In this document: positions 1 through 25,881 of the stretch, piece by piece | Layout of the letters: the number at the start of each line of letters is the position of its first letter | Position numbering within the stretch: position 1 is the stretch's first letter | Assembly (NCBI GenBank): GCA_051892935.1 | Contig: JBJFGS010000014.1 | Location: 1-25,881 of the forward strand | Length of the DNA stretch: 25,881 bases | DNA from: Candidatus Coprovivens sp. | GTDB taxonomy: Bacteria > Bacillota_I > Bacilli_A > RF39 > UBA660 | Reading direction: 5' to 3' | Translations under genes and position numbers: made by a program | The notes under the pieces: model-generated | Databases searched by the model: none | Told to the model about the DNA's origin: nothing | Seen by the model: the letters and a program-made list of their open reading frames with translations, nothing else

Positions 1-406
1 TTTTCATTAATTCGTCAATTTTAGCTTCTTTTTCTTGTAAATCTTTTTGTTTATTAAGTAAATTATTATCTTTTTGATCTAACATTGCATCTCTATTATT
101 TAAAAGTTCTTCTCGTTTATCAATATTCTTTTCACGTTGCAATAATCTATCCTCAGAATCTTTTAATTCATTTTTTTTCTCTTTAATCTCTTTCTCAGTT
201 TCTTTTTTTAAACGATAAGACTCTTCTTTTATTTCAAGAAGTGCATCTCTTTTTTGCTTTTCAGCATCTTTTTTTGCTTGATCAATTATTTTTGTTGCTT
301 TATTTTCCATTCTTTTTCCACGGAAATAACCAACAACTAGAATTATAATAACACCTAAAACAATCCCCACAAGAAGTGCTAAAATGGCCATTAAAATTTT
401 GTCCAT
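1..406 (-). CDS. rny: Ribonuclease Y, N-terminal part (runs off the window start)
   Basis: Not in the ORF track. Manual translation from ATG at 406 (RBS GGAGG at 413-417): MDKILMAILALLVGIVLGVIIILVVGYFRGKRMENKATKIIDQAKKDAEKQKRDALLEIKEESYRLKKETEKEIKEKKNELKDSEDRLLQREKNIDKREE. This is one TM helix plus the typical RNase Y coiled coil, and it lies downstream of recA as in other Bacilli. Confidence 0.9.
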   Translation of the reverse strand, partial: MDKILMAILALLVGIVLGVIIILVVGYFRGKRMENKATKIIDQAKKDAEKQKRDALLEIKEESYRLKKETEKEIKEKKNELKDSEDRLLQREKNIDKREELLNNRDAMLDQKDNNLLNKQKDLQEKEAKIDELMK

Positions 407-467
407 TTCATACCTCCAAAAATCTATTTTATAGAAAAATTATAACAATCTAATCATCTATAAACTT

Positions 468-496
468 ATTATAAAAAAAATTACATACTTTTTCAA
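468..496 (-). promoter_or_regulatory. SigA-type promoter for rny
   Basis: TTGAAA (496-491), 17-nt spacer, TATAAT (473-468). Confidence 0.7.
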
Positions 497-575
497 GGAA
501 AAAGAAAAAAGCTTTATTATTTACCAGTTTTTTTTAACACTTAAAAATATCATTATAATTCTTTTTAAAAAACAT

Positions 576-3314
576 TTATTTATTTTTTATTTCACAATAT
601 TGTAATGCTAATTTTCTCACTTCTTGCCTATTTTTACCATATTGATTAATAACTTCTATAGTAGCATCCATTTCTTTTCTAGCTCTAGGATCATCATCTA
701 AACAATCATAATGTAGCCCACAATAATCAACAATCACATACCAATCTTCGTTAAAAAATATTGCATCATAATAACCAAGCCTAGTTTTTTCAAAAAACTC
801 CTTATTTTTACCTTCATCTAAAAACTTAGTATACCTAATACTATCTATAATTCTCTGAGCCTTTCTTTGTAACAATACATTTTCACTATCATATAAACAA
901 GCCATTATTTCTTTTCGAGGATCTAAATACTTTTGTTTAACCTCACCATACCTTAACCCACGCAAGTTAACATCACCATCTTCATAAATAATAAATAATT
1001 TTTTATGATAACAATCAGTATTACTATATAATGAATCTTTTTTTTCATATATCGTAGGCGTTGGTACTGTACTAGGCCAAAATTCTCCATCAGGTTTACG
1101 AGAAGAAGAACTACCTATAGTAGCAACTTTAATACAAGCATTTTTTTCAGTAATCTTACTTACCTTACATATTTCTTCTATTCCAACTTTAAACGCTTCA
1201 GTCATAGGAACAATCGAACTATCTTCTTTATCAATCGCTTCTATACTATTAGCAATTAATACTTCTCCATTTCTCTTTAATGGTGAAAAAGAAGCAATAG
1301 TTCCATCAGGTTTATAAGTAAGTAAAATTCTGCCATTCTCACATAACAAAGCATGCAATAAATGATTATGAGCTATATCTTTAGTTCTAATGCAACATCC
1401 TGCTCTATAACCAAGTACAAAAGCTATAGCAGATTCATGCCTCATCACTTCATACCCCCAATCGCTAGATAATATACCTTTAACATAAGGGATAGAACAA
1501 ACAGTTCTTCTAACTTGTTTTCTATGAATTGTACACATTTCATCGTATACTTCCTCATTAGAATAATGAGTTTTATTACCTAAACCGGCTTCGTATAATA
1601 TTTTTTCCAATCTATAACAATCTGGTTCTAAATCATATCTTACCGTATTAACTTGTTCTTTTAAAATAGTTTCAGCCTGAATTAAATTAACATGTCCCTT
1701 ACATAAATCTTTTATCATATCAAAATTATTATATAAATAATACCAACTTGAATGTATTGCTGTATCTTCATCAAATAAAGAATCAATATTATTAGCAGCA
1801 AACATAAACCTATTAAAATCTTCATGATACACAGGCAAGTATTTTTTACCTTCTGCTTTCATTTCAACTTTAGACACATTCAATTTACTAACATTATCTA
1901 AAAACACTTTATTTATCGGATATTTACCACTCAATAGTTCAATACTTCTTTCTAAACCAAACACTAAATACATCTTAATAGCTTTTGAATAAGAATCAGA
2001 TAATTCATCTTGTTCAGGATCATATAATAATTGAACTATTTTATTAATATGTTTAACATTAATCTTCATTAATTGTCTTACATCTATACCATACAAGTAA
2101 TCCATATTTCTTGCAGTCAAATTAAATCTTAAAAAGAATACACTTTTTAAATCATTAGGGTAACTAAATAAATCACAAATTGTATCTTCAGTAGCATATA
2201 CTAGTGCATTTTTTAAAGATATTAACAAAGCTCTTTTTTCCAAAGAACTAAATTCAGTGTTAAATAAAACCCCATATAAATATTCAAGCATTTGATCTTC
2301 ATATAATGTATTACCTATAGATTTATCAATAACAATTTTAAACAATGATCTTTGAATAGGAACATCCAAGTGAGAAGTATCTAAATATTTCTTACTAAAA
2401 ATAGTTCCATCTTTAAAAGAATCTTCTATTAAATCTCCTAACAAATCATATATTAATTTTTGATCAACAACTCCATTAGTATCAGATTTTAATACATTTA
2501 ACTCTTGCAAATTTAATAGCTTTAAAGATTCAATTGTAAAATTAATTTTCATTTTTTTATTACTTAAACTATATAACTTGCTATGTAACATCGATGCAAG
2601 AGTTTTCTTATCATCGCCATAAAACCAAGTTGAAAAACTCGTAGAAGGCAAAAATAGATTTTTTGCATCTGGTGATAATAACAACTTAGAACAATTATTA
2701 TTAATTTGTTGCAACCATAAACATTTACTATGAGAATCTGCTAATCTATATATATTTGATTTAATCACTTCATTAAACAATTTTTCAACATCAAACATAG
2801 TATAAAAAGAATCAGGTACTTTTTTACTACATAAAAGTATCATATAAAAATATTGATTATAATATAATTGTTCTTTTATATTTTGACTTTTAATATATCT
2901 TAATAAAACTTCCAATGCTCTAAGTTTAACCGGATTATAATAAAATTTTCCCTGTTTAGATTTTTTAGCTAAATCTTGCATACTAAAAAATTTTTTATTA
3001 ATGATAATTTCATTTAACTCCTGATCACTAGTAGTACCCAAACCTAATAATATCTTTTGAATATTCTTATTAAACCATATTTTTTCTTGTACTTCAGCAG
3101 GAACCGCTCTAAAAACTGATGCCATCGCATCATAATCAGTAACTACTTCTAATTTTTTTAATATATCATCACTAAATAATTCAAAGACTTCCTCAGCATT
3201 AAATCCTTTCAACATTTTAGTAAACTTAGAACCACCAAAATGAGTTGAACTTTTACTTAAATAATCTTTCATTTCTTGTATTTTAGTATCATCTTTAAAA
3301 ACTACATCAACCAT
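576..3314 (-). CDS. Large hypothetical protein (912 aa) with a motif-rich C-terminal domain (LGYRAGCCIR...NGRIL...RNGEVLIANSIE)
   Basis: Long ORF. The start is moved from TTG 3326 to ATG 3314 because GAGGG lies 5 nt upstream. No signal peptide or TM helix is evident. Function not recognised with certainty. Confidence 0.85.
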   Translation of the reverse strand: MVDVVFKDDTKIQEMKDYLSKSSTHFGGSKFTKMLKGFNAEEVFELFSDDILKKLEVVTDYDAMASVFRAVPAEVQEKIWFNKNIQKILLGLGTTSDQELNEIIINKKFFSMQDLAKKSKQGKFYYNPVKLRALEVLLRYIKSQNIKEQLYYNQYFYMILLCSKKVPDSFYTMFDVEKLFNEVIKSNIYRLADSHSKCLWLQQINNNCSKLLLSPDAKNLFLPSTSFSTWFYGDDKKTLASMLHSKLYSLSNKKMKINFTIESLKLLNLQELNVLKSDTNGVVDQKLIYDLLGDLIEDSFKDGTIFSKKYLDTSHLDVPIQRSLFKIVIDKSIGNTLYEDQMLEYLYGVLFNTEFSSLEKRALLISLKNALVYATEDTICDLFSYPNDLKSVFFLRFNLTARNMDYLYGIDVRQLMKINVKHINKIVQLLYDPEQDELSDSYSKAIKMYLVFGLERSIELLSGKYPINKVFLDNVSKLNVSKVEMKAEGKKYLPVYHEDFNRFMFAANNIDSLFDEDTAIHSSWYYLYNNFDMIKDLCKGHVNLIQAETILKEQVNTVRYDLEPDCYRLEKILYEAGLGNKTHYSNEEVYDEMCTIHRKQVRRTVCSIPYVKGILSSDWGYEVMRHESAIAFVLGYRAGCCIRTKDIAHNHLLHALLCENGRILLTYKPDGTIASFSPLKRNGEVLIANSIEAIDKEDSSIVPMTEAFKVGIEEICKVSKITEKNACIKVATIGSSSSRKPDGEFWPSTVPTPTIYEKKDSLYSNTDCYHKKLFIIYEDGDVNLRGLRYGEVKQKYLDPRKEIMACLYDSENVLLQRKAQRIIDSIRYTKFLDEGKNKEFFEKTRLGYYDAIFFNEDWYVIVDYCGLHYDCLDDDPRARKEMDATIEVINQYGKNRQEVRKLALQYCEIKNK

Positions 3315-3356
3315 AATATCCCTCAATCGTAAGATATTCTAGCATAATAAATATAC

Positions 3357-3384
3357 AAAAAAAAGAAAAAGATAACTTTTTCTT
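3357..3384 (-). terminator. Intrinsic terminator of recA
   Basis: AAGAAAAAG-ttat-CTTTTTCTT hairpin followed by a T-run; overlaps the recA stop codon; A/T-rich, so probably weak. Confidence 0.6.
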
Positions 3385-4483
3385 ATTCAATAACTTCGCC
3401 AGTTTCAGGATCAATTTCAACTTCAGTAGAATTATCTTCCACTTTTATAGTAGTTGTTTTCTTCGATGCCTTAGGTTTCTTCATATTACCTACTATATCA
3501 TAATGCTCACGTATTTTATACTCCAACTCATCCCTTAATTCAGGATTATCTTTAAGCATAGCTTTAACATTTTCTTTTCCTTGACCAACTTTTTCTCCAT
3601 TATAAGAATACCAAGCACCACTTTTTTCTAATGCACCTATCTCAGTTGCTAAATCAACTATTTCTCCTTCTTTGGAAACTCCCTCACCATACATAATATC
3701 AAGAGTAGCTGTTCTAAAAGGTGGAGCAACTTTATTCTTTACAACCTTGACATTAGTTTTATTTCCAATAACTTTATCTCCTTGTTTTATTTGTTCAGCT
3801 CTCCTAACTTCCAATCTAATTGAAGAATAGAATTTTAAAGCTCTACCTCCAGGTGTAGTTTCAGGATTTCCAAACATTACTCCTACTTTTTCTCTTAATT
3901 GATTAATAAATATAGCAGTAGTTTTAGTTTTATTTAAAGTACCAGACAACTTTCTTAAAGCCTGACTCATCAACCTAGCTTGTAGACCAACATGAGCATC
4001 TCCCATTTCGCCTTCAATTTCAGCCTGCGGTACCAAAGCAGCAACTGAATCAATAACCACTAGGTCAATAATTTCACTTCTAACCAAAGCCTCACATATA
4101 TCTAAAGCTTGTTCACCAGTATCAGGCTGTGACAATAATAACTGATCCAAATCAACTCCTAAATTCTGTGCATATACAGGATCTAATGCATGCTCAGCAT
4201 CAATAAAAGCCGCTCTACCTCCAGCTTTTTGTATTTCTGCTATAGCATGTAATGCAAAAGTAGTCTTACCAGAAGACTCTGGACCATATATTTCAATAAT
4301 TCTTCCTTTTGGATAACCACCAGCTCCTAAGGCAATATCAAGAGTAATAGAGCCCGAAGAAGTGGTTTCAATGTTTAGATGAGCATCAGAACCAAGTCTC
4401 ATAACTGAACCTTTACCAAATTGCTTTTCAATATCAGCTAGAACTTGTTCCAAAGCTTTATCTTTTTCTTTATCTGTTTTCAT
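3383..4483 (-). CDS. recA: Recombinase RecA
   Basis: [16 protein letters not shown] Walker [10 protein letters not shown] Walker [29 protein letters not shown] signature. Confidence 0.99.
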
Positions 4484-4519
4484 TTATTCTTGTCCTCCCA
4501 CGTTTTTTATGACACCTTA

Positions 4520-4549
4520 ATTTTATAACACATTTACCATAGTTGTCAA
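4520..4549 (-). promoter_or_regulatory. SigA-type promoter for recA
   Basis: TTGACA (4549-4544), followed by TGtTATAAA (16-nt spacer) or TAAAAT (18-nt spacer). Confidence 0.7.
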
Positions 4550-4557
4550 CACATTTT

Positions 4558-4571
4558 CGAACATTTGTTTT
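4558..4571. promoter_or_regulatory. LexA (SOS/Cheo) box upstream of recA
   Basis: CGAAC-ATTT-GTTTT closely matches the Firmicutes consensus CGAAC-N4-GTTYG and sits just upstream of the recA -35. Confidence 0.75.
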
Positions 4572-4590
4572 TGTTGCTTATTTTTCCAAC

Positions 4591-4630
4591 AAAAAAAGAA
4601 TTTCAAATAATTAAATAATTGAAATTCTTT
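4591..4630 (-). terminator. Intrinsic terminator after pgsA
   Basis: 12-bp inverted repeat AAAGAATTTCAA...TTGAAATTCTTT plus T-tail, 5 nt after the stop codon. Confidence 0.7.
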
Positions 4631-4634
4631 AAAA

Positions 4635-5264
4635 TTACATTTCTGAAAATATAAAATCTTTATTTGCTAAATAATACTGACAAGCAGACACCACGCTCAT
4701 TATAGTAGCTATAAATATAAATAGATAATCTATTCTAATACCACCACCAATAAAAGCAAAAGGCATATTATAGAAGAATACTAAAGTAACTCCTATCATC
4801 ATACAAATAGTTTTAATTTTTCCAGGCCAACTAGCAGCAACAACTTTTCCCTTACTTCCAGATACCATTTTAATAGAATCAACAACGATATCTCTAGTAA
4901 CAATTATAACAGGTACTATCAAAGGTATCATCCTATTATAAGCTAAAATAATCAATACACCATTTACTAATACTTTATCAGCTATAGCATCCATAACTTT
5001 GCCAAAATCGGTTACAATATTATTCTTTCTAGCTATGTATCCGTCTAAAAAATCTGTAACAGAACCAACGGCAAACAATATACCGCAAATAATGTATTTC
5101 AAATCAACATTCTCAACACTTAAAACACTATATACAGGAAATTTAACTCCCATAGAATTCCAAGGTAAACATAGCATAACTAATACTACAAAAGAAATAA
5201 ATAATCTAACACAAGTAATCTTATTAGGTAAATTCATACCCTTCTTCTTTACACTTTTTTCCAT
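4635..5264 (-). CDS. pgsA: CDP-diacylglycerol--glycerol-3-phosphate 3-phosphatidyltransferase
   Basis: MNLPNKIT..R and TDFLDGYIARK...TDFGKVMDAIADK (CDP-alcohol phosphotransferase motif); rodZ-pgsA-recA synteny. Start moved to ATG 5264 (RBS AAGGTG). Confidence 0.95.
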   Translation of the reverse strand: MEKSVKKKGMNLPNKITCVRLFISFVVLVMLCLPWNSMGVKFPVYSVLSVENVDLKYIICGILFAVGSVTDFLDGYIARKNNIVTDFGKVMDAIADKVLVNGVLIILAYNRMIPLIVPVIIVTRDIVVDSIKMVSGSKGKVVAASWPGKIKTICMMIGVTLVFFYNMPFAFIGGGIRIDYLFIFIATIMSVVSACQYYLANKDFIFSEM

Positions 5265-5273
5265 AAACACACC

Positions 5274-5756
5274 TTATCTACTACTATCAACGTAGCTAAT
5301 CATATTTGTAGCCATATTATCAACAGCAATCTGATTAATAGACCATAACACAACCAGTATAATTAAAATAGCCAAAAGAACAAATAATGCAATAACTAAT
5401 ATATTATTATTTTTCTTGGTTGATGTTGTATAAGGAGATACTATTTTATTATCTAATATCTCATCTTTTTTTTGTTCCTTCATTGCTTTTTCGATATCTT
5501 CAAGCGGTATCTTTGAAGTATAATCAAATAAATACTCATTAAACTCATCAATTATTTTTTCAGGTTCTAAACCTAAATACTTAGCATAATCATAAATATA
5601 ATCTTTAAGAACGAAGATATCTTTAAAACACCCAATATTTCCATCTTCAATATTTTCCAATATTAGCGTCTTAATCTCTAAATCACCACTGGCCTCTTCT
5701 AAACTTACCCCTGATTCCTCACGAGTTGTACGCAAGAGCTCGCCAATTTCATTCAA
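5274..5756 (-). CDS. rodZ: RodZ-like helix-turn-helix membrane protein (short form)
   Basis: IGELLRTTRE..GVSLEE...LENIEDGN...YAKYLGL HTH, one C-terminal TM helix, located upstream of pgsA; TTG start with RBS AAGGAG. Confidence 0.75.
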   Translation of the reverse strand: MNEIGELLRTTREESGVSLEEASGDLEIKTLILENIEDGNIGCFKDIFVLKDYIYDYAKYLGLEPEKIIDEFNEYLFDYTSKIPLEDIEKAMKEQKKDEILDNKIVSPYTTSTKKNNNILVIALFVLLAILIILVVLWSINQIAVDNMATNMISYVDSSR

Positions 5757-5790
5757 GATTGTTCACTCCTTTTCTTTGAAATAAATAAAA

Positions 5791-6141
5791 AATAAAACTT
5801 TTAATAAGCCACGTTCTGTACCCATAAAGGGCAGCAAATATTTATCTACCTATAAGGTCCTTTGCATCGTTGAATTCCTAGCAAAGACTCCCCTACCAAA
5901 ATTTGGGTTTCTCACTTGCGGGGTTTACCACGTTCCACCCTAGAAATTACTTTCTAGACTCGTCTCTTTGGCACTTTTATATCTAATCTAATCCCAATAG
6001 GACTATTTCGAAGCCGTTAGTACAAAGTACTACCTAAGGTTATTTTTTCCCTTAGCACAAACACTACAATCATCTCAGATTGTGTGAGCTTGGACTTTCC
6101 TCTACATAACGAATATGCAGCATTTGCTACTAAATTTTATT
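5791..6141 (-). ncRNA. rnpB: RNase P RNA, type B
   Basis: The minus strand carries GAGGAAAGTCC (P4 5'), CTGAGATG, AAGTGCC, GTGGAACG, GGTAAACCCC, GAAACCCAAATTTTGGTAGGGG and ACAGAACGTGGCTTA (P4 3'). A P1-like pair AATAAAATTT/AAGTTTTATT closes the ends. It lies directly downstream of gpsB as in Bacillus. Ends are approximate. Confidence 0.95.
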
Positions 6142-6146
6142 AATTA

Positions 6147-6479
6147 TTACTCTTCATTTTTACCATAGACAACTTTCTCAAGTTGACTCAATCTTCTAAG
6201 AAGGTCTACATTACTAACTGAACTATTAGAAGATGATCCTTCAGCAGCTTCAATATTAGCTCTTATTCTACGAAGTTCATTCTTCAACTTAGTATTTTCG
6301 TCATTAACATAAGCGATTTCCTTTTTTAAACGCTTAATTTCAGTGATAAACTCATTATAATCATTTATAACTAAATCTAAAAATTTATCTACTTCTTGAG
6401 GTCTATATCCTCTTGCATCAATTTTAAATTCCTTATCCAAAATCTCTTGTGGAGTAAGTGTTACTTTATCATTATACAT
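6147..6479 (-). CDS. gpsB: Cell division regulator GpsB (DivIVA domain)
   Basis: LTPQEILDKEFK..RGY...EVDKFLD N-domain, coiled coil, and C-terminal NVDLLRRLSQLEKVVYG motif; next to rnpB. Start moved to ATG 6479 (RBS GAAGGGTGA). Confidence 0.93.
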   Translation of the reverse strand: MYNDKVTLTPQEILDKEFKIDARGYRPQEVDKFLDLVINDYNEFITEIKRLKKEIAYVNDENTKLKNELRRIRANIEAAEGSSSNSSVSNVDLLRRLSQLEKVVYGKNEE

Positions 6480-6506
6480 AAACAAATCACCCTTCTTATG
6501 ACATAA

Positions 6507-6535
6507 ATTATATATCTATATACCTTTATTGTCAA
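6507..6535 (-). promoter_or_regulatory. Perfect-consensus SigA promoter for gpsB-rnpB
   Basis: TTGACA (6535-6530), 17-nt spacer, TATAAT (6512-6507). Confidence 0.85.
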
Positions 6536-6617
6536 GGTTGCGAGCCTCCGCATATATATCTCTTTGAACTTCGTTTACCATTTCTATCATTTCTTGTAAA
6601 AAATAACTAACTCGCAT
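6516..6617 (-). CDS. Putative 33-aa small protein MRVSYFLQEMIEMVNEVQRDIYAEARNLDNKGI
   Basis: Not in the ORF track. ATG at 6617 with strong RBS GAAAGGGTGA 6 nt upstream; TAG at 6518-6516. Confidence 0.5.
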   Translation of the reverse strand: MRVSYFLQEMIEMVNEVQRDIYAEARNLDNKGI

Positions 6618-6790
6618 AATAAATCACCCTTTCATCAATATATTACAAGAAAAAAACAAAGTATTCATTAATTTAGACAAAAATAGAAAAAACATTTTCA
6701 CTTTATAATATGCAAAATTCACGTAAAATAGCATAACATAACATTCCGTAACACTATATTTTATACCTATTATATAGTATAATTAATTAG

Positions 6791-7363
6791 GTGATTAATG
6801 TGCAATATCCAAATAACATCCAAAAAAACTATACGAAATTAACAATATCACATAGTAATCGTGGAATGAACTTAGAAAATGCACTTAATATAAGTAACGA
6901 ATATTACTTACAGCAAGACAAAGCCTTAATATATAAAAAGCCTACTCCGATAGGTGTGGTAGACGTTTCTTATAAAAATCACAAAAAAATAATAGAAAAA
7001 GCTTATTTTAAAGAACAATCAACCTTAGATTATAATGGATTATATCGTGGTAAATATATTGAATTCGATGCTAAAGAAACTCAAAATAAAACAGCTTTCC
7101 CACTATCGAACATTCATGAACATCAAACAAAACAAATAAGAGACGTTATAAAACATGGTGGAATAGTCTTTTTAATAATAAGAATGAATAATATAAACTA
7201 TCTCCTAACTGGAGAAGATTACATTTACTTCATTGACAATACAACAAGAAAATCTATTGATTATTCCTATATACAAAAAAAAGCTCATATAATAAAAGAA
7301 AGCTATCGACCACAATTAGACTATTTAAAAACTATTGATGAAATATACTTTAAAGGAGAATAA
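6791..7363 (+). CDS. recU: Holliday junction resolvase RecU
   Basis: YPN...NRGMNLE, KKPTP, STLDYNGLYRGKYIEFDAKET and NIHEHQ motifs; upstream of ponA. The true start may be GTG 6800 (RBS AGGTGA). Confidence 0.96.
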   Translation: MINVQYPNNIQKNYTKLTISHSNRGMNLENALNISNEYYLQQDKALIYKKPTPIGVVDVSYKNHKKIIEKAYFKEQSTLDYNGLYRGKYIEFDAKETQNKTAFPLSNIHEHQTKQIRDVIKHGGIVFLIIRMNNINYLLTGEDYIYFIDNTTRKSIDYSYIQKKAHIIKESYRPQLDYLKTIDEIYFKGE

Positions 7364-7366
7364 AAA

Positions 7367-10081
7367 ATGGAAATAAAAAAAATAAATTCCAACAAAAAAG
7401 GAACATCATCCAATGCTTTAACAACAAAAAGTAAGAATAATAACCAAAAGAAATCTAATAGCATATTAGAAATTAAAAAAAATAATAAAGCAACTAATAA
7501 GCCACAAAATAATAAACCTGTTACTTTAGTAAAACAAACAAAAACAAAAAATAAAAAGAAAAAAAGTAATAGTGGCAAAATCATAAACTTTGTATTATCG
7601 ATGATAATGCTTCTATGTATTGCAGCTATGATTTGTATAATAGCATTCTGTGGATATATAGTTCTATCTGCTCCCGCTTTCGAAACAGATAAACTATATA
7701 GTCAAGAAGCAACAATATTCTATGATAAAAATGGTAATGAATTTGCCCGTGTTGGTGCAGAACAAAGAGATTTAGTATACTATGAAGACTTACCACAAGT
7801 ACTAGTAGATGCTATAGTAGCAACAGAAGATTCTCGTTACTTCCAACATAACGGATTCGATGTAGTCAGATTCATAAAGGCTGCTCTTGGTCAAGTAGCA
7901 GGACAATCAGGTGCTGGTGGTGCATCAACTCTAACAATGCAAGTTGCCAAAAATACTTTCTCAGTAGCCGAAGATGGTACAATAGCAGCTAGTGGATTTG
8001 CCGGTATAGTAAGAAAATTTACAGACATATATATAAGTATTTTCTTGATAGAAAAAAATTATACAAAAGAAGAAATAATGGAATTCTATGTTAATGCTCC
8101 ATTCCTAGGACAACAAACATATGGTGTTGAACAAGCTTCACAAAAATACTTTGGAAAATCTGTTAGAGATTTATCATTAGCAGAAGCTTCTTTACTAGCA
8201 GGTATTTTTAATGCTCCATCATCTTACAACCCATTCTTTAGTACAGAATTAGCAGAACAAAGACGTTCAATAGTATTAAACCTAATGGTTAGACATGAAT
8301 ATATAACAAAAGAACAAGCAGAAGATGCTAAAGCAATCAGCGTTGAATCACTAATAGTAGAACCAACAGCCACAGAACTAAACAAATATCAATCATTCAT
8401 CGATATTGTATGTGATGATATATATGAACAATTCCATATGGACCCATATGCTGTACCAATGGAAATATATACAACAATGGATCCAGATATTCAAGATATT
8501 ATGGTAAAACTTAATAACGGTGAACTAAACTACAAATGGAAAACATATAAAGCAACTAATAATAAAGACATCATTCAAATAGGAGCAATAGTAACAGATG
8601 TTAAAGATGGTTCAATTGCTGCTGTTAATGGTGGCCGTCATCAAAATACTCAAAAAGCTTTCAATAGAGCAACAGATATGAAAACACAACCTGGTTCTAC
8701 CGCAAAACCTATATTTGCTTATGGTCCATATTTAGAATACAATAACGGAAATACAGGAACAGTATTCTACGATAATAAAATGACTTATTCAAATGGACAA
8801 GAACTTACAAATGCAGATAAAACATATAAAGGTGCTATGACAATGCGTCAAGCTCTTGCTCAATCAAGAAACATTCCTGCAGTACAAGCTTTCCAAGCTG
8901 TTAGTAAAACAAAAGTTTCAGAATTTGTTAACAATTTAGGAATAGACTACTGCATATATGATTCAAATGGAAATCCAAAAGATTGTAACCTTTATGAATC
9001 TTATGCAATAGGTGGTGGACTTGAAGTAAGTCCAGAAGAAATGGCTGGTGCTTATGGAACATTTGCTAGAGGTGGCTATTATATAGAACCATATTCATAT
9101 ACAAAAGTAATATTCCGTGAAACAGATGAAACATACGAACACAAATATGAAAAAGTACAAGCTATGAGCGAAGAAACTGCATATATGATTACAGATATGC
9201 TAATAACAGCTACAAAACAAGGCGTTGGTGGAAACATAAACGTAAGTGGTACTGAAGTAGCATCTAAAACAGGAACATCAACACATAGTAAAAAAGGAGT
9301 TCCAGATAGCGCATCAAAAGATAACTGGGTTATCACATATTCACCAGATTATGTTATATCATTCTGGTATGGAACAGATTACCTAACATCAACTGAATAT
9401 ACAACTGCCCTAGCAGCGGCTAAAGAAAGAAAACTAATATCTGCTCAACTCGCTAATAACATATACAAGAAGAATTCAACATTCAAAAAACCGAGCGGAA
9501 TAATATCTGCTAAATATGAAAAAGAAACATATCCAGCCCAACTTCCATCGGAATATACACCTTCGAATCTAATATCAACAGAGCTTTTTAAGAAGGGGAC
9601 AGAGCCAAGTGAGATATCAGATAGATTCAGTCAATTAAATAATCCAACAAATGGAAAAGTAGAAATAAGTAATAGTCAAATAAATCTAAGCTGGAACGAA
9701 ATAAATACACCAAGTGCTATAAACACATCATATCTTCAAGGATTCTTCAGTGAAAACTATGGCCAATTTGCAACAACATATTATAATAAGAGAATTGAAT
9801 ACAATAATAGTAATATCGGAACAATTGGATACCAAATATATTTGCAAACAGATAGCGGTCTTCAATCATTAGGTTTTACAACCAATCCATATTATGTATA
9901 CAATGCAACTACATCAGGTACATATACATTTGTAATAAAAAGTTCTTATAGCATATTTAAAAACAATGCAAGTTCAGGAATAACATTAACAGCAGACGTC
10001 ACTTCAGGTTCAGTACCTTCACTTCCAAATAGTGGTGATAATACTGAAAATAATCCTGAAAACGTGGAGGTCGCCCCGTAA
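7367..10081 (+). CDS. ponA: Class A penicillin-binding protein PBP1A (transglycosylase, transpeptidase, FN3-like domain)
   Basis: Lys-rich cytoplasmic tail, TM helix, TG motifs EDSRYFQHNG and GASTLTMQ, TP motifs STAK, SRN and KTG; recU-ponA operon. Confidence 0.95.
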   Translation: MEIKKINSNKKGTSSNALTTKSKNNNQKKSNSILEIKKNNKATNKPQNNKPVTLVKQTKTKNKKKKSNSGKIINFVLSMIMLLCIAAMICIIAFCGYIVLSAPAFETDKLYSQEATIFYDKNGNEFARVGAEQRDLVYYEDLPQVLVDAIVATEDSRYFQHNGFDVVRFIKAALGQVAGQSGAGGASTLTMQVAKNTFSVAEDGTIAASGFAGIVRKFTDIYISIFLIEKNYTKEEIMEFYVNAPFLGQQTYGVEQASQKYFGKSVRDLSLAEASLLAGIFNAPSSYNPFFSTELAEQRRSIVLNLMVRHEYITKEQAEDAKAISVESLIVEPTATELNKYQSFIDIVCDDIYEQFHMDPYAVPMEIYTTMDPDIQDIMVKLNNGELNYKWKTYKATNNKDIIQIGAIVTDVKDGSIAAVNGGRHQNTQKAFNRATDMKTQPGSTAKPIFAYGPYLEYNNGNTGTVFYDNKMTYSNGQELTNADKTYKGAMTMRQALAQSRNIPAVQAFQAVSKTKVSEFVNNLGIDYCIYDSNGNPKDCNLYESYAIGGGLEVSPEEMAGAYGTFARGGYYIEPYSYTKVIFRETDETYEHKYEKVQAMSEETAYMITDMLITATKQGVGGNINVSGTEVASKTGTSTHSKKGVPDSASKDNWVITYSPDYVISFWYGTDYLTSTEYTTALAAAKERKLISAQLANNIYKKNSTFKKPSGIISAKYEKETYPAQLPSEYTPSNLISTELFKKGTEPSEISDRFSQLNNPTNGKVEISNSQINLSWNEINTPSAINTSYLQGFFSENYGQFATTYYNKRIEYNNSNIGTIGYQIYLQTDSGLQSLGFTTNPYYVYNATTSGTYTFVIKSSYSIFKNNASSGITLTADVTSGSVPSLPNSGDNTENNPENVEVAP

Positions 10082-10350
10082 CACCTAGTACAATTTGCAT
10101 AAACGGACAAAAAGGAAAGATTAATACAAAAACACTATTTAATCCAATAGTATATGCTGATAACCAAGACATTACAAATAAAACAACAATCAAATATTCA
10201 CCAACAATTATTTCTTTAGAAAAAACAAGTACATACACAATCAACATTAGTACAACATATAAAAATAAATATGCATTCACAAATGCAACTATATATGTAT
10301 GTAGTGGTGACTACAAATGTAATACAAGCGGAAATGGCTGTACAAAATAA
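10078..10350 (+). other. Start-less 90-codon frame (-1 relative to ponA) encoding an Ig-like, Cys-containing domain; probable C-terminal extension of PBP1A
   Basis: The frame is open from 10060 to TAA 10348-10350, with no ATG/GTG/TTG. It reads VTPSTICINGQKGKINTKTLFNPIVYADNQDITNKTTIKYSPTIISLEKTSTYTINISTTYKNKYAFTNATIYVCSGDYKCNTSGNGCTK and ends in the terminator hairpin. Confidence 0.7.
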
Positions 10351-10376
10351 GGAACTATTTAGTTTCTTATTTTTTT
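10344..10376 (+). terminator. Intrinsic terminator of the recU-ponA unit
   Basis: AAAATAAGGAACT-attt-AGTTTCTTATTTT plus T-run. It overlaps the stop of the extension frame, not the ponA stop. Confidence 0.75.
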
Positions 10377-10378
10377 GC

Positions 10379-10402
10379 AAAAAAAAGATTAAATCTTTTT
10401 TT
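10379..10402 (-). terminator. Intrinsic terminator of nth
   Basis: AAAAAAGAT-tta-ATCTTTTTT hairpin containing the nth stop codon; A/T-rich. Confidence 0.5.
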
Positions 10403-11012
10403 CCTTACTAGTACAGTCATCATAAAAAGCACAATTCATACATTCAGGTCCTCTCGCCTTACAAATATATCTTCCAAATAAAACCAACTGGTGATGACTT
10501 CTACTCCATAATTCTTTAGGTATTATCTTCATTAATTTTTTTTCGACAACCAATACAGAATCTCCTTTTCGAGCAATCTTAAGCCTTTTACTAACTCTTT
10601 CAACATGCGTATCTACAGCAATACATGGAACATCAAATAAATTAGACAATACAACATTTGCAGTCTTTCTTCCTACTCCAGGTAAATTCTCCAAATACTC
10701 TCTATCATTAGGAACAACACCATTATAATTATCAACTAAAGATTTAGCTATTTCTATAATATAAGATGATTTCTTTGTATAAGAACCACAACTTCTTATA
10801 ATTCGTTCAATATCCTTCTTATCAGCCTGCGCAAGACCATATACATCATAATTACTAAACAATATTTTAGTAACCTCATTCACTCTTTTATCAGTACATT
10901 GAGCAGATAAAACAGTAGCAATAAGTAACTCATAATCTCGATTATAATTAAGCTCACATCTCGCATCAGGAATCATCTTATCTAATTTTTTATTAAAATC
11001 TACTATCATCAT
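10389..11012 (-). CDS. nth: Endonuclease III
   Basis: LSAQCTDKRVN, HhH motif LPGVGRKTANVV, VDTHV, [4Fe-4S] motif CKARGPECMNCAFYDDC; dnaD-nth synteny. Confidence 0.97.
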   Translation of the reverse strand: MMIVDFNKKLDKMIPDARCELNYNRDYELLIATVLSAQCTDKRVNEVTKILFSNYDVYGLAQADKKDIERIIRSCGSYTKKSSYIIEIAKSLVDNYNGVVPNDREYLENLPGVGRKTANVVLSNLFDVPCIAVDTHVERVSKRLKIARKGDSVLVVEKKLMKIIPKELWSRSHHQLVLFGRYICKARGPECMNCAFYDDCTSKEKKI

Positions 11013-11671
11013 TGATTATTCAACCAATCAAAATCAACTATTTCTTGTTCCTTTTTACTAATAACCTTATCTTTAGATTTATCATCTCTTCTGCTCATCA
11101 TATAATTACTAACATCATCCATCGATTTAAAGCCTTTACGCTCCCACTCATAAATTATTTTATCAATATACCTAAAATTACTCACACCATTATAAACAGC
11201 TTCTCTAAGAGCTCCTAAAATGATATCTTCAGAAGTCCCACTAATCAACCAACCATTAATTAATTCCAATTCCATAGGTGACATAGTTCGACCTAACTCT
11301 TTTTCAAAAGACTTAAAAATATCAACTTTAATATCTTCATTAGTTTCAACCTCAGTATTTTCAATAACAGAGGCATAAACACCATCAAGCCTTACAACCT
11401 CATTAAGTCTATTTTCAACATCTTTAACACTCTCTAAAGTAACTAATCCTTTAACCATCAAACTATTAAACGCTTCCATTGCTAAATTAACATCAATACC
11501 TAAAGTACTACTAATTAAATCAACATCAAATACATTACTAAAACTATTATCATAATAAACTAGTACTAAGAATTCTATTAAATTCAAATTATTACTTAAA
11601 GCAACCTTAATTAAATACTCACTTATTACTAACTTCTTAGAATTTAATACCTTATATAACTGCTCCTTCAT
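11009..11671 (-). CDS. dnaD: Replication initiation protein DnaD
   Basis: FEKELGRTMSPMELELINGW...ALREAV...NFRYIDKIIYEW DnaB_2 motif; located upstream of nth. Confidence 0.92.
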   Translation of the reverse strand: MKEQLYKVLNSKKLVISEYLIKVALSNNLNLIEFLVLVYYDNSFSNVFDVDLISSTLGIDVNLAMEAFNSLMVKGLVTLESVKDVENRLNEVVRLDGVYASVIENTEVETNEDIKVDIFKSFEKELGRTMSPMELELINGWLISGTSEDIILGALREAVYNGVSNFRYIDKIIYEWERKGFKSMDDVSNYMMSRRDDKSKDKVISKKEQEIVDFDWLNNQ

Positions 11672-12764
11672 TCAACCACTTCCTCCTATTATTAAATATA
11701 TACTCTTTAATAGAATCATTATCATTATTTAATTGTCCACTCAAAATAACATTTTTTAAGTCTTCATAAACATCACTTATTACTTTACCTGGCTTAGTAT
11801 CAAGAACTTCACATATTTCCTCACTACTAATATCAATATCTTTATATCTTCTAATAACAAGCTTTTTATCAATATCAACAATTTTATCTTTATCAACCTT
11901 CAATATATCTCCAGCTACCATAGACAGATAAAGTCCATAACTAAACAAAACATTACTATCTATTGTACCATAATTTATTATTTTTCTTATTATTTTTATA
12001 TTCTCTTTTTCTTCTTTAGAAAAAGGAAAATCTTTTATTAATTCCAACTGACTATACATCCCACATATATCAGAAACTTGAACTATAGAATCACTATAAG
12101 AAATACCTATATAAGGTAAAAAACCCAAATCATCTAATATGTGTAAACCAATTAAAGCATTCTTGCTAACTAATATCTTAGTCAATTCCTCTTTTATTCT
12201 TTCCCTAGACAATTGATCAATTAAATATGCATATTCTTTTAACTTCTTATATAATTCCTCTTCAATAGTAAATCCCAATGTAGTAGAAAATCTAACTGCT
12301 CTAAGCATTCTTAATGGATCTTCATTTATTCTATCTTCTATATTACCAACACATCTTATAATTTTATTTTCTATATCTTGTTGTCCACCTAATATATCAA
12401 TAATATTTTTATCTTTATTCATGCATAACGTATTCATCGTAAAATCTCTTCTATTAATATCATCAATTAGATTATCAACATATTCTATTTCAACTTTTCT
12501 CCTATCACCATTATATCTTAAATCTCTTCTATATGTAGTAATATCAAGTCTTAGTTTATCTGTTACAATTTTAATAGAACCATATTCATTAACTATAACA
12601 TTTATATCATTAAATATATCCAATAGTTCTTTAACTCTAGCATTAGTACAAATATCAATATCTCCTGACTCTATACCTAAAAGATAATCTCTAACATATC
12701 CACCAACTATATAAGCTTCGAAACCATTTTCTTCAATTCTTTCTAATACATTAACAACATTCAT
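11652..12764 (-). CDS. cca: CCA tRNA nucleotidyltransferase
   Basis: VGGYVRD, DIDI, RRDFTMN, EDPLRMLRAVRF and ERIKEEL motifs; cca-dnaD-nth neighbourhood. Confidence 0.9.
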   Translation of the reverse strand: MNVVNVLERIEENGFEAYIVGGYVRDYLLGIESGDIDICTNARVKELLDIFNDINVIVNEYGSIKIVTDKLRLDITTYRRDLRYNGDRRKVEIEYVDNLIDDINRRDFTMNTLCMNKDKNIIDILGGQQDIENKIIRCVGNIEDRINEDPLRMLRAVRFSTTLGFTIEEELYKKLKEYAYLIDQLSRERIKEELTKILVSKNALIGLHILDDLGFLPYIGISYSDSIVQVSDICGMYSQLELIKDFPFSKEEKENIKIIRKIINYGTIDSNVLFSYGLYLSMVAGDILKVDKDKIVDIDKKLVIRRYKDIDISSEEICEVLDTKPGKVISDVYEDLKNVILSGQLNNDNDSIKEYIFNNRRKWLNEGAVI

Positions 12765-12837
12765 TTAATCAATTCTCCTTATAAATATTATATCACATAT
12801 AATTTTTTATCCCACTTATAAGTCATTTACTATACAC

Positions 12838-12862
12838 AAAAAAAGATAAGAAATATCTTACC
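12838..12862 (-). terminator. Intrinsic terminator after the 93-aa gene
   Basis: GGTAAGA-tatt-TCTTATC followed by a T-run. Confidence 0.55.
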
Positions 12863-12868
12863 AATAAC

Positions 12869-13150
12869 TCACTTTACTAATCCTTTAATAGGAACATATT
12901 TATCGATTTTTTTTATATTATTTAAAGTAATAAAAGTAAATATCAAACTATAAAAAGAAATTACAAAATAAACTTGTATACTAATATCTCTTGTATCAGG
13001 ATTAACTACATCATTTTGTTCATCATTAATATCATAAAATACATAAATACTCTCTGTATTAGAAACACTCTCTATATAATCATTATCTCTATCTATTATT
13101 AATACCAAACTAACTATAAAGCATATAAACAAAACTAAATATTTATTCAT
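12869..13150 (-). CDS. Small two-hydrophobic-segment protein (93 aa) with NPDTRD motif before the C-terminal TM helix
   Basis: The ORF fills the space between the rpe terminator and its own terminator; ATG 13150 has RBS GGTGA. Confidence 0.65.
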   Translation of the reverse strand: MNKYLVLFICFIVSLVLIIDRDNDYIESVSNTESIYVFYDINDEQNDVVNPDTRDISIQVYFVISFYSLIFTFITLNNIKKIDKYVPIKGLVK

Positions 13151-13197
13151 AATATTCACCATTATTTATATTGTTTCCAATTATTACCATAATATAC

Positions 13198-13225
13198 AAA
13201 AAAGATAAGTATCACTACTTATCTT
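13198..13225 (-). terminator. Intrinsic terminator of the rlmN-rpe operon
   Basis: AAGATAAGTA-gtga-TACTTATCTT plus T-run, overlapping the rpe stop codon. Confidence 0.75.
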
Positions 13226-13857
13226 AAAGAATCAATTCTTTCATTATAATCAGCACTCTTACATACATAAGAACCACTAACTACCATATCTGCTCCTGCA
13301 TCTTTAACAAGTTTAACCGTCTCATCATTAATACCACCATCAACATTTATTAAATAGTGATATCCGTTTTCTTCTCTTATATCTCTCAAAGTTTCTATTT
13401 TATATAGAATATCCTCCATAAATTTTTGACCACCCTTACCAGGTTTAACACTCATAACAAGAACCTGATCCAAATGATTGAGTAAAGGAACAATATGACT
13501 TACTTTAGTTTCTGGGTTAATTGCTAATCCAACCTTCATATTAGTATGTCTAATCATATTAATAACATCTATTGGTCTTCTATGTGATTCATAATGTAAT
13601 GTTAAATATTCAACATTACTCATTTTAGCAAACTCTTTAACATACTTATTAGGTGAACAAACCATCATATGTACATCGAGTTTCTTTCTACAATCTTTAA
13701 ACATCTTTTTTAAATCTTGAACAGTATAATTAGCATTTTCAACAAATATACCATCCATCATATCTACATGAATATAATCTGCATTAGATTCATCAATCTT
13801 ATTAATTGTTGTTTCTAAATCATAATCACTACTAATAAAAGAAACTCCTACTTTCAT
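13219..13857 (-). CDS. rpe: Ribulose-phosphate 3-epimerase
   Basis: HVDMMDG, DVHMMV, LVMSVKPGKGGQKF and VDGGIN motifs. Confidence 0.96.
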   Translation of the reverse strand: MKVGVSFISSDYDLETTINKIDESNADYIHVDMMDGIFVENANYTVQDLKKMFKDCRKKLDVHMMVCSPNKYVKEFAKMSNVEYLTLHYESHRRPIDVINMIRHTNMKVGLAINPETKVSHIVPLLNHLDQVLVMSVKPGKGGQKFMEDILYKIETLRDIREENGYHYLINVDGGINDETVKLVKDAGADMVVSGSYVCKSADYNERIDSLR

Positions 13858-14687
13858 TTTTCAACTTCCTCCAAAAACAATAAATAATTATTATATCTAG
13901 ATTGTAAAATCAACTTATTGCCTAAAGCATCCTTAACACCACAATCTTTTTCCTTATTATGCATGCAATTTCTAAATTTACAATCATAATCTTTAAACTC
14001 CACAAAAGTATCACGCAATTGTTCTCTATTCATATCTTTTAAATCTATAGCAGAAAAACCAGGAGTATCTGCTATATAACCATCAGATATTTCATATAAT
14101 TCAACATGCCTAGTAGTATGTTTACCTCTTCCTAATGCTTCACTAATTTCATCAGTTTTAATACTTAAGCTTTCATCTAATAAATTAATTAAACTACTTT
14201 TACCAGCACCAGTCTGCCCTGCCAAAACTACAATGTTATTATTAAGTAATCTCTTTATCTCAGCTGTATCCGTATTATAAACAACTTCTATACCTATCAT
14301 TTCATAGTATTTCTTCAAATTATCAATATTTTCTTTTTCTACAGGATTTAATAAATCTAGCTTAGTAAAACATATAACTGGCTTTATACCATTAAATATG
14401 ATAACACTAATAAGCTTATCCAATAAATTCAAGTCCAAATTAGGTTTCTTAGTACTTGTCACTATAAAAGCCATATCAACATTTGCAATAACAGGTCTTT
14501 CTAGTATATTTTTTCTATCCAAAATATCCTCAATTACATTATCATCAGTATTAATAATAACATAATCTCCAACAACAGGACTTATATTATTTTTTCTAAA
14601 TTTTCCTCTAGCTCTACAACCATAAAGCATATCTCCAACTTTAACAGTATATAAATTACTAATTTGTTTAATTATTTGTCCTTGCAT
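13854..14687 (-). CDS. rsgA: Ribosome small subunit-dependent GTPase RsgA (CpgA)
   Basis: Circularly permuted GTPase: TKLD, GQTGAGKSS, GKHTT, DTPG, and Zn motif CKFRNCMHNKEKDC. Confidence 0.96.
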   Translation of the reverse strand: MQGQIIKQISNLYTVKVGDMLYGCRARGKFRKNNISPVVGDYVIINTDDNVIEDILDRKNILERPVIANVDMAFIVTSTKKPNLDLNLLDKLISVIIFNGIKPVICFTKLDLLNPVEKENIDNLKKYYEMIGIEVVYNTDTAEIKRLLNNNIVVLAGQTGAGKSSLINLLDESLSIKTDEISEALGRGKHTTRHVELYEISDGYIADTPGFSAIDLKDMNREQLRDTFVEFKDYDCKFRNCMHNKEKDCGVKDALGNKLILQSRYNNYLLFLEEVEK

Positions 14688-16471
14688 TATTCTAAGTTTC
14701 CACTTTCATCATCTTCTAAAGAAGAATTACTACAATCCTCTAATTCAGGATCACAAACTTCCTTATTATCTCCAACAGAACTATCAGAAACCTTTATAGT
14801 TAAAGAAGTATCACTTATAACAGTATATCCTTTAGCTCTACTTTGATAGAAAATGGTTCCATCATCACTACTATGAACTTCTCTCTTAATATTCAATGTT
14901 ACACCATATTCCTCACAGAACTGTTCAACATCTTCTACTGTCCAAGTTCCATCAGTAAAATCAGGATATTCAGTAACTATATCAGGAACAACTAACTCAA
15001 TACTATCTCTTGCACTTAATTTCTGACCAGCAGCCACAGATTGTTTTATTATTTCTCCACTCTCATAATCATCAGGATTTTTTACTTCTTCATAAACAAT
15101 ATAAACAGTAATTCCTTGGGCCTCTAAAGCTCCTTTTACTTCCAAACAATTTCTACCAGTATAATCCTCAACAGTTATCTTAGAATTACCAGTAGAAACA
15201 AAAATTGTAACAGTAGTTCCTTTTGTTCTTTTAGCTCCACTAGGTGGATTAGTTTTAACAACTTTGCCTTCTGCTATCTCATCATCACTAATCTCTTTAG
15301 TTTCATCAGCAACTTCAAAACCTAAATCTTGTAACTCAGCAACAACTTCACTAACAGTTTTACCAGCCACTTCAGGAACAATAATATCCTTTTGTTGTAA
15401 AATACTAGGTAAAAATAATACAAAAGTTGCAACAAGTACCACTAAACAAGCAAATATAATACCAAGAGTAACCAATATTTTATTCTCTTTTTTTACTTCC
15501 TCATCAGTAACTTGTTTAACCACAACATCACCATTTTCCTCATCTTCTTCAACACTTATTGCTTTTTCAACTTGTTTAGTAAACTTTTTATTATCATTAT
15601 CTAACTCTGGATACTGATATTCCCATTTTTCCTCATTTACTCTAGATTCATCTAAACAAGTTTTCAAATCTTCATACATAGCTCTAGCATCATTATATCT
15701 ATTCTTAGGATTCTTTGCTGTACTCTTCAAAATAATATTTTCAACACTTTGAGGTAAATCTTCTATTTCATCCCTAATATTAGGAAATGGTTCTTTTAAA
15801 TGCTTTAAAGCTATTTCAACTGCATTATCACCTCTATATGGTAATACACCAGTTAACAATTCATACATTAAAATACCCATTGAATAAATATCACTTTTTA
15901 AAGTAGAACCTTTACCACTAGCTTGCTCAGGAGGTAAATAATGAACAGAACCCATAACTGAGTTAGTTTGTGTAAGTTGAGTAGCATTCATAGCCATAGC
16001 AATACCAAAATCAGTTATTTTAACTAAACCATTTTCTAAAATCATTATATTTTGAGGTTTTATATCTCTATGTATAATATATGAATCATGTGCAACAGAT
16101 AACCCATCTGCAATTTGACTCATAATATCAACAACTTCTGATACTGTAAGCTTTCCACGTTTTTTTAACAAGTCCTTAAGATTCTTACCATCAATATATT
16201 CCATTACTATAAAGTATTGACCATTATCATCACCAACATCATATACTTCAACAATATTAGGATGACTTAAACTACTAGCATTTAATGCTTCTCTTTGAAA
16301 CCTTCTAACAAATTTTTCATCATTAGATAAATCTCCACGAAGAACTTTTACAGCAACATCTCTATCTAAAATAGTATCATAAGCTAAATAAACATTAGCC
16401 ATTCCACCTTCACCAATAGATTTAATAATTTGGTAACGATCATTAATTTTTTGGCCTTTCATTATCATCAT
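14687..16471 (-). CDS. prkC: PASTA-domain Ser/Thr protein kinase PrkC (PknB/Stk1)
   Basis: IGEGGMANVY, VAVK, HRDIKPQN, DFGIA, TM helix and PASTA repeats (VPEVAG.., VEDYTG.., YPDFT..). Confidence 0.96.
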   Translation of the reverse strand: MMIMKGQKINDRYQIIKSIGEGGMANVYLAYDTILDRDVAVKVLRGDLSNDEKFVRRFQREALNASSLSHPNIVEVYDVGDDNGQYFIVMEYIDGKNLKDLLKKRGKLTVSEVVDIMSQIADGLSVAHDSYIIHRDIKPQNIMILENGLVKITDFGIAMAMNATQLTQTNSVMGSVHYLPPEQASGKGSTLKSDIYSMGILMYELLTGVLPYRGDNAVEIALKHLKEPFPNIRDEIEDLPQSVENIILKSTAKNPKNRYNDARAMYEDLKTCLDESRVNEEKWEYQYPELDNDNKKFTKQVEKAISVEEDEENGDVVVKQVTDEEVKKENKILVTLGIIFACLVVLVATFVLFLPSILQQKDIIVPEVAGKTVSEVVAELQDLGFEVADETKEISDDEIAEGKVVKTNPPSGAKRTKGTTVTIFVSTGNSKITVEDYTGRNCLEVKGALEAQGITVYIVYEEVKNPDDYESGEIIKQSVAAGQKLSARDSIELVVPDIVTEYPDFTDGTWTVEDVEQFCEEYGVTLNIKREVHSSDDGTIFYQSRAKGYTVISDTSLTIKVSDSSVGDNKEVCDPELEDCSNSSLEDDESGNLE

Positions 16472-17211
16472 TCTTCACCGCTTTCACAATTCAAATAAGC
16501 TACTGATATATTATCAGTTCCACCTCTTGCATTACTTTTTCTGATAAGCTTAATAACCTGTTCCTCTATTTCTAAATCATCATCATTCAATACTTTTTCA
16601 ATTTGCTCTTTTGTTAACATCGAAGTCAAACCATCACTACATAACAATATACCATCTATATTAATATCAACATCAAATATATCTAACTCAGCCTTTTCAC
16701 TACTACCTAAAGCTTTCATCAAAACATTTCTCTTAGGATGATATTTTGCTTCTTCCTCTGTTAAATCACCACTTGCAACCAACAGATTAACTAAAGTATG
16801 ATCTTTTGTAACTTTAGTTAACTTACCATTCTTATACACAAACCCAGAGCTATCACCAATATTAGCAAAAATTAAATATTCACTAGTTAATAATGCCATT
16901 ACAGCAGTAGTTCCCATTCCTAATGCTTCAGGATGTTTTTTTGTATAATCAAGTATTTCTGTATTAATCTGACATATATTATCCTTTAACCAATTAATAG
17001 CATCAATCTTACTACCAATTGTTGACAATTCTCCAAATTTATCTCCCATATGAGTAACAACCATAGAACTAGCAACCTCACCTGCTCTATGACCTCCCAT
17101 ACCATCAGCAACTATCAATAAATGTTCATTATTAGCATTTTTTAAAATTGTAACCGAATCTTCATTATGATCTCTAACTTTACCAGAATCAGTTAAATAA
17201 AATGTTCTCAT
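16468..17211 (-). CDS. prpC: PP2C-type Ser/Thr phosphatase PrpC (Stp1)
   Basis: RDHNED, VADGMGGH, NIGDS, LCSDGL and GGTDNIS motifs; upstream of prkC. Confidence 0.95.
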   Translation of the reverse strand: MRTFYLTDSGKVRDHNEDSVTILKNANNEHLLIVADGMGGHRAGEVASSMVVTHMGDKFGELSTIGSKIDAINWLKDNICQINTEILDYTKKHPEALGMGTTAVMALLTSEYLIFANIGDSSGFVYKNGKLTKVTKDHTLVNLLVASGDLTEEEAKYHPKRNVLMKALGSSEKAELDIFDVDINIDGILLCSDGLTSMLTKEQIEKVLNDDDLEIEEQVIKLIRKSNARGGTDNISVAYLNCESGEE

Positions 17212-18227
17212 GCTTTCACCTCTTTACTTCTAAGCTGTCCACAAGCAGCATCAATATTACTACCAAATTCTTTTCTAATAGTAACATTTATTCCACGCTT
17301 CTTAAGAACATCATAAAACTTCATTATTTGCTCTTTACTAGTACGTTTAAATTCTATATGATTTGTTTCATTATATGGTATTAAATTAACATATACATTT
17401 AAACCTTTCAATAAAGATGCTAACTCAATAGCTTGTGTTTCATTATCATTTACTCCACTAAGCATAACATATTCAATGGTTACTCTTCTATTAGTTTTTT
17501 CAATATATTCTTTTATAGTATCCATTAAAACAGGCAATTTATACGCCTTATTAATTGGCATTATCTTATCTCTAAGTTGAGTATTAGGAGCATGTAATGA
17601 TAGTGCTAAATTAATTTGTAAATCCTCATTCATTAATTCTTTTATCTTAGGAACTAAACCGCAAGTAGATAAAGTAATATGTCTAGCCCCAATAGCAATA
17701 CCTTTAGGATCATTTATTATTCTAACAAAATTCATAACATTCTCGTAATTATCAAGTGGTTCACCAATTCCCATTACTACAACACTAGAAATCCTCTTCT
17801 TTATATCTTCTTCAACAAGTAAAATTTGTTGAACAATCTCATAAGCTCCTAAATCACGTACTTTTTTTAATCTACCGGATTCACAAAATGCACATCCCAT
17901 ATTACAACCAACTTGACTACTAACACAAATAGATAAACCATAATCATGTTGCATTAATACAGCTTCCACAAAATTCCCATCAAATAACTTAAACAAATAC
18001 TTTTTCGTAAGTTTATCTTCTTGTTTTTTTACTATACTGATTATTTTAAAAGAAAAATCTTTTTCTAATCTTTCTTGTAATTCTTTTTTTATATTTGTCA
18101 TCTCATAAAATGATTTAACTTTATGAATATAAAGCCATTCAAAAACTTGCAAAGCTTTAAACTTTTTTTCACCTATATTTAAAAAATATTCTTCTAAATC
18201 TAATCTTTTAATACCATATATATTCAT
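17208..18227 (-). CDS. rlmN: 23S rRNA (adenine(2503)-C2)-methyltransferase RlmN
   Basis: SSQVGCNMGCAFC radical SAM motif, MGIGEP, SLHAP, IDAACGQL; conserved rlmN-prpC-prkC order. Confidence 0.95.
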   Translation of the reverse strand: MNIYGIKRLDLEEYFLNIGEKKFKALQVFEWLYIHKVKSFYEMTNIKKELQERLEKDFSFKIISIVKKQEDKLTKKYLFKLFDGNFVEAVLMQHDYGLSICVSSQVGCNMGCAFCESGRLKKVRDLGAYEIVQQILLVEEDIKKRISSVVVMGIGEPLDNYENVMNFVRIINDPKGIAIGARHITLSTCGLVPKIKELMNEDLQINLALSLHAPNTQLRDKIMPINKAYKLPVLMDTIKEYIEKTNRRVTIEYVMLSGVNDNETQAIELASLLKGLNVYVNLIPYNETNHIEFKRTSKEQIMKFYDVLKKRGINVTIRKEFGSNIDAACGQLRSKEVKA

Positions 18228-18334
18228 TCTAATACACCTATTTTAATTATAACATAAATGATAACTTTTATAATAGTTATTTTACATTAAATAAACCACC
18301 TTTTTTGAAAGATAACACTTACTTTACTAAAGAT

Positions 18335-18356
18335 AAAAAACCACAAAAGTGGTTTT
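18335..18356 (-). terminator. Intrinsic terminator of the 246-aa gene
   Basis: AAAACCAC-tttt-GTGGTTTT plus TT, overlapping the stop codon. Confidence 0.7.
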
Positions 18357-19095
18357 ATAATTGCTCTTCAAAAACAAATCTATTCTTTTTATAAACAATA
18401 GATACTCCTCTTAAAACATTTAGTGTAATAAATACTGCAATAACAACTACAACAACATATTTAAATAAACCAAATAATTCAATATTTACACCATCAACTA
18501 TTTTACCAGCTTCATTAAGAGCTTCTAATTTATCGAAAATAATATTAATATATCTAAAATATCCAAAAGAAATAACTACATAATAAACAATATTATATAT
18601 AGTAATAAATCCATCGTATATATAAGTATTTAGTTTACTTAAATAGTTTTTCTTTAATACTTTTTTAATTGAGCCATTAATAAATAGCTTACTAATAAAA
18701 CACAAAATAACTAAAGAAACACCAAGTATAATCCCCACTTTTTTAAATTCATTCCAATATACATCTTTTGTTAAATACTCATTACCTTCAAAACAAGTTA
18801 AATCAATATCAATTTTTAAATATTTATATATTAAATAAACAATCCCCAATAATATAGTAATTTTAAAAATTGAATTTAAAACAGTTTTAATACAAGCAGG
18901 AACAATTCCAATTTCATTTTTAATTCTGCCATTATTCATTCCGGCCGAATTATTATTAAAATCAAAACTATATTCATTATTTGAATTATTTAAAGAAGTC
19001 AAAGAAGACCCAGGTAATATATCTTGTTGCTTTTTATAAGAATCAGAACTATTTACATTACTTTTAAAATCTTTTTCAATTTTAACAATTCCCAT
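18355..19095 (-). CDS. Hypothetical membrane protein (about 4 TM helices, Asn/Ser-rich N-terminus)
   Basis: ORF with RBS AGGTG, upstream extended -10 TGCTATACT, and its own terminator. Confidence 0.75.
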   Translation of the reverse strand: MGIVKIEKDFKSNVNSSDSYKKQQDILPGSSLTSLNNSNNEYSFDFNNNSAGMNNGRIKNEIGIVPACIKTVLNSIFKITILLGIVYLIYKYLKIDIDLTCFEGNEYLTKDVYWNEFKKVGIILGVSLVILCFISKLFINGSIKKVLKKNYLSKLNTYIYDGFITIYNIVYYVVISFGYFRYINIIFDKLEALNEAGKIVDGVNIELFGLFKYVVVVVIAVFITLNVLRGVSIVYKKNRFVFEEQL

Positions 19096-19144
19096 AAATA
19101 CACCTACTAACTATACTCTAAATAAGTATAGCATAAATATTATT

Positions 19145-19834
19145 CTATTCCAAATGCAATTTAAGTTTTCTAATTACCTTCTTCTCTATTCTCGATATAT
19201 AAGATTGACTTATCCCAAGCAACTCTGCAACCTCCTTTTGTGTAAACTCTTGAGTATTATTAAGACCATATCTCATTATCATTATTTGTTTATCACGATC
19301 ATCTAATTCATCTATAGTATCCTTAAGTAATTTAATATCAACCTTTTTTTCATATTCCTTATATGTTATATCTTCATCTGTTCCCAATATATCCTCTAAA
19401 TGTAATTCATTGCCTTCACCATCAAAAGATAAAGCTTCATCAAAACTAATATCAGCCATCCTCTTTTTATTCTTTCTTAAATACATCAAAATTTCATTAG
19501 AAATACATCTAGATGCATAAGTGGCCAATCTAATATTTTTATCTATTTTATACGTATTAATACCCTTTATAAGGCCAATAGAACCAATACTAACTAAATC
19601 CTCTAAAGTTTCTAACTTACTTTCATACTTTTTAGCAATAAAAACAACTAATCTTAAATTATGTTCAATTAATTTATTCCTTGCTTCTATCTCACCTTTT
19701 TGAGACTTTATAACTAATTCAATTTCTTCCTCTTTATCTAAAGGAGGAGGTAGTATATCAGTACTACCAACAAAGAAAAACTGATTAAACTTACTAACAA
19801 CTAAAAGATATATTTTTTTTAATAATCTAAGCAC
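19145..19834 (-). CDS. sigE: Sporulation sigma factor pro-SigE
   Basis: Amphipathic pro-sequence, LPPPL, NLRLVV, LATYASRCI.NEILMYLR, GISQSYISR (the SigE-type form). The GTG start overlaps the spoIIGA TAG. Confidence 0.93.
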   Translation of the reverse strand: MLRLLKKIYLLVVSKFNQFFFVGSTDILPPPLDKEEEIELVIKSQKGEIEARNKLIEHNLRLVVFIAKKYESKLETLEDLVSIGSIGLIKGINTYKIDKNIRLATYASRCISNEILMYLRKNKKRMADISFDEALSFDGEGNELHLEDILGTDEDITYKEYEKKVDIKLLKDTIDELDDRDKQIMIMRYGLNNTQEFTQKEVAELLGISQSYISRIEKKVIRKLKLHLE

Positions 19835-20625
19835 TATTTCAATCCCTCCATTACGATACTATTTAATATACAATCTATTCCATCAATATAGAAATTTTTG
19901 TCACTAATACCAACCAAAAACCTATCAAAAGTCTTACCATCTATTTCTAACTTAAAACCACTATAACAAGTTAACAAACCATGATTATTTAAAGAATTAT
20001 ATGGAACATAAACTGGACTTCTTACATTTAAGTCTTTTATTTTTATTTTATCAACCAAAATAATACTTTTATTACTATAAGGATCTTTTAATTTATTACC
20101 AGTATCTAAAAATGCATTTAATTCAATAATATTCTTATTATCAAAATATAACTTACATCTAAAATAATTACTATAATTATTCTTTAGCTCTATAAAACAC
20201 TTAATATACTTAATAAAAATAAATACACCAACTATAAATATCATTATATAACTTAAACCCAAACCATTATCAATAAATAGTAAACCATTATTACTATACT
20301 TAAATTGATTACTCAAAAATTCTATTCCACCTCCTAATAGCATACTCACCAAATAAAAATATAAAATATTTTTTATAGTATATTTAATATCTCTAAACCC
20401 AAAAGAAATAACTATAATAAAAAAAGATATCAATAATTTAAATATTAACAAAAATAAATTATCAATTTTAAAAAACAATATTATTAATGAAACATTACCA
20501 AACAAACTACCAAATACTAAACGCCACCATTTAATGTTTCTTCTAAGTATATAATTAACACTAAGCAACAATAATAAATCTATAAAAAAATTAACTATTA
20601 ATACTAAGTCAACATATACTTTCAT
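19834..20625 (-). CDS. spoIIGA: Sigma-E processing aspartic peptidase SpoIIGA
   Basis: MKVYVDL..NF..D start, five TM segments, catalytic LDTGNKLKDP; directly upstream of sigE. Confidence 0.92.
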   Translation of the reverse strand: MKVYVDLVLIVNFFIDLLLLLSVNYILRRNIKWWRLVFGSLFGNVSLIILFFKIDNLFLLIFKLLISFFIIVISFGFRDIKYTIKNILYFYLVSMLLGGGIEFLSNQFKYSNNGLLFIDNGLGLSYIMIFIVGVFIFIKYIKCFIELKNNYSNYFRCKLYFDNKNIIELNAFLDTGNKLKDPYSNKSIILVDKIKIKDLNVRSPVYVPYNSLNNHGLLTCYSGFKLEIDGKTFDRFLVGISDKNFYIDGIDCILNSIVMEGLK

Positions 20626-20671
20626 ATAATCACCTTCTAAAAAATATCACTATTTAAAGATGAAAAAAGTC

Positions 20672-20703
20672 AAAAAAAAACGATTACATTAAGAATCGTT
20701 TTT
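20672..20703 (-). terminator. Intrinsic terminator of the zinc-ribbon gene
   Basis: AAAAACGATT-cttaatgt-AATCGTTTTT plus T-run, with the stop codon in the loop. Confidence 0.7.
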
Positions 20704-21864
20704 AACTTTATTATAAGCTGAAACAGCAAACCTATATGTATCAAATAATAAGCCTTCATATTTATTAGCATAATAATATTCAAAATCAAACTTAGCAATA
20801 TTACCAGCAGAAACATCGTTATTAGAAATACATTCCGCTCCTACTATAGACTCATTACTATAATATAAAATACACAGTTCCAAATGATCAATATCATCAT
20901 TTTCATCAATATAAGAAACAGAAATAGCTTCTCCAGTATCATTAATAACAAACTTATTAGTATCAATTTCTACTGGTATTAGTTCGTAATCATTGACTTT
21001 AATATCTACTTCATATCTTTTATATCCATCAACAATATTATACTTATTTATCTTTATTAAAAATTTAGTATAAGGAGCAGGATAAGCATATTCTTTTACA
21101 CTACCCAATAATTCATCATTATCATCATAAAAACTTATAATAAATTCAACCGCTGAAACAACATTATTATTATTTTCGTATGTAAATAATAAACTACCAT
21201 CATATAAAACATTTTCTGAAGCTAAATCAATATTTTCTTTCATTTGTTGAGCTTTTTCCTCGCGTTGCTTTTCGTAATCAATAATACTATCTTCTACTTC
21301 TTTTCTAATCTCTTCTTGCTCTAAACTTTTTCTTTTTTCCTGAATTTTTTGAAAATAATCAAAAGAAAAAAAGCCAACACCCGCGATTATTAAAAATGCC
21401 AAAAAAACAACAACTAACTTCCAATTTATTTTAAAAGTTTTCTTTTCTTTATATTCATTTTTACTACTTTGATTATTGTAATTTATACTAGGTTGAACAT
21501 AATTTTGATTAGAAAAAGAGTTTTTCGAAACATTCTGAACATTACTTTTATTATATCCAATAGATACTTTAGGACTACTAAAAAAATCTTCAGCATTAAA
21601 ATCTTGCTTATCAAAAAAATTAGAATTTATGGATGAGATTTTTTTGTTTTTATTATGACTAAAATCATCCATTTGAAAACCATTAGTAGAAACATTACTA
21701 TTGTAATTTACTTCATTATTCTGATTATTATTATTTAATATTGGAAAATCCACTTTTTTATTCTCAGAAGCATTACTAATAGGAGTTTCTAAAACTTTAG
21801 CACCACAGACAGAACAAATAGAATCAGTTGGAGATAATTGAGAACCACACATATAGCACTTCAT
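20689..21864 (-). CDS. Zinc-ribbon single-pass membrane protein with two FxLYD-like extracellular repeats
   Basis: CYMCG...CSVCG N-terminus, Asn-rich linker, TM helix, coiled coil, repeats ISFYDDNDELLG and ILYYSNESIVG; RBS AGGAG. Confidence 0.75.
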   Translation of the reverse strand: MKCYMCGSQLSPTDSICSVCGAKVLETPISNASENKKVDFPILNNNNQNNEVNYNSNVSTNGFQMDDFSHNKNKKISSINSNFFDKQDFNAEDFFSSPKVSIGYNKSNVQNVSKNSFSNQNYVQPSINYNNQSSKNEYKEKKTFKINWKLVVVFLAFLIIAGVGFFSFDYFQKIQEKRKSLEQEEIRKEVEDSIIDYEKQREEKAQQMKENIDLASENVLYDGSLLFTYENNNNVVSAVEFIISFYDDNDELLGSVKEYAYPAPYTKFLIKINKYNIVDGYKRYEVDIKVNDYELIPVEIDTNKFVINDTGEAISVSYIDENDDIDHLELCILYYSNESIVGAECISNNDVSAGNIAKFDFEYYYANKYEGLLFDTYRFAVSAYNKVKNDS

Positions 21865-21921
21865 ATTATCACTCCTATCCTTACAATAATTATTATATCA
21901 TATTTAAAATAAATCTTTAAT

Positions 21922-21948
21922 AAAAAAAACGATTTATTAAAAATCGTC
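21922..21948 (-). terminator. Intrinsic terminator of ftsAZ
   Basis: GACGATTT-ttaat-AAATCGTT plus T-run, with the stop codon in the loop. Confidence 0.7.
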
Positions 21949-23007
21949 TCTATTTCTTAAGAATGGAGGAATGTCAACATTATCAAATTCATCCTCATCT
22001 CTCATATATGCAGTATTTTTAGGTAATTCATTGTCTAAACCACCACCAATTTGTTCTCTAGCATCATCAAATCCAGTAGCAATTACAGTAACAATAACTT
22101 CATCATTTAGATTTTCATTAATAACAGCACCAAATATTGTATTAATATCAGTATTAGCAGCATTTCTTACTACTTCAGCAGCATCTTCTGCCTCAAACAA
22201 TGTAAGAGTATTACCACCAGTAATATTAATAATAGCATCAGTTGCTCCATCAATAGTATTTTCAAGTAATGGAGAAGCAACAGCTTGTTTAGCAGCTTCA
22301 ATAGCTCTATCTTCACCAACTCCAATACCAATACCTATTATAGCATTACCTCTATTTTGCATTACAGCCTTAACATCAGCAAAATCAAGATTAACAAGTC
22401 CAGATACTGCAATTAAATCAGATATAGATTGTACACCTCTTCTTAGAACATTATCAACTTCTTTAAATGCTTCAACAATTGGTGTAGTTCTATCAATCAT
22501 ATCTCTCAATCTATCATTTGGAATAACAATGATTGTATCAACATGTTTTCTTAATTCTTCTAAACCAACTTCAGCCTGTTCCATTCTCTTACGACCTTCA
22601 AATTTAAAAGGTTTTGTAACAATAGCAACAGTTAAAGCTCCTTGTTCTTGTGCAATCTCAGCCACTATTGGAGCAGCACCAGTACCAGTACCTCCTCCTA
22701 GTCCACAAGTAACAAATATCATATCAGCTCCTGCCAAAGCTTCTTCAATTTCTTTTTTACTTTCCATAGCAGCTTCTCTTCCAACTTCTGGATTAGCTCC
22801 TGCTCCCAAACCCTCTGTTATATTTTTACCTATTTGTAATTTAGTTTCAGCATTACTTGCATTTAGCACTTGTAAATCAGTATTAGCAACTATAAAGTCA
22901 ACTCCACCAACACCAGATTCAATCATTCTATTAACAGCGTTGCAGCCACCGCCACCGACACCGATAACTTTTATTTTTGCAATTTGATCTCTCTCTAAAT
23001 CATGCAT
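21937..23007 (-). CDS. ftsZ: Cell division protein FtsZ
   Basis: [24 protein letters not shown] tubulin motif, NLDFAD, C-terminal DIPPFLR. Start moved to ATG 23007 (RBS GGGAGG). Confidence 0.99.
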
Positions 23008-23021
23008 CTTATATCCTCCCA

Positions 23022-24260
23022 TCAACCATTAAAAATGTAACCGAACAACTTACCAATAACACTATCATTTTGATTAGCTAAATTTACACCACTTAACTCT
23101 TGCTGTTCATCTATTGAAAATATTGAATAATCCTTATCTTTTAATTTAGCGTTATAAGCATAATACTTTAAAAGTCCTAAACAAGAACTATACTTATTAT
23201 TACGAACACCTATTTCCATAATACTTCCAATTATAGCATCATTACCATAGATTTCTTGTAAAATAAGCTTAAAGTCTCTACATTCCGTTAAACCTCCTGT
23301 AAATATTATATAACTTATTTCTTTTTTTGTTAAGTGATTTATCTCTTTCTTGCATAAATTTAGTATTTCACTAAGCCTACTCATAACTATTTCACTAATT
23401 TCAAATTGATTAATTTTAATTTTATTAGAAAATTGATCAACTACTTCTACAATATCAGACACTTGAGCCATATTTTTATGAGCTAAAGCAAACTGTTCTT
23501 TTAACATTTTTGATTGTTTCAAAGGAATCTTATAAATAAATGATACATCATTATCTATATTTTGACCGCCTAATAGAACAACACTAGTGTTAGTTAATAC
23601 CCCTTTATTAAAAACTGATAAAGTTGTAGTTTTATCACCTAAATTAACAACAACTCCAACTTTCTTATCTAGTTCTTTATTCTTAAATTCAAAATAATCT
23701 CCTATTGAAGATAATGTAATGTCTAAAACATCCACTCCTAATCTCTCTAAACAAGCTAAAATAGGATAAATATTCTTCTTAGGTGTCGACACCATAACTC
23801 CCCTAACAGCCAATGTTTTAGAAGTTAACCCTTTAGGATCTTTAACAATTCTATCATCATCTAAAGAAAAACTAGTTGGCATCATAGATATATATTCCAT
23901 TTCGTTACTCTTTTTACTTTTCACAGCTTTTTGAAGTACACGAATAACATCAGTACCATCAATCATATTTCCATCACTATTTATAGCGACACTTCCAGTT
24001 ACAACAGCAAAAGTAGCATTATTAGCTGGTACAGAAACTATTAATTGTTTTATCTTCAATCCAATTATTTCCTCACATTTTTGTATAACATCTTTTAAAG
24101 GATCCAATAATAGATTTGGCTCTTCAACAATTCCATTTTTTACACCTTTTGATGGAGAATCAGCAACAGCAAGTATATTCAATTTTCTCTTAACCATTTC
24201 ACCAACAACGCATTTTACAGTGTCTGAGCCAACATCCAAACAAGCCATTATCTTACGCAT
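23022..24260 (-). CDS. ftsA: Cell division protein FtsA
   Basis: [15 protein letters not shown]-terminal amphipathic helix IGKLFGYIF; upstream of ftsZ. Start moved to ATG 24260 (RBS GGAGGG). Confidence 0.93.
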
Positions 24261-24289
24261 CTTCATCCCTCCATATTATACTAATCACA

Positions 24290-24318
24290 ATTATACATTA
24301 ATTTCTCAAAATATTCAA
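24290..24318 (-). promoter_or_regulatory. SigA-type promoter for ftsAZ
   Basis: TTGAAT (24318-24313), 17-nt spacer, TATAAT (24295-24290). Confidence 0.65.
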
Positions 24319-24369
24319 CAATACAAAGGGATGAAGTACATAATTAAATCATAAAAGAATTGATATTAT

Positions 24370-25881
24370 TTATATTTTATAAAATAATTTACATTTTTTT
24401 AATTTAAACATAATAATTAAAGCAAATAAAATCAAAGACGAAATAGCTAATAAAGGTATAAACGATCCTGTATTAGGATTCTTTAATTCAAATTCAACTT
24501 CAATTAAAATATCTTCAGTAACGTTTTTAAAACCATCTAAAACCATATATTCTTCATTTGTAACATCAATATTCTCTCCGTTTACTCTTATATAAGTTAT
24601 AGCATAATCATCTGCTGCCCTAATAACAACACTATTGGAATTACCATTATACTCAATTTCTTCACCGCCAGTAATTTCTCCATTTCCAGAAATAATCTTA
24701 GTCTTAATAGATACAACATTTTTCTTATAATAATAAATAAATTCTTGAATATCTGCACTAAATACACCTTGTTCCACATCAGGTTTTTTTACTAATACAT
24801 AATTATCTATATTTTTAGAAGAAATATCAAAAGAATCATCAATTAATCCAGTTACTTCAACATCATCACTTACTTTTGTTTCAGTACCATCAAGATAATA
24901 ATGTATAATAACTTTACCATATTTTTCATTAATCCATTGAGCTACATATGTAACAGAACCTATTACTTTATTACTAAGACTTGGGGACCATCCATCAAAT
25001 CTATAACCAGTTCTAGTTGGTTCTGCTATCTTAGGTAAATCCACACCATATTTTAATTTATAAATTAACTGTTCATTAGATGTTCCACCATTTAAATTAT
25101 AAACAACATCATATAAAATATCCTCACTATTAAACAATGCAGTATAAACAGCATCTCCAGTTACCATTTGAATAGTTGGACTCCACCCAGAAAAAGCATA
25201 AGTAAATTCAGCTGTTGCATCTCTAGTAGGAGTTTTTCCATCATAATTTGGAACTTCCCCATACTGAACATTTAAATCTTCTTCTAAAACTGTACCATCA
25301 TAATTTTTCCATAATATAGTATATGTTTTTGCATTACATACTGCATACAATGTTGTTGTACCTGTTATTGCACTTGTTGATGCACCACTTGCATATACAA
25401 CACTTCCACTTGATGATGTCGCCCATCCACATGTATATCCAGTTTTTGTTACTGTTGCTAGGGTATCTGTGTTCTTACTCCATTGTGCATAAATCGTTGT
25501 ATTCGAACTTCCCATTGTTGTAGTTGTACTTACTTTTGTTCCTCCTGTTGTTGCTGTGTACCAACCATTTAATGTCCATGTTGATGTTCCTGTTGTTGAA
25601 CTTAAAGTTGCACTTGTTCCATTTACATTATAAGTTATATTAACACTTCTAGATGCACTTGGTAAAGTTCCATACGAAGATCCATAGTTTACTTTTTTAG
25701 TTGCAGTACTTCCAGTTCCAGTCCAACCTGTAGTAGTTGTAATACTTCCACCATTTGAGTTAGCAGTTAACGTATATTCATTTGCAGTACATACCGCATA
25801 CAATGTGGTTGTACTTGTTATTGCATTTGTTGATGCACCACTTGCATATACAACACTTCCACTTGATGATGTCGCCCATCC
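24370..25881 (-). CDS. Large repeat-rich cell-surface protein, C-terminal part (InlB B-repeat/Listeria-Bacteroides repeats, MucBP-like domain, NPNTG anchor)
   Basis: The frame is open to the window edge, so the track's TTG 25803 is an internal Leu. Repeats of type YxLNGG...PTRTGYxFxGW...YxAQW, a MucBP-like KVIIHY...IDNYVL...YYYKK segment, and NPNTG + TM + KK tail. Confidence 0.85.
   Translation of the reverse strand, partial: GWATSSSGSVVYASGASTNAITSTTTLYAVCTANEYTLTANSNGGSITTTTGWTGTGSTATKKVNYGSSYGTLPSASRSVNITYNVNGTSATLSSTTGTSTWTLNGWYTATTGGTKVSTTTTMGSSNTTIYAQWSKNTDTLATVTKTGYTCGWATSSSGSVVYASGASTSAITGTTTLYAVCNAKTYTILWKNYDGTVLEEDLNVQYGEVPNYDGKTPTRDATAEFTYAFSGWSPTIQMVTGDAVYTALFNSEDILYDVVYNLNGGTSNEQLIYKLKYGVDLPKIAEPTRTGYRFDGWSPSLSNKVIGSVTYVAQWINEKYGKVIIHYYLDGTETKVSDDVEVTGLIDDSFDISSKNIDNYVLVKKPDVEQGVFSADIQEFIYYYKKNVVSIKTKIISGNGEITGGEEIEYNGNSNSVVIRAADDYAITYIRVNGENIDVTNEEYMVLDGFKNVTEDILIEVEFELKNPNTGSFIPLLAISSLILFALIIMFKLKKCKLFYKI
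25335..25881. repeat. Intragenic direct repeat with 453-bp (151-codon) period
   Basis: 25335-25428 matches 25788-25881 with 4 mismatches in 94 nt; the second copy is cut by the window edge. Confidence 0.9.

Follow-up and report, generated by a model that had tools for sequence, protein, structure and literature searches.

To our knowledge, programmed frameshifts are found in few bacterial chromosomal genes outside mobile elements, namely prfB, dnaX, cdd, copA, and several others. In tailed phages, a frame change near the stop codon of structural genes appends an Ig-like domain to the C-terminus of a fraction of the molecules, and in Bacillus subtilis cdd, a Shine-Dalgarno (SD)-like sequence stimulates a shift by which the protein gains just a few residues rather than a folded domain. 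E. coli dnaX (tau/gamma) is a chromosomal, non-mobile gene in which an SD-like sequence precedes a −1 shift and two isoforms result; its elements are the A_AAA_AAG heptamer, a hairpin downstream of it, and an SD placed 10 nt upstream, whose stimulation is lost at 7 nt. In prfB, only a short spacer separates an SD-like sequence from the sense codon downstream of it, after which come a stop codon and a C (CUU UGA C), and the P-site tRNA slips during slow reading of the stop; this shift is +1, with a spacing of fewer than 4 nt between the SD and the P codon. The cdd gene is chromosomal, belongs to a Firmicute, and undergoes its −1 shift close to the ORF end, at the codons CGA AAG.

Here, we analyzed a stretch of 25,881 nucleotides (hereafter, the window) whose ponA gene lies 3′ of recU in a recU-ponA operon and encodes a penicillin-binding protein (PBP) of class A with both a Transgly (PF00912, E 1.3e-50) and a Transpeptidase (PF00905, E 1.9e-34) domain in a Pfam search. 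The gene ends AAC GTG GAG GTC GCC CCG TAA, with GGAGGT at 10066-10071, CCCC at 10074-10077, and the stop codon at 10079-10081. In the −1 frame, the sequence is free of stops over 10060-10347 and closes with a TAA at 10348-10350; this frame comprises 96 codons with four Cys and no ATG, GTG, or TTG. The +1 frame closes after 3 codons, as it also does in a related species (G004). On re-reading the sequence, we recovered the elements given in a first-pass annotation of the same DNA (the gene end, the internal GGAGGT, the CCCC run, and the start-less open −1 frame), which had put forward a candidate site of programmed recoding by which PBP1A would gain an Ig-like domain containing Cys. The coordinates of the features are collected in Table 1.

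Table 1. Features at the 3′ end of ponA in the window
Feature	Position	Strand	Description and basis
ponA zero-frame ORF	7367..10081	+	class A PBP (PBP1A), 904 aa; ORF list and translation
Conserved recoding cassette (candidate)	10065..10087	+	TGGAGG-NN-GCCC-N-GTAA-NN-CCTA; aligned DNA of the window, G004, and G019
Shine-Dalgarno-like GGAGG inside ponA	10066..10070	+	invariant in 4/4 DNA sequences
Proposed shift site GCC CCG TAA	10073..10081	+	inferred from CC-CNG-TAA conservation and short frame overlap
−1 frame tail	10078..10350	+	90 aa (VTPSTIC...GNGCTK) and TAA; Ig-like domain, four Cys
Terminator-like hairpin and T run	10344..10376	+	spans tail TAA; RNA fold

Compared with the described systems, ponA resembles dnaX in being a chromosomal, non-mobile gene with an SD-like sequence upstream of a candidate −1 shift and two predicted isoforms, but it has neither a heptamer nor a conserved hairpin, its SD stands 5 nt from the final sense codon, the shift would fall at the stop codon, and it would lengthen the protein where the dnaX shift shortens it. 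With prfB it shares the SD-like sequence close upstream of a sense codon, a stop followed by C, and, in the proposed mechanism, a P-site tRNA that slips during slow reading of the stop; however, it is the −1 frame that holds the ponA tail, and GGAGG stands 5 nt from the CNG codon, which sets the site apart from a +1 cassette of the prfB type. The shift codons of cdd differ from the ponA site, and the Ig-like cases of tailed phages are phage genes, whereas ponA encodes a core cell-wall synthase. Within the same enzyme, some PBP1A proteins carry a homologous end domain of the PF16403 (Bact_surface_Ig-like) type that shares the Cys pattern VC..C...G.C; these proteins (930-978 aa) are encoded in one frame, whereas in ponA a stop codon precedes the domain, which occupies the −1 frame.

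The first-pass annotation had called for a comparison of ponA 3′ ends, and the comparison revealed the same frame break in two other species of the genus, G004 and G019, whose PBPs end in VEVAQ and LEGAQ, respectively, before the stop, each with a tail in the −1 frame (68% and 39% identical to that of the window; 100-101 codons from stop to stop). In all three species, the downstream ORF overlaps ponA in the −1 frame and is devoid of ATG, GTG, and TTG. The DNA alignment of the three species retained TGGAGG-NN-GCCC-N-GTAA, with GGAGG 5 nt from CCG and 7 nt from GTA, while the adjoining linker diverged; a strain (X4) retains the cassette despite 3 substitutions, so that the DNA-level evidence consists of four sequences, all from metagenome assemblies. 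The final sense codon is CCG in the window and CAG in G004 and G019, which accordingly read CCCA in place of CCCC; the C4 run noted in the first-pass annotation is thus not a conserved element. Since the ponA and tail frames overlap by only 5-10 codons in the three species, the shift must fall within the cassette. Across 27 genomes of the genus, the cassette pattern occurred once each in exactly these three. In the PBP tree, G019 grouped (100/100) with G020 and the clade of in-frame forms, while the genome of the window (G000) and G004 grouped with G006 on the opposite side of the midpoint root, and on this topology the frame break sits in two separate lineages. The tail-less sister species G006 ends GAA CTA GCT CAA TAA, retaining the residues E-x-A-Q-stop with AT-rich codons; judging by this species, the cassette signal decays once the tail is lost. 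Among the best 120 PBP clusters, 16 end in [VLM]-E-[VGA]-[AST]-[PQL], all of them 870-918 aa long and none fused, and their protein-end variation fits NTG GAG GNN NCC CNG. Metagenome scans with tail patterns returned no relatives, and a scan with the cassette pattern yielded 41 stretches, most of them rich in G+C and originating in different habitats, none of which encodes the tail or the PBP by tblastn.

The cassette is also exceptional within its own genome, which has a G+C content of 26.5%. There, CCG accounts for 3.8% of Pro codons, GCC for 6.9% of Ala, GTC and GTG for 3.6% and 3.9% of Val, and GAG for 11.5% of Glu codons; only 676 of 1,811,207 17-mers hold at least 12 G/C, and GGAGG-N3-CCC-N-GTAA occurs a single time. 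The GC-rich site at the ponA end is far from chance. In its tRNA set, Pro(UGG), Gln(UUG), and Val(UAC) are each represented by one tRNA, and the 16S 3′ end (anti-SD) was not found in this assembly. A genome-wide scan for long ORFs with an open frame of at least 70 codons and no start behind them returned only ponA and C18:821, the latter resembling non-coding or antisense sequence beyond a terminator and rejected as a second case.

Substitution patterns across the tail, another comparison that the first-pass annotation had called for, indicated purifying selection on the downstream −1 frame, with dN/dS of 0.19 between the genome of the window and G004 and 0.33-0.37 against G019 (dS being saturated at 1.2-1.7), and with differences distributed 22/15/40 by codon position. 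The other two reading frames contain 4-15 stops over the same region, and the tail frame was open in 5-16 of 20,000 shuffles (5 of 20,000 for the 91-codon frame of the window).

A hmmscan of the 96-aa frame returned no Pfam family, PF16403 included, at E up to 1. The AF2 model of the tail is an all-beta sandwich with a pLDDT of 91, for which Foldseek gave weak Ig-like matches only (best E 0.024, TM 0.52). Profile comparison by hhalign related the tail to the in-frame, four-Cys tails of four genus members (PBPs of 969-978 aa; 80%, E 1.4e-5, all four Cys aligned), to six database PBPs of 930-937 aa with an in-frame Cys tail (93%, E 2.4e-7; PF16403 on record for three of the six), and to G328, whose in-frame domain is assigned to PF16403 (Pfam E 1.6e-15; hhalign 77%, E 2e-5). 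By these alignments, the tail is homologous to the in-frame, PF16403-type Ig-like C-terminal domain of the relatives' PBP1A, and together with the modeled fold they support the Ig-like, Cys-containing domain of the first-pass annotation. A class-wide search of 400 genomes gave two matches beyond the window's own genome, the distant, in-frame G328 domain and an ORF in G055, presumably HPr-like, which we judged a chance match. A tail profile searched against longer proteins gave no match at E up to 0.001, which is weak evidence.

RNA folding placed a hairpin over 10344-10373 (−12.3 kcal/mol, z −6.2, none of 200 shuffles equally stable) that covers the tail TAA and is followed by a T run. The terminator assigned there earlier thus stands as a hairpin with a T run, but has no entry in a consensus terminator scan of 10344-10376, because the scan demands three G-C pairs. 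In line with the first-pass annotation, which saw no terminator at the ponA stop, that stop lacks a hairpin, and 10060-10110 folds worse than its shuffles (z +1.9). In tail-less relatives, hairpin and T-run sequences, read by eye, come immediately past the ponA stop, and in the window the hairpin comes past the tail. Downstream of the site, we found no conserved RNA structure (consensus fold −1.8 kcal/mol, single-fold z between −1.2 and 0); the sole recurring pairing, an AGG(U):(A)CCU helix of 3-4 bp around the site, is too weak to serve as a stimulatory structure.

The proposal of a programmed recoding site is supported by the conserved break and cassette, by purifying selection, and by the in-frame homologues, and it remains a candidate; on this comparative evidence, we consider it reasonably probable that ponA is a recoded gene, in which a ribosomal −1 shift in the cassette would add the Ig-like domain. 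Most ribosomes would terminate at the UAA (10079) and release the 904-aa PBP1A, while a fraction would slip back one base in UGGAGG-NN-NCC-CNG-UAA and continue in the −1 frame, giving a 994-aa isoform with an extra 90-aa, four-Cys, Ig-like (PF16403-type) domain. The most likely mechanism appears to be a −1 shift of peptidyl-tRNA at CNG-UAA. While paired with the rare CNG codon (Pro-UGG with CCG; Gln-UUG with CAG in the relatives), the peptidyl-tRNA would pause at the slowly read UAA and then re-pair one base upstream on CCN, with tRNA G36 pairing with the conserved C, and GUA (Val; 10078-10080) would become the A-site codon after the slip. The frame break and its nucleotides are shown to be conserved, as are selection on the tail and its homology to in-frame domains shown by the data, whereas the ribosomal nature of the shift, its exact codon, its efficiency, and the role of GGAGG are inferred.

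Several features of the site fit poorly with described −1 signals. No canonical X_XXY_YYZ heptamer is present at the ponA site; the window's C_CCG conforms to Z_ZZN, whereas C_CAG in G004 and G019 does not, and the only element common to the three is the G36:C pair. Re-pairing of tRNA-Gln from CAG to CCA entails a middle-position mismatch, which counts against the slip. In E. coli, the tetramer C_CCG gave only 1.8-3.6 fold over background even with a pseudoknot, according to PMC4066793. Likewise in E. coli, bioRxiv 2020.04.16.045807 reports that −1 stimulation requires an SD spacing of 10-14 nt and disappears at 7 nt, and that a spacing below 4 nt favors +1. With its SD 5 nt from the CNG codon and no downstream hairpin or pseudoknot, ponA lacks the attributes of a known −1 stimulator, and the likeness to dnaX and prfB drawn in the first-pass annotation is doubtful because the spacing matches neither. 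That annotation had also allowed a hop from CCG to CCT (10084), which is unworkable where the final codon is CAG, as in G004 and G019, whose tail frames hold no CAA or CAG landing codon. In these two species, a hop from GCC to GCC would put the ribosome into the +1 frame. For a slip before the last sense codon, on GAG, GTC/GGG, or GCC, there is no re-pairing common to the three species.

Among the alternatives to a ribosomal shift, the one that survives best, although we regard it as improbable, is that the tail is a separate small protein, with GGAGG holding the terminated ribosome for re-initiation at GUA (the G-UAA overlap) or at a downstream AUU or AUA. The 7-nt distance from GGAGG to GUA in all three species equals the modal GGAGG-to-ATG spacing of the genome (43 of 162), a distance that suits initiation (4-9 nt) and not stimulation of the dnaX type; the cassette region is unstructured, and gene callers report fragments of the tail as ORFs of 63-85 aa. 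Nevertheless, all three tail frames are free of standard starts, no rare start is conserved (the first ATT of G019 is codon 27), and GUA does not count among the known initiator codons. Neither a signal peptide nor a membrane anchor is present in the tail, whereas the homologous domains form the extracellular C-terminal end of PBP1A and are encoded in its frame, and re-initiation leaves unexplained the conserved CC-C before GUA and a Pro codon CCN with synonymous variation.

A shift made in the RNA, by RNA polymerase slipping on the C run so that some transcripts carry an extra base and are in frame, would yield the same fusion protein at what is the best-conserved part of the cassette (CCCC/CCC). 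We hold it to be less likely still, as the run is only 3-4 C here, whereas known transcriptional slippage runs are far longer and mainly of A or T, and slippage leaves GGAGG and the conserved G-UAA unexplained. A contig from an RNA library (X20) matches the genomic C4 with no indel, a weak argument since contigs drop rare variants and the template was possibly DNA.

The domain is dispensable, given that 19 of the 26 genus PBPs found have no tail, and in-frame forms occur in relatives, as would be expected had a 1-bp deletion severed the C-terminal domain and left the tail as an unexpressed remnant. This we consider very unlikely in view of the low dN/dS, the lack of any stop over 91-98 codons in three species with so AT-rich a genome, and the identical break and cassette on two separate branches. 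The cassette decays where the tail is truly lost (G006), and tail identities of 39-68% exclude the recent transfer of one sequence.

Hardly credible, finally, are C4/C5 phase variation and a mistake in sequencing or assembly as the source of the break, even though one added C yields a clean fusion and all genomes are metagenome assemblies: the break is common to three species and one strain with differing letters (CCCCG or CCCAG), CCC-A is too short for slipped-strand change, and contigs from X1 (possibly the source sample), X4 (27 kb), and X20 carry no indel over 10073-10234, the contig of run X2 ending at 10066, short of the site. With the C4 run not conserved and CAG in the relatives, phase variation, assembly error, and a recent 1-bp deletion are unlikely; the first-pass annotation had kept the first two and a fixed 1-bp deletion as alternatives.

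Returning to the recoding of ponA by the ribosome, the literature searched yielded no earlier case of frameshifting in a PBP, no paper that pairs ribosomal frameshifting with class A penicillin-binding proteins, and none that describes such a site; the word penicillin is absent from the searched text of two frameshift surveys (PMC3711429 and PMC5009743). We advance tentatively, as possible rather than probable, that the cassette represents a new bacterial recoding signal, in which GGAGG at an initiation-like spacing together with NCC-CNG-UAA would cause −1 slippage where the ribosome meets a stop codon, with neither a slippery heptamer nor a downstream structure, and would set the ratio of the short to the long, Ig-bearing PBP1A. 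Such a signal breaks the E. coli spacing rules, and this misfit may point to another use of the SD-anti-SD contact in elongation or termination. If true, the make-up of the cell-wall synthase could track the translational state of the cell, since the shift would depend on slow reading of the stop and of a rare codon. Annotation pipelines overlook the tail domain or call its fragments hypothetical small proteins. The carriers are a few uncultured gut bacteria.

The final ponA codons, AAC GTG GAG GTC GCC CCG TAA, formed a G+C-rich cassette in a genome of 26.5% G+C. All six of these G/C-ending codons, singled out as unusual in the first-pass annotation, were rare in the genome's codon usage (3.6–15.6% of their respective synonymous sets), and only 0.037% of its 17-mers matched the cassette's G+C richness. 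Translation of the -1 frame yielded KRGGRPVTPSTIC...GNGCTK, the tail, and bore out both the four cysteines claimed for it and the absence of ATG, GTG and TTG from the open stretch. A terminator proposed to overlap the tail's TAA was recovered by RNA folding as a stable hairpin followed by a T run, but was not among the matches of a simple consensus terminator scan; nothing comparable followed the ponA stop, as had also been stated. Directly 3' of many ponA genes of the genus that end in a linker, a hairpin and T run were seen by eye. A second A/T hairpin, back to back with the one after the tail, is probably the terminator of nth. The ponA product itself carried transglycosylase (E 1.3e-50) and transpeptidase (E 1.9e-34) domains in Pfam, and the gene lies downstream of recU, with nth and a dnaD-like gene facing it, as in Bacillus subtilis. 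Its first ~75 residues, ahead of the membrane anchor, are cytoplasmic and strongly enriched in Lys, Asn and Ser.

Features around ponA (window positions) and two loci elsewhere in the same genome
Feature	Position	Strand	Details
recU	6791-7363		
ponA	7367-10081	+	class A PBP, 904 aa (ORF list, translation)
PBP1A N-terminus	7367-7600		
-1 frame (tail)	open 10060-10347, TAA 10348-10350	+	four Cys (translation)
Hairpin and T run over the tail's stop codon	10344-10376	+	-12.3 kcal/mol, z -6.2 (RNA fold)
A/T hairpin	10375-10412	-	-6.7 kcal/mol
nth	10389-11012		
dnaD-like gene	11009-11671		
tRNA-like gene (ARAGORN)	contig C13, 15946-16019 (outside window)	-	tRNA-?(Leu|Phe)(aa)
Start-less -1 frame	contig C18, ~821 (outside window)		85 codons

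The tail was present in 3 of the 27 genus genomes, namely the window's own (G000) and two further species, G004 (68% identity) and G019 (39%). In these relatives the zero frame ended ...VEVAQ-stop or ...LEGAQ-stop and the tail again lay in the -1 frame (100–101 codons from stop to stop), with no canonical start codon in either tail frame. Nucleotide alignment of the three revealed a conserved block, TGGAGG-NN-GCCC-N-GTAAC-N-CCTA, adjoining a divergent linker. Allowing at most one mismatch, the pattern GGAGGNNGCCCNGTAAC matched once in each of the three genomes and was absent from the other 24 of 27, while its reversed control had zero matches in the genus. Both the frame break and most of the cassette are thus conserved, but the C4 run is not, since the last sense codon is CCG in the window and CAG in both relatives. 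The zero and -1 frames overlap by only 5–10 codons, and any shift must therefore happen inside the cassette.

The tail is a genuine domain under selection. Its dN/dS fell in the purifying range (0.19 for G000 versus G004 and 0.33–0.37 versus G019, with dS of 1.2–1.7), differences at codon positions 1/2/3 numbered 22/15/40, the two other frames held 4–15 stops, and the tail frame stayed open in just 5–16 of 20000 shuffles. An AlphaFold2 model from nine sequences was all-beta (pLDDT 91, pTM 0.77), in agreement with the predicted beta-rich, Ig-like nature; Foldseek matches were mostly Ig-like modules but weak (best E 0.024, TM 0.52), and no Pfam family scored the tail. Profile comparison with the in-frame tails of four genus members gave 80% probability (E 1.4e-5), with all four cysteines aligned. 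Of the 120 top database matches to the PBP C-terminus, six (930–937 aa) had an in-frame tail ending ...INVCNSC..NGTC, matched by hhalign at 93% (E 2.4e-7), and PF16403 was recorded for three of these proteins. The PBP1A of another genus of the family (G328) had a PF16403 domain in frame (E 1.6e-15), to which the tail aligned with 77% probability (E 2e-5). These alignments indicate that the domain belongs to PBP1A. Six short ORFs of 63–85 aa in the protein collection were tail pieces beginning at chance start codons; the tail profile had zero matches among proteins of 173–2000 aa, which is weak evidence.

PBP C-termini were recovered from 26 of the 27 genus genomes: four had an in-frame four-Cys tail (G011, G021, G016 and G041; PBPs of 969–978 aa), three the frameshifted tail and eighteen an acidic or Pro-rich linker end, and in G014 the PBP was cut off by the contig end. 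In the PBP tree, G019 was sister (100/100) to G020 plus the in-frame clade, and under midpoint rooting G000 and G004 fell with the tail-less sister species G006 on the opposite side; the same cassette has therefore been retained in two separate lineages. The G006 gene (L016) ended GAT GCA GAA CTA GCT CAA TAA, with unrelated sequence after the stop. It retained the residues E-x-A-Q-stop (AELAQ-stop) in the usual AT-rich codons, without GGAGG, CCC or the G before TAA; the third-position letters of the cassette thus persist only in genes followed by a tail. G006 offers a naturally occurring control for the recoding signal. The in-frame clade joined its tail through T-V-P-T-I-S-I-N-N-G, the -1 frame of the frameshifted species reads P-V-T-P-S-T-I-C-I-N-G, and the counterpart of linker N-V-E was encoded with GTT GAA in the in-frame clade. 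The ending [VLM]-E-[VGA]-[AST]-[PQL] occurred in 16 of the 120 best PBP clusters, all of 870–918 aa and including those of G004 and G019 (VEVAQ, VEVSP, VEVSQ, MEVTQ, VEATQ, LEGAQ, LEGAL); every variant would be compatible with NTG GAG GNN NCC CNG. The PBP1A C-terminus is a hot spot of domain gain and loss. Differing in-frame add-ons were seen in further relatives of this PBP1A (P0047, P0105, P0107, P0110 and P0123), some being Ig-like tails ending ...NSCS; that of P0047 is a Cys-rich repeat, DEGYTYDESTNSC.

The conserved break, the cassette, selection on the tail and its in-frame homologues support the recoding site first proposed at ponA. This core cell-wall gene is thus a well-supported candidate for programmed -1 recoding, and the event would be of an unusual kind. 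In the simplest reading, the peptidyl-tRNA on CNG would shift -1 with UAA still unread in the A site. Pro, Gln, Ala and Val are each served by a single tRNA in this genome (anticodons UGG, UUG, UGC and UAC, respectively). Once slipped, tRNA-Pro or tRNA-Gln would pair through G36 with the conserved C; tRNA-Pro would also pair at the middle position, and tRNA-Gln at the third but not the middle. The next codon would be GUA, and the window's product would read ...EVAP-VTPSTIC... (994 aa). Termination is slowed by C after the stop and by a C-terminal Pro. Alternatively, a shift one codon earlier, with CCN decoded as Pro, would explain why the CCC/CCA difference is silent in the -1 frame yet alters the zero-frame residue.

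The weak point of the peptidyl-tRNA slip is GGAGG, whose distance is 5 nt to CNG, 2 nt to NCC and 7 nt to GUA. In E. coli, according to bioRxiv 2020.04.16.045807, a Shine-Dalgarno (SD) sequence stimulates -1 shifts at 10–14 nt, not at 7 nt, and +1 shifts at <4 nt; C_CCG is a poor shifter there (PMC4066793). No conserved RNA structure was found downstream of the cassette, and the signal therefore falls outside known rules. The suggested SD analogy is doubtful. In its working the site is closest to dnaX (internal SD, -1 shift, two isoforms), and it also resembles prfB in the slip at a stop codon with an SD and C after the stop. The defining features of neither system are found at ponA, and the SD spacing matches neither.

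Re-initiation at GUA, making the tail separately, fits the spacing, since 7 nt is the modal GGAGG-to-ATG distance in the genome (43/162, with 105/162 at 6–8 nt). However, the tail frames have no start codon, the tail would lack an export signal although its homologues are extracellular, and the conserved CCC would be unaccounted for. Transcriptional slippage on the C run is unlikely for a run of 3–4 C. That the tail is a dead remnant, as a fixed 1-bp deletion would leave, is contradicted by the selection acting on it, and an assembly error or C4/C5 phase variation by the conservation of the break despite the CCG/CAG difference. Contigs from other sequencing runs, in which rare variants could be missed, also covered the site. 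That of X4 (27 kb, spanning 9700–10420) had 26 substitutions and a sole indel, at 10378; it carries T at both 10072 and 10082 and C at 10083 and therefore reads GGAGGTTGCCCCGTAATCCCT, retaining GGAGG, the C run and TAA. No indel at the site was present in the contigs of X1, possibly the source sample, or X20 (RNA library, covering 10073–10261).

Our literature search found no report of recoding in any PBP and no paper combining 'ribosomal frameshifting' with 'class A penicillin-binding'; 'penicillin' was absent from the available text of PMC3711429 and PMC5009743, supplements aside. Elsewhere in the genome, the tRNA-like gene on C13 had a 6-base anticodon loop, together with mismatches in its 8-pair acceptor stem. 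It may be a false positive or else an unusual tRNA, and the two bases of its 'anticodon', AA, have no match to the ponA site. On C18, a gene ending ...TAC AAA AAG TAA was followed by a start-less -1 frame. Lying behind a terminator, that frame has the look of junk and probably runs antisense to an opposite-strand gene.
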